Source: Lachnospiraceae bacterium (lineage in GTDB: Bacteria > Bacillota > Clostridia > Lachnospirales > Lachnospiraceae). Taken from it: a stretch of 48,444 bases of DNA. The notes under the pieces were generated by a model that saw nothing but the letters and a program-made list of their open reading frames with translations, was not told where the DNA came from and did no database searches. The stretch spans positions 1-48,444 of the forward strand of contig JAZNHY010000039.1 of assembly GCA_045577235.1 (NCBI GenBank), in the 5' to 3' direction. Shown piece by piece: positions 1-48,444 of the stretch (position 1 is the stretch's first letter; the number at the start of each line of letters is the position of its first letter). The position numbers were made by a program, and so were the translations under genes.

Positions 1-1383
1 ATCTGCAAGGATCTTTAAGATTGCCTCTTCACATTCAGCACCCTGGCATCTTCCCATTCCGGCACTCGTCCGGCGGCGGATCCCATTAATTGTCGTAGCT
101 CCTCTTTTCACAGCATCACGTATCATCCGTTCTGTGACCAGGTTGCAGGCACAGATGATCGGTCCGTCGACTGCACTATTATACCGAAGAACAGAAAATG
201 GTTCTGGTGGAATGCGGATCGGATCATAGTTGGAATTATCTTTTACCGTTCCAATCTGTTCTAGTACTTTTTGGGCAACTACTTTGCCTAATTCATAAGC
301 ACAGGTGATCCCAGGTGTTTTAATTCCAATCAGACTGATCATTCTGTCATCTTCTGCTATGTTGAAATCTGAAAGGTGTGCAGATGGATCATCATACAGA
401 TAGGGATTTGGTCTTGCAGAACCAAACTGATTTAATAAAGTGGATGCATCCATTTCAGGAAGAATATCTCTGGTAAAGGAAAGCAATCGTTCCAAATCTT
501 CCCGATCTGTTGCATACGTTGGCTGATCATCTGAATCTGACTCAGTTGCTCCAATGATCAGATGGCGATCAAGTGTAGGGGCTAATGTCAGTGCTTTATC
601 TTTTTGTTCCGGTTCATAAAATATGACCCGGGATACGGTACGCTCTTTTCCCTGTTCATATACCAGATAATTTGCTCTGGTGTGATGAATACCGATTGTT
701 TTCGGGAACAATAATTCACGTACAGATGGGGCTTCTGATCCGGCACAATTGATCACGTACCTGGCCATATAGGTATGTTCGGTATTATCCTGGCCGCTGC
801 TGAAAGACGTTTTCAATATGATCCCTTTGTCGGATGACTCACATGATTTCACTTCTTCCATAAATCGGAAAGAAACGCCATTTGCTCTGGCATTCTCAAA
901 AGCGGCGATTCCTAATTCCCATGGATTGACGACACCTGTTGTTTCCGCATATAGCGCCTTAGTGATGCCCTTTTTCAGATTCGGCTCCATCTGCTGAGCT
1001 TCTTCCCCGCTGATCAGCCTTAGGTTTGGAACACCGTTTTGCACGCCATGTTCCAGTTTCTTTTCCAGTGAACGATCTCCATATGGGCCATAAGATATCA
1101 TAAGGGAGCCGCAGCGATAGAATGGTACTCCAAGTTCCTTACACAAATCTTCAAATTCGCTGTTGGATCTGACGGTCAGCTCCGCTTTTAAGGATCTCGG
1201 ATGCATATCATATCCTGCATAGACAATACCAGTATTGGCTTTGCTGATCATCGTGCAGACATCTTCCCGCTTTTCCAAAACGATGGTTTTCAGATCATAT
1301 GCAGATAAAGCCCTGGCAGCAAAACAGCCTAGGACACCTGCACCAATTACCACAATATCTGCATACTCAGTTGAAGAATTCAT
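1..1383 (-). CDS. FAD-dependent oxidoreductase, GlpA / glycerol-3-phosphate dehydrogenase-like, with C-terminal BFD-like [2Fe-2S] domain (C-terminus runs off the window)
   Basis: Not in the ORF track because it is open at the window edge. My translation of the reverse strand from ATG 1383-1381 gives MNSSTEYADIVVIGAGVLGCFAARALSAYDLKTIVLEKRED..., a GxGxxG Rossmann FAD fold. The frame stays open to nt 1. The last residues read ...GPIICACNLVTERMIRDAVKRGATTINGIRRRTSAGMGRCQGAECEEAILKILAD, a CxC...CxxxxC BFD-like pattern. Confidence 0.75.
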   Translation of the reverse strand, partial: MNSSTEYADIVVIGAGVLGCFAARALSAYDLKTIVLEKREDVCTMISKANTGIVYAGYDMHPRSLKAELTVRSNSEFEDLCKELGVPFYRCGSLMISYGPYGDRSLEKKLEHGVQNGVPNLRLISGEEAQQMEPNLKKGITKALYAETTGVVNPWELGIAAFENARANGVSFRFMEEVKSCESSDKGIILKTSFSSGQDNTEHTYMARYVINCAGSEAPSVRELLFPKTIGIHHTRANYLVYEQGKERTVSRVIFYEPEQKDKALTLAPTLDRHLIIGATESDSDDQPTYATDREDLERLLSFTRDILPEMDASTLLNQFGSARPNPYLYDDPSAHLSDFNIAEDDRMISLIGIKTPGITCAYELGKVVAQKVLEQIGTVKDNSNYDPIRIPPEPFSVLRYNSAVDGPIICACNLVTERMIRDAVKRGATTINGIRRRTSAGMGRCQGAECEEAILKILAD

Positions 1384-1425
1384 TCGCAAAACCTTATCTG
1401 CTCATAACAATTGTACTTGTTTAGC

Positions 1426-1431
1426 ATTATA
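1426..1431 (-). promoter_or_regulatory. Candidate -10 box (TATAAT) for the FAD-oxidoreductase gene
   Basis: The reverse strand reads gcgtTATAATgc about 45 nt upstream of the ATG. No good -35 is present (TTCTGT at 17-nt spacing). Confidence 0.3.
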
Positions 1432-1484
1432 ACGCATATTCGGATAGAACAGAAGTATTCCATTTTATTTGATTTTAAAAATAA

Positions 1485-1802
1485 GGACCTAAAAAGAGCC
1501 TTATCATTCGGGCCTGAATAGAAAAAGAAGAATCCAGGCCCTATTTTTTACAAATCAAGAGGGCTCAAATAAAGGTGGTATGGATTTAGGCTCAACAAAA
1601 TCACATGAAAATTGGGCCTGTAAAAAAGATTTGCTAATCAGGCCCGACTTTTCATCAAATAATTCGGGCCCAAAAGTAACAAACTGTTATCAGGTACTAT
1701 TATTCCTGAAAATATTAGATCCTAAAAACAGATTTCTTAAAACAGGCCCTTATCATAATATAATTTTAGATCCTAAAAGAAAGGATCTCATATATAGGCC
1801 CT
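1485..1802. repeat. Degenerate tandem array with 52-nt period (about 26-nt half period) of GGNCC-type cores separated by A/T-rich spacers
   Basis: One series of cores starts at 1485, 1537, 1589, 1641, 1693, 1745 and 1797, exactly 52 nt apart. An interleaved series starts at 1510, 1561, 1614, 1666, 1718 and 1769. See findings. Confidence 0.7.
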
Positions 1803-1920
1803 AATACGAAATCTTCCGTTCCTTGCTCAGCTACTCTTTTTGATGAGTTTAGACAATGACGTACCTTCTGCATCTCTTTTCGGCATTCAGTCTTTTCATC
1901 ACCGTTTGATTACTTCATAT

Positions 1921-1956
1921 GAAGACAAGGAGACCCCTTTGGATCTCCTTGTCTTT
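1921..1956 (-). terminator. 13-bp hairpin 2 nt downstream of the tmRNA 3' end (termination or processing hairpin)
   Basis: gaagacaaggaga (1921-1933) pairs with tctccttgtcttt (1944-1956) across a 10-nt loop. There is no clean U-run after it on the minus strand, so confidence is moderate. Confidence 0.45.
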
Positions 1957-1958
1957 CA

Positions 1959-2305
1959 TGGAGCTGGGGGGAATCGAACCCCCGTCCGAAACCTCATCCG
2001 TAAAGCTTTCTTCCACTATAGTCATTGAAATTTTATTTCCCCTGCCCGGATCCCCAATGACAGACTTCCGTTCAGAGTAGCTTCATCAATGTTCTGTGCC
2101 TGCAAAGCTTAGGGTACAGAGTTCCCCGCAATGATGACGCCGGTGCGGCAGCAGCGGGCCTCTGCCGGCCGACGAGCTGCAGCTTAGGCAGCTAAAGCTA
2201 AATTATTGTTTTTAGCGTTTATTTTTAGTTGGATCTTTTTAGGTAGTTACCCGCTACCAGTGGCTTACTCTATTTCAAAAACCCCGTCGAAACCTTTACA
2301 GCCCC
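1959..2305 (-). ncRNA. ssrA: tmRNA (transfer-messenger RNA, SsrA)
   Basis: The reverse strand starts GGGGCTGTAAAGGTTTCGACGGGG and ends GGACGGGGGTTCGATTCCCCCCAGCTCCA. This gives a T-arm GGTTCGATTCC and an acceptor stem GGGGCTG/CAGCTCC with the G3:U pair. CCA is not encoded. An internal tag ORF is present, and smpB lies nearby. Confidence 0.95.
2184..2216 (-). other. tmRNA tag reading frame encoding AKNNNLALAA plus stop
   Basis: The reverse strand reads ...AAAATAAAC GCT AAA AAC AAT AAT TTA GCT TTA GCT GCC TAA. It has the typical Ala resume codon and the ALAA C-terminus. Confidence 0.8.
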
Positions 2306-2314
2306 GTATTCAGT

Positions 2315-3265
2315 TTATTCAACTTTCGGCATATTTGGATCATACCGAAATGCAAATGGTTTATATCTCCTATCGTAACACTCTGCTCGATTTCTAACTA
2401 TAATAGCCTGTGAGCCAAGCTGCAGATACCTTTTTTTGACCAGATCCAGATCATATTCCACAGGACCAGCCAGCGGATCATTCACAAAAGCTGTCTTTTT
2501 CCCCAGATCATATCCAATCAATACCATACAGTGTTCCTGGCTGATCCAAGTAAGGGTATCCTCTCCCAGCTTGAAAGTGGATCCGTAAAAAGGTTCTTTC
2601 ATATACTGGGTTCCCCAGAAAATGACCGGATAACCTTTTCCGACTGCATTCAGCAGCGTTTCAAAGCTGTAACCAGTATAATTAAATGCCAGCAGATCCG
2701 ATTCACATACTTTGAAATAACGATTTAAAGCCAGGACAACAGCCGGTGCATAGCACCCGAGACCATATTCCGAATAAGGATCACCAACAAAAGAATAACG
2801 ATAATCCGTCTTTTTTTCTTTTACCTCAAAATACTTATTACCAAAACGAACTTTTGAAATTGGAAAATGATAGTATTTCAGGATCATATAGGACGCAGTA
2901 ATCTCGCATCCGGTTGGCATTTCCGGCTCCTGGTAGACGCATGCCATTTTTATCTGTGCCTTATCTGCTTTTACGCTGTCTTTGTCAACTTTCCGTTCCA
3001 GCGCAAGTTGGACTTCTTCACGATATCCAAAGTCATCATCCCAGATATACCAGATACCGTTTATTCTTTTCTTTATGATCTCACCGTAACTATCATAAAT
3101 GACATCCGGTTCCGGTTTTTGTTCATCCTCTTCCCCTTTCGTTTCTGTTTCTGCGGCAGGCTCAGAATCCCGTTTTATCTCCTTTGGATAAAAAGCAGCC
3201 CCGCTGCAAAACAGGAGGATAAAACACAGAAATAAGATAGTAAATAACCGTTGCCAAGCTCTCAA
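2315..3265 (-). CDS. Secreted or membrane-anchored C39-like (papain-fold) cysteine peptidase family protein
   Basis: The N-terminus is a hydrophobic signal or anchor (LFTILFLCFILLFCSGAAF), followed by an acidic linker. Candidate Cys/His/Asp residues are Q..TGCEITASYMILKYY, HCMVLIGYD and NDP, as in Peptidase_C39_2-type domains. The family call is from motif memory only. Confidence 0.55.
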   Translation of the reverse strand: MRAWQRLFTILFLCFILLFCSGAAFYPKEIKRDSEPAAETETKGEEDEQKPEPDVIYDSYGEIIKKRINGIWYIWDDDFGYREEVQLALERKVDKDSVKADKAQIKMACVYQEPEMPTGCEITASYMILKYYHFPISKVRFGNKYFEVKEKKTDYRYSFVGDPYSEYGLGCYAPAVVLALNRYFKVCESDLLAFNYTGYSFETLLNAVGKGYPVIFWGTQYMKEPFYGSTFKLGEDTLTWISQEHCMVLIGYDLGKKTAFVNDPLAGPVEYDLDLVKKRYLQLGSQAIIVRNRAECYDRRYKPFAFRYDPNMPKVE

Positions 3266-3666
3266 TGGATCAATGTAAACCCTTTTTCTTCTAAACTTTT
3301 TTCCACTTCTTCTACATTTTTGATCTTAAAGACAATTGCCTGTTTGTCTTTTTCAGTAGAAAGGACATACATATATTCAATATTATACTCGCTTGTAACG
3401 GCATCCGTCACACTTTTTAAGCTGTCAAAACCACCCGGAAGGCGAACTGCAACCACGTCTGTCAGGGATGCAGAAAAATCAACTGCACGTAATTCTTCCT
3501 TCGCAATTTCCGGATTGGAAACGATCAGCCGCAGGATTCCATATTCACTGCTTTCAGCAAGAGAGAAAGAATGAATTTCAATATTATTTGCTTCAAAAAC
3601 CTGAAAAAGATCTTCCAGTCTGCCTTCTCTGTTTTCCAGAAAAACAGATAACTGTTTCAATGCCAT
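3262..3666 (-). CDS. ACT domain-containing protein
   Basis: MALKQLSVFLENREGRLEDLFQVFEANNIEIHSFSLAESSEYGILRLIV shows the typical tandem-ACT small protein pattern that commonly follows PaaK-type ligases. It overlaps the next gene by 4 nt. Confidence 0.8.
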   Translation of the reverse strand: MALKQLSVFLENREGRLEDLFQVFEANNIEIHSFSLAESSEYGILRLIVSNPEIAKEELRAVDFSASLTDVVAVRLPGGFDSLKSVTDAVTSEYNIEYMYVLSTEKDKQAIVFKIKNVEEVEKSLEEKGFTLIH

Positions 3667-3686
3667 GAATCTGCCCTCCTCCTTTA

Positions 3687-4988
3687 TTAATCAAATTTCC
3701 GGTTATCGATCACGCGTTTTGCTTTTCCTTCACTGCGCTCGATCGATCTCGGCTCAACCAATTTAACTTTTGTTGCAAGTCCGATCATTTGCTGGATCGC
3801 ATAAGCGATCTTCTTTTCCAACTTCTCTAATTCACGGATCTCATCAGAGAAGAATTTCTCATCGACTTCCACTTTTACAGTCAGATTGTCCAGAGAACCG
3901 ACTCTGTCAACAATGATCTGATAGTTTGGTGTCGTTTCATCCAGGGAAAGAAGTGCTGTCTCAATCTGGGATGGGAATACATTCACACCACGGATGATCA
4001 GCATATCGTCACTTCTGCCTTTAAATCTGGACAGTCTGGCCGTTGTCCGGCCGCAATCACACACGTCATGTGAAATACTGGTCAGATCCCTGGTCCGATA
4101 TCTGAGAAGAGGCATCCCTTCCTTGTTCAGATTTGTAAGGACTAATTCTCCAGTAACATTATCTTCAAGAGTTTCCTTTGAATTTGGATCGATGATCTCC
4201 GGAAGGAAATAATCTTCAAAAATATGCATGCCCTTATGGTATTCGCAGTCGTTTGCCACGCCCGGACCCATCAATTCGCTCAAGCCATAGATATCAAATG
4301 CTTTGATATTCAAACGGTCCTCAATCTGGATCCGCATTGCTTCTGTCCATGGTTCTGCGCCATTGATCGTCGATTTCAGTTTGATCTGATCTTTCACGCC
4401 CATTTCTTCAATCACTTCAGCTATATGCATCAGATAAGAAGGAGTGCACATCAGACCGGTAACTTCAAAATCGATCATCATATTGATCAGTTTCTTTGTG
4501 TTGCCGGTAGACATTGGGACAACCGTAGCGCCAAGGTTTTCAACACCATAATGAGCTCCCAGACCTCCTGTAAACAATCCATATCCATAGGCAACCTGAA
4601 TAATATCATCCTTGCCAAGTCCGGCCATAGTCAGACATCTGGCCACACATTCGCTCCAGGTATCCAGATCTTTTCGCGTATAGCCGACAACGGTCGGTTT
4701 CCCCGTTGTTCCTGAAGAAGCATGTATACGAACGATCTCCGTCTTTGGCACAGCGAAAAGTCCAAATGGATAATTGTCACGAAGATCTGCTTTCGTTGTA
4801 AACGGAAGCTTATTAATATCCTCGATCCCCTTAATATCACCCGGTTCCAATCCCATCTCCTGCATCTTCTGCCGATAGAACTTCACATTGTGATATACAT
4901 TGCTGACTGCTTTTTTCAGACGGGCACTTTGAAGTTCCGTCATCTGGTCACGACTCATGCATTCTTTTGCTTCATTCCAAATTTCCAT
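3687..4988 (-). CDS. Phenylacetate--CoA ligase family protein (PaaK-type adenylate-forming enzyme)
   Basis: The protein is 433 aa. Supporting motifs are an N-terminal ...[24 protein letters not shown]...[19 protein letters not shown], the AMP-binding SSGTTGKPT, and [20 protein letters not shown] near the C-terminus. Confidence 0.85.
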
Positions 4989-5001
4989 ACTTCCTATTCC
5001 T

Positions 5002-5466
5002 TTACTGTTTCAGATTCCGGATCTTAAGATCGCGTTCTGCTTCTCTCTTCTGGTCTTTCTTTGCGATAGCTTCTCTCTTATCATAAAGCTTTTTACCTTT
5101 GCACAATCCAATCTCCACCTTGCAAAGGCTGTCTTTAAAATAGACCTTTAAAGGGATCACTGTATATCCCTGCTGGGATGTTTTCTGCGTGATCTTTCGG
5201 ATCTCATCTTTGTGCAGCAGAAGCTTTCTGATCCTGAGAGGATCCCGGTTAAAAATATTACCTTTTTCATACGGGGAGATATTCATACCATATACAAACA
5301 TTTCTCCGTTTCGGTCTTTGATAAATGCTTCTTTGATGTTGCATTTTCCCATCCGCAGAGATTTAACTTCAGTTCCTTTCAGAGAGATCCCCGCTTCATA
5401 GGTATCTTCCACAAAGTAGTCGTGATATGCTTTTTTGTTATTTGCAATAAGTTTTATGTTTTCCAT
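5002..5466 (-). CDS. smpB: SsrA-binding protein SmpB
   Basis: [32 protein letters not shown] is the canonical SmpB N-terminus. A basic C-terminal tail is present. Confidence 0.95.
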
Positions 5467-5471
5467 ATTTC

Positions 5472-5497
5472 AAAAAAACACTCTCATGTGAGAGTGT
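5472..5497 (-). terminator. Intrinsic terminator after secG
   Basis: The reverse strand reads ACACTCTC-ACAT-GAGAGTGT followed by TTTTTT. It lies 9 nt after the secG stop and ends 6 nt before the smpB ATG. Confidence 0.6.
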
Positions 5498-5506
5498 TGT
5501 AATTGA

Positions 5507-5752
5507 TCAAAGTTTTGTGAAGAGCCCCACGTTCAGCAGTATGGCCGCTACGAAGAAGATAACCATCATGATGATCGTGATCTTTTCCAGCCTTCCTTCC
5601 TTGGATCTTCCTTTATTTCTGCTCCAGTATGTATCAGAACCTCCGCTAATAGAGCCGGAAAGCCCTGCGGATTTGCCTTCCTGCAGACAGACCGCAATGA
5701 TCAAAATAACACTCGCTATGGTAACTATAATTGTTGCAATTAAGTAAAACAA
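5507..5752 (-). CDS. secG: Preprotein translocase subunit SecG
   Basis: The 81-aa protein has two TM segments flanking GKSAGLSGSISGG. It has a TTG start with a GGAGG 8 nt upstream. Confidence 0.85.
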   Translation of the reverse strand: MFYLIATIIVTIASVILIIAVCLQEGKSAGLSGSISGGSDTYWSRNKGRSKEGRLEKITIIMMVIFFVAAILLNVGLFTKL

Positions 5753-5841
5753 AACATAACCTCCATCTAATTAACAACTGCGAGAAATAATAACATAAAA
5801 AGACCCCAAAGGCAAGGATAAAAAACGGATTTTTTCTTTAT

Positions 5842-7146
5842 TTAATGCGGGATACGGTCAATCATCCAAGAGCCGAAAACATTCACTGCTTTCTGTTCGA
5901 GCAGTGATAAAGAAAAGTCTCCGTCAAAAGATAAATATGTATCATGGACGTCTGCCAGATCCTGTGTATAATCTGCCAGATAGTAAGTCTGGATGACCAC
6001 CGGGTCTCCTGTTTTATCATTATGGGTAACCACAGGTATCACTTTGGCGCTCTCTTCCTTGATATGGGTTCCCCGCTCATTCTGTTCAATGACCAGATAT
6101 GCCATACCACCTAATACCAGATCCGTGTACTGCTGATTAGAAACAAAGTTTCCTAAAGAATAATAGCAGAGTGCTTTGTTTCCATTATCGGCTGTGATCC
6201 ATTCAATATCTTCAATTACATGTGGATGTGTCCCTAAGATCAGATCCGCGCCTGCTTCCGTAAAAAGCATTGCCCAGTCTTCCTGCTCATAGGTTGGCTC
6301 CCCAACCTGATTCTCTTCACCCCAATGCGGACAGACAATTACAAAATCCGCCTGAGAAGAAGCCCTCTCTACCTGTTCTCTGATAAAGTCCCTGGTTCCG
6401 TCATTCATCACTGTGATCAGATAGTCTTCATCGTAAGGAAGTTCGTATCCGTTCAGTCCATACGTATAGTTTAAAACCGCAAAGGAAATACCGTTTACTG
6501 TAATGATAGGAATTTGTGACTCTTCTTCCGCTGATTCATGCAAGCCTACCATTAAAATCTGATCTGCATGGCTCTTCCAGAAACGAATAGCATGTCTGAT
6601 CCCGTCCGTTCCAGCATCCATCGAATGATTGGATGCCTGCAGAGCAACATCAAATCCGGCGTCTATCACAGCCAGTCCCATTTCATCCGGCGTATTAAAA
6701 CTTGGATATCCGGTATATGGACCGCCGCCTAATGGTGTTTCCACATTAGCAATGGCAAGATCTACGGAAGAAATGTCATTTTTCAATAAAGCAAACAAAG
6801 AGGAAAAATCATATCCGTCCCCTGTTTCAGCGAGATTTAAAATGGTCTCGTGCGCAATAATATCACCAACAGCAGCTAATGTGACTTGTTTTGTCCCATC
6901 TTCCTGTACAGAAGCTTCTGTGGTAACATTCTCTGTTTCCGGCTGTGGTCCGGTCTTTTTCTTGTTGTTGCAGGATATCGCGCCAAGTACAAAAGTAGCG
7001 ATCAAAGCAACTGCGACCAGGATCGTAATGATCCGGATGATCAGCCGCTGTCTTTGTTTTTTTCTTCTGGCTAAAGCTGCCTGCCTGCTTCTGTTGGCAG
7101 AACTCCTATGTGCATTGTTTCTATTCCGATTGTTTCTATTGTCCAT
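5842..7146 (-). CDS. CapA family protein (PGA_cap metallophosphatase-like), membrane- or lipid-anchored
   Basis: AAVGDIIAHE...NVETPL...SNHSMDAG...CPHWGEE...GTHPHV...YSLGNFVSNQ is the CapA/metallophosphatase motif series. The N-terminus is an Arg/Asn-rich tail followed by a TM segment. Confidence 0.8.
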   Translation of the reverse strand: MDNRNNRNRNNAHRSSANRSRQAALARRKKQRQRLIIRIITILVAVALIATFVLGAISCNNKKKTGPQPETENVTTEASVQEDGTKQVTLAAVGDIIAHETILNLAETGDGYDFSSLFALLKNDISSVDLAIANVETPLGGGPYTGYPSFNTPDEMGLAVIDAGFDVALQASNHSMDAGTDGIRHAIRFWKSHADQILMVGLHESAEEESQIPIITVNGISFAVLNYTYGLNGYELPYDEDYLITVMNDGTRDFIREQVERASSQADFVIVCPHWGEENQVGEPTYEQEDWAMLFTEAGADLILGTHPHVIEDIEWITADNGNKALCYYSLGNFVSNQQYTDLVLGGMAYLVIEQNERGTHIKEESAKVIPVVTHNDKTGDPVVIQTYYLADYTQDLADVHDTYLSFDGDFSLSLLEQKAVNVFGSWMIDRIPH

Positions 7147-7148
7147 AA

Positions 7149-8516
7149 TTAATATTGAATGATCCAGGAACCAAAGATCTCACTTGCCAGTTCATTTAAA
7201 CGGTCATAATTGAAATAGTCTCTTCCATTGACGTAAATATCATGTTCTTCCGCTAATTCTTCAGAATAATCCTGCAGTTTATAGCAGACTACATTCTGAG
7301 TAAATCCACCCATTGGAATATTATGTGTTACGACCGGAACAACGCCAGTTGCACTTTCATCAATATAAGTTCTGCCGTCTTCTTTCACGATACGGACTTT
7401 CGCCATACCGCCTAATACTTCCGGTGTCTCCTGCTGATTGGATGCGTAGTTGCCTATCGAATAATAGCAAAGGGCACGATTTCCGTTTTCAGCGGTGATC
7501 CATTCGATCTTCTCGCAAACATGCGGATGCGTTCCGATGATCAGATCAGCACCAGCCTCTGTGAATACTCTTCCCCAGTAATCCTGGAAATCGGTGATGT
7601 CTCCGACCAGATCTTCTGTGCCCCAATGTGGGAATACGATAACAAAATCAGCCATTTCTTTTGCCCGTCTGATATCCGAAACGATCAGATCATAGTTTGC
7701 ATCATCGATCAGAGTGACAAGATACTGCATATCATATGGCATCTCAAAGCCATTCAGGCCATACGTATAGTTCAGCATTGCAATTTTGATGCCGTTCTTT
7801 TCATATACAAAAATCGTATCCCGATCTTCCTGTGAAGCATTTGCTCCGATCATTTTGATCTGATCAGCTCTGCTTCTCCAGTAGTTAACGGTATTGATCA
7901 CACCCTCAGAACCCATGTCATACGTGTGATTGGAACTCTGCGTTGCAACATCAAACCCCGCATTGATCTCTGCGTCAACAATTTCTGTAGGAGTATTGAA
8001 GATAAAGTGAATACCTCCGTCTGGGTCTGAATACGGATCAACCGGAGTTTCCTGATTGCAGACAGCTATATCGGCACGGGAGATATCATCTCTCATAACA
8101 GCAAAAATACTGTTAAAGTCGTATGTTCCATCTCCATTATCTGCATAGTTTAACAGAGGCGTATGCATCAGGACATCACCAACTGCGACCAGTTCCACCG
8201 TTGATTTTTCCGGTAATGTCACAACTTCTTCAGTAGTTGGTTGAACCACTGGCTCGTCATTCCCTCTGTTTTTCTTTTTGCTGCAGGAGACCGCAATAAC
8301 GATCACAATAGCAATCACGATCACACACAGCACGATTGCCAGAATACGGAGCAGGCGTGCCTGTTTTCTTCTCTTTTCTCTTTCCTGTGCTCTTCTTATG
8401 GCTTCCGGAGATGGTCTTCTGGCTTGATTTCCGGCCGTCCTTCGCGGAGCGTTCTGTGCAGGTCTTCGGTTTGTGTTTTCCGGGCGTTGGTTTCGTCTGT
8501 TATCCAATCTGTTCAT
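7149..8516 (-). CDS. CapA family protein (tandem paralog of 5842-7146)
   Basis: It has the same motif series (VAVGDVLMHT, NQETPV, SNHTYDMG, FPHWGTE, GTHPHV, YSIGNYASNQ). Its Arg-rich N-tail is longer, followed by a TM segment. Confidence 0.8.
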   Translation of the reverse strand: MNRLDNRRNQRPENTNRRPAQNAPRRTAGNQARRPSPEAIRRAQEREKRRKQARLLRILAIVLCVIVIAIVIVIAVSCSKKKNRGNDEPVVQPTTEEVVTLPEKSTVELVAVGDVLMHTPLLNYADNGDGTYDFNSIFAVMRDDISRADIAVCNQETPVDPYSDPDGGIHFIFNTPTEIVDAEINAGFDVATQSSNHTYDMGSEGVINTVNYWRSRADQIKMIGANASQEDRDTIFVYEKNGIKIAMLNYTYGLNGFEMPYDMQYLVTLIDDANYDLIVSDIRRAKEMADFVIVFPHWGTEDLVGDITDFQDYWGRVFTEAGADLIIGTHPHVCEKIEWITAENGNRALCYYSIGNYASNQQETPEVLGGMAKVRIVKEDGRTYIDESATGVVPVVTHNIPMGGFTQNVVCYKLQDYSEELAEEHDIYVNGRDYFNYDRLNELASEIFGSWIIQY

Positions 8517-8526
8517 CCTCCTAACG

Positions 8527-10071
8527 TCAATCTGATGATGAAATCAGTAAACTTTTTCCGGTCATCTCTACCGGCTGTTCTAGTCCTAATAATTCTAACA
8601 GAGTCGGTGCAATATCACAAAGTTTCCCGTTTTCCCGCAGGGCAGTTCCTTTCGGTCCATTGATCAGTATAAAAGGAACAGGGTTTGTTGTATGCGCCGT
8701 CCAAGGTTCATTTGTTTCTAAATGAATCAATTCTTCCGCATTTCCATGATCGGCACAAAGGAAAAGAACACCGTCCATTTCTTTGACTGCCCCAACGGCT
8801 TTCCCTACACAGGTATCGATCGTTTCAATGGCCTTAACCACAGCAGGCATAATTCCTGTATGGCCAACCATATCCGGATTAGCGAAATTAATAATAATGC
8901 AGTCGTATTCACCGGAACGGATCTTTTCCGTCAGCGTATCGCATACTTCAAAGGCACTCATCTCTGGCTGCAGATCATATGTAGCCACCTTTGGAGACGG
9001 GATCAGAAAACGGTCTTCCAGCGGATTTGGCTGCTCCACGCCTCCATTAAAGAAAAATGTCACGTGTGCATATTTTTCTGTTTCTGCGATCCTCGCCTGC
9101 CTCAGATCATGGGATGCTATATAAGCTCCAAATGTGTTTATAATCTCCTCTTCCTTAAATACAACTGCTTTATTAGGAATTGTCTTATCATAATCCGTAA
9201 AACAGACATAACAGAGCGGGAAACGTGCACCTCTGTCAAATCCGTCAAAATCATCACAGCAAAAGGTACGACTGATCTCTCTTGCACGGTCTGGACGGAA
9301 ATTAAAGAAAATTACGGAATCATTTGCTTTTATTAAAGAAAGCGGCTTTCCGTCCTTTTCGATCACAACAGGCTCAATAAACTCATCCGTGATTTCCCTG
9401 TCATAGGAATGCTGCATTGCGGCAACAGGATCTTCTTCCAAAATGCCCTCGCCAAAGACAAGACTGCGGTAAGCTTTTTCTACCCTTTCCCATCTGTTAT
9501 CCCTGTCCATCGCGTAATATCTGCCGCAGATGGATGCAATCTGACCAACGCCTATTTCTTCGGCTTCTGTGATCAATTCACGTATATATTCGATTCCGGA
9601 TGTAGGAGAAGTATCTCTTCCATCCATAAAGCAATGAATATAGACTCTATCCAGTTCTTTTTGTTTGCAAAGTTTTAATAAGGCATACAGATGACGGATG
9701 TCACTGTGAACACCGCCATCAGACATCAGGCCGTATAGATGCAGATCAGAATCATGTGATTTGCAGTTTTCTATGGCCGCCAGCAATTCAGCCTTTTCAT
9801 AAAAATCTCCATCTTCAATTGATTTGGTGATGCGGGTCAGATCCTGATATACCACCCGGCCGGCGCCCATATTCAAATGGCCCACCTCAGAATTACCCAT
9901 TTGGCCGTCTGGAAGACCTACAGCAAGTCCGCTTGCATATCCTTTCACAAAAGGATATTCCTTCATTAATCCATCTATGACCGGTGTTCTGGCCGCAGCA
10001 ATTGCATTTCCTCTCGTTTCCTCACTAAGACCAAATCCATCCAGTATCATCAGTACGACAGGTTTTTTCAT
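8527..10071 (-). CDS. gpmI: 2,3-bisphosphoglycerate-independent phosphoglycerate mutase
   Basis: The protein is 514 aa, with MILDGFG, GNSEVGHLNMGAGR and ADHGNAE motifs. Confidence 0.95.
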   Translation of the reverse strand: MKKPVVLMILDGFGLSEETRGNAIAAARTPVIDGLMKEYPFVKGYASGLAVGLPDGQMGNSEVGHLNMGAGRVVYQDLTRITKSIEDGDFYEKAELLAAIENCKSHDSDLHLYGLMSDGGVHSDIRHLYALLKLCKQKELDRVYIHCFMDGRDTSPTSGIEYIRELITEAEEIGVGQIASICGRYYAMDRDNRWERVEKAYRSLVFGEGILEEDPVAAMQHSYDREITDEFIEPVVIEKDGKPLSLIKANDSVIFFNFRPDRAREISRTFCCDDFDGFDRGARFPLCYVCFTDYDKTIPNKAVVFKEEEIINTFGAYIASHDLRQARIAETEKYAHVTFFFNGGVEQPNPLEDRFLIPSPKVATYDLQPEMSAFEVCDTLTEKIRSGEYDCIIINFANPDMVGHTGIMPAVVKAIETIDTCVGKAVGAVKEMDGVLFLCADHGNAEELIHLETNEPWTAHTTNPVPFILINGPKGTALRENGKLCDIAPTLLELLGLEQPVEMTGKSLLISSSD

Positions 10072-10073
10072 TT

Positions 10074-10931
10074 TTACCTCATTTTCTTTCCCAGATGTTC
10101 AACAAAGCTGATATCATCCAACCGCAGGATCTTTGTGATCTTATCCGATTTCCGAACACGGATCACATCTTCATTTTCCAAAACAATCTCGCTCTGTCCG
10201 TCAAAAGAAACTATCTTCTGCTGGTGTCGTTCCGAAGATCTTCCTTTCACGACCACTTCAATTTCCACATCTGCAGAAAATACGATCGTTCTGGAATTCA
10301 ATGTATGTGCACAGATCGGAGTTGCTAAAATGATCTCTGCGCTTGGATAAACGACTGGTCCCCCGGCAGAAAGATTATAACCGGTTGACCCAGTCGGTGT
10401 GGATAAGATGATGCCGTCCGCACTGTAGCGGTTCAAAAATCTCTGATTAACGCGCACTTCATAGTCTATGATCCCTAACGTCTGGCTCCGGTTTAAGACA
10501 ACGTCGTTTAATGCAATATCCCCGTTGATCACTTTGCCGTCACGAATGATCTCACCATCGATCAGCATACGGTCTTCCACATGAAAATTTCCTTCCGCAA
10601 GCTGAGCCAGATCATTTTCATAATGATTCGCATCGATTTCCGTCAGGTATCCAAGGTTCCCCATATTGATGCCAATGATCGGAACCTGAAGATCGATCAG
10701 ATCTTTTGCTGTATGAATAAATGTACCATCGCCGCCTATCACGATGATCAGTTCTGTATCTGATGGCACCTGTGCAGGATCAGCGTACAGATATCCCTGA
10801 TCCTGTATTTCCTTAGAGTACATATTCCCGGAGCAACGCATGCCATGCTCCTCCAGAAAAGTGCATATTTTCCCGGAATACTCCCTGTTCGGATCTTTAA
10901 AGGAATTTGTTACCATGTAAAAGTTTTTCAT
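10074..10931 (-). CDS. nadK: NAD(+) kinase
   Basis: The protein is 285 aa, with the GGDGT motif (VIGGDGTFIH) and STPTGSTGYNLSAGGP. Confidence 0.9.
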   Translation of the reverse strand: MKNFYMVTNSFKDPNREYSGKICTFLEEHGMRCSGNMYSKEIQDQGYLYADPAQVPSDTELIIVIGGDGTFIHTAKDLIDLQVPIIGINMGNLGYLTEIDANHYENDLAQLAEGNFHVEDRMLIDGEIIRDGKVINGDIALNDVVLNRSQTLGIIDYEVRVNQRFLNRYSADGIILSTPTGSTGYNLSAGGPVVYPSAEIILATPICAHTLNSRTIVFSADVEIEVVVKGRSSERHQQKIVSFDGQSEIVLENEDVIRVRKSDKITKILRLDDISFVEHLGKKMR

Positions 10932-11731
10932 TTATCCAGTACCTCGTGCGCTTCTTTCACGACTTCTTTGATTATGTTTCTATCAAATGGGAGCTGATCC
11001 TCTTTTTTGCTGACACAGATCAGGTATTCTATATTTCCTTCTGGTCCTCTTACCGGGGAAAACGTCAGGCCATCTACATTGAGACCCTGCTCCTGTGAAA
11101 ACCGGACGATTTTTTCAATTACTTCTTCATGGGTCTTTGGATCCCGAACAACGCCCTTTTTCCCAACCTTCTCTTTACCGGCCTCAAACTGTGGTTTGAT
11201 CAGCATTACCAGGTTTTTATTCTCATCTAAGAGCGGCAAAGCTGCCGGAATGACTAAAGTCAAAGAAATAAACGATACATCCACACTGGCAAACTGAATC
11301 GGCTCAGCTATCATGTCAGGAGTCACATAACGAATATTCGTTTTCTCCATCACAACAACTCTCTCATCCTGACGGAGTTTATAATGAAGCTGCCCTTTTC
11401 CCACATCGACAGCATAAACTTTTATGGCTCCGTTTTGCAGCATACAATCGGTAAAACCGCCTGTCGAAGAACCAATATCCATGCATATCTTTCCTTTCAG
11501 ATCGCAGGAAAATTCTTCCATCGCTTTTTCCAGTTTTAAACCGCCTCTGCTGACATATTTAATGCCGCCTCCCCGAATCTCAACCTGGGTATCTTCCGGA
11601 AACATACTGCCCGGCTTCGTTTCTTTTTGCTGCTGTACATAAACAACGCCGCTCATAATGATTCTCTGTGCAGCAGTTTTAGATAATTCAGGATTCTGTT
11701 CGCAGACTAGTTCATCCAGTCTTTTTTTCAT
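10928..11731 (-). CDS. tlyA: TlyA family rRNA (cytidine-2'-O)-methyltransferase
   Basis: It has an N-terminal S4-like segment and an FtsJ-type SAM site (DIGSSTGGFTDCMLQNGA), with LIKPQFE. It overlaps both neighbours by 4 nt. Confidence 0.9.
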   Translation of the reverse strand: MKKRLDELVCEQNPELSKTAAQRIIMSGVVYVQQQKETKPGSMFPEDTQVEIRGGGIKYVSRGGLKLEKAMEEFSCDLKGKICMDIGSSTGGFTDCMLQNGAIKVYAVDVGKGQLHYKLRQDERVVVMEKTNIRYVTPDMIAEPIQFASVDVSFISLTLVIPAALPLLDENKNLVMLIKPQFEAGKEKVGKKGVVRDPKTHEEVIEKIVRFSQEQGLNVDGLTFSPVRGPEGNIEYLICVSKKEDQLPFDRNIIKEVVKEAHEVLDK

Positions 11732-13590
11732 ATCAATTCCGTTTCCAGTCTTTTTAAGATGGATACCTGATCAAGTCCGCATTCTTTCAATTGATCATCT
11801 TTGCTTCCTTGTTCCACATAAGAATTCGGAACAGCAAAATTAATCACTTTTACATCTGTATGACGTGTATTGTAATAACGTAATACAGACATGCCATATC
11901 CGCCGTTTATAACGTTTTCTTCCATTGTAATGATGACAGAATGCGTTTGGGCAAGCTGATCCAGTAATTCCTCATCCAAAGGTTTTACAAAACGCACGTT
12001 GATAAGGGATACGTTCTTTCCCTGCTGCTTCAGTTCTTCCCTGACTTTGGCAGCAGATTCCACCATACTTCCGACTGCCAGGATCGCTATGTCACGTTCC
12101 TTATAAATGACCTCACTTTTACCAAAACAGATCGGCTCCTGAAATTCAGACAGACCCGTATAAGCCTTTCCTCTCGGATAACGAATAGCCAAAGGAGCCG
12201 GGAAAGTAGCTGCAAATGTGATGGCCGCATCCAGTTCCCAGGCATTCTTCGGGACGAGGATGTTCATATTTGGAATGATGGATAAATACGAAAGATCAAA
12301 TGTTCCTTGATGTGTTTCCCCGTCATTTCCGACAAGCCCTGCACGATCGACACAAAATACAACCGGCAGACTCTGAATGCAGACATCGTGCAGGATCTGA
12401 TCAAACGCTCTTTGCAGGAAAGAAGAATATATCGCCACAAATGGTTTTAAGCCTCCGACTGCTAATCCGGCGGCAAAGGTAGTTGCGTGGGATTCCGCAA
12501 TGCCTACATCGAAAAACCTTTTTGGAAACTCCTCCTGAAATTTAGCAAGCCCGGTACCATCTTCCATCGCAGCTGTAATCGCCACGATCTTATCATTCTT
12601 CTCTGCTTCCCTGCAGATTGCTTCTGCGAAAACATCCGTATAAGTCTTCGGAGCATTCAAATTATTTGGCAGGCCTGTCCTTGGATTAAATGGTCCGATA
12701 CCATGAAACAGAGATGGATTCTCCATTGCCGGACCATATCCTTTTCCTTTTTTTGTACAAACATGGATCAAGACAGCATGATCTATATTTTTAGCTTCCT
12801 GTATGATACGGATCAAAGCCGTTGTATTATGTCCGTCAACCGGACCTAAATACGTAATCCCCATATTTTCAAAAAGCATGCCCGGAACAAGCAGCTGCTT
12901 AATACTATGCTTGGTCCTTTTGATACTGCGAACGATCTTATCTCCTGCTCCCGGAATCTTTTCCAAAGTTCGCTGAACGCCGGACTTCAATTCAATATAA
13001 GTCTCTCCGGCACGAGCATTCGATAAATAAGTGGAAAGTCCGCCAACATTCCGGGAAATGGACATATTGTTATCATTCAGGATGATGATAAAGTTTCTTT
13101 TTAATTTTGACGCATTATTGATCGCTTCCTGCGCCAATCCGCCCGTCATAGCTCCATCACCTATTACAGCAACGATCGTAGAATCATTCCCATTGTTCAG
13201 CTCATCTGAAACAACCAGGCCTAACGCGGCACTGATACTGGTAGAAGAATGACCGGTATTAAAAGTATCATATTCACTTTCCCTGCGTTTTGGAAAACCG
13301 CTCAGGCCTCTGTACTGACGCAGTGTGTCAAATGCATCTTTTCTTCCTGTAAGGATCTTATGGACATAGGACTGATGACCTACATCCCATACAATCTTAT
13401 CCTTTGGCAGATCCAGACAAATATGAAGGGCCATGGTCAGTTCGACAGCACCCAGATTGGATGCCAGATGGCCGCCGGTCTTACTGACTTTATCCACCAG
13501 AAACCTTCTGATCTCACGGGCTAATTCTTCATATTCTTCTGGTTTAACATTTTTTATATCGTTTGGTTTTTGAATTCTATCTAAAATCAT
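11728..13590 (-). CDS. dxs: 1-deoxy-D-xylulose-5-phosphate synthase
   Basis: The protein is 620 aa. Motifs are GGHLASNLGAVELT, the TPP motif IGDGAMTGGLA, and DRAGLVGNDGETHQG. Confidence 0.95.
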   Translation of the reverse strand: MILDRIQKPNDIKNVKPEEYEELAREIRRFLVDKVSKTGGHLASNLGAVELTMALHICLDLPKDKIVWDVGHQSYVHKILTGRKDAFDTLRQYRGLSGFPKRRESEYDTFNTGHSSTSISAALGLVVSDELNNGNDSTIVAVIGDGAMTGGLAQEAINNASKLKRNFIIILNDNNMSISRNVGGLSTYLSNARAGETYIELKSGVQRTLEKIPGAGDKIVRSIKRTKHSIKQLLVPGMLFENMGITYLGPVDGHNTTALIRIIQEAKNIDHAVLIHVCTKKGKGYGPAMENPSLFHGIGPFNPRTGLPNNLNAPKTYTDVFAEAICREAEKNDKIVAITAAMEDGTGLAKFQEEFPKRFFDVGIAESHATTFAAGLAVGGLKPFVAIYSSFLQRAFDQILHDVCIQSLPVVFCVDRAGLVGNDGETHQGTFDLSYLSIIPNMNILVPKNAWELDAAITFAATFPAPLAIRYPRGKAYTGLSEFQEPICFGKSEVIYKERDIAILAVGSMVESAAKVREELKQQGKNVSLINVRFVKPLDEELLDQLAQTHSVIITMEENVINGGYGMSVLRYYNTRHTDVKVINFAVPNSYVEQGSKDDQLKECGLDQVSILKRLETELI

Positions 13591-13591
13591 A

Positions 13592-14500
13592 TTAATTATC
13601 TCTGTCCATTAAGTATGTGATCAGTTCTTTCATTTCATCAGTCCGATAAGGGATTTCATCCAATAATCGGATAGCCTTTAGAGAGTACTCTTCTACTGTT
13701 CTTTTAGCCTGCTCTAATCCAGCGAATGATACAAATGTCTTTTTCCCATTCTTTTCATCACTGTGAACTGGTTTTCCTATGACTTCTTCATCTCCGGTCA
13801 AGTCCAGAATATCATCCTGTATCTGGAAAGCAAAACCGGTTTTGCCTGCAACATCTTCCAAAATAGATATCTCCTGCTCAGAAGCCCCTGCAAGGATAGC
13901 TCCGATCATAAATGAGGCCTCTAACAAGGCAGAAGTCTTGGTGCGGTATATATATTCCAGCTGTTCCTGTTTAGTATCTGCATCCTGCGTCTGGTCCAGG
14001 AAAACATCCAGAGACTGGCCTCCGACCATTCCCCTGTATCCAGCTTTTTCTGCCAAAACGCAGAAAGCACGCACAGCTTTCGGAAGTCGTGAAAAATCTT
14101 CTTGCTGCATTCCTTCTGCTATCAGTTCAAATGCGTAATTCAAAAGACCATCCCCGGCCAGAATGCCAAATGCTTCACCAAATTTAGCATGCGTAGTCAG
14201 ATTTCCTCTGCGGTACATGTCATTATCCATTGCCGGAAGATCATCATGGCACAAGGAATAGGTATGGATGCATTCAATGGCAGCCATAAACCGGTGTAAG
14301 ATCTCCGGTTCCTTTTCATCATTTGCAAACACATGAAAAGCAGTCTGCATCATTAACGGACGAATACGCTTACCTCCTGCCAGAACAGAGTAATTCATGG
14401 CATTAACGATCAGCTGATCATACTCTCCTTCTTTTGGCAGAAATGACTCTATTACCGTATTAATTTGTTCTGTTTTTTTCTGCAGGGATTGTTTATCCAT
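13592..14500 (-). CDS. ispA: Polyprenyl synthetase family protein (farnesyl/geranylgeranyl diphosphate synthase)
   Basis: It has a first Asp-rich motif HDDLPAMDNDMYRRG and a second QIQDDILD. Its position between xseB and dxs is conserved in Firmicutes. Confidence 0.85.
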   Translation of the reverse strand: MDKQSLQKKTEQINTVIESFLPKEGEYDQLIVNAMNYSVLAGGKRIRPLMMQTAFHVFANDEKEPEILHRFMAAIECIHTYSLCHDDLPAMDNDMYRRGNLTTHAKFGEAFGILAGDGLLNYAFELIAEGMQQEDFSRLPKAVRAFCVLAEKAGYRGMVGGQSLDVFLDQTQDADTKQEQLEYIYRTKTSALLEASFMIGAILAGASEQEISILEDVAGKTGFAFQIQDDILDLTGDEEVIGKPVHSDEKNGKKTFVSFAGLEQAKRTVEEYSLKAIRLLDEIPYRTDEMKELITYLMDRDN

Positions 14501-14703
14501 TATTCTGTCACTTTCTTGATGTCACATTCCACTTTTTCAATCTTCTGATTGCAGAACTCAACAAGAGAAAGCCCCTGCTTATAAAGGCGGAAAGTTTCCT
14601 CTAAAGGAAGCTGTGAAGTTTCCATCTTTTCGATCAAGCTGTCCAATTCTTCAAAAGCTTCTTCCAATGACATTTCTTCATTGATTATTGTTTCTTCATT
14701 CAT
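14500..14703 (-). CDS. xseB: Exodeoxyribonuclease VII small subunit
   Basis: The 67-aa protein reads SLEEAFEELDSLIEKMETSQLPLEETFRLYKQG. It overlaps xseA by 8 nt. Confidence 0.9.
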   Translation of the reverse strand: MNEETIINEEMSLEEAFEELDSLIEKMETSQLPLEETFRLYKQGLSLVEFCNQKIEKVECDIKKVTE

Positions 14704-15913
14704 ATTGAACCTCTTTTGTTGAAATCACTTTTGCTTGTGCAATGCCATCTGCCACATATAAATTGATCTGATCATCCGGTGCGATCTGCTTTATACTTCG
14801 CAGGGACCGCTCTTCTTTATCTGTGACAAAAGCATACCCTTCCGAAAGTCTTTTTAATGGAGACAGTCCCAGCAGATGCTCAGAGCGGACAGTCAATGCT
14901 TCGCGGGATCTTCTCAGGACTTTTTCCATTTCGTCCTCCAGCTTATCTGCCAGATCAGTCAGAAGCTGTCTTTTTTGCAGCAGCTGATTCTGAGGGGATA
15001 ATGTTTCAATCTTCAGACCATATTGCTTTGTTAGTTGTCTTACCCGGTCAATCTTATTGGATAATGACCGGTAAAACGAATATTGATAATCTGCCAGTTC
15101 TTTTTCAAACAGCGCCAGATCAAATACTGCAAGCTCTGCAGCGGCACTTGGTGTCGGAGCTCTTAAATCTGCAGTAAAATCTGCTATCGTAAAATCTGTT
15201 TCATGGCCGACAGCAGAGATAACCGGCTTGGAACATTGAAAAATGGCCTGTGCAACTATCTCTTCGTTAAAAGCCCAGAGATCTTCTGCAGATCCGCCGC
15301 CACGGCCTATAATGATGACATCCACATCGGTTTGATCCAGGTAATGAATGCCGGCAGCAATGCTCTCAGCTGCGCCATCTCCCTGGACTTTAGCAGGATA
15401 CAAAAGAATCTGGCAGTAGGGATTTCTCCGACTGACCACATTATATATATCACGGATCACCGCGCCTGTTTCCGCAGTGACTACTCCAATCTTCCGGGAG
15501 AAACGGGGAACTGGCTTTTTGTATTCATCGGAAAAATACCCCATTTCCATCAATTTCTTTTTCAGTTCCTCAAACTTGGCAGCCAGATCGCCTTTTCCTG
15601 CTTCCTGGATCCCTTTTGCATATATCTGATAACGTCCACCGGCTTCATATACAGAAATATTACCGTGAACAATGACCTGCATTCCATCTTCCAGGCGGAA
15701 GGACAGTGCTCTTACATCATTTTTCCACATAACGCCCGGGATCACGCCAGACTCATCTTTCAGGGAAAAATAAACATGACCGGTAGAATGATATTTACAG
15801 TTCGACAACTCTCCGCGCACAAAAATATTCCGCAGTATAAAATCATCCTCCAGAAGACCTTTTATATAAGAGTTAACCTGTTTTACGGTATAGATATTTG
15901 TCTTACTGCTCAT
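14696..15913 (-). CDS. xseA: Exodeoxyribonuclease VII large subunit
   Basis: The 405-aa protein has an N-terminal OB fold (VRGELSN...SGHVYFSLKD) and IIGRGGGSAEDLWAFN. Confidence 0.95.
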   Translation of the reverse strand: MSSKTNIYTVKQVNSYIKGLLEDDFILRNIFVRGELSNCKYHSTGHVYFSLKDESGVIPGVMWKNDVRALSFRLEDGMQVIVHGNISVYEAGGRYQIYAKGIQEAGKGDLAAKFEELKKKLMEMGYFSDEYKKPVPRFSRKIGVVTAETGAVIRDIYNVVSRRNPYCQILLYPAKVQGDGAAESIAAGIHYLDQTDVDVIIIGRGGGSAEDLWAFNEEIVAQAIFQCSKPVISAVGHETDFTIADFTADLRAPTPSAAAELAVFDLALFEKELADYQYSFYRSLSNKIDRVRQLTKQYGLKIETLSPQNQLLQKRQLLTDLADKLEDEMEKVLRRSREALTVRSEHLLGLSPLKRLSEGYAFVTDKEERSLRSIKQIAPDDQINLYVADGIAQAKVISTKEVQYE

Positions 15914-16319
15914 TTTTAACGACCTTAGCTAAAATGCCGTTAACAAAGGAAGGGCTGTTTTCCTCCCCATAGCTTTTTGCCAGCTCTACTGCTTCATTGA
16001 TAGCGGTAGAAACCGGTACATTATCATCATATTGAATCTCATAACAAGCAAGCCGCAGGATCGTAAGATCCACACGCGACATTCTTTTTACCTTCCAACC
16101 GACGCTGATACGGTTTAAAAGATCATCAATCTCTTCTGATAGTTCACAAATGGCAAGAACTTTATTGGCAACTGCCTGCTTCTCTTCTTCTGTGAAGGCA
16201 TCTTCTCCATCAAAAAAATCTTTGATCTGCTCCGGCATATCCTGCCTGGAGTAGAAATCAAGACGAAATAATAGTAAAAATGCTGCTTCCCGCAACTGAG
16301 TCCTTCTGTCAATTTTCAT
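15903..16319 (-). CDS. nusB: Transcription antitermination factor NusB
   Basis: The 138-aa protein carries R..AFLLLF, DLTILRLACYE and INEAVELAK...FVNGIL. Confidence 0.9.
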   Translation of the reverse strand: MKIDRRTQLREAAFLLLFRLDFYSRQDMPEQIKDFFDGEDAFTEEEKQAVANKVLAICELSEEIDDLLNRISVGWKVKRMSRVDLTILRLACYEIQYDDNVPVSTAINEAVELAKSYGEENSPSFVNGILAKVVKNEQ

Positions 16320-16339
16320 AGGTGATTTCCTTTAAAAGA

Positions 16340-16366
16340 AAAAGGGTATCGAAATGACACCCTTTT
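16340..16366 (-). terminator. Intrinsic terminator after the Asp23-family gene
   Basis: aaaagggt (16340-16347) pairs with accctttt (16359-16366) across an 11-nt loop. It is followed on the minus strand by tcttttaaa. Confidence 0.55.
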
Positions 16367-16381
16367 AATGATTTTTCATTA

Positions 16382-16750
16382 TCAGTTGTCAATGTTCACA
16401 TTCGCGATTTTGATGTCTACAGTGTCTACCGTAAGACCGGTCATATTTTCAATTGCCGTTTTGACCCGTTCCTGTACGATCCTGCACACCTCCGGAATAT
16501 TAAAACCGACTTCAATGACCAGACTTAATGTCACTTGAACTACATGCTCCACGCAGCTAACATTGACTCCGGCAGCCAGGTTTTTACGGCCAAGTTTTGC
16601 TACGATCTCATTTGTGATACCGCCGGCCATGGAATGAACACCTTCCACTTCTGTAGCCGCCAGCCCGGCAATAATAGCGATCACATCTTCCGTAACACGT
16701 ACTTCACCGATGTTTTCTGCTTCGTAAATTTTCAATGAATCCATTTTCAT
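16382..16750 (-). CDS. Asp23/Gls24 family envelope stress response protein
   Basis: V..IAGLAATEVEGVHSMAGG is the typical Asp23 family signature. The gene sits upstream of nusB, as in many Firmicutes. Confidence 0.85.
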   Translation of the reverse strand: MKMDSLKIYEAENIGEVRVTEDVIAIIAGLAATEVEGVHSMAGGITNEIVAKLGRKNLAAGVNVSCVEHVVQVTLSLVIEVGFNIPEVCRIVQERVKTAIENMTGLTVDTVDIKIANVNIDN

Positions 16751-16810
16751 TACCTCCGCAATAAAAAAGCATAGTCATTTTACATCCCGTCAGTGGGAAA
16801 GTAAAGTGAA

Positions 16811-17263
16811 CTATTTGTGATAAGGTTCATTCCGATTGATCTTACAAGCCCTGTATATCTGTTCCAGAAGAATGACTCTCATAAGCTGGTGAGGAAACGT
16901 CATATCAGAAAAGCTTAATTTTAGATCTGCCCGGTCTATCACGCGCTTTGACAGCCCCAGGGAGCCGCCGATCACAAAAGTGATATTGCTCTTTCCCTCT
17001 AATTCCAGCTGACGGATCTTCTCCGCCAAACCTTCCGAAGAAAACTTTTGACCTTTTATGACCAGGGCGATCACATAATCTGTTTCCTTTAAATGACGCA
17101 GAATCTTATCTGCTTCCTTTTCCAACGTTTTGTCATCGCATTTTTCATCTGCGACTTCAGCGATCTGCAATTTATAATAGCCGCTCAGCCTTTTTGAATA
17201 TTCTTCAATGGCCTGCGTGAAAAAGGTCTCTTTAATTTTCCCGACAGCAACGATTCTGATCAT
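16811..17263 (-). CDS. rlmH: 23S rRNA (pseudouridine1915-N3)-methyltransferase RlmH
   Basis: The 150-aa SPOUT protein reads MIRIVAVGKIKE...FVIGGSLG...LSFSDMTFPHQLMRVILLEQIYRA. Confidence 0.9.
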   Translation of the reverse strand: MIRIVAVGKIKETFFTQAIEEYSKRLSGYYKLQIAEVADEKCDDKTLEKEADKILRHLKETDYVIALVIKGQKFSSEGLAEKIRQLELEGKSNITFVIGGSLGLSKRVIDRADLKLSFSDMTFPHQLMRVILLEQIYRACKINRNEPYHK

Positions 17264-18732
17264 TATCCAAATGAGAAGGTATTTCCGGATGACCGGTTCA
17301 ATCTGTACAGTTCTCCGGTCTGATCATTAATGCCGTAATAAGTTGTGGCCTGAACGTTCTGCCCATCATTCAGATAATCCACCTGGATCACATAATAGCA
17401 TTCATTTTCTATGATCGTGGTGCCTCCACGGTTGATCCTGCGGATGCCGCCGCCCGGAACTTTGTACTGTCCGCTGTCATCCGGTTTATCATCCTCGATC
17501 AAACCTTCTTCCAGAAGATCATATAAGACAACCTCAAATGCATAGTCCTCGGAAACCTGCGGTTCAACGATCAGATTATAAACGTAAGATGCCACTTCAC
17601 TCTTCACACCACTCTTATCAATAGCGATCGCGTTGAGGACATAATTTCCACGTTTCATCTGGATTGGTCCAGTATATAGCGTAGAGTTCTTGGATGGCGT
17701 AGACCCGTCATACGTATAATAAATATCCGCATCCTCAGGCCCGTAAATATAGATATATTCTTCCTCCCAATAATCTCCGCTGTCCGGTTCCATATAAGGA
17801 GGAGCGATCTCAGAACGAACGAGTGTAAAATGAAACGTTGACTTTCCTTTAATTATAGGAGCATTCGGAGAATAAGAAACCACTTTCAATGTGATAGCCA
17901 TATTATCTCCGTTAAGGTCTTCATTTGTAAACCGGATAGGCTGGCCATAAGGGACAGACTGTCTGTTCGGCTCATTCCCGTCCAATGTATAGTACATTTT
18001 ATTATTTTGATCAGACATGATCGTGAGATCAAAAGGCGTGGAATAAGTACCGCCTTCTTCTACATTGGAAGTGATCACATCAGGCGCATCCTTATCAGAT
18101 TCTTCTTGTTTCTTTTTTCCGGTCACGCCAATAATAATACCAATGGCAGCGATCAGGACGACTGCTCCGATAATGGAGAACAGAATGATCCGTTTTCTCT
18201 TTTTCCGTCTCCGCTCTTTTGCACGCGCTCTGATACGGGAAAGATCGCGGTCAGAACGTCTGCCGTTCCCGCCTTTTCCTGTTTGTGTTTCTTCCTGTTC
18301 TGTCAGTTCTTCCTGCTCATCAAATTCATCTTCATCTTCTTCATCGGAAAGATCATCATAGATCTGTGTTCCGTCAACAGAAAAGACCGTGTCTTTCCCA
18401 TAAATTGCTTTGGTGATAGCGATCGTGTCACCATTCTCACTTTCATGACGCGGTTTTTCCCCGATAATGGTCAATTCCGGAACCGGTGCGGAACGGTTGT
18501 CTTTTTTACTGACGACCACCGTTTTTTCCGCTTCCTGATTCTCAGCCGTTTTTCTTATCGGCCTGTTGGATTCAGAAGGATTGAAATCTTTATCATTTAA
18601 GAATTGATCGACCTTACCTCCGATTTCTGCCTGGATAAAATCATAGTCAGCAGTCATCCGTAAAGGCGCTCCACAATTTGGACAGAATACTTCCAAATTG
18701 TCGACTTCAATTCCGCATTCTTTACAACGCAT
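17263..18732 (-). CDS. Zinc-ribbon / single-pass membrane protein with two extracytoplasmic chitobiase-C-like (YYTLDG) repeats; function unknown
   Basis: It starts with an N-terminal CxxC...CxxC (MRCKECGIE..FCPNCGAP), followed by an acidic and basic linker and a TM segment (ILFSIIGAVVLIAAIGIIIGV). Two repeats contain MYYTLDGNEP and IYYTYDGSTPS. Its stop overlaps the rlmH ATG (TAATG). Confidence 0.6.
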   Translation of the reverse strand: MRCKECGIEVDNLEVFCPNCGAPLRMTADYDFIQAEIGGKVDQFLNDKDFNPSESNRPIRKTAENQEAEKTVVVSKKDNRSAPVPELTIIGEKPRHESENGDTIAITKAIYGKDTVFSVDGTQIYDDLSDEEDEDEFDEQEELTEQEETQTGKGGNGRRSDRDLSRIRARAKERRRKKRKRIILFSIIGAVVLIAAIGIIIGVTGKKKQEESDKDAPDVITSNVEEGGTYSTPFDLTIMSDQNNKMYYTLDGNEPNRQSVPYGQPIRFTNEDLNGDNMAITLKVVSYSPNAPIIKGKSTFHFTLVRSEIAPPYMEPDSGDYWEEEYIYIYGPEDADIYYTYDGSTPSKNSTLYTGPIQMKRGNYVLNAIAIDKSGVKSEVASYVYNLIVEPQVSEDYAFEVVLYDLLEEGLIEDDKPDDSGQYKVPGGGIRRINRGGTTIIENECYYVIQVDYLNDGQNVQATTYYGINDQTGELYRLNRSSGNTFSFG

Positions 18733-18837
18733 TACGGTTTCTCCAAAAATTACTAAAAGCTACCTTATATGTTAAGAATTTTAGCAAATAAACATTGATA
18801 TTAAGTTAAAAAACTATTACAAAAGTATTACGCAAGA

Positions 18838-18856
18838 AGAGCGGTTTTTCCGCTCT
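18838..18856 (-). terminator. Candidate terminator hairpin after the 192-aa membrane protein gene
   Basis: agagcgg-ttttt-ccgctct is a 7-bp stem. Only a weak T-rich tail follows on the minus strand. Confidence 0.45.
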
Positions 18857-18861
18857 CCTCA

Positions 18862-19440
18862 TCACTCTTCTTCCGTTTTTTTCTTTACGACTTTGATCTT
18901 ATTCTTCACTTTCGCCTGCACAATAAACAGGAACAAGGAAAGCAGGAAAAGAACAAATGCCCCGATCATCCAAGGCAATTCTGTTTGAAAAGTAAAATAC
19001 TCTTTGTAATTGATCAAAAAAACAATATTACCAATTATAGAAAGTAAAAACAGAATTGGTAAGATCCAGCTGGCTACTTTGATCCTTCGGTAGCAGGCAT
19101 AAATATCCCGGTATGTCATTTCCGGTTTCAGCTTAAACGCACCGGCAGCCCCCATGACCATATAGATCATCGGAATCACACTGACATACCAGAATGCCCC
19201 AACATATAACACCGTGTCTCTCCCAATACTTTTGACCAGGGAAAAGAAGATCCAGAGAAGTACGATCAGTGCCGGCACTGCGATAAAGCAGATCTTCAAG
19301 AGCCGGAAGGCTTTCGGGGACAGATCAAACGCATAGTAATCATCGTTATATGTCCATACCGTCCTTACCCTCCCGGAGGAAGACATTTCTTTCCGGCTCT
19401 CCCATCCGTTAAAGTACCAGTTTCTTTTACGACCTAACAT
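18862..19440 (-). CDS. Hypothetical integral membrane protein (about 4 TM)
   Basis: It has four hydrophobic segments and a Lys-rich C-terminus, with no recognisable motif. It lies 2 nt downstream of alaS. Confidence 0.5.
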   Translation of the reverse strand: MLGRKRNWYFNGWESRKEMSSSGRVRTVWTYNDDYYAFDLSPKAFRLLKICFIAVPALIVLLWIFFSLVKSIGRDTVLYVGAFWYVSVIPMIYMVMGAAGAFKLKPEMTYRDIYACYRRIKVASWILPILFLLSIIGNIVFLINYKEYFTFQTELPWMIGAFVLFLLSLFLFIVQAKVKNKIKVVKKKTEEE

Positions 19441-19442
19441 AT

Positions 19443-22064
19443 TTACAGAAGTGTTTTGACTGTCTCCAACGCTTCTTCGATACCTGCAGGATTCTTTCCT
19501 CCAGCCTGAGCCATATTCGGTCGGCCGCCGCCGCCACCGCCAACAATTGGTGCGATCGCTTTAATAATATTTCCTGCATGGGCGCCTTTATCCATAGCTC
19601 CTTGTGTTACCGTAACGATCAGGTTGACTTTGCCGTCTACAACCGATGCCAAAGCCACAACACCGTCTCCGATCTTCTCTTTGATCTGATCGCCGAGTTC
19701 ACGCAGCTGGTTCATATCGACACCTTCCAGTTTTCGTGTGACCAGATTCATACCATTGACAACTTCTGCCTCGATTTCACCTAATGCATCTTTTGCAGAA
19801 GCGCTCTTGATCTTTGCGATCTCTGCCTGAAGGTCACGGATCTGTGTCTGCATGTCTTCAATCTTTTTCGCAAGCTGCTCAGGCTCTGCTTTTGCTTTTA
19901 AAGCTGCCTGATGGAACTGTTCTTCCATCTTAGCGTAATAACGCAGTACCTGTTGTCCTGTAATAGCGGTTATTCTTCGTACGCCGGAAGCAACACTGCC
20001 TTCGGAAATGATCTTAAAGTTTCCGATCACAGATGTATTATCAACATGGGTTCCGCCGCATAATTCCTTGGAAAACTCACCCATTTTGACAACACGGACT
20101 TTATCACCGTATTTTTCACCAAAGAGAGCCATTGCACCGCTCTTTTTGGCTTCGTCAATATCCATGACATCCGTATGAACGGCAATTCCCTCTGCGATCT
20201 TATCGTTAACGATCTGTTCTACTTCTTTGATTTCTTCTGCAGTCAATGCGGAGAAATGTGTGAAGTCAAAACGAAGTTCCATATCTGTTACGTGAGATCC
20301 TGCCTGTTCTACATGGCTGCCTAATACTTTCCTTAATGCTGCCTGCAGCAAGTGTGTAGCACTGTGATTCTTTGCAGTATTTTTACGGATCACTGTATCG
20401 GTTTCCATTCTTACTGCATCACCGACCACAAACTGACCTTTTGATACAACTCCAACGTGCCCTGTCACGCCATTAGCAAGTGCAATGACATCCTTAACAA
20501 GAAACTCACTGTTGTCGGTTTTGATCACACCTTTATCAGCTTCCTGACCACCTTTGGTAGCATAGAACGGAGTTTTAGCAGTAATGATCGTACCCATGTC
20601 CCCTTCTGCAAGTGTTTCGACCACTGCGTCTTCTGAAGTCAGGGCTGTGATGACAGATTCATCCTGAAGGACATCATAACCTGTAAACTCTGTTGTCAGG
20701 GTTAATGGAAGTTCTTCATAAACAGTTGCATCAGCACCCATGTAATTGGTTGTTGCGCGTGCGCTTCTGGCTGTCTCTCTCTGAATCTCCATTTCTTTTT
20801 CAAAGCCCTCAACATCCACTGTCATACCGGAATCTTCCAGCACATCACTTGTCAGATCAAGAGGGAAGCCATAAGTATCATATAAACGGAACGCATCACT
20901 TCCGGAAAGTTCTGTCTTTCCATCCGCTTTTGCACTCTCGATCATTTCATTCAGTTTTTTCATGCCCTGATCCAGTGTCTTGTAGAAACGGTCTTCTTCG
21001 TTAGCCAGTGTCTTCAGGATCATAGCCTTCTTTTCTTCCAGTTCCGGATAAGCATCTTTGGAACATTCAATAACGGTTTCACTCAGGATCGGCATAAAAT
21101 GATCAGCTATTCCCAGCATACGAATGTGGCGGGCAGCTCTCCGGATCAGTCGTCTGAGAACGTAGCCTCTGCCTTCATTGGAAGCATTAATTCCATCAGA
21201 GATCATAAATGTAGCACTACGGATATGGTCAGTGATCAGGCGGATAGAGATATCCTTTTTCTCATCTGTATGATAGATCACGCCTGCAGCCTCACAGACT
21301 TTATCACGGATCGCACAGATGGTATCCACATCAAAAATGGAATCGACGCCCTGAGAAACAACAGCAAGACGCTCTAAGCCCATTCCGGTATCAATATTCT
21401 TATTTTCCAGTTCTATATATCCGCCCTTACCATCACCGTCGAACTGTGTAAACACGTCATTCCAGACTTCCATGTAGCGGTCGCAGTCACAGCCTACTTT
21501 GCAGTCCGGTTTACCGCAGCCATATTCCTCGCCTCTGTCATAATAAACTTCGCTGCAAGGACCACAAGGACCAGCGCCATGCTCCCAGAAATTGTCTTCC
21601 TTGCCAAACCGGGAGATTCTCTCTGCAGGAATACCGATTACTTTGTTCCAGATATCAAATGCCTCGTCATCATCCAGATATACGGATGGATAAAGACGAT
21701 CCGGCTCCAGACCAACCCATTCTGTCAGGAATTCCCAGGTCCACTGTAATGCTTCTTTCTTAAAGTAATCTCCAAAGGAGAAATTACCCAGCATTTCGAA
21801 AAACGTTCCATGACGAGCCGTCTTTCCAACGTTTTCAATATCACCGGTACGGATACATTTCTGGCAGGTAGCAACTCTTCTGCGAGGCGGGATCTCCTGC
21901 CCGGTGAAATACGGCTTTAATGGTGCCATACCGGCATTGATCAAAAGAAGACTCTTGTCATTATGCGGTACCAGCGAAAAACTCTTCATGACCAGGTGTC
22001 CCTTGCTTTCAAAGAAATCCAGGAACATTTGTCTTAATTCATTTACTCCATATGATTTATGCAT
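19443..22064 (-). CDS. alaS: Alanine--tRNA ligase
   Basis: The protein is 873 aa. It carries FLDFFESKGH, FTNAGM-like INAGMAP, an editing-domain HSATHLL and CGGTHV, and a C-terminal DHHA1 GGGGGRPNMAQAGG. Confidence 0.95.
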   Translation of the reverse strand: MHKSYGVNELRQMFLDFFESKGHLVMKSFSLVPHNDKSLLLINAGMAPLKPYFTGQEIPPRRRVATCQKCIRTGDIENVGKTARHGTFFEMLGNFSFGDYFKKEALQWTWEFLTEWVGLEPDRLYPSVYLDDDEAFDIWNKVIGIPAERISRFGKEDNFWEHGAGPCGPCSEVYYDRGEEYGCGKPDCKVGCDCDRYMEVWNDVFTQFDGDGKGGYIELENKNIDTGMGLERLAVVSQGVDSIFDVDTICAIRDKVCEAAGVIYHTDEKKDISIRLITDHIRSATFMISDGINASNEGRGYVLRRLIRRAARHIRMLGIADHFMPILSETVIECSKDAYPELEEKKAMILKTLANEEDRFYKTLDQGMKKLNEMIESAKADGKTELSGSDAFRLYDTYGFPLDLTSDVLEDSGMTVDVEGFEKEMEIQRETARSARATTNYMGADATVYEELPLTLTTEFTGYDVLQDESVITALTSEDAVVETLAEGDMGTIITAKTPFYATKGGQEADKGVIKTDNSEFLVKDVIALANGVTGHVGVVSKGQFVVGDAVRMETDTVIRKNTAKNHSATHLLQAALRKVLGSHVEQAGSHVTDMELRFDFTHFSALTAEEIKEVEQIVNDKIAEGIAVHTDVMDIDEAKKSGAMALFGEKYGDKVRVVKMGEFSKELCGGTHVDNTSVIGNFKIISEGSVASGVRRITAITGQQVLRYYAKMEEQFHQAALKAKAEPEQLAKKIEDMQTQIRDLQAEIAKIKSASAKDALGEIEAEVVNGMNLVTRKLEGVDMNQLRELGDQIKEKIGDGVVALASVVDGKVNLIVTVTQGAMDKGAHAGNIIKAIAPIVGGGGGGRPNMAQAGGKNPAGIEEALETVKTLL

Positions 22065-22101
22065 GATATGCCTCCAACTAATAATATGCTTTTTCGGAAA
22101 T

Positions 22102-22126
22102 AAGGCGGCACATGCGGTGCCGCCTT
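22102..22126 (-). terminator. Intrinsic terminator after tyrS
   Basis: aaggcggca-catgcgg-tgccgcctt is a 9-bp GC-rich stem. It is followed on the minus strand by ttatttcc. Confidence 0.6.
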
Positions 22127-22132
22127 GATTGA

Positions 22133-23359
22133 TTATTTCACAATGATCTTGACTGCTTTTTTCTTTCCTTTTTTCAGAACAAGTGCTCCATCTGTAAGAT
22201 CATTGTCGGAAAGTGTGCGTTTTACGTCTGTGACTTTTTCATCATTGACCAGAACTCCGCCACCTTCAATCAGACGTCTGCCGTCAGAACGGGTCCCTGC
22301 CAGGCCTGTGTCTACAAGAGCCTGGATGACATCCGCGGCAGCAAATGCTTCCTTTGTATATTCATAACTTGGCATGTGCTCACTCATACCAGAGCCGGCG
22401 AATACTTCTCTTGCTGCATTCTGTGCTTTTATTGCCTCTTCTTCGCCATGAACGATCTTCGTGACTTCAAATGCCAGAACTTCTTTTGCTTTATTGATTT
22501 CCGCACCTTCCAACGCACCAAGTCTTCTGACTTCCTCCATTGGCAGGAATGTCAGCAGTCCAAGACACTGCTCCACTTTCACGTCCTCAATATTTCTCCA
22601 ATACTGATAGAATTCATATGGGCTGGTCTTTTCCGGATCTAACCATAATGCACCGTTAACGGTCTTACCCATCTTGATGCCTTCTGATGTCGTCAGCAAA
22701 GTAAAGGTCAGACCATATGCCGGTTTCTGCTCTTTTCTGCGGATCAGTTCTACGCCGCCAATAATATTAGACCACTGATCATCGCCGCCCATCTGCAGAC
22801 AAACATCATACATCTGGTTCAGTTTCAGGAAATCGTAGGACTGCATGATCATATAGTTAAACTCGAAGAAAGTCAGACCTTTCTCCATTCTCTGCTTATA
22901 GCATTCTGCTGTCAGCATTCGGTTTACGGAAAAATGTACACCAACTTCACGCAGGAATTCCACGTAGTTCAGACTCAAAAGCCAATCTGCATTATTGGAA
23001 AAGATCATCTTTCCTTCAGAAGTATCCAGAAAATGACTGATCTGTTCTTTAAAACATTCCACATTGTGGTCGATCGTCTCTTTGGTCATCATTTTACGCA
23101 TATCGCTTTTTCCGGAAGGGTCACCAACCATCGTTGTTCCGCCGCCCATTAATGCGACCGGAATATGACCGGCTTTCTGCATATGGATCATCGCCATAAT
23201 TGTCAGGAAATGTCCGGCAGTCAGAGAATCCGCAGTTGCATCAAACCCGATATAGAACTTAACTTTTTCTCTGCCGAGCAGATCCCGCAGTTCTTCCGGA
23301 TGTGTGCACTGCGCGATAAACCCTCTTTCGGCTAAAACATCATATACATTCTGTGACAC
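22133..23359 (-). CDS. tyrS: Tyrosine--tRNA ligase
   Basis: The 408-aa protein has [15 protein letters not shown] (HIGH region), KMGKT (KMSKS) and a C-terminal S4 domain. It has a GTG start preceded by GGAGGGAGG inside the end of the CBS gene. Confidence 0.95.
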
Positions 23360-23785
23360 TTAGTTTCCTCCCTCCGGATGCTCGCGTGTATATTCATCAT
23401 GCATCCATTTCATGATTTCTTTTCTGGTCAGGATTCCAACAAATATTTCTTCATCATCCACGACCGGTACAAAATTCTGATTAACAGCTTTGTCCAGGAT
23501 CTCTTCGAATCCTGCATGAACTCCAATTGCTTTATAATCCCTTGTCCGTCTGACATTGCGGACAGGGAACTTGGCGGAGTCTTTTACGGATAAATTAAAG
23601 TTTTCTTTGATACAGCCCAGAATATCACCTGATGTGATAGTTCCGATATATCTTCCTTTTTTATTAATGATCGGGATCGCGGAAAAATTCCGGTGTTCCA
23701 TCGTTTGCAAAACTTTAAATAAAGTAGCTTCATCCGTAACATAATCGACATCACTTTTCGGTGTCAGACATGCAAGAATGTTCAT
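23360..23785 (-). CDS. CBS domain-containing protein
   Basis: The 141-aa protein has two CBS repeats (...AIPIINKKGRYIGTITSGDIL... and ...FVPVVDDEEIFVGILTRKEIM). Confidence 0.8.
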   Translation of the reverse strand: MNILACLTPKSDVDYVTDEATLFKVLQTMEHRNFSAIPIINKKGRYIGTITSGDILGCIKENFNLSVKDSAKFPVRNVRRTRDYKAIGVHAGFEEILDKAVNQNFVPVVDDEEIFVGILTRKEIMKWMHDEYTREHPEGGN

Positions 23786-23839
23786 TTTATTCCTCCGGGC
23801 ATGTTTCCAATCTTACTTATTTTAAAAACATGCCAAATT

Positions 23840-23868
23840 ATTATACTAAAAGCCTTCTTATTTCTCAA
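23840..23868 (-). promoter_or_regulatory. Sigma-A type promoter for the CBS-tyrS unit
   Basis: The reverse strand reads TTGAGA (23868-23863), a 17-nt spacer, then TATAAT (23845-23840). Confidence 0.55.
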
Positions 23869-23871
23869 GTT

Positions 23872-24450
23872 CTATAATAACAATCCGGTAAACCCGTAAA
23901 AGGCGATAGACATCAGACCGGCCGTTACTAAAAGGATCGGTACCCCTTCAAATGGTCCCGGAATATCGTTATATTTGATCTTTTCTCTTACTCCAGCCAT
24001 CAGGATCATTGCAATACCAAAACCAACTGCGCCGAAAATACTGAAAACAGTGCTTCGGATAAAACTATATCCAACCTCCACGTTGTTCAATATAATCCCA
24101 AGGACTGCACTATTAATAATGATCAGAGCCAGAAGTTCCTTGTAATGGTCATACAAGTTAACACTGATCTTCTTCATGACAAAAAGGACAAACCATACCA
24201 GTGCAGCCTCTACCAAAAGGAAAAGAATAGTAGACAAAAATGATATCTGCAGTTTATCCAGAACATATCTGCCGATCGGCCATGTGATAAGGGATGATAT
24301 GACCGTTACGAACAATACGCTGACTGAGATTCGGACAGATGTTGCAAGATCTTTGGAGTTGCGGATAAAACTATCCATTCCAAGAGACTGGGTAAGGACC
24401 AGATTATTAACAAACGCGGCGATAATTGCAGCATAGAATAATTTTGTCAT
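23872..24450 (-). CDS. rnfA: Rnf electron transport complex subunit A
   Basis: The 192-aa polytopic protein has FVNNLVLTQSLGM and is a paralog of RnfE. It sits in rnf operon context. Confidence 0.9.
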   Translation of the reverse strand: MTKLFYAAIIAAFVNNLVLTQSLGMDSFIRNSKDLATSVRISVSVLFVTVISSLITWPIGRYVLDKLQISFLSTILFLLVEAALVWFVLFVMKKISVNLYDHYKELLALIIINSAVLGIILNNVEVGYSFIRSTVFSIFGAVGFGIAMILMAGVREKIKYNDIPGPFEGVPILLVTAGLMSIAFYGFTGLLL

Positions 24451-25055
24451 GACCTGTGCCCTCCTCTGATCTTATTTGCTAAAGCCATAATGAAGGCTAA
24501 AATAATGCAGGCGCCAGGAGCCAAAGCAGTGAACGAGATGGTGTAGTCAGACGGGATCAGACGAATCCCAAAAATGGTGCCAAAAGCAATGATCTCCCTG
24601 ATCGCACCTAATAAGGTAATAATAAACGTATAGCCGATACCTGTTCCAATCGCGTCAAATAAGGCAATTCCCGGATTGCTGACATACGCACACCTTTCAG
24701 CACGATCGTAAATGACCCCATTGACAGCTGTTAACGGAATAAAAATACCAAGTGCTTCGCTGAAATCAGGAAGGTATGCTTTCAGGAACAGCTGACCAGC
24801 CACGGTAAAGCTTGCTGCAAGTAAAAGGTAGCCTAATAGCCTTTGCTCGTTCGGTATGATCTTTTTCAGTGCAGAAACAAAGACATTCGTCAGGATAAGC
24901 ACAGCGGTAGTAAAAGCACCCATTGCCAGTGCATATGCCGCTGTCGTGGAAACGGCAAGAACCGGACAAAGACCCAGACACAGAAACAGGATTGGGTTTT
25001 CTTTCCACAAACCGTAATAAAATCTTCGGAAGATGTTGTCTTTTTTCTCTTTCAC
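24447..25055 (-). CDS. rnfE: Rnf electron transport complex subunit E
   Basis: The 202-aa protein carries WKENPILFLCLGLCPVLAVST and IFIPLTAVNGVI. Confidence 0.9.
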   Translation of the reverse strand: MKEKKDNIFRRFYYGLWKENPILFLCLGLCPVLAVSTTAAYALAMGAFTTAVLILTNVFVSALKKIIPNEQRLLGYLLLAASFTVAGQLFLKAYLPDFSEALGIFIPLTAVNGVIYDRAERCAYVSNPGIALFDAIGTGIGYTFIITLLGAIREIIAFGTIFGIRLIPSDYTISFTALAPGACIILAFIMALANKIRGGHRS

Positions 25056-25666
25056 TCCAACAATCCTCCCATACTTTCATCTATAAACTCTAAAGTGATG
25101 ATAGCAGTATTGATTCCGTTAACCACTGTACCGGATGCATCTCTTGCCCCATTCGGTGCAGCAATCTCCGCATCGCTATGCGGCTCATCAGAAAGCACAA
25201 ATGTGGAAACATTTTTCCCGATAAACTGATTTTGAAAATCATCTTCCTTCACTTTACTTTCCAATCCCTTTGCATCAGAAATATCCAGGATCGTGTAGCC
25301 ATTGATCGTTCCGTTATTCTGAATACCCACTGCCATCTGGATCAGACCGCCATATTTTTTATAGCAATTTACGTAGATGATCAATCCTTTAACTGCATTC
25401 TGTTCATTTCTGGCATAAACCACATGATCGACAACCACATCCGTTGTATCATACCCTTGTTCTTCCAGATAAAGGGCAAGGAATCGTTTATTATAGGTTG
25501 CTTCCGAATAACGGACGGCATCCGGAAATACCTCTGAAATAACTCCATTTGCTTTTGCAGCTTCATTTGCTTTGATGATCCCGCGTGTATAGAAGAAAGA
25601 CCCTGTGATCAGAGCAATACAGAAGATCGGAATAATAAGAAACCATAAATTTTTATTGATCTTCAT
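25052..25666 (-). CDS. rnfG: Rnf electron transport complex subunit G (FMN-binding)
   Basis: The 204-aa protein has an N-terminal TM segment and an FMN_bind-like C-terminal region with ASGTV. It sits between rnfD and rnfE. Confidence 0.85.
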   Translation of the reverse strand: MKINKNLWFLIIPIFCIALITGSFFYTRGIIKANEAAKANGVISEVFPDAVRYSEATYNKRFLALYLEEQGYDTTDVVVDHVVYARNEQNAVKGLIIYVNCYKKYGGLIQMAVGIQNNGTINGYTILDISDAKGLESKVKEDDFQNQFIGKNVSTFVLSDEPHSDAEIAAPNGARDASGTVVNGINTAIITLEFIDESMGGLLE

Positions 25667-25670
25667 ACTG

Positions 25671-26609
25671 TCACGCCTCCTTTCCGAAGGTCTTTCTTCG
25701 GGTGATCCGCTCTATCAGCGGAACAACAAGGTTGCTTAAAATAATGGCGTAACAAATGCTGCCGTTAGTAGCGCCAAATAAGCGGAACGTACAGATCAAT
25801 GCTCCAACTAATGCTCCGTAGATCATCCTTCCCGGACGGGAAACCGGACTGGTCACATAATCGGTTGCCATGAAAAAGGCACCCAGCAGCATTCCGCCGC
25901 CAAGCATATGGGCGCCGATCAATGTAAAATCTATGCCTCCACGGGTCAGCAGTGAATAAATAGCTATATAAATAAAAGCAGCAAGCAAATAGCAAAGAGG
26001 GATCCGGAAATCAATGATCCTTCGGATAAACAGATAGATGGCTCCTATAATTAAGGCAAGTGCACATGTTTCTCCAATACAGCCGGATGTATTACCCAAA
26101 AACAGCTGAAGGAGATCTACACTGCCGCCGGCACGTAGTACATCCAAAGGTGTCGTGCTTAAAACGCCCTGGTAGACGAACAGATTCATCTGCCCGGTAA
26201 AACAGATCATCAAAAAGCATTTTGCAGCAGCGGCAGGATTCATAAAGTTCTGTCCTAATCCGCCAAAAAGAAGTTTCACGATCACTATAGCAAATGCAGA
26301 CCCTAATGCAGCCATCCATAAAGGAAGCTTAGGCGGAAGATTCAAAGAAAGGATCATGCCTGTCACAACCGCACTCAGATCACGGATCGTCATTTTCTTC
26401 TTTGTTAAAACATCCCACAGAAACTCCAAAATGACACATGTTGCAACGCAGACAAGTATCAGCAGGAGTGAATACCATCCAAAATTAAAGACGCCAAAAA
26501 TACATGCCGGAAGAAGCGCTATTGCTACATCCAGCATGATACGGCTTGTAGAAGCCTTATCTCTGATATGCGGGAAAAATGATATTCTCAGTTTTGTGTT
26601 TTCGTTCAA
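25671..26609 (-). CDS. rnfD: Rnf electron transport complex subunit D
   Basis: The 312-aa polytopic protein has SFFPHIRD...TSRIMLDV at its N-terminus, typical of RnfD/NqrB. Confidence 0.9.
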   Translation of the reverse strand: MNENTKLRISFFPHIRDKASTSRIMLDVAIALLPACIFGVFNFGWYSLLLILVCVATCVILEFLWDVLTKKKMTIRDLSAVVTGMILSLNLPPKLPLWMAALGSAFAIVIVKLLFGGLGQNFMNPAAAAKCFLMICFTGQMNLFVYQGVLSTTPLDVLRAGGSVDLLQLFLGNTSGCIGETCALALIIGAIYLFIRRIIDFRIPLCYLLAAFIYIAIYSLLTRGGIDFTLIGAHMLGGGMLLGAFFMATDYVTSPVSRPGRMIYGALVGALICTFRLFGATNGSICYAIILSNLVVPLIERITRRKTFGKEA

Positions 26610-26628
26610 ATCTGCTAATCCTGATTAA

Positions 26629-27912
26629 TTATTCGTTCGTGAGCATCCGTTTCATGGAAACAATTATTTCTGCCAGGCTTCGCTTTGCCGGACAAATATA
26701 GGAGCATGAACCACATCCAATACATTCTACGCCATCGTTGTCCTGGAAAAAGTCTGTTCTGCCCAATGCCGCGTAATCGGCAAGCTTTGTAGGAATCAAA
26801 TTGCTTGGACAGACTTCCATGCATCTTCCGCAATGAATACAGTTTGTCTGATGTACACGAATAACGGGATCCGCCCGAAATGCCAGGACTGCATTGGTAT
26901 CTTTTGTAACCGGCCGGTCCAGATCCAGTATGGATTCTCCTGTCATCGGCCCTCCAATGATTACTTTTTCCGGAGGGGCTGAAAAACCTCCTGCTGCAGC
27001 TATTAATTCCTGGATATTGGTTCCGATATTGACTCTGAAATTACCCGGATTCTTAATGGCATCGCCAGCCACAGTTACCATACGGCTGATCAAAGGTCTT
27101 CCCTCTACCACTGCTTTCCAAATAGCATATATGGTCTCCACATTCAAAACCAGGATGCCGGCATCAGAAGGATTCATCTGGGAATTGAGTTTTCTTTTTG
27201 TCAGCGCATAGATCAGCTGCCGTTCCGCGCCCTGCGGATATTTGGTATAAAGCATCCGGGTACGGATTCTTGGTTCCTCTAACAGATAATTCTTTATTTT
27301 TATAACAGCTGATTTTTTGTCATCTTCGATCGCGATAATACCCATGGCATTATCAAATAATTGAAGAACGATCTTCAGACCCTCTACGATCTTATCCGGT
27401 TCTTCGATCAGTCTGCGGAAATTACAAGTCAGATACGGTTCACATTCACATCCATTAACGATGACATAACGGATCTTTTCCGGATCCTCCGGAGAAAGCT
27501 TGATATGTGTCGGATAGCCTTCTTCTCCGCCCATACCAACGACACCTGCTTCACGGATCAGATCAATGATCTCCTGAGGCTCCATCAGAGTGTAATGCCG
27601 TGTCAAAAGACGCGGTTCTTCATGCATTTCACCAGCGTTTTCAATCACGATCGTATCAAAATCTACGTATTTCACGATACCTGCAACGGAAGAATGCACA
27701 TTAGCAGAAACGTATCCGTCTGCCTTTGCGATCAATGTCCCGGCGCTGACCCATTCGCCGCCTTTTACGACCGGACGAGCATGCAGGCCATGATGAAAAA
27801 ACAGTGGAAAACTGACGTCTCCTCTGGTGTAGCAGTCTTTAGCAGGTTTATTTGCAGTTATTTTTTTGTTTCGCGGCGGATGCACACCTCCGCGGAAAGT
27901 CAGTACAGCCAT
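26629..27912 (-). CDS. rnfC: Rnf electron transport complex subunit C
   Basis: The 427-aa protein starts FRGGVHP. It has a GMGGEEGYPTHIKL (NADH/FMN-like) region and two 4Fe-4S motifs, CIHCGRCMEVCP and CIGCGSCSYICP. Confidence 0.9.
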   Translation of the reverse strand: MAVLTFRGGVHPPRNKKITANKPAKDCYTRGDVSFPLFFHHGLHARPVVKGGEWVSAGTLIAKADGYVSANVHSSVAGIVKYVDFDTIVIENAGEMHEEPRLLTRHYTLMEPQEIIDLIREAGVVGMGGEEGYPTHIKLSPEDPEKIRYVIVNGCECEPYLTCNFRRLIEEPDKIVEGLKIVLQLFDNAMGIIAIEDDKKSAVIKIKNYLLEEPRIRTRMLYTKYPQGAERQLIYALTKRKLNSQMNPSDAGILVLNVETIYAIWKAVVEGRPLISRMVTVAGDAIKNPGNFRVNIGTNIQELIAAAGGFSAPPEKVIIGGPMTGESILDLDRPVTKDTNAVLAFRADPVIRVHQTNCIHCGRCMEVCPSNLIPTKLADYAALGRTDFFQDNDGVECIGCGSCSYICPAKRSLAEIIVSMKRMLTNE

Positions 27913-27960
27913 GAATTGTTCCTAATATACCCATAAACAGGGTTCAAAACATACCAAGAG

Positions 27961-27989
27961 ATTATATCTTTAACTGTTGATGATATCAA
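27961..27989 (-). promoter_or_regulatory. Sigma-A type promoter for the rnf operon
   Basis: The reverse strand reads TTGATA (27989-27984, inside the 3' end of the upstream CDS), a 17-nt spacer, then TATAAT (27966-27961). It lies about 50 nt upstream of the rnfC ATG. Confidence 0.55.
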
Positions 27990-29034
27990 GTGCATATTCC
28001 TTTAGCAGTTCCTGATCTGCATCGGTAATCTGCATTAATTCAAAGTAAGATCTCTTTTTATCGCCTTCAACCGTATAAGCCGGTTGGAAAAACGGATGTG
28101 TCTGCGGGAGAAAACTACCTTCTTTTTTTAAGAAGCAGTTCTTTTTTGTAGCCTTCTTCCTGTACTGTTTGTCGACAAACTGAGCGACATCTTTATGGAC
28201 AACTTTATCTTCTGCCGGTAAATAGTAATAGTTTTCTACGTCTTCCAGCGGAAATCTGGCAGTTCCTTCAAACATCCTAATGCTGATCTGCAGCAAATGG
28301 CCATCCGCACAGACGATCAAATCCTGTTTCTGATCTGATCTTTCAAAAGGAACTGGCATCTCATTTTTTAAATGAAAGGTCAGTATGGCATAACCCGATG
28401 CGGTCTCCAGATGGTCAAACGTAAAAGCTCCATCCAGAATGGATAGGTACTTCAGGATTGCAGGAATCTCCAGCATCCCCTGAACATCTTCAAAATTATG
28501 CAGTAAAAGGAGTTCTTCTGCTTTTGGATCTCCGGTACGTTCAAATTCATAATAATACGGGATCAACAAACCACCATTTAACTGGTCTTCCCTGTCAATA
28601 TGCAGGAATTCTTCGATCGATTTCTGGCTCAGGCTTTTTCGGTCCAGCAATTTTCGCAGCGGTTTGGCATATTTATAGATGTCCACACTTTGAAACCGGG
28701 TAAAATCAAACCCTAACCCGTAAAATTCCTGTTTAAAATCCAAATATGGGATATCAAAACCATCCCCGTTAAAATGTACCAAGTAATGATAACCAGAGGC
28801 AAATTGAAAGAAGCTTTCCAGGATTTCTCTTTCATCCAGCGCACTTTCTGCCAGATACTGGCGTATCATCCAACTGTCGTTCTCGTAATATGCACAGCCG
28901 ATCAGATATGCCTGGGTTTTCGCTTTGCTCAAACCGGTTGTTTCTATGTCAAAAAGAAGCATGTCGCCTTTCGGCGCAATGCTTTCAATTTGAGGTTCTC
29001 CATGAAGTTTCGCCGGCGCTGTGATTATTTTCAT
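27970..29034 (-). CDS. RNase H-like (DEDDh 3'-5' exonuclease fold) domain protein, YprB-like
   Basis: Three motifs support the call: LLFDIETTGL (Exo I), HFNGDGFDIPYL (Exo II) and LLLHNFEDVQGM (Exo III, H-x4-D). The C-terminal ~150 aa have no recognisable motif. Confidence 0.65.
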   Translation of the reverse strand: MKIITAPAKLHGEPQIESIAPKGDMLLFDIETTGLSKAKTQAYLIGCAYYENDSWMIRQYLAESALDEREILESFFQFASGYHYLVHFNGDGFDIPYLDFKQEFYGLGFDFTRFQSVDIYKYAKPLRKLLDRKSLSQKSIEEFLHIDREDQLNGGLLIPYYYEFERTGDPKAEELLLLHNFEDVQGMLEIPAILKYLSILDGAFTFDHLETASGYAILTFHLKNEMPVPFERSDQKQDLIVCADGHLLQISIRMFEGTARFPLEDVENYYYLPAEDKVVHKDVAQFVDKQYRKKATKKNCFLKKEGSFLPQTHPFFQPAYTVEGDKKRSYFELMQITDADQELLKEYALDIINS

Positions 29035-30410
29035 AATTTCAGGAAATCAACAATCTTTGAAAAATTCATAGAATGAGAAGCCTTGACCAGAATATTATCA
29101 CCCCTTCGCAGAAGATCCGGCAGGAAACGAATGCAGTCATCTACATTAATAAAATGACGCACTTCATTGTCTGTGCTTAATTTAGCACCAAGCTGCATCT
29201 TCTCACTGATCGGGCCTACACAAATGATCAGATCGATCCCTGCTTCTGCCACATATTTACCAACCTGATAATGGTATTTTTCTGTATCTTCCCCTAATTC
29301 CAGCATGTCGCCTAAAATAGCGACTTTTCTTCCATCTGTCAGTTTTAATACATCCACAGCGGATTCAACAGATGCCGGCGATGCATTATAGCAGTCATCC
29401 AGGATGGTGTACCGGTCAGTTTTGACAATATTATTTCTGCCTGCCAAACCGGTGGAAAGATGTTCTAATGCTTCCTTGATCTGAATTGGAGAAAGATCCA
29501 TGTTTACTGCCACCAGATACGCTGCCAGTGCGTTATAGATCATCTGTTTTCCAGGAACCGGTAGATTGATCCGCATAGAAAGCTTTCCACCATGATCACG
29601 CATCACGATATCAAAAGAACTTCCTTTGATCCCATGGAGCACTACATTTTCTGCACAAACATCATTTTGTGAACCAAGACCAAATAACTGCGGTCGGATT
29701 CCCTTAACACTTTTGATCAGAGATAACTTATCATCATCTCCATTCAAGATCACTTTTCCATCGTCAGAAAGATAATGGAATACCTCTGCTTTTGCTTTCA
29801 GAATGCCATCCCGGCTTCCCAGAAACTCCAGATGACTTTGCCCGATATTCGTCATAACAACGATATCCGGCTGTACCATCTTTGCCAGACGGTCCATTTC
29901 GCCAAAATGATTAATACCCATTTCAATGACTGCGACATCTGTTCCTTCTTTGATCCGGAAAATCGTAAATGGAACACCCCATTCATTATTCAGATTCCCC
30001 TGTGTTTTATGAACACGGTAGCGTCTGCTTAATACTTCTGCGATGAACTCTTTGGTGCTGGTTTTACCAACACTGCCTGTCACACCGATAAAAACAACAT
30101 CCAGCTGTTCCCTGTAATACTGGGCGATCGCTTTTGTTGCCTCAAATGTGGAATCCACCAAAAGATAAGGGCCTTCAAAGTCAGGCAGTTCTTTTTCGGA
30201 TACAACGGCCAAAGCGCCATTTTCGATCACAGTCTGTGCGAAATCATGGCCGTCTGCTTTTGCTCCTTTGATGCAGATAAAAAGGCAGTCATCCCGAACT
30301 TTTCTGCTGTCTGAAACGATGGCGCTGATTTCTACATCCATCACACCAGCGGCATGGAAAAGACGTCCCATCGTTACTTTTTGTAATTGTCTTAATGTAA
30401 CATTCTTCAT
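29031..30410 (-). CDS. murF: UDP-N-acetylmuramoyl-tripeptide--D-alanyl-D-alanine ligase
   Basis: The 459-aa protein has GVTGSVGKTSTKE (P-loop) and a DDCYNASP motif. It is adjacent to ddl. Confidence 0.9.
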   Translation of the reverse strand: MKNVTLRQLQKVTMGRLFHAAGVMDVEISAIVSDSRKVRDDCLFICIKGAKADGHDFAQTVIENGALAVVSEKELPDFEGPYLLVDSTFEATKAIAQYYREQLDVVFIGVTGSVGKTSTKEFIAEVLSRRYRVHKTQGNLNNEWGVPFTIFRIKEGTDVAVIEMGINHFGEMDRLAKMVQPDIVVMTNIGQSHLEFLGSRDGILKAKAEVFHYLSDDGKVILNGDDDKLSLIKSVKGIRPQLFGLGSQNDVCAENVVLHGIKGSSFDIVMRDHGGKLSMRINLPVPGKQMIYNALAAYLVAVNMDLSPIQIKEALEHLSTGLAGRNNIVKTDRYTILDDCYNASPASVESAVDVLKLTDGRKVAILGDMLELGEDTEKYHYQVGKYVAEAGIDLIICVGPISEKMQLGAKLSTDNEVRHFINVDDCIRFLPDLLRRGDNILVKASHSMNFSKIVDFLKL

Positions 30411-31417
30411 TATTGATACTTCCTGAGTGATACTTCTATAATCTTTTCACAAAGTGTTGGATAATCCATTCCGACAGCCTCTGCTTCCTGTGGTACCAGG
30501 GATGTATCTGTCATTCCAGGCAAAGAATTTGCTTCCAATGCATAAAGCAAACCGTTTTTATCCAACAGATAATCGATACGGTAATAAACATCCAGTCCGA
30601 GCAATTCTCCAAACCGGACTGATTTTTCGGACATCTCCTCCAGAACACTTTCCGGGATCTCCGCCGGACAGACTTCCTTGGTCTTTCCATTGTATTTATT
30701 GGAATAATCGTACCATTCATCTTCATCCGGACAGATCTCTACCGGAGGAAGGGCTTTTCCATCAAATACAGCCTGTGTCAGTTCACGTCCATCAATAAAC
30801 TCCTCTACGATCACGGTGTCATCGTATTCAAAGGCGGTTTCCAGATTCTTTTGGAAATCATCTCCTTCTTTTACGATCATAACACCTACGCTGGATCCAC
30901 CATTGCTTGGTTTAATGATACAAGGAGGCTTAATAGACGATTCCTGTTCGCCCTTATGAAGTGCGATTCCTTTCGGCATACGAATATGTTCAGCAACGAC
31001 CTCCTTGGTCTTTTCCTTACTCATCGCCAATGCACTGGAGACAGAATCGGAACCGGTAAATTTGATTCCCTCTTTCTCAAAGAAGGCCTGCACCTTTCCA
31101 TCTTCGCCGTTCGCACCATGCAGTCCGATAAAGACAATATCTGCCTCTTTGCAGATTTCAACGACGTTTGGTCCAAACAAGCCGGTCTTGGCGATCAATT
31201 CCGGTGTGATCAGGTCATTTTTGCTTCTGTATTCATCAGCTTTTGCCGTAAAATCCATCGGAAGATAAAAAGACGGGAGCTTTTCTTCTCCGAAAAACAC
31301 GTCGATCATTACAACCTGATGTCCTCTAAGTGCCAGCGCAGCTGAAACCTTTGTAGAAGTACGAAGTGATACTTCCCTTTCCGTACTGATTCCGCCGCAA
31401 AGAACGACTATCTTCAT
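30410..31417 (-). CDS. ddl: D-alanine--D-alanine ligase
   Basis: The 335-aa ATP-grasp protein has GGISTEREVSL, HGANGEDG and EANSLPGMT motifs. Confidence 0.9.
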   Translation of the reverse strand: MKIVVLCGGISTEREVSLRTSTKVSAALALRGHQVVMIDVFFGEEKLPSFYLPMDFTAKADEYRSKNDLITPELIAKTGLFGPNVVEICKEADIVFIGLHGANGEDGKVQAFFEKEGIKFTGSDSVSSALAMSKEKTKEVVAEHIRMPKGIALHKGEQESSIKPPCIIKPSNGGSSVGVMIVKEGDDFQKNLETAFEYDDTVIVEEFIDGRELTQAVFDGKALPPVEICPDEDEWYDYSNKYNGKTKEVCPAEIPESVLEEMSEKSVRFGELLGLDVYYRIDYLLDKNGLLYALEANSLPGMTDTSLVPQEAEAVGMDYPTLCEKIIEVSLRKYQ

Positions 31418-31449
31418 ATTCAGCCCATCCTTCTATAATAATTAGTTAG

Positions 31450-31458
31450 ATTTTAGCA
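31450..31458 (-). promoter_or_regulatory. Candidate extended -10 promoter for ddl-murF
   Basis: The reverse strand reads TGcTAAAAT about 33 nt upstream of the ddl ATG. I found no convincing -35. Confidence 0.35.
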
Positions 31459-31462
31459 CAAT

Positions 31463-33508
31463 TTATAAAAGTATGCCACCTTTCGCTTGGGCACATTTCT
31501 CGTCTAGGACTTGCATTTCTCTTTCATTTGGAACGATTTCTCCAGAAAGAAGAAGATTCACCGCTTCCAGGGCTTTTTGTGCGACATCGGCATCCCGATA
31601 CAGGTCAAAATTCTTAAAAGAAAGCGCACCGCTCTGTCTGATTCCCATAAACTCTCCAGGACCACGGATAGAAAGATCTTTTGATGCGATCTCAAACCCA
31701 TCATTTGAGGTTTTTAAGATATTCAAACGATCCATTGCTTCTTTGGACGCATTATTTGAAACAAAAATACAGTAACTCTGATCACTGCCACGGCCGACAC
31801 GACCTCTCAGCTGATGCAAAGCAGCCAGTCCGAACCGATTGGCGTCTTCAATGACCATAACCGTCGCATTCGGAACATCCACACCAACCTCAACGACTGT
31901 CGTAGAAACCAGGATATGAATCTCCCCATCCGAAAAACGCTGCATGATCTCATTCTTTTTTGCGGCAGGCATCTGCCCGTGAAGCATTCCGATCGATATT
32001 TGTTCATCCATGATATCGCGAAGCATTTCGGAATAATCTGTCACATTAGACGCTTCCATCCCTTCTGAATACTCCACCAGCGGACAAATGATGTAGGCCT
32101 GGTGGCCATTTTTTACTTCCTTTTCCAGAAATCGGTATATATTATCGCGATAGGAAATATCGACGACTGCATTTTTGATCGGTTTTCTTTTTGCTGGAAG
32201 TTCATTGATGACGGACACATCCATATCACCATATAGGATCAGCGCAAGGGTTCGTGGAATTGGTGTCGCACTCATAACGATCATATGAGGTTCACTTCCT
32301 TTTTTGGCCAGCGCTTCTCTTTGCTTGATCCCAAAACGATGCTGTTCATCTGTGATCACAAGGCCAAGCGTGCGGTAATTCACTTTTTCCTGAAACAGTG
32401 CATGTGTTCCGATCAAAATATCGATCCGGCCGTCTTCTAAAGCATCATAAACTACTTTTTTCTCCAGATTTGTCATGGACCCAGTTAAGAGAGCGGCATG
32501 AAGATCAATCCCATACTCTTTAAAAAGATGTGTGATAGTCTCATAGTGCTGCTTGGCCAGGACCTCTGTCGGAGCCATAAACGCACTTTGATAACCGGCA
32601 TAAGCTGCATTCATTAAAGCACACACAGCTACGATCGTTTTCCCAGAACCTACATCGCCCTGGATCAGACGGCTCATGACTTTACCGGAGTCCATATCAG
32701 CAGTGATCTCACTGATCACCTTATTCTGCGCATTGGTCAGATCATATGGAAGACTGTCCAGAAACCCCCGTGTCCGGTCATCAAATGGAATTCGAATATG
32801 ACTATCTGCATGAAAGCCGGACTCGTTCCGCTTCATGGCAAGAATGAAAAGAAAGATCTCTTCAAAAGACATTCGTACCGCAGCACGTGAAAAAGCTCCG
32901 TCATCCATTGGAAAATGCAGATTTCTAACAGCTTCGCTCTTTGAGCAAAGTCCGTATCGTTCCCGGATCTTTCCAGGGATCAGATCATTTTTATCGATCT
33001 GTAAATAGACATCTGTTGCAAATGCATTTTTAACGGCCTTTGTAATAGCAGCATTGGACAGACCTTTTGTCAGCGGATAGATAGGCTGCATCTGGCCCAT
33101 GAGAGCCATATATTCGTCAGGCGTGTATATTTTAGGCTGATCTATCTGCAGGATGCCGTGTTTTCGGCTGATCCTTCCACGCAAAATGGTTAGCTCACCA
33201 GGGTGGATTGCATCCTTCATAAACGGAGCATTAAAATAACAGACTCTGATGCTTCCCCCGACCTCATCCTTAAACTGGGCCGTTGTAAGAGTCATTTTTT
33301 TGATCCGTCTTTGAAAAACACTTTGGGTGAATACGCCGCGAATTGTGGCAAACGTCCGGTATCCGATTTCGCCGATCGTAACCGGAGGGAAAAAGACCTC
33401 ATAATCACGAGGGAAGAACTCCAAGAGTTCTTCCACCGTACTGCAGCCGAGTTTATGAAACAGTTCGGCTGTCTTTTCGCCTATTCCTTTTAAAGATGTC
33501 AGTTCCAT
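31463..33508 (-). CDS. recG: ATP-dependent DNA helicase RecG
   Basis: The 681-aa protein has Walker A GDVGSGKT, DEQHRFG and QLRGRVGRG, plus an N-terminal wedge/OB region. Confidence 0.95.
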   Translation of the reverse strand: MELTSLKGIGEKTAELFHKLGCSTVEELLEFFPRDYEVFFPPVTIGEIGYRTFATIRGVFTQSVFQRRIKKMTLTTAQFKDEVGGSIRVCYFNAPFMKDAIHPGELTILRGRISRKHGILQIDQPKIYTPDEYMALMGQMQPIYPLTKGLSNAAITKAVKNAFATDVYLQIDKNDLIPGKIRERYGLCSKSEAVRNLHFPMDDGAFSRAAVRMSFEEIFLFILAMKRNESGFHADSHIRIPFDDRTRGFLDSLPYDLTNAQNKVISEITADMDSGKVMSRLIQGDVGSGKTIVAVCALMNAAYAGYQSAFMAPTEVLAKQHYETITHLFKEYGIDLHAALLTGSMTNLEKKVVYDALEDGRIDILIGTHALFQEKVNYRTLGLVITDEQHRFGIKQREALAKKGSEPHMIVMSATPIPRTLALILYGDMDVSVINELPAKRKPIKNAVVDISYRDNIYRFLEKEVKNGHQAYIICPLVEYSEGMEASNVTDYSEMLRDIMDEQISIGMLHGQMPAAKKNEIMQRFSDGEIHILVSTTVVEVGVDVPNATVMVIEDANRFGLAALHQLRGRVGRGSDQSYCIFVSNNASKEAMDRLNILKTSNDGFEIASKDLSIRGPGEFMGIRQSGALSFKNFDLYRDADVAQKALEAVNLLLSGEIVPNEREMQVLDEKCAQAKGGILL

Positions 33509-33519
33509 TTGAGGAGTAT

Positions 33520-35232
33520 TTACTCTGCTGAAATAATATAATAATAAACAGGCTGTCCTCCGTAAACGACTTCGATGTCAATATCTGCAAATGCATCATC
33601 TTCCTCAAGAAGATCTGCAATTTCTGTCGCTTCATCTTCAGAGGCATCTGCTCCGTAATAGATCGTCAGGAGTTCGGAATCCTCATCAACCATCGCTTTG
33701 ATGGCATTGATCGCTGTCTGCACACGTTCTGTTCCCACAGCCAGCATATGTCCGTCTCCGATTCCCATATAATCACCGGTATGAACCTGTTTTCCGTCAA
33801 TCTCTGTATCGCGGATCGCATATGTGATCTCACAGGTTCTGATCTCTTTCGCTGCTTCTGTCATCTCATGCGTATTATCTTCAATGGATAAAGCAGGGAC
33901 GTAATTGATAACGGCTGAGATACCCTGAGTAACCGTTTTGGTCGGAATGACGATCACTTTCTTGTCCTGTACCAAATAGCTGGCCTGATTAGCAGCCATA
34001 ATGATATTACCGTTATTTGGAAGCACAAAGACATTCTCTGCATTGACTTTATTAACAGCTTCAACGATATCTTCCGTACTTGGATTCATCGTCTGACCAC
34101 CTTCGATCACCTCATCAACACTCATTCCTTTGAAGATCTTTGCAATGCCGTCGCCAGCACAAACTGCAACAAATCCCCATTCCTTCTTAGGAACAGAAAG
34201 GAACTCAGCTGTTGCATTTTCACTTGCTGCCATTGCCATCTCAGATTCCTTGATGACTTTCTGATTATGCTCTTCACGCATATTGTCAATTTTCAGACTG
34301 GAAAGAGATCCATAGGTCAGGGCTTTCTCAATGATCTCTCCCGGATGATTGGAATGAACATGCACTTTCACCAGATCATCCATATTGACACAGACAATGG
34401 AATCACCAATAGAAGAAAGGAAAGATTTAAACTCATACTCTTCTCTTTCATCAAAATCTTTTTCCAGATTAATGATAAATTCCGTGCAGTAGCCGAATTT
34501 AATATCTGATGTTTCAATATTGGTCGTATCGATCCGTTTCCTTGGGGCTTCTTCAATGGCAGTATGCTCTTCTGCATCCGGAGTAATGATATCTTCCCAT
34601 TCCGTCACATCATTTACATAAGCTTCATAAGCCCCCTTCAGAAACTCAACCAGTCCCTGGCCGCCGGAATCCACCACACCAGCTTCTTTTAAAACAGGAA
34701 GCATATCCGGTGTTTTCCCCAATATATATTCAGCATAACGGTTAATGGACTGGAAAAACTGCTGAAGCGTAATATCTTCTTTTGCAAGTTCTTTTGCCTT
34801 AGCACTGGCGGCTTTAGCGACTGTAAGGATCGTACCTTCTTTTGGCTGCATAACCGCCTTATAAGCAGTAGCAACAGCTCGTTCAAAGGATGCTGCCAGT
34901 AATTCTTTATCAATGTTCTTCACCGGCGTGCTTTCAATTTCTTTTGAAAAGCCCCGGCACAACTGAGACAAGATGACACCTGAATTACCACGTGCTCCAC
35001 GCAGAGTCCCGCTTGCGATCGTTTTAACGATTGCAGCGATGGAAGTATCTTTTGGCAGTTTTTTCAGGTCAGTGACTGCATTCTTAACTGTTAAAGTCAT
35101 ATTCGTTCCGGTATCCCCATCCGGGACCGGAAAGACATTCAGTTCATTGATCCAGTCTTTCTTTGACTCCAGATTTTTAGCTCCTGCCAGGAACATGATC
35201 CTTAATGTTCCGGCATCAATATATTCCAACAC
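33520..35232 (-). CDS. yloV: DAK2 domain-containing protein (YloV-like)
   Basis: The 570-aa protein has an N-terminal Dak2 region (LNVFPVPDGDTGTNM). It lies between the Asp23-like gene and recG, as in the B. subtilis yloU-yloV-recG arrangement. Confidence 0.85.
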   Translation of the reverse strand: MLEYIDAGTLRIMFLAGAKNLESKKDWINELNVFPVPDGDTGTNMTLTVKNAVTDLKKLPKDTSIAAIVKTIASGTLRGARGNSGVILSQLCRGFSKEIESTPVKNIDKELLAASFERAVATAYKAVMQPKEGTILTVAKAASAKAKELAKEDITLQQFFQSINRYAEYILGKTPDMLPVLKEAGVVDSGGQGLVEFLKGAYEAYVNDVTEWEDIITPDAEEHTAIEEAPRKRIDTTNIETSDIKFGYCTEFIINLEKDFDEREEYEFKSFLSSIGDSIVCVNMDDLVKVHVHSNHPGEIIEKALTYGSLSSLKIDNMREEHNQKVIKESEMAMAASENATAEFLSVPKKEWGFVAVCAGDGIAKIFKGMSVDEVIEGGQTMNPSTEDIVEAVNKVNAENVFVLPNNGNIIMAANQASYLVQDKKVIVIPTKTVTQGISAVINYVPALSIEDNTHEMTEAAKEIRTCEITYAIRDTEIDGKQVHTGDYMGIGDGHMLAVGTERVQTAINAIKAMVDEDSELLTIYYGADASEDEATEIADLLEEDDAFADIDIEVVYGGQPVYYYIISAE

Positions 35233-35246
35233 GTATCAAATCCTCC

Positions 35247-35603
35247 TTAGTCGATCACCCTGACACCTTCAACAAGGATGTTTATTTTTTTCACTTTAAA
35301 CCCGGTTGCGCTTTCCACCTGATAAGTGACTGCATCCACCAGATTATCCGAAATTGTCTTAATGGAAACTCCATATGCAACGATCACATGAAAATCAATA
35401 ACGATCTCATTTTGCTCGATCGTGACCTGGATTCCCTTTGTCAGGCTGTTTCTCGTCAGAAGTTTTACAATACCATCACGCTTGCTTAAAGCTGCCATAC
35501 CGACAATACCAAAGCAGCCAATTGCTCTTAAACCTGCCATTTTGGCAATGACTGACGTATCAATAATGATCTTCCCGTAGTCCGTGGTATATATACCTTT
35601 CAT
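35247..35603 (-). CDS. yloU: Asp23/Gls24 family protein (YloU-like)
   Basis: The 118-aa protein has the Asp23 signature I..S VIAKMAGLRAIGCFGIVGM. It is divergent from rpmB. Confidence 0.85.
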   Translation of the reverse strand: MKGIYTTDYGKIIIDTSVIAKMAGLRAIGCFGIVGMAALSKRDGIVKLLTRNSLTKGIQVTIEQNEIVIDFHVIVAYGVSIKTISDNLVDAVTYQVESATGFKVKKINILVEGVRVID

Positions 35604-35711
35604 TTAAGCCCTCCATTCAAAATTAACCACACAAAAAACAACACATAAAATGTGTGGAAACGTATTAGAATTATAAACTACTTTAATTAAAATGGAAACA
35701 GAAAATTTCGC

Positions 35712-35740
35712 TTGCATTCAATATCATTATTTGTTAATAT
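35712..35740 (+). promoter_or_regulatory. Sigma-A type promoter for rpmB
   Basis: TTGCAT (35712-35717), a 17-nt spacer, then TAATAT (35735-35740). Confidence 0.55.
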
Positions 35741-35788
35741 ATTGAGCGTGCTGTAAAGCACTACATCGCAAGAAGGAGGTGCAATGAA

Positions 35789-35974
35789 ATGGCAAAATGT
35801 GATATCTGTGGAAAAGGCGTTCATTTTGGAATTCAGGTCAGCCACTCACATAGAAGATCCAACAAGATGTGGAAATCGAACATTAAGTCTGTAAAAGTTA
35901 AAACTGCCGGCGGCGCGAAGACAATGCATGTTTGTACTTCCTGCCTGAGATCAGGGAAAGTTGAAAGAGCTTAA
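35789..35974 (+). CDS. rpmB: 50S ribosomal protein L28
   Basis: The 61-aa protein reads MAKCDICGKG..FG..VSHSHRRSNK.W.SNI. It has a GGAGG RBS. Confidence 0.95.
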   Translation: MAKCDICGKGVHFGIQVSHSHRRSNKMWKSNIKSVKVKTAGGAKTMHVCTSCLRSGKVERA

Positions 35975-35986
35975 TTGAAATCCATT

Positions 35987-36016
35987 GAGAACCGAATGAT
36001 CGGTTCTCTTTTTTTT
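35987..36016 (+). terminator. Intrinsic terminator after rpmB
   Basis: GAGAACCGA-ATGA-TCGGTTCTC is a 9-bp stem followed by TTTTTTTT. Confidence 0.85.
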
Positions 36017-36022
36017 ACCTTT

Positions 36023-36045
36023 TTGCATTAAATCTATTGTATAAT
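36023..36045 (+). promoter_or_regulatory. Candidate fba promoter (TATAAT with upstream TG; non-canonical -35 spacing)
   Basis: TATAAT lies at 36040-36045 and is preceded by TG. TTGCAT at 36023-36028 is only 11 nt upstream, so the -35 assignment is doubtful. Confidence 0.35.
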
Positions 36046-36084
36046 AAGAAAAAATCAAACCTGTTTTGTTAAGGAGGGATCATT

Positions 36085-37020
36085 ATGCCACTGGTTACAA
36101 CAAAAGAAATGTTTGAGAAAGCTTATAACGGCGGTTACGCGATCGGCGCTTTTAACGTGAACAATATGGAAATCGTCCAGGGTATCACGGAAGCTGCAAA
36201 AGAATTAAATGCTCCGCTGATTCTTCAGGTCTCCAAAGGAGCTCGCGCCTATGCAAATCATACCTATCTGATGAAGCTGGTGGAGGCTGCTGTCATAGAG
36301 ACCGGACTCCCGATCTGCCTGCATTTAGATCATGGTGACAGCTTTGATCTTTGCAAGAGCTGTATCGATGGAGGCTTTACATCTGTCATGATCGATAAAT
36401 CTTCTCTGTCTCTGGAAGAAAACATTGCAGAAACAAAGAAAGTTGTGGAATATGCTCATGATCACGGCGTTGTTGTAGAAGCAGAACTTGGAACGCTGGC
36501 TGGTATTGAAGATGAAGTAAATGTCAGTGCAGAAGATTCTTCTTACACACGACCGGAAGATGTTCAGGAATTTGTAGAACGGACAGGATGCGACTCACTG
36601 GCTATCGCAATCGGAACCAGTCATGGCGCTTATAAGTTCAAACCGGGCACCAAACCGCAGCTGCGTTTTGATATTTTGGAAGAAGTTGCAAAACGTCTTC
36701 CATCCTTCCCTATCGTCCTGCATGGTTCTTCTTCCGTTCCTCAGTATCTGGTAGAAAAGATCAATGCGCATGGCGGAAACATGCCTGGTGCGATTGGTGT
36801 TCCGGAAGATCAGCTTCGTCAGGCAGCTTCTCTTGCAGTCTGTAAGATCAATATCGACTCTGACCTTCGTCTGGCAATGACCGCTACCATCCGCGAATAC
36901 TTTGACGAACATCCGGATCATTTTGACCCTCGTCAGTATCTGAAACCATCCAGAGAAGCTATTAAAGAATTGGTCGCTCATAAGATCATTAACGTTCTTG
37001 GCTGCAACGGAAAAGCATAA
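36085..37020 (+). CDS. fba: Class II fructose-1,6-bisphosphate aldolase
   Basis: The 311-aa protein has GAFNVNNMEI, LHLDHG, and the metal ligands GTSHGAYK and LHGSSSVP. Confidence 0.95.
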   Translation: MPLVTTKEMFEKAYNGGYAIGAFNVNNMEIVQGITEAAKELNAPLILQVSKGARAYANHTYLMKLVEAAVIETGLPICLHLDHGDSFDLCKSCIDGGFTSVMIDKSSLSLEENIAETKKVVEYAHDHGVVVEAELGTLAGIEDEVNVSAEDSSYTRPEDVQEFVERTGCDSLAIAIGTSHGAYKFKPGTKPQLRFDILEEVAKRLPSFPIVLHGSSSVPQYLVEKINAHGGNMPGAIGVPEDQLRQAASLAVCKINIDSDLRLAMTATIREYFDEHPDHFDPRQYLKPSREAIKELVAHKIINVLGCNGKA

Positions 37021-37036
37021 ATCAAAGGAGAAACTT

Positions 37037-38281
37037 ATGGCAGAGAAACTGATTGGCAGTGCAATTTTCGGACAATCCGGCGGGCCTACATCCGTCATCA
37101 ATTCCAGTGCATATGGTGTGATCCGTACAGCTCTGGATTCAGATGAGATCACCAATGTTTACGGTGCGGAAAACGGCATCATCGGCGTTCTGAATGACCG
37201 CTTATTTGATATGTCCAAAGAAGATGCAGACGAGCTTCTTCTTCTGGTCAATACTCCATCTTCAGAGCTCGGATCATGCAGATATAAGATTGCGGACCCG
37301 GATGAAGATGATACTGATTACAAAAAGATACTGAAAGTATTCAAAAAATATAATGTCCGCTATTTCTTTTATAACGGTGGAAATGACTCCATGGATACCT
37401 GCAATAAGATCTATCGTTATATGAAAAAAGTCGGTTATGAATGCCGCGTGATCGGTGTTCCGAAAACGATCGATAATGATCTGGCTGGCACCGACCACTG
37501 CCCGGGATATGGCAGTGCTGCAAAATACATCGCAACTTCATGTATGGAGGTCAGCAAAGACAATAAAGTTTACACTACGGATAATATCACTGTTATGGAG
37601 ATCATGGGCCGTCATGCCGGATGGCTGACTGCCGCCTCTGTTCTGGCTTCCGAAAAAGGAGAAGGACCGGATCTGATCTACCTTCCGGAAACAGACTTTG
37701 ATCTGGACCAGTTTTTTGATGATGTTCAGAAAGTCCATGAGAAAAAAGGTGATGTTTTTATCGCTGTATCAGAAGGGATCCACTATGACAATGGACGTTT
37801 TGTAGCGGAAGTCCAGACATCCAGTACCGACGGTTTTGGCCATGCACAGTTAGGTGGTGTGGCTAATTATCTGGGCGGACTCTTAAAAGCCCGTACAGGA
37901 ATCAAGACTCGTGCGATCGAATTAAGTCTTCTTCAGCGGAGTGCCGCACATATGGCATCTAAAACAGATATCGAAGAAGCGATCGAAGCCGGTAAGTTTG
38001 CTGTCAAATCTGCTCTGGCTGGTAAGACGGGAAGAATGGTTGCGTTTGAACGTGATCCGGAATCAACTTCTTATAAATGCAAGATGATCCTGGTCCCGCT
38101 TTCAGAAGCTGCTAATGCAGAGAAGAAAGTCCCTCGTGAATGGATCAATAAAAAAGGTAATTTTGTAAACAAAGAATTTCTTGATTATGCCCTCCCGTTA
38201 ATTCAAGGAGAGCCGGTCCGGTACTTTGAAGATTCTCTACCGCGCTACGCAAGACTGAAGAAAGTCATTGCCGAAAAATAA
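37037..38281 (+). CDS. Phosphofructokinase family protein, ~414-aa long form with pyrophosphate-dependent signature residues
   Basis: I moved the start to ATG 37037, which has an AAAGGAGAA RBS. The track start at 36998 overlaps fba. Motifs are GQSGGPTSVINSS, GGNDSMDT (Asp at the E. coli G104 position) and PKTIDND (Lys at the G124 position). Confidence 0.85.
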   Translation: MAEKLIGSAIFGQSGGPTSVINSSAYGVIRTALDSDEITNVYGAENGIIGVLNDRLFDMSKEDADELLLLVNTPSSELGSCRYKIADPDEDDTDYKKILKVFKKYNVRYFFYNGGNDSMDTCNKIYRYMKKVGYECRVIGVPKTIDNDLAGTDHCPGYGSAAKYIATSCMEVSKDNKVYTTDNITVMEIMGRHAGWLTAASVLASEKGEGPDLIYLPETDFDLDQFFDDVQKVHEKKGDVFIAVSEGIHYDNGRFVAEVQTSSTDGFGHAQLGGVANYLGGLLKARTGIKTRAIELSLLQRSAAHMASKTDIEEAIEAGKFAVKSALAGKTGRMVAFERDPESTSYKCKMILVPLSEAANAEKKVPREWINKKGNFVNKEFLDYALPLIQGEPVRYFEDSLPRYARLKKVIAEK

Positions 38282-38291
38282 CAAACAAAAA

Positions 38292-38313
38292 AAGGCCGCC
38301 GTCTGGCGGCCTT
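38292..38313. terminator. Bidirectional terminator between pfk (+) and the DMT transporter gene (-)
   Basis: AAGGCCGCC-GTCT-GGCGGCCTT is a 9-bp stem. An A-run upstream gives a strong U-run for the minus-strand transcript. The tail on the plus strand is weaker. Confidence 0.8.
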
Positions 38314-38329
38314 CACTTTACAGACCAAT

Positions 38330-39295
38330 CTAAGCTTCTGCAAGTCCCTCTGCAATACCCAGCATTACAATACCAGCAATAACAAGAATCACGCAGACCG
38401 TCTGAGACGGTTTCAGTTTTTCTTTAATAAAGATTCTGGACAGGATGACAGAAACAATACAATAGGACCCAACCATCGGAGCTGCAAGTACAGGCTGTGC
38501 AGACATAGCATAAACATAGAATACCTGTCCAAATTCCTCACAGCAGGCAGCGATCCCTTTATTGACTTCTGATTTTTGGAATGGATTATATGGCTTTTTA
38601 TTTTTGATCCAAAGAAAGATAAAGCACCCGAGCGCAGCAAGGAAGAAAGTCAGTCCATAAAGAATCAGGACATCGATCTCATCCAGTCCCAGCAGGGATT
38701 CATCACTTAAAATAATACCGTCAGCAGCCGTACCGATCGTATCAAAGATGCAGTACAGGATCGGAAATAAAAGTGCCAATGCTCCCAAACGGTATTTCCG
38801 TTCGCTTTTAGGCAAAGGCTTTTCACTATCTGCCAGTTTCTTTTCTACAACAGCCAGCAAAATGACGCCTGCTACGATCAATACAGACCCTGCAATCTCA
38901 AGAACAGAAAACTCTTCAAAGAAATGAGTAATTCTGCCTGTCACTGCAAAGAATACAGCCATGCAGACAGCAGAAAGTGCTCCGGATGCATTTTGAACAG
39001 GAGAAACGATCGACAATTCCAAATACCTAAGGCCTGCATAACCGATAACCATCGAAATGATATAGGAGAGGGACGCTGGTGAATATTTCACCATGTCAAT
39101 AAAAAACGTGCCAAAGGAGAACTGTTTATGAAAGATGATCAGCAGTGCGATCGCACAGACTCCCATGACCAGACCGACCCAGACTGCAATCTTTAAATGC
39201 GAATACCTGTCCGAATCATCAGTACCTTTCTTATAAAAAAGATCTGCGCACCCCCAACCGAATACGCAGATCAGTGCAAGGAAAAACCACAACAT
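38330..39295 (-). CDS. DMT (EamA-like) family transporter
   Basis: The 321-aa protein has about 10 TM segments and a two-fold internal repeat architecture typical of the drug/metabolite transporter superfamily. The call is weakly supported by motif. Confidence 0.6.
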   Translation of the reverse strand: MLWFFLALICVFGWGCADLFYKKGTDDSDRYSHLKIAVWVGLVMGVCAIALLIIFHKQFSFGTFFIDMVKYSPASLSYIISMVIGYAGLRYLELSIVSPVQNASGALSAVCMAVFFAVTGRITHFFEEFSVLEIAGSVLIVAGVILLAVVEKKLADSEKPLPKSERKYRLGALALLFPILYCIFDTIGTAADGIILSDESLLGLDEIDVLILYGLTFFLAALGCFIFLWIKNKKPYNPFQKSEVNKGIAACCEEFGQVFYVYAMSAQPVLAAPMVGSYCIVSVILSRIFIKEKLKPSQTVCVILVIAGIVMLGIAEGLAEA

Positions 39296-39297
39296 GT

Positions 39298-39678
39298 TTA
39301 TAAATAATCCTCGATTCTCGGCGTATCATCGCCAGTCTCTTCTTTTTTAGTATGACCGAGAAGCTTGTTCATAATATCAGGAATGATTTCAATCAGTTTA
39401 TTGATGGAATCTTTATCTTTGATATTTACAACTTTTGAGGTCCCGTTCTGAATGATCAGCACTGCAGACGGGGAGATATGAGCACCGGCTCCTCCGGCCC
39501 CATTGTTCTTTGTTTCTTTATTGAATGCCCCGGCAGCTACGCCAAAAGAGACATCTGCCATTGGAAATACAACAATATCTTTATATTGGATCGGCTCGCC
39601 TACGATCGTCTTAGTGGAAACATAGTTTTCCAGACTGCTCATTAATGCGCCGACGGTGTTTTCAAAATTCTCAGCCAT
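39298..39678 (-). CDS. gerW: GerW (YtfJ) family sporulation protein
   Basis: The 126-aa protein reads TIVGEPIQYKDIVVFPMADVSFGVAAGAF...GAGGAGAHISPSAVLII, the characteristic YtfJ pattern. Confidence 0.85.
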   Translation of the reverse strand: MAENFENTVGALMSSLENYVSTKTIVGEPIQYKDIVVFPMADVSFGVAAGAFNKETKNNGAGGAGAHISPSAVLIIQNGTSKVVNIKDKDSINKLIEIIPDIMNKLLGHTKKEETGDDTPRIEDYL

Positions 39679-40592
39679 TAAATCATCCTCCTGACAACTC
39701 GGACTACTCTTCTGACATCTTTGTTAAAGAACACCCGCAATGCACAAACCAGAAGATAGCCTATCAGGACCCTGCCCTGCATCACCATATCAAGAGAAAT
39801 ACCCTTTTGATAGAACTCTGGTGTGATGATCAATTTACCTTCTGACATTGCAATCGCAAGAATATCAATGGTGCCATATATTATAGCGGTATTTGCCGGA
39901 TCTTCCAAGCCAAAATTTATATTTCCCGCAATTTTTTTTGGTTTTATATGATTCAGGATATGAAAAAGCTGCTCTTTAACTTTTTTTACTGCTCTCGCTG
40001 TGACTTTAGATGTCAGGACCGCTTCTGTCTGTTCCAGTTTATTTATCAATCTTTCATATTTTTCAGACAATTTTTCGAAGAAACGTTCGATCCTGTCAGA
40101 AAGATCTTCTTTCTCTTTCCCTGTTTTTTTATTCTCTTCTGTTTCTGTTTCTGTTTTGTTTGGTTCTTCCGGAACAGCCGCTCCTATTATTTCCTCGGTT
40201 CGAACGGATACTGCTTCTGTGGTCTGTTCAGCAGTATTGTATTCAACGGCCTTTTCTGCTTTCGTATCTTCCTGCGTTTTCAATATCTGGGAATCCATGT
40301 CGGTTTCTACCGGTATTGTTTTCTCCGGATTTAACAGATCTCCTTTTTTCAGTGAGATCCCGGCTATCCTGACACGATATAAAAGTTTTTTCTCTGCATA
40401 TTGAATGGATGCCGTTAATAAGCCAAACAGCCATGTTGCCTTTCCCTCCGCCTGAATGTCAGCATTCATGCCTTCTCCGGAAAAGCGGTAACGGAGAGGA
40501 ACCAGAAGCACTAACAATACAAGAAGCAAAACGAGACCTACGATACAGGCCAGGACGATTCCTATGATTTTTAATATCGTTAATATGATCAT
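39678..40592 (-). CDS. ytfI: DUF2953 (YtfI-like) sporulation-associated membrane protein
   Basis: It has an N-terminal TM segment followed by LVPLRYRFSG. It lies immediately upstream of the ytfJ homolog and has an acidic low-complexity middle region. Confidence 0.7.
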   Translation of the reverse strand: MIILTILKIIGIVLACIVGLVLLLVLLVLLVPLRYRFSGEGMNADIQAEGKATWLFGLLTASIQYAEKKLLYRVRIAGISLKKGDLLNPEKTIPVETDMDSQILKTQEDTKAEKAVEYNTAEQTTEAVSVRTEEIIGAAVPEEPNKTETETEENKKTGKEKEDLSDRIERFFEKLSEKYERLINKLEQTEAVLTSKVTARAVKKVKEQLFHILNHIKPKKIAGNINFGLEDPANTAIIYGTIDILAIAMSEGKLIITPEFYQKGISLDMVMQGRVLIGYLLVCALRVFFNKDVRRVVRVVRRMI

Positions 40593-40888
40593 TGGAAATA
40601 ACTCCTGACATCATAACCGCCGGTCCTGGCATACACATCCAGGATCATTTTTTCACAGACCTCATAAGCTTCTTCTTTGGTAACAGCTACACCGATTATT
40701 GGCGCATCCCGATAAATATCTTTTTGCAGCATATAGCCGGGAATGATATCAAACAGATCCTTCCCATTCACTGACAATATGATGACAAAAACGCCGAAGT
40801 TCACTTTTTTGTGTTCCAGATCATGAACGATCTTAACCCTTTGTTTCGCAGCACTTTCGCCAAAATATAAAAGTGTATGCCATTTCAT
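40589..40888 (-). CDS. Hypothetical protein (99 aa, soluble)
   Basis: The ORF overlaps the downstream gene by 4 nt. It has no recognisable motif. Confidence 0.5.
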   Translation of the reverse strand: MKWHTLLYFGESAAKQRVKIVHDLEHKKVNFGVFVIILSVNGKDLFDIIPGYMLQKDIYRDAPIIGVAVTKEEAYEVCEKMILDVYARTGGYDVRSYFQ

Positions 40889-40915
40889 TACTGCAGATAT
40901 TTCCTTTTACAGTTT

Positions 40916-41365
40916 CTACTCTTTCTTCCGGGAAGACAGATTCAGCGCCGCTCCAATAACATAAAGCGCAGGAAGCACAATGCAGATCAGTGCTCCCACG
41001 ATAAATATCCACATAGAAAACCCGATCATATCTTCCACAAGAAAATAGATTACAAAAAACAGAACAAAGACCAGCACTACAATTCCCATCACTAGACAGC
41101 TTACGCAGTGCTGCGGCCTTTTGGAATTATGAATTCCAATACCTCCGGTCACGATACTAAATGCTGCAAGCAGCAGAAAAAACGTATAGAAGACCGCAAA
41201 AAAACCAAAGCCTCCTGCATTATCTCCATTGACACCGGCTATTGCAGCAATGAAGCCGATTAATACGAGGTATGCAATTAAACCCAAAGCAGCTAAGCTG
41301 CCAAAAATGATCAGAAGGATCCCGGAAGTTTTTAACAATCCCCTTCCTTTTGCTTCCTGTTGCAT
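40916..41365 (-). CDS. Hypothetical membrane protein (149 aa, ~4 TM)
   Basis: It has four hydrophobic helices and no recognisable motif. Confidence 0.5.
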   Translation of the reverse strand: MQQEAKGRGLLKTSGILLIIFGSLAALGLIAYLVLIGFIAAIAGVNGDNAGGFGFFAVFYTFFLLLAAFSIVTGGIGIHNSKRPQHCVSCLVMGIVVLVFVLFFVIYFLVEDMIGFSMWIFIVGALICIVLPALYVIGAALNLSSRKKE

Positions 41366-41381
41366 ATATCCCTCCCTCTTT

Positions 41382-43040
41382 TTAACGGATCAGGTGAAGT
41401 TTCTTTGCCAGGGCATATATTTTAGCTCCACCTGGCAGCATATAGATTTCTTCGTCATCGATCACACGGAACAACAACAGGAGAATCCCATAAATCAAAA
41501 CTGATGCAACAATCGTTACCAGAACCGATACAGCATAACTCTTAACTCCACGATACAATGCCTGGCTGATAAAATAACTGCAGACACCCATCAATACAGA
41601 ACAAATAGCCGGGAACAAGAAACTCTTTTTAATTTCCTGCTTGTATCCGATGTATTTCCTTAATGACCGCGCATTTAAAACACAGACGATCAAAGCGAAC
41701 AGCATATCACAAATAACCAAACAGAATACATCAATATTGAATATATAGAGCATTGCCACCAGAATGACCACATGAATCAAAATGGCGATCGCAGAATGGA
41801 TGACCGGAATCCGCATTTTATCAATTCCCTGCAGAATGGAGTTTGTGATCGTAGAAAGAGAATAAAATACAACGGAGATACATCCCACCATCAGCATCAG
41901 AGAAACCTTATTTGGGTCTACACTCGTAGGAAAGAGGAATCCAATGATCTGGCGTGACAGAGCACCAATTCCGGCTGCACAAGGCATGGCAACGATCATG
42001 GAAACCTTGATAGAGGATTCCACCTTACGGATCACACTGCCCTTATTATTCTGTGTCATAGACTTCACAACACTAGGGATCAGAGAAGACGCCAGAGCAC
42101 TTGCCAATGCGATCGGAACATTTACGATCAATCGGTAATTACCTGTAAACATACCGGTCAGAATATCTTTCTGGGCTTCTGCCACACCCTTTGCTTTCAG
42201 AATGTTGCTGAACAGACCGGAATCGATCAAACCACTGATGTTATAGATCGTGGTGCTTAAAATAACAGGAACAATCGTCAAAACAAGTACTTTTAAAATA
42301 TCTTTTGCCGGTTCCACATACTCACTTTTATCATTTGCGATCTGCTGATTCAGGGTCTTGCGGTACAGCATAAAGAGAAAGATCATAAAAGCCAAAGCTG
42401 CCGCAGCACCACATACCGTACCTAAGGTTCCACCTGCTGCTCCATAAGCTTCTTTGACATTTCCAAACGCATAAGCAGCCTCCTGAGCTGTTGTAACAGA
42501 TTTGTATAAGGCAGAAGCCGCAACAATACTGACGATGGCATTTACGATCTGTTCAAAAATGTTAGAAATAGCGGTTGGGATCATCGTCCCAAGGCCCTGG
42601 AAATAGCCGCGCATAACGCCAAGGACGGAAAGAATGATAAGCGCCGGAGAAAGAACGCGAAGTGCAATAGCGCTTTGCGGATAATTCAGGATCTTTGCAA
42701 AAAGATTGGCTCCAAAGAAAGTAATACAGAAAGCTGCAATGCCGCAGCAAAGCGCAAAGATCAGCGCAAAGATAAAAATACGTTTTGTGTTCCGGTACTC
42801 TTTCAACGTTGTCCGCTTGGAGACCATTTTTGATACTGCCAGCGGAAGACTGTAAGACGATAACAATAAAAGAATGGAGTAAACATCAAAAGCCACGCCA
42901 TAATACGCGACTCCTTTTTCTCCCAGAATATTATTTAATGGGACACGGTATATGATGCCGATCAGCCTAACCAGGATCGATGAGACGCCCAGAATGGCAC
43001 CCTGCATCAGGAAATTACCTTTACTGTTCTTTTTTGCCAT
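41382..43040 (-). CDS. MOP-superfamily flippase (polysaccharide biosynthesis protein / SpoVB-MurJ-like)
   Basis: The 552-aa protein has about 14 TM segments. Its N-terminus, GAILGVSSILVRLIGIIYRVPLNNILG..G..YYGVAF, is typical of SpoVB/putative lipid II flippases. Confidence 0.75.
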   Translation of the reverse strand: MAKKNSKGNFLMQGAILGVSSILVRLIGIIYRVPLNNILGEKGVAYYGVAFDVYSILLLLSSYSLPLAVSKMVSKRTTLKEYRNTKRIFIFALIFALCCGIAAFCITFFGANLFAKILNYPQSAIALRVLSPALIILSVLGVMRGYFQGLGTMIPTAISNIFEQIVNAIVSIVAASALYKSVTTAQEAAYAFGNVKEAYGAAGGTLGTVCGAAAALAFMIFLFMLYRKTLNQQIANDKSEYVEPAKDILKVLVLTIVPVILSTTIYNISGLIDSGLFSNILKAKGVAEAQKDILTGMFTGNYRLIVNVPIALASALASSLIPSVVKSMTQNNKGSVIRKVESSIKVSMIVAMPCAAGIGALSRQIIGFLFPTSVDPNKVSLMLMVGCISVVFYSLSTITNSILQGIDKMRIPVIHSAIAILIHVVILVAMLYIFNIDVFCLVICDMLFALIVCVLNARSLRKYIGYKQEIKKSFLFPAICSVLMGVCSYFISQALYRGVKSYAVSVLVTIVASVLIYGILLLLFRVIDDEEIYMLPGGAKIYALAKKLHLIR

Positions 43041-43042
43041 CC

Positions 43043-43516
43043 TTATCTGTTGATCTTCAAGAGTTCCATGAACCGTTTTTCTTCTTTCTGCATTAAAATG
43101 GCATCGTCCGGATCAATATGATCATAACCAATTAAGTGTAACATACTATGCACAATTAAAAAAGCGAGTTCCCTTTTTTGACTGTGGCCATATTTCTTTG
43201 CCTGCTCCTTAACTTTGGAAGCGCATAAGACAATATCCCCCAGGATCTGTTCTTCATCCTCCGGCTTTCCGGGGAACTTACCTGGTTTGCTGTATTCAAA
43301 ATAAGGGAAAGACAAGACATCTGTCACACTGTCGATCCCACGCATTTCACAGTTGATTGAACGGATAGCGGATGGAACCGTAAGAAGAACGTTCACATCA
43401 AGCTCCATTGGGATCTTTTTGTCTTCCATAACTGTTTTGACCGCTTTCCGGATCACGCGGTCTATGTCTTTAAAATCGAATGCGACGCGGGATTCATTCT
43501 CAATAAAAACTTTCAT
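43043..43516 (-). CDS. ybeY: rRNA maturation RNase YbeY
   Basis: The 157-aa protein has the zinc motif HSMLHLIGYDH. Confidence 0.95.
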   Translation of the reverse strand: MKVFIENESRVAFDFKDIDRVIRKAVKTVMEDKKIPMELDVNVLLTVPSAIRSINCEMRGIDSVTDVLSFPYFEYSKPGKFPGKPEDEEQILGDIVLCASKVKEQAKKYGHSQKRELAFLIVHSMLHLIGYDHIDPDDAILMQKEEKRFMELLKINR

Positions 43517-44511
43517 GATCTCTTATTATCCTTTGACCTGGCCTTCTGATTTTGTTTTTTCTCATATTCTTCGTATGCCAGCACAATCTTCTGAACGACA
43601 GGGTGACGGACAACGTCCTGACTTGTCAATGTCACTTCTGCGATATCTTCATCTATCCCTTCCAGAACACGGATCGCAACATCCAATCCGGAAATCTGTC
43701 CATAAGGAAGGTCTTTCTGTGTCGGATCACCTGTCACAACAACTTTTGATCCAAAACCAATACGGGTCAGAAACATCTTCATCTGGGCAGGCGTTGTATT
43801 CTGGGCTTCATCCAGAATAATAAATGCATTATCCAGCGTACGTCCCCTCATATAGGCCAGTGGAGCCACTTCGATCAGCCCTTTTTCACTATTGGACAAA
43901 TAGCTCTCTGCTCCCATGATCTGATAAATAGCATCATAGAGAGGTCTGAGGTATGGATCTACCTTGCTCTGCAGATCACCCGGAAGGAATCCCAGATTTT
44001 CTCCGGCTTCAATGGCAGGCCTTGTCAGGATAATGCGGTTAACATCACCTTTACGAAAAGCATCGATTGCCATGGCCATAGCCAGATATGTTTTTCCCGT
44101 ACCGGCAGGACCAAGACCAAATACGATCATATTCTCACGGATCGCATCCACGTATTTTTTCTGGTTGAATGTTTTCGGACGAATAGGTTTTCCGTTGACG
44201 GTTCGACAGATGATCTCATCATCCAGATCAGAAAGATGTGTCTCATCCCCACCCTTTTCCATAGAGATGGCATAATCCACGTTCTGTGTTTCGATATGGT
44301 TCCCTTTGCGGACATGCTTTCCAAGATCTTCCAAGATCCTTTTTGCTCTTTCCGCGTTCACTTTATCCCCTATGATCCGGATCCCGTCCCCGCGGGCTAT
44401 GATCTTTACGAATAAAGCCTTTTCGATCTTTTTGACATTTTCATCAAGCTGCCCAAAGATCTCTTTCATTTCCTGCGCCGATAAGCTGACGACAGTTTCA
44501 ATTTCGCTCAA
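43513..44511 (-). CDS. phoH: PhoH family ATPase
   Basis: The 332-aa protein has Walker A GPAGTGKTYLA and ILDEAQN, plus an N-terminal KH-like region. Confidence 0.9.
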   Translation of the reverse strand: MSEIETVVSLSAQEMKEIFGQLDENVKKIEKALFVKIIARGDGIRIIGDKVNAERAKRILEDLGKHVRKGNHIETQNVDYAISMEKGGDETHLSDLDDEIICRTVNGKPIRPKTFNQKKYVDAIRENMIVFGLGPAGTGKTYLAMAMAIDAFRKGDVNRIILTRPAIEAGENLGFLPGDLQSKVDPYLRPLYDAIYQIMGAESYLSNSEKGLIEVAPLAYMRGRTLDNAFIILDEAQNTTPAQMKMFLTRIGFGSKVVVTGDPTQKDLPYGQISGLDVAIRVLEGIDEDIAEVTLTSQDVVRHPVVQKIVLAYEEYEKKQNQKARSKDNKRS

Positions 44512-44549
44512 ATAAAACTTACTCCTTTATTACTTATATGGATGATGAA

Positions 44550-44558
44550 ATTATAACA
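44550..44558 (-). promoter_or_regulatory. Extended -10 promoter (TGtTATAAT) for phoH-ybeY
   Basis: The reverse strand reads tttaTGtTATAATtt directly after the rpsU terminator, about 40 nt upstream of the phoH ATG. The RBS is AAGGAG. Confidence 0.5.
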
Positions 44559-44559
44559 T

Positions 44560-44589
44560 AAAAAGAACCGATATAAAATCGGTTCTTTT
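44560..44589 (-). terminator. Intrinsic terminator after rpsU
   Basis: aaaagaaccgat-ataaa-atcggttctttt is a stem of up to 12 bp. On the minus strand the core GAACCGAT/ATCGGTTC is followed by TTTTT. Confidence 0.8.
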
Positions 44590-44598
44590 GCATTCAGA

Positions 44599-44775
44599 TT
44601 AATTATATTTGCGCTTACGAGCTGCTTCAGACTTTTTCTTACGTCTTACGCTTGGTTTCTCATAATGCTCTCTTTTACGAATCTCCTGCTGGATGCCAGC
44701 TTTTGCGCAGTTTCTTTTGAAACGACGTAATGCGCTATCTAAAGATTCGCCTTCTTTAACGATAACATTTGACAT
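44599..44775 (-). CDS. rpsU: 30S ribosomal protein S21
   Basis: Not in the ORF track (58 aa, below its length cutoff). My translation is [58 protein letters not shown]. The RBS GGAGGGAGG lies upstream. Confidence 0.95.
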
Positions 44776-44832
44776 AAGCTTCGAACTAACCTCCCTCCGA
44801 TTATGGAATCTATCCGCTTACGCGCAATAAGA

Positions 44833-44860
44833 ATTATAACATAAATGTGCATCTCGTCAA
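44833..44860 (-). promoter_or_regulatory. Strong sigma-A promoter for rpsU (with extended -10)
   Basis: The reverse strand reads TTGACG (44860-44855), a 16-nt spacer ending in TGt, then TATAAT (44838-44833). Confidence 0.65.
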
Positions 44861-44868
44861 CAAAAATA

Positions 44869-45234
44869 TTACCAGGCATTCCGGATATATTGTATTTCTT
44901 CCCCGTCGATCAACACTGCGTCAAACCGATAATATGCATCTTGTTTCAATTTGTGACTTGTAATATACCAGGAAGCTACCTTTCGGATCGTCTGCTGCTT
45001 TTTGGCAGAGATTGCATAAGTTGCACCCCCATATTTCCTGCTTGCCCTGTATTTCACCTCCACAAAGCAGATGGTATCGCCATCTTTTGCAATAATGTCG
45101 ATCTCGCCTGCCTTTACACGGTAATTCTGCTCCAGGATCACAAGTCCCTGCTGCATCAGAAAGCGGCAGGCTTTTTCTTCCTGCCTGCCGCCCAGTTCTC
45201 TTTTATTTATTTTATCTGACTGCTGATTATTCAA
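44869..45234 (-). CDS. yraN: YraN family protein (UPF0102, predicted endonuclease fold)
   Basis: The 121-aa protein reads G...E..A..FL...G..ILEQNYR...GEIDIIAKDGDTICFVEVKYR. Confidence 0.85.
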   Translation of the reverse strand: MNNQQSDKINKRELGGRQEEKACRFLMQQGLVILEQNYRVKAGEIDIIAKDGDTICFVEVKYRASRKYGGATYAISAKKQQTIRKVASWYITSHKLKQDAYYRFDAVLIDGEEIQYIRNAW

Positions 45235-46768
45235 ATAAAAGATTATCTACGAAAGTATCCTGGAAGTTTGGAGATGAAGCTAATTCTAAGAATTCCACTT
45301 TTTCCCGGATCGTCTGTGCCCGTTCAAATTCATCGATATTTAATGTTGCAATGCGGGATCCTTCACCGGCTGCATTGCCAATCATCTCGATCCTGTCTTC
45401 CAATTCGATTGGCAGCATGCCGATACGGCAGGCTGAGTGCGGGTCCATGTAGTTTCCAAAAGCTCCGGCGATCATGATCTTTTTGATGTCAGAAATATTA
45501 ATGCCCAGCTTTTCTGCCATCAGCTCGATACCGGCAGCAATGGCACCCTTGGCCAGCTGCACTTCCCTGACGTCTTTCTGTGAAAGATAAACACCATCTT
45601 TCAATTTAAAAGCCAGAAGATTCGTTTCTTCCTGCCGATATACATAATCGAATTCCTCATCGATCTTTCCGGACTCATCGATCAATTCAATATCCAGACC
45701 GCAGGCGATCGCGTCCATCAGACCACTGCCGCAAATACCGACAGCTTTGACATCATCAATCACATGGCATTCAAGATTAGTTCCATCTGCCTTGATATGA
45801 TCGATTGCTCCGCTCATGCCACGCATACCGCATTCGATCTTTGCACCCTCAAATGCAGGACCAGCTGCTGTGGAGCAGGCGATCATATGGTCTTTATTAC
45901 CCATGACCATTTCACCGTTAGTTCCGATATCAATCATCAGGGAAAGATCTTCTATTTCGTCAAATGCGGTCGCCAGAAGACATCCTACAGTATCTGCACC
46001 TACAAATCCGGCAATATTTGGCAGAATCTGCACTTTTCCTTCCGGATTGATCAGCATATCCACTTCAGCCGGAGTGACAGTCATATAATCTTTTACGACT
46101 GCTTCATAAGGAACAACTGTAAGAGGCGTCGGATCGATGCCCATATATAAATGATGCATACAGGTGTTGCCGACAACCGTAGCAACATAGATCTGTTCTT
46201 TTTCTTTTCCGGCTTGTGCACAGGCTTCCTCTAAAAGCTGGTTCAATGCATCACGGATGACCTTTGATAATTCTGATAATCCTCCAGCGATGGCATATTC
46301 GCATCTGGAAATAACATCAGCACCAAACTGACTTTGTGGATTCAGCATACTGGCATGTGCCAGTTCTTTTCCTGTAGCCAGATCCAGCAGATAACAGACG
46401 ACGGAAGTCGTACCAATATCAAAAGCAGCACCCAGTGCATTTTTTTGTCCAATTTCCTCTGCGGAAAGACGCGGTTTGATCTCATAAGTCCGTTTGGTTC
46501 CTGTCTCTAAGATATGCAGATCATTTTCTTCCTTCACTTCGATGGTCATATCTTCTTCTACTTTGAACTGGCAGGCACGTACAGTGCGGTGATAGCCATT
46601 ATCCTGCACGATATCTACCAGACATTTTCCGCATGTCCCCTGTCCGCCGCAAGGTGCATCCGGATGAAGTCCAGCTTTGATCTGAACATCCAGAAGTGTT
46701 GTCCCTTCCTGGACTTCAATTGTTATATCATTCGGTAAGATCTTAACTGTAAACATCTTATTCTCCAT
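45227..46768 (-). CDS. ASKHA-fold DUF4445 protein with N-terminal plant-type [2Fe-2S] ferredoxin domain (RACo-like corrinoid reductive activator family)
   Basis: The N-terminus reads PCGGQGTCGKCLV...RACQF (a Cx5Cx2C...C ferredoxin). It is followed by the actin-like ATPase motifs AFDIGTTSV and MIDIGTNGEM. The start may instead be the second ATG at 46756, which has a GGAGAA RBS. Confidence 0.75.
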   Translation of the reverse strand: MENKMFTVKILPNDITIEVQEGTTLLDVQIKAGLHPDAPCGGQGTCGKCLVDIVQDNGYHRTVRACQFKVEEDMTIEVKEENDLHILETGTKRTYEIKPRLSAEEIGQKNALGAAFDIGTTSVVCYLLDLATGKELAHASMLNPQSQFGADVISRCEYAIAGGLSELSKVIRDALNQLLEEACAQAGKEKEQIYVATVVGNTCMHHLYMGIDPTPLTVVPYEAVVKDYMTVTPAEVDMLINPEGKVQILPNIAGFVGADTVGCLLATAFDEIEDLSLMIDIGTNGEMVMGNKDHMIACSTAAGPAFEGAKIECGMRGMSGAIDHIKADGTNLECHVIDDVKAVGICGSGLMDAIACGLDIELIDESGKIDEEFDYVYRQEETNLLAFKLKDGVYLSQKDVREVQLAKGAIAAGIELMAEKLGINISDIKKIMIAGAFGNYMDPHSACRIGMLPIELEDRIEMIGNAAGEGSRIATLNIDEFERAQTIREKVEFLELASSPNFQDTFVDNLLFE

Positions 46769-47307
46769 TAATCGTTATATAAAAAGCACCCGCTGTAGCA
46801 CATTTTTTCAGGTCCGTAATTATAGGCCACGTTATTCTTCTTACAGACATCTGACACATAAAGCCCATAGGACTCCATGGAGGACACTGCTTTTTCCGGG
46901 AATCTGCACGGAGCATCCGGATAAGTACACTCCTTGCATCTATTGCAGCCGCCGGCATTTAACGGAAGCATATCCGGAAGCTCTGGGCGCAGTTTATCCA
47001 GACATTCAATAAAACGCTCGTTATGCATTTTTGTCACTTCCATAATGCCTTCAAAATCCATGCTGTCCTCAATATCTCCGACAGTCTGCACCAAGATACC
47101 TTTGGAATAAGAATGCATTCTCGCGTCGCATTCCTCAATCTCTCCACATCCCGGAGGACACGTCCAGCATTTACCATACATTCCACACGTATTCACAGCA
47201 CACATATCCCGCACTTCCGTAAGAGCCTGCAGTGTGGAAACATCCAGTGGAACGGCTGTCTCAAAACCAACACTTTTTGCAATTTCAATCAGTTTTTCCT
47301 GTTCCAT
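46768..47307 (-). CDS. DUF2284 family predicted metal-binding protein
   Basis: The 179-aa Cys-rich protein has CAVNTCGMYGKCWTCPPGCG and GGCNRCKECTYPDAPCRFP. Confidence 0.7.
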   Translation of the reverse strand: MEQEKLIEIAKSVGFETAVPLDVSTLQALTEVRDMCAVNTCGMYGKCWTCPPGCGEIEECDARMHSYSKGILVQTVGDIEDSMDFEGIMEVTKMHNERFIECLDKLRPELPDMLPLNAGGCNRCKECTYPDAPCRFPEKAVSSMESYGLYVSDVCKKNNVAYNYGPEKMCYSGCFLYND

Positions 47308-47310
47308 TTG

Positions 47311-48417
47311 TTACTCCTTTTCTTTCGATTCACAGTAGATGCATCTTCCATTCACGAAAATCTGATCCAACTCCTGCTCAACGGACGAGATGCACTTAGG
47401 ATTTGTACATTTACTGATATTAATTTTAGCACCTTTATAGCCAAATTCATAGTGAGGAACAAAATGTCTTGTTTCTCCTCGTTTCATAGCAGCCGTTTCT
47501 TCTGCATTGTCTTTGAAAAGTTTCAGGATCAAAGCCATTCGCATGAATTTCCCATTCAAAGCCTGATCAAAATAAGCTGCTCTCGGATCTCCATCCACCT
47601 TTGCACTGATCTCATTCACACGCGGAAGCGGATGTAATAGACACATATCTTCCTTCGCTAATGCCATGTTCTCTACAGTCAGGCAGAAACTGTCTTTCAG
47701 TTTTTCATAATTTGCCGGATCTTTGAACCGTTCTCTCTGGATCCTGGTCATATACAAAATATCCAGTTTTGGGATAGCCGAATTCAGATCTGTCGTTTCT
47801 TCATATGCGATTCCCTTTTCGTCCATCATCTCTTTCACATAATCCGGGAGTTTCAATTCTTCCGGAGCGATCAGAATGTAGCGGTTGTCCGGATAGCGGC
47901 TCATCGCGTTGATAAGGGAATGAACCGTCCTGCCGTACAAAAGATCTCCGCATAAACCAATCACCAGATGATCAAAACGTCCTTTATAACGGTGGATCGT
48001 CAAAAGATCTGCCATCGTCTGTGTCGGATGGCAGTGTCCCCCATCCCCGGCATTGATGATCGGAGTGCTCGAATTACGGGCAGCTACCAGCGCACTTCCT
48101 TCCAGAGGATGTCTCATAGCGATCATGTCTGCATAACAATTTACGATTTTGATCGTATCTGCAACTGACTCCCCTTTTGTACTGCTCGATGCCTTGTCCG
48201 CACTAGGAAGGGAAATGACCGATCCTCCTAAGGACTGCATGGCTGCTTCAAAAGAAAGACGGGTTCTGGTTGACGGCTCAAAAAATAAAGTCGCCAGGAT
48301 TTTCCCTTCACAGGCATGTGCATATTTAGCCGGATTAGCGATGATATCCATCGCTGTTTCCATTAATTCGCTGATTTCTTCCACAGACAGATCTGTGATG
48401 TCAATGATACTTCTCAT
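47311..48417 (-). CDS. pyrB: Aspartate carbamoyltransferase catalytic chain with a C-terminally fused PyrI-type zinc domain
   Basis: Residues ~1-302 carry the ATCase motifs FFEPSTRTRLSFE, HPTQ, HPLPRV and RMAL. Residues ~331-365 read ISKCTNPKCISSVEQELDQIFVNGRCIYCES, the Cx4C...Cx2C pattern of the regulatory-chain zinc domain. Confidence 0.85.
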   Translation of the reverse strand: MRSIIDITDLSVEEISELMETAMDIIANPAKYAHACEGKILATLFFEPSTRTRLSFEAAMQSLGGSVISLPSADKASSSTKGESVADTIKIVNCYADMIAMRHPLEGSALVAARNSSTPIINAGDGGHCHPTQTMADLLTIHRYKGRFDHLVIGLCGDLLYGRTVHSLINAMSRYPDNRYILIAPEELKLPDYVKEMMDEKGIAYEETTDLNSAIPKLDILYMTRIQRERFKDPANYEKLKDSFCLTVENMALAKEDMCLLHPLPRVNEISAKVDGDPRAAYFDQALNGKFMRMALILKLFKDNAEETAAMKRGETRHFVPHYEFGYKGAKINISKCTNPKCISSVEQELDQIFVNGRCIYCESKEKE

Positions 48418-48444
48418 GTTTTCCCCTTATCTGCTTCTTTATTT

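Follow-up and report, generated by a model that had tools for sequence, protein, structure and literature searches.

The window analysed here, a 48,444-nt stretch of DNA from a Lachnospiraceae bacterium, contains an array of short GC-rich sites between the tmRNA gene (ssrA) and the gene of a FAD-dependent oxidoreductase. One motif recurs in alternating orientation with exact phasing, the arrays of diverged relatives are orthologous, and the cores and their spacing are conserved more strongly than the sequences between them. The array is real and statistically solid, is maintained in motif and phase, is dispensable, and belongs to one locus and one lineage. Judged from sequence comparison, it may be a DNA-level phased protein-binding or architectural element; we hold this reading tentatively and favour it slightly over a STAR-like structured RNA and over a relic or selfish repeat. 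At present the array is a well-documented curiosity of one lineage and one locus, and the roles discussed below are proposals only.

Layout of the ssrA–oxidoreductase region

The minus strand reads tmRNA gene, hairpin, array, promoter and oxidoreductase gene, the last starting at 1383 (Table 1). The tmRNA, array, promoter and oxidoreductase gene, to which the initial annotation had given a common orientation, all lie on the minus strand. The oxidoreductase has DAO and BFD-like [2Fe-2S] domains, according to its translation and to homologues with PF01266 and PF04324. The -10 hexamer of its promoter was assigned from conservation; the promoter scan did not list it, and the candidate -10 proposed earlier for this gene fits it. 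In what follows, W denotes the window's own sequence, and L001, L003, L012 and so on denote the syntenic loci of relatives. The operator-like sequence in the -35 region is conserved in relatives both with and without the array, and in L012 it is a perfect palindrome, CGAACAGAATGCTTCTGTTCG. The hairpin after the tmRNA 3' end is present at that position in all relatives and is presumed to be a terminator or processing hairpin of tmRNA.

The neighbours of the array encode a C39-like peptidase, an ACT protein, a PaaK-like ligase, SmpB, SecG, the oxidoreductase and an EamA transporter. Housekeeping chromosome makes up the remainder of the window (AlaRS, TyrRS, Rnf, RecG, DXS, iPGM and others), with nearly all genes on the minus strand.

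Table 1 Features of the ssrA–oxidoreductase region, in the order of the minus strand
Feature	Position	Strand	Basis or remark
tmRNA (ssrA) gene, tag AKNNNLALAA	1956..2305	minus	ARAGORN; Rfam RF00023, 167 bits, E=3e-67
Long hairpin (GAAGACAAGGAGA...TCTCCTTGTCTTC) directly after tmRNA 3' end	1919..1959	minus	fold
AT-rich spacer, ~115 nt	1802..1918	minus	between tmRNA hairpin and array
Array, 13 half-sites = 6.5 units of 52 nt	1484..1801	minus	core pattern, autocorrelation, PWM
Operator-like sequence GGAATACTTCTGTTC, -35 region of oxidoreductase promoter	1447..1461	minus	sequence comparison
TATAAT -10 hexamer, oxidoreductase promoter	1426..1431	minus	conserved in W, L003, L005, L012 and L146
FAD-dependent oxidoreductase gene, 5' part (461 codons), GlpA-like	1..1383	minus	runs off window

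Other identities for this DNA were considered and rejected. The 74-aa plus-strand ORF at 1580-1804 is mechanical and was not accepted as a small gene. ARAGORN also reports a 'tmRNA*' at 1547-2051, overlapping the array; the Rfam permuted-tmRNA model reaches only 19.6 bits there (E=0.66), and the call was treated as spurious. At E<=1, the Rfam matches in the first 6 kb of the window are to tmRNA models only. In the loci of relatives, the Rfam matches comprise tmRNA, TPP and scattered sub-threshold matches, none of them on an array.

One motif alternates every 26 nt

The array holds 13 copies of a common site motif, approximately AAAWTN-GGGCCT-RAWW, placed at 26-nt steps, with the orientation switching from one copy to the next. 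On the minus strand the F-type cores read GGGCCT and the S-type cores AGGCCC; on the plus strand they read AGGCCC and GGGCCT, respectively. F-type cores lie at plus-strand positions 1796, 1744, 1692, 1640, 1588, 1536 and 1484, and S-type cores at 1770, 1718, 1666, 1614, 1562 and 1510. Each core is 6 nt. Read in the sense of the gene, the first half of a unit is A.TA-GGGCCT-R followed by about 8 variable nt and a T-rich tract, and the second half is Y-AGGCCC-GAA followed by about 14 variable nt and an A-rich end. TAG precedes GGGCCT in most F sites only.

The initial annotation described these sites as two interleaved series. Its GG-initiated cores (GGACC, GGCCC, GGCTC, GGCCC, GGTAC, GGCCC and GGCCC, in this order) were recovered at 1485, 1537, 1589, 1641, 1693, 1745 and 1797, and its second series at 1510, 1561, 1614, 1666, 1718 and 1769. 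The exact 52-nt phase stands. When the flanks of the S sites are reverse-complemented they match those of the F sites, with column correlations of 0.8–0.99 over positions -8 to -2. Anchored on GGCC, both series consist of the same motif, exactly 26 nt apart and reversed in the second series; therefore, the basic period is 26 nt and the oriented period is 52 nt.

The periodicity is significant against shuffled sequences, so the first refutation named in the initial annotation did not occur. Single-base autocorrelation of 1470-1815 gives z=5.93 at lag 52 and z=5.66 at lag 104, whereas the largest z at any lag among 1000 dinucleotide-preserving shuffles is 4.43. The 4-mer autocorrelation of the array gives z=5.3 and 5.9 at lags 52 and 104, respectively. 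Tandem Repeats Finder returns no row for the array at a minimum score of 30, because the identity between units is too low. The local excess of the motif is also real: the nine GGNCC counted earlier by eye are present in 1440-1850, and GGGCC/GGCCC occurs 8 times in the 346-nt array versus 14 times in the other 48 kb. Using a position weight matrix (PWM) built from the relatives only, 14 matches of at least 10 bits fall inside the W array versus 6 weaker ones in the rest of the 48 kb. In arrays of the W type and in those of L003 and L012, PWM matches switch between the plus and minus strands at 26-nt steps.

The earlier exclusion of a protein repeat is sound, since the period is not divisible by 3 and unit length changes by 1 nt in relatives. 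AA/TT dinucleotides were examined for helical phasing as a signal of curvature, and their power at 10.4-10.5 nt in the array is not significant; AAA alone gives the 52/5 harmonic. Avoidance of GGCC, or another restriction-site logic, was rejected: the observed/expected ratio of GGCC outside the array is an unremarkable 0.79.

Cores and spacing are conserved in three lineages

Syntenic loci of relatives were collected through homologues of the oxidoreductase protein, which come from Lachnospiraceae of rumen and gut metagenomes. Three diverged lineages of Lachnospiraceae carry the same six-unit array at this locus. W-like arrays are present in L069 (MAG RGIG5612, sheep duodenum) and in L149-151; the other two lineages are L003/L004, with an oxidoreductase protein 88.5% identical to that of W, and L012 (80%). 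Comparative tests rest on only these three independent lineages and have low power throughout.

Over ~300 nt, the W, L012 and L003 arrays are collinear and can be aligned one unit at a time. Length changes within them are single nucleotides: L012 has two 51-nt units, and L003 has one 27+25 pair that restores the 52-nt phase. The DNA flanking the arrays contains 2-24-nt gaps or is unalignable between lineages. For W-L012, W-L003 and L012-L003, the in-register identity is 81, 74 and 76% in cores versus 67, 54 and 52% in spacers (Fisher p=0.026, 0.0037 and 0.0003, respectively). If anything the contrast is understated, because G/C positions would be expected to decay faster where the DNA is AT-rich. 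Out-of-register (paralogous) spacers are ~38% identical, which is the background for that composition, indicating that the units have not undergone concerted evolution. Taken together, the core and spacer identities and the paralogous background indicate that the six units are old and not homogenised, and that motif and spacing were kept while the spacers drifted. Since motif and spacing are conserved in distant relatives, the array is a real non-coding element. This pattern agrees with one of the possibilities raised in the initial annotation, a decayed tandem duplication of which only cores and spacing are kept: core and spacer identities differ by the Fisher test, indels in the 26/52 phase are few, and paralogous spacers are at background.

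The four-fold degenerate sites of the adjacent gene are 44, 45 and 39% identical in the same three comparisons, and the higher identity of the spacers is not to be taken as constraint. Between W and the L069 group, 17% of four-fold sites differ but only 1.4-2.3% of positions in the ssrA-intergenic tract, and yet strains with 99.8-100% identity in the oxidoreductase gene carry up to 6 intergenic differences. From these two observations, the simplest reading is a recent recombination of the ssrA-linked tract. Constraint on whole spacers, suggested by the 98.6% identity of W and L069, was accordingly rejected, since near-identical strains differ at up to 6 intergenic sites.

In the W clade, recent changes affect 5 of 78 core positions versus 4 of 240 spacer positions (p=0.043). 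Four of the five core changes are specific to the window, where GTACCT and GAGCCT replace GGGCTT and GGGCCT, so the window's own copy of the array may be decaying. The recent core changes are mostly G/C-to-A/T transitions.

Conservation of the cores could in principle arise without function, if an old tandem duplication were drifting and its cores were preserved by a mutation or repair bias, such as very-short-patch-type repair at methylated GGCC. The near-neutrality of the spacers once recombination is allowed for, the dispensability of the array and the predominance of transitions among the recent core changes are what such a process would give. However, the 13 paralogous sites keep a motif of ~10 nt, including T at -2 and R at +1 outside GGCC, while the spacers have fallen to the ~38% background. 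The lack of indels relative to the flanking DNA would be left unexplained, and the remainder of the window shows no special retention of GGCC (O/E 0.79). We therefore consider purely neutral decay improbable.

The array is an accessory segment at a recombination hot spot

The array is absent from L001, L002, L009 and L010 (~90% protein identity), L011 (83%) and L005 (81%). It is also absent from L143-145 and L147-148, which belong to the same 90% protein cluster as the closest homologue of W. In L146 (90%) the last half-site, TAGGCCCGAAT, is all that is left, and it is fused to the promoter. The distribution of the array does not follow the oxidoreductase tree. Conservation at the orthologous locus, which the initial annotation had made a touchstone of its proposal, is thus partial: cores and spacing are kept where the array exists, but the array is missing in many close relatives.

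In place of the array, L001/L009/L010, L011 and L143-145 carry one or two tandem GC-rich segments ending in the tmRNA 3' end (GGGATTCCCCCCAGCTCC), and L147/148 carry a truncated remnant of such a segment. We read these segments, from their sequence, as probable scars of integration at ssrA. The promoter regions of the scar-bearing array-less loci differ, with three different promoter regions among the relatives. The scars and the differing promoter regions together indicate that the 3' flank of ssrA is a recombination hot spot and that the array is an accessory, dispensable segment. Compared with L001, L009, L011, L012 and L143, the AT-rich spacer of W between tmRNA hairpin and array looks like a decayed copy of the GC-rich scar ('GAATCGAAC...GGGATTCCCCCCAGCTCC') of relatives.

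Such a setting raises the question of whether the array is a relic or selfish element without a dedicated role at the locus. It would then be either the leftover cis site (centromere, iteron, or recombination or transfer site) of an integrative element once located at ssrA, or one locus of a dispersed repeat family of the REP/BIME or STAR type. The hot spot with its scars and three promoter regions points in this direction, as do the departure of the array from the oxidoreductase tree, the exchange suggested by the W-L069 divergences and the degrading cores of W. In addition, REPs start with GTAGG and many F sites similarly with (A/G)TAGGG, and in BIMEs the REPs are regularly spaced and alternate in orientation (PMC2817692). 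On the other hand, no mobile-element, par or rep genes are found near the array in any lineage examined, and the L012 array lies outside the scar, on the promoter side. Moreover, the cores outlast neutral spacers in three lineages, which needs continued selection and hence a reader that still recognises the motif.

The searches for further copies also argue against a relic or selfish origin. Neither the 48-kb window nor ~78 kb of loci from relatives, much of which repeats this one locus, contains a second copy, and across these ~78 kb a PWM built from all arrays gives alternating matches in arrays only. Thus, the dispersed element that had been raised earlier as a refutation is not seen within ~126 kb of the lineage, with the qualification that much of this DNA is again the same locus. 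We searched a set of 185,579 species genomes with a three-core pattern. At least ~119 stretches match it, and those listed are GC-rich chance matches except for the orthologous locus of MAG RGIG5612, which is the only locus of that species-representative MAG among the matches listed. The same pattern gives 4 GC-rich chance matches and no arrays in viral contigs. An AT-aware one-hairpin pattern gives 7 isolated hairpins and no arrays in JGI metagenome contigs, and blastn in distant mode gives no match in plasmids and phages. As far as searched, the array appears to be a single-locus element of one Lachnospiraceae lineage. In the window's own genome, a family of arrays may still exist at the density of STAR elements, about one locus in every 80 kb. 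Weighing both sides, we regard a relic or selfish element as rather unlikely.

Neighbouring cores could pair in RNA

The cores could also act in a sense (minus-strand) transcript, either a 3' trailer of tmRNA made by read-through or the leader of the oxidoreductase mRNA. In such a STAR-like structured RNA, the alternating GGGCCUR and YAGGCCC cores would form a chain of hairpins in two registers, and these would act on the stability, processing or termination of the RNA, or would bind a protein. Because neighbouring cores are complementary, hairpins can be drawn in both registers (F with S, and S with the next F), and in several units the stems are perfect over 7-10 bp, at -13 to -17 kcal/mol. 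The minimum free energies of the arrays of the three lineages have z-scores against shuffles of -5.5, -5.7 and -5.3 on the sense strand and -3.8, -3.9 and -2.5 on the antisense strand. A few changes are compensatory, such as AAGCCC in L012, which pairs with the next GGGCTT, and 9 of the 60 pairs in a nested RNAalifold fold have double changes. The tmRNA hairpin has no clean U-run and a consensus terminator scan finds no terminator at its position, so read-through into the array is plausible. The likeness to the STAR repeats of S. aureus (GGCCC core, ~40-nt spacers, ~55-nt units, conserved stem-loops in UTRs) points the same way (bioRxiv 10.1101/2023.05.16.541063; PMC3532100).

The pairing tests do not bear this out. 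When arms are re-paired at random, Watson-Crick pairs are as frequent as between true neighbours (P=0.75 and 0.64), and mismatches of the G.U type and A.C type are balanced (16 vs 17 and 19 vs 15). On the orthologue alignment, which covers three lineages and has low power, hairpin A is 73.8% paired versus 74.1% in shuffles and hairpin B is 65.0% paired versus 64.3%. Covariation on this alignment does not exceed that of column shuffles in either register, and the covariation term of RNAalifold is only -1.25 kcal/mol. The covariation check proposed in the initial annotation therefore gave, for three lineages and at low power, no excess of pairing or covariation over shuffles. Several putative helices are mismatched in all lineages, the two registers are about equally stable, and the predicted global folds differ between lineages. 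The loops are fixed at 18-20 nt in all units, which is unusual for RNA hairpins. Near the array there are no intrinsic terminators, promoter-like sites number 3 versus 2.4 expected, and none of them convincingly brackets the array, which also has no Rfam match. Of the multi-hairpin RNA suggested initially, then, the somewhat better folding of the sense strand is retained, while the pairing tests, with their low power across three lineages, count against it. We regard a structured RNA as possible but doubtful. If the array is read as RNA, it would extend to Clostridia the idea, developed for STAR and BIME, that repeat insertions functionalise UTRs.

The array as a putative set of protein-binding sites

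On the DNA-level reading, the array would be a cis element of ~13 recognition sites for one putative sequence-specific DNA-binding protein, each site being approximately T-N-GGGCCT-R with A/T-rich flanks. The cores and spacing are the conserved part, and F and S are the same ~20-nt motif on opposite strands. A step of 26 bp corresponds to 2.5 helical turns. Therefore, with sites alternating at this step, the F sites would all share one face of the helix and the S sites would all share the other, with a repeat of 5 turns within each set. Once bound, the ~320 bp that separate ssrA, which is strongly transcribed, from the oxidoreductase operon promoter would become an extended nucleoprotein structure. 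Its role could be that of an insulator, architectural or topological, or of a platform for regulation. Such designs have precedents in the centromere sopC, where every tandem unit carries an inverted protein-binding motif (PMC3177203), and in BIMEs, whose motifs alternate at regular spacing and bind gyrase or IHF (PMC2817692). We infer that the sites are read by a protein and that the resulting complex acts in this way.

Strict 26+/-1 spacing with free spacers, a motif that alternates between strands and strand-symmetric substitutions are more typical of protein sites on DNA than of RNA hairpins. The protein-binding array envisaged in the initial annotation gains from this strict spacing and strand-symmetric motif, but neither a binding protein nor further sites were found: the neighbouring genes are housekeeping genes and encode no candidate binding protein, and the motif is not enriched elsewhere in the 48 kb. 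Some observations run against the DNA-level reading. The array is dispensable, and in the W clade the cores carry more recent changes than the spacers. With a spacing of 26 bp, adjacent inverted sites look out from opposite sides of the helix, an awkward arrangement for a simple dimer. RNA of the sense strand folds better than that of the antisense strand, and there is no significant AA/TT phasing for curvature.

If the array is read by a protein, it would be a compact natural example of strictly phased sites on alternating faces in a gut or rumen Firmicute, and would provide a handle on the insulation and organisation of bacterial DNA beside very strongly transcribed RNA genes. On either the protein or the RNA reading, the locus shows a non-coding cassette that has long been kept, yet is swapped or lost at an integration hot spot at ssrA. 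More ambitiously, the array could be a kind of cis element not described before. Two interleaved sets of sites on opposite faces, at exactly 2.5-turn spacing, would organise a zig-zag or wrapped nucleoprotein that insulates the next promoter from ssrA, topologically or in transcription, and the whole would be a non-coding accessory cassette that strains exchange by homologous recombination. We consider this full version improbable.

Comparison with known repeat systems

The initial annotation could match the array to no known repeat, riboswitch, iteron or CRISPR type, and direct comparison leads to the same result, with membership failing for each. STAR repeats contain a GGCCC core in AT-rich intergenic DNA and probably function at the RNA level (PMC3532100; bioRxiv 10.1101/2023.05.16.541063). 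The array resembles them in its GC-rich GGCCC core, poorly conserved spacers of ~40-46 nt, units of ~52-58 nt and a handful of units per locus, as well as in spacer sequences that are specific to the locus (PMC3532100; bioRxiv 10.1101/2023.05.16.541063). However, the STAR motif TNTGTTGNGGCCCN is absent from the array. The 14-nt form T(G/A/T)TGTTG(G/T)GGCCC(C/A) is not found either; one unit only resembles it (TTTGTTGAGCCT; TTTGTTGGGCCT in L069), and this single STAR-like unit looks like a chance occurrence. STAR motifs are direct repeats, whereas the motif of the array alternates every 26 nt. Taken alone, the F sites have 46-nt gaps, within the range of STAR-type direct repeats with spacers of at least 40 nt, but an inverted copy lies midway in each gap. 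STAR loci expand and contract between strains and comprise ~100 units per genome; in contrast, the array is fixed at six units across lineages, with one locus seen in 48 kb plus ~78 kb. STAR spacers contain covarying stem-loops, and none were detected in the array (three lineages, low power). The hosts differ as well, being Staphylococcus for STAR and Lachnospiraceae for the array.

[quoted passage not shown] Like BIME-2, the array has regularly spaced GC-rich motifs, shows the alternating orientation, is intergenic and lies downstream of transcribed genes, and the (A/G)TAGGG start of many F sites recalls REPs. REPs, however, are imperfect palindromes of 20-40 nt with their own hairpin and a 5' GTAG, whereas the conserved segment of the array is ~10 nt and has no internal hairpin. 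REPs are further characterised by more than 100 copies per genome together with a RAYT transposase.

The sopC site of F contains 12 units of 43 bp; SopB binds a 16-bp inverted repeat within every unit, and a large nucleoprotein complex results (PMC3177203). The array shares with sopC tandem units of ~50 bp, each with an inverted motif at fixed phase, although binding to the array is predicted only. The units of sopC are nearly identical and adjoin sopAB, whereas the spacers of the array are fully diverged. Its half-sites are 26 bp apart rather than adjacent, and its context is that of chromosomal housekeeping genes, with no par or rep genes of a centromere or iteron system among the neighbours. 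Iterons normally repeat every ~22 bp, in contrast to the 26/52 bp of the array.

Because at least one defining feature failed for each of STAR, BIME-2 and sopC, the array falls outside every named family. We file it, on its sequence features, as a putative new form of regularly spaced short GC-rich intergenic repeats. CRISPR arrays and CRISPR-like arrays that lack cas genes are similar in having a regular short conserved element and non-conserved spacers of fixed length. No Cas families occur in the Pfam matches of 20 larger ORFs of the window or among the genes around the relatives' arrays. The 'repeat' of the array is 6-10 nt and alternates, versus 23-47 nt in CRISPR, and its spacers are not acquired but are orthologous and stable between lineages.

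Surroundings of the tmRNA gene

The window and its counterpart in MAG RGIG5612 (sheep duodenum; L069) are 98–100% identical along the ssrA-intergenic tract (window 1200–2300 compared), 80–96% identical in the coding DNA that flanks this tract, and 83% identical at 4-fold sites. This identity pattern fits a tract that was exchanged by recombination recently, with the conserved tmRNA gene as its anchor.

On the downstream side of the tmRNA hairpin, many relatives have a GC-rich segment of ~110 nt, either singly or as a tandem pair. The segment has the layout GAATCGAAC...GGCCTGAAAGGC-hairpin-GGGATTCCCCCCAGCTCC, and its last part duplicates the 3' end of the tmRNA. Such segments look like att scars left by ssrA-integrating elements. 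Judged by sequence, window 1802–1918 appears to be an AT-decayed form of the same segment.

ARAGORN calls a second, permuted tmRNA (tag VPDNSLLLLGPNYLMKSRA) on the minus strand at window 1547–2051, overlapping the array and the 3' end of the real tmRNA. This call is almost certainly a false positive, because the Rfam permuted tmRNA model scores only 19.6 bits (E=0.66).

The oxidoreductase promoter and downstream genes

The oxidoreductase promoter has, at its -35 region, a conserved, operator-like palindrome, which occurs with or without the array and is perfect in the array-bearing locus L012 (CGAACAGAATGCTTCTGTTCG). Its half-sites, TGTTCG/CGAACA, are presumably reminiscent of E. coli GlpR operators. 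In relatives, the second gene after the oxidoreductase gene encodes a ThiT/YuaJ-type thiamine transporter and is preceded by a TPP riboswitch (~70 bits), at a position corresponding to DNA past the left end of the window.

Positions of sequence features in the window and in syntenic loci of relatives (L-numbers)
Feature	Sequence	Position	Strand	Rfam
Operator-like palindrome	Window	1447-1461	minus	
Operator-like palindrome	L012	~496-516		
Operator-like palindrome	L003	~3940-3960		
Operator-like palindrome	L005	~3915-3935		
Operator-like palindrome	L146	~265-285		
GC-rich ~110-nt segment	L001	3720-3880		
GC-rich ~110-nt segment	L009	100-290		
GC-rich ~110-nt segment	L010	2760-2870		
GC-rich ~110-nt segment	L011	190-315		
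GC-rich ~110-nt segment	L143/L145	~1300-1420		
GC-rich ~110-nt segment	L006	920-1260		
GC-rich ~110-nt segment	L012	1-76		
TPP riboswitch	L004	2986-3084		RF00059
TPP riboswitch	L009	2776-2874		RF00059
TPP riboswitch	L011	2813-2911		RF00059
TPP riboswitch	L012	3004-3102		RF00059

Variation within the array

Unit 1 of the array (window 1763–1790, minus strand) contains a perfect 7-bp hairpin of its own, AGATCCT-TTCTTTT-AGGATCT, which employs the degenerate S core AGGATC. A core of this type is common to the window and L012, and its counterpart in L003, also array-bearing, is GGAATC. The arm that pairs with this core in the hairpin is not conserved.

Two cores are degraded in the window sequence only. 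On the minus strand, the core at 1588–1593 reads GAGCCT, compared with GGGCCT in four close relatives, and the core at 1692–1697 reads GTACCT, compared with GGGCTT in four close relatives. The latter pair differs by three bases within four positions, a change that may reflect either a single event affecting several nucleotides or an error in the assembly.

In a 90%-identical relative (L146, 250–300), a deletion has left only the last half-site of the array, TAGGCCCGAAT, which directly abuts both the promoter and the tmRNA hairpin. The locus is a natural array-deletion allele and could serve as a control.
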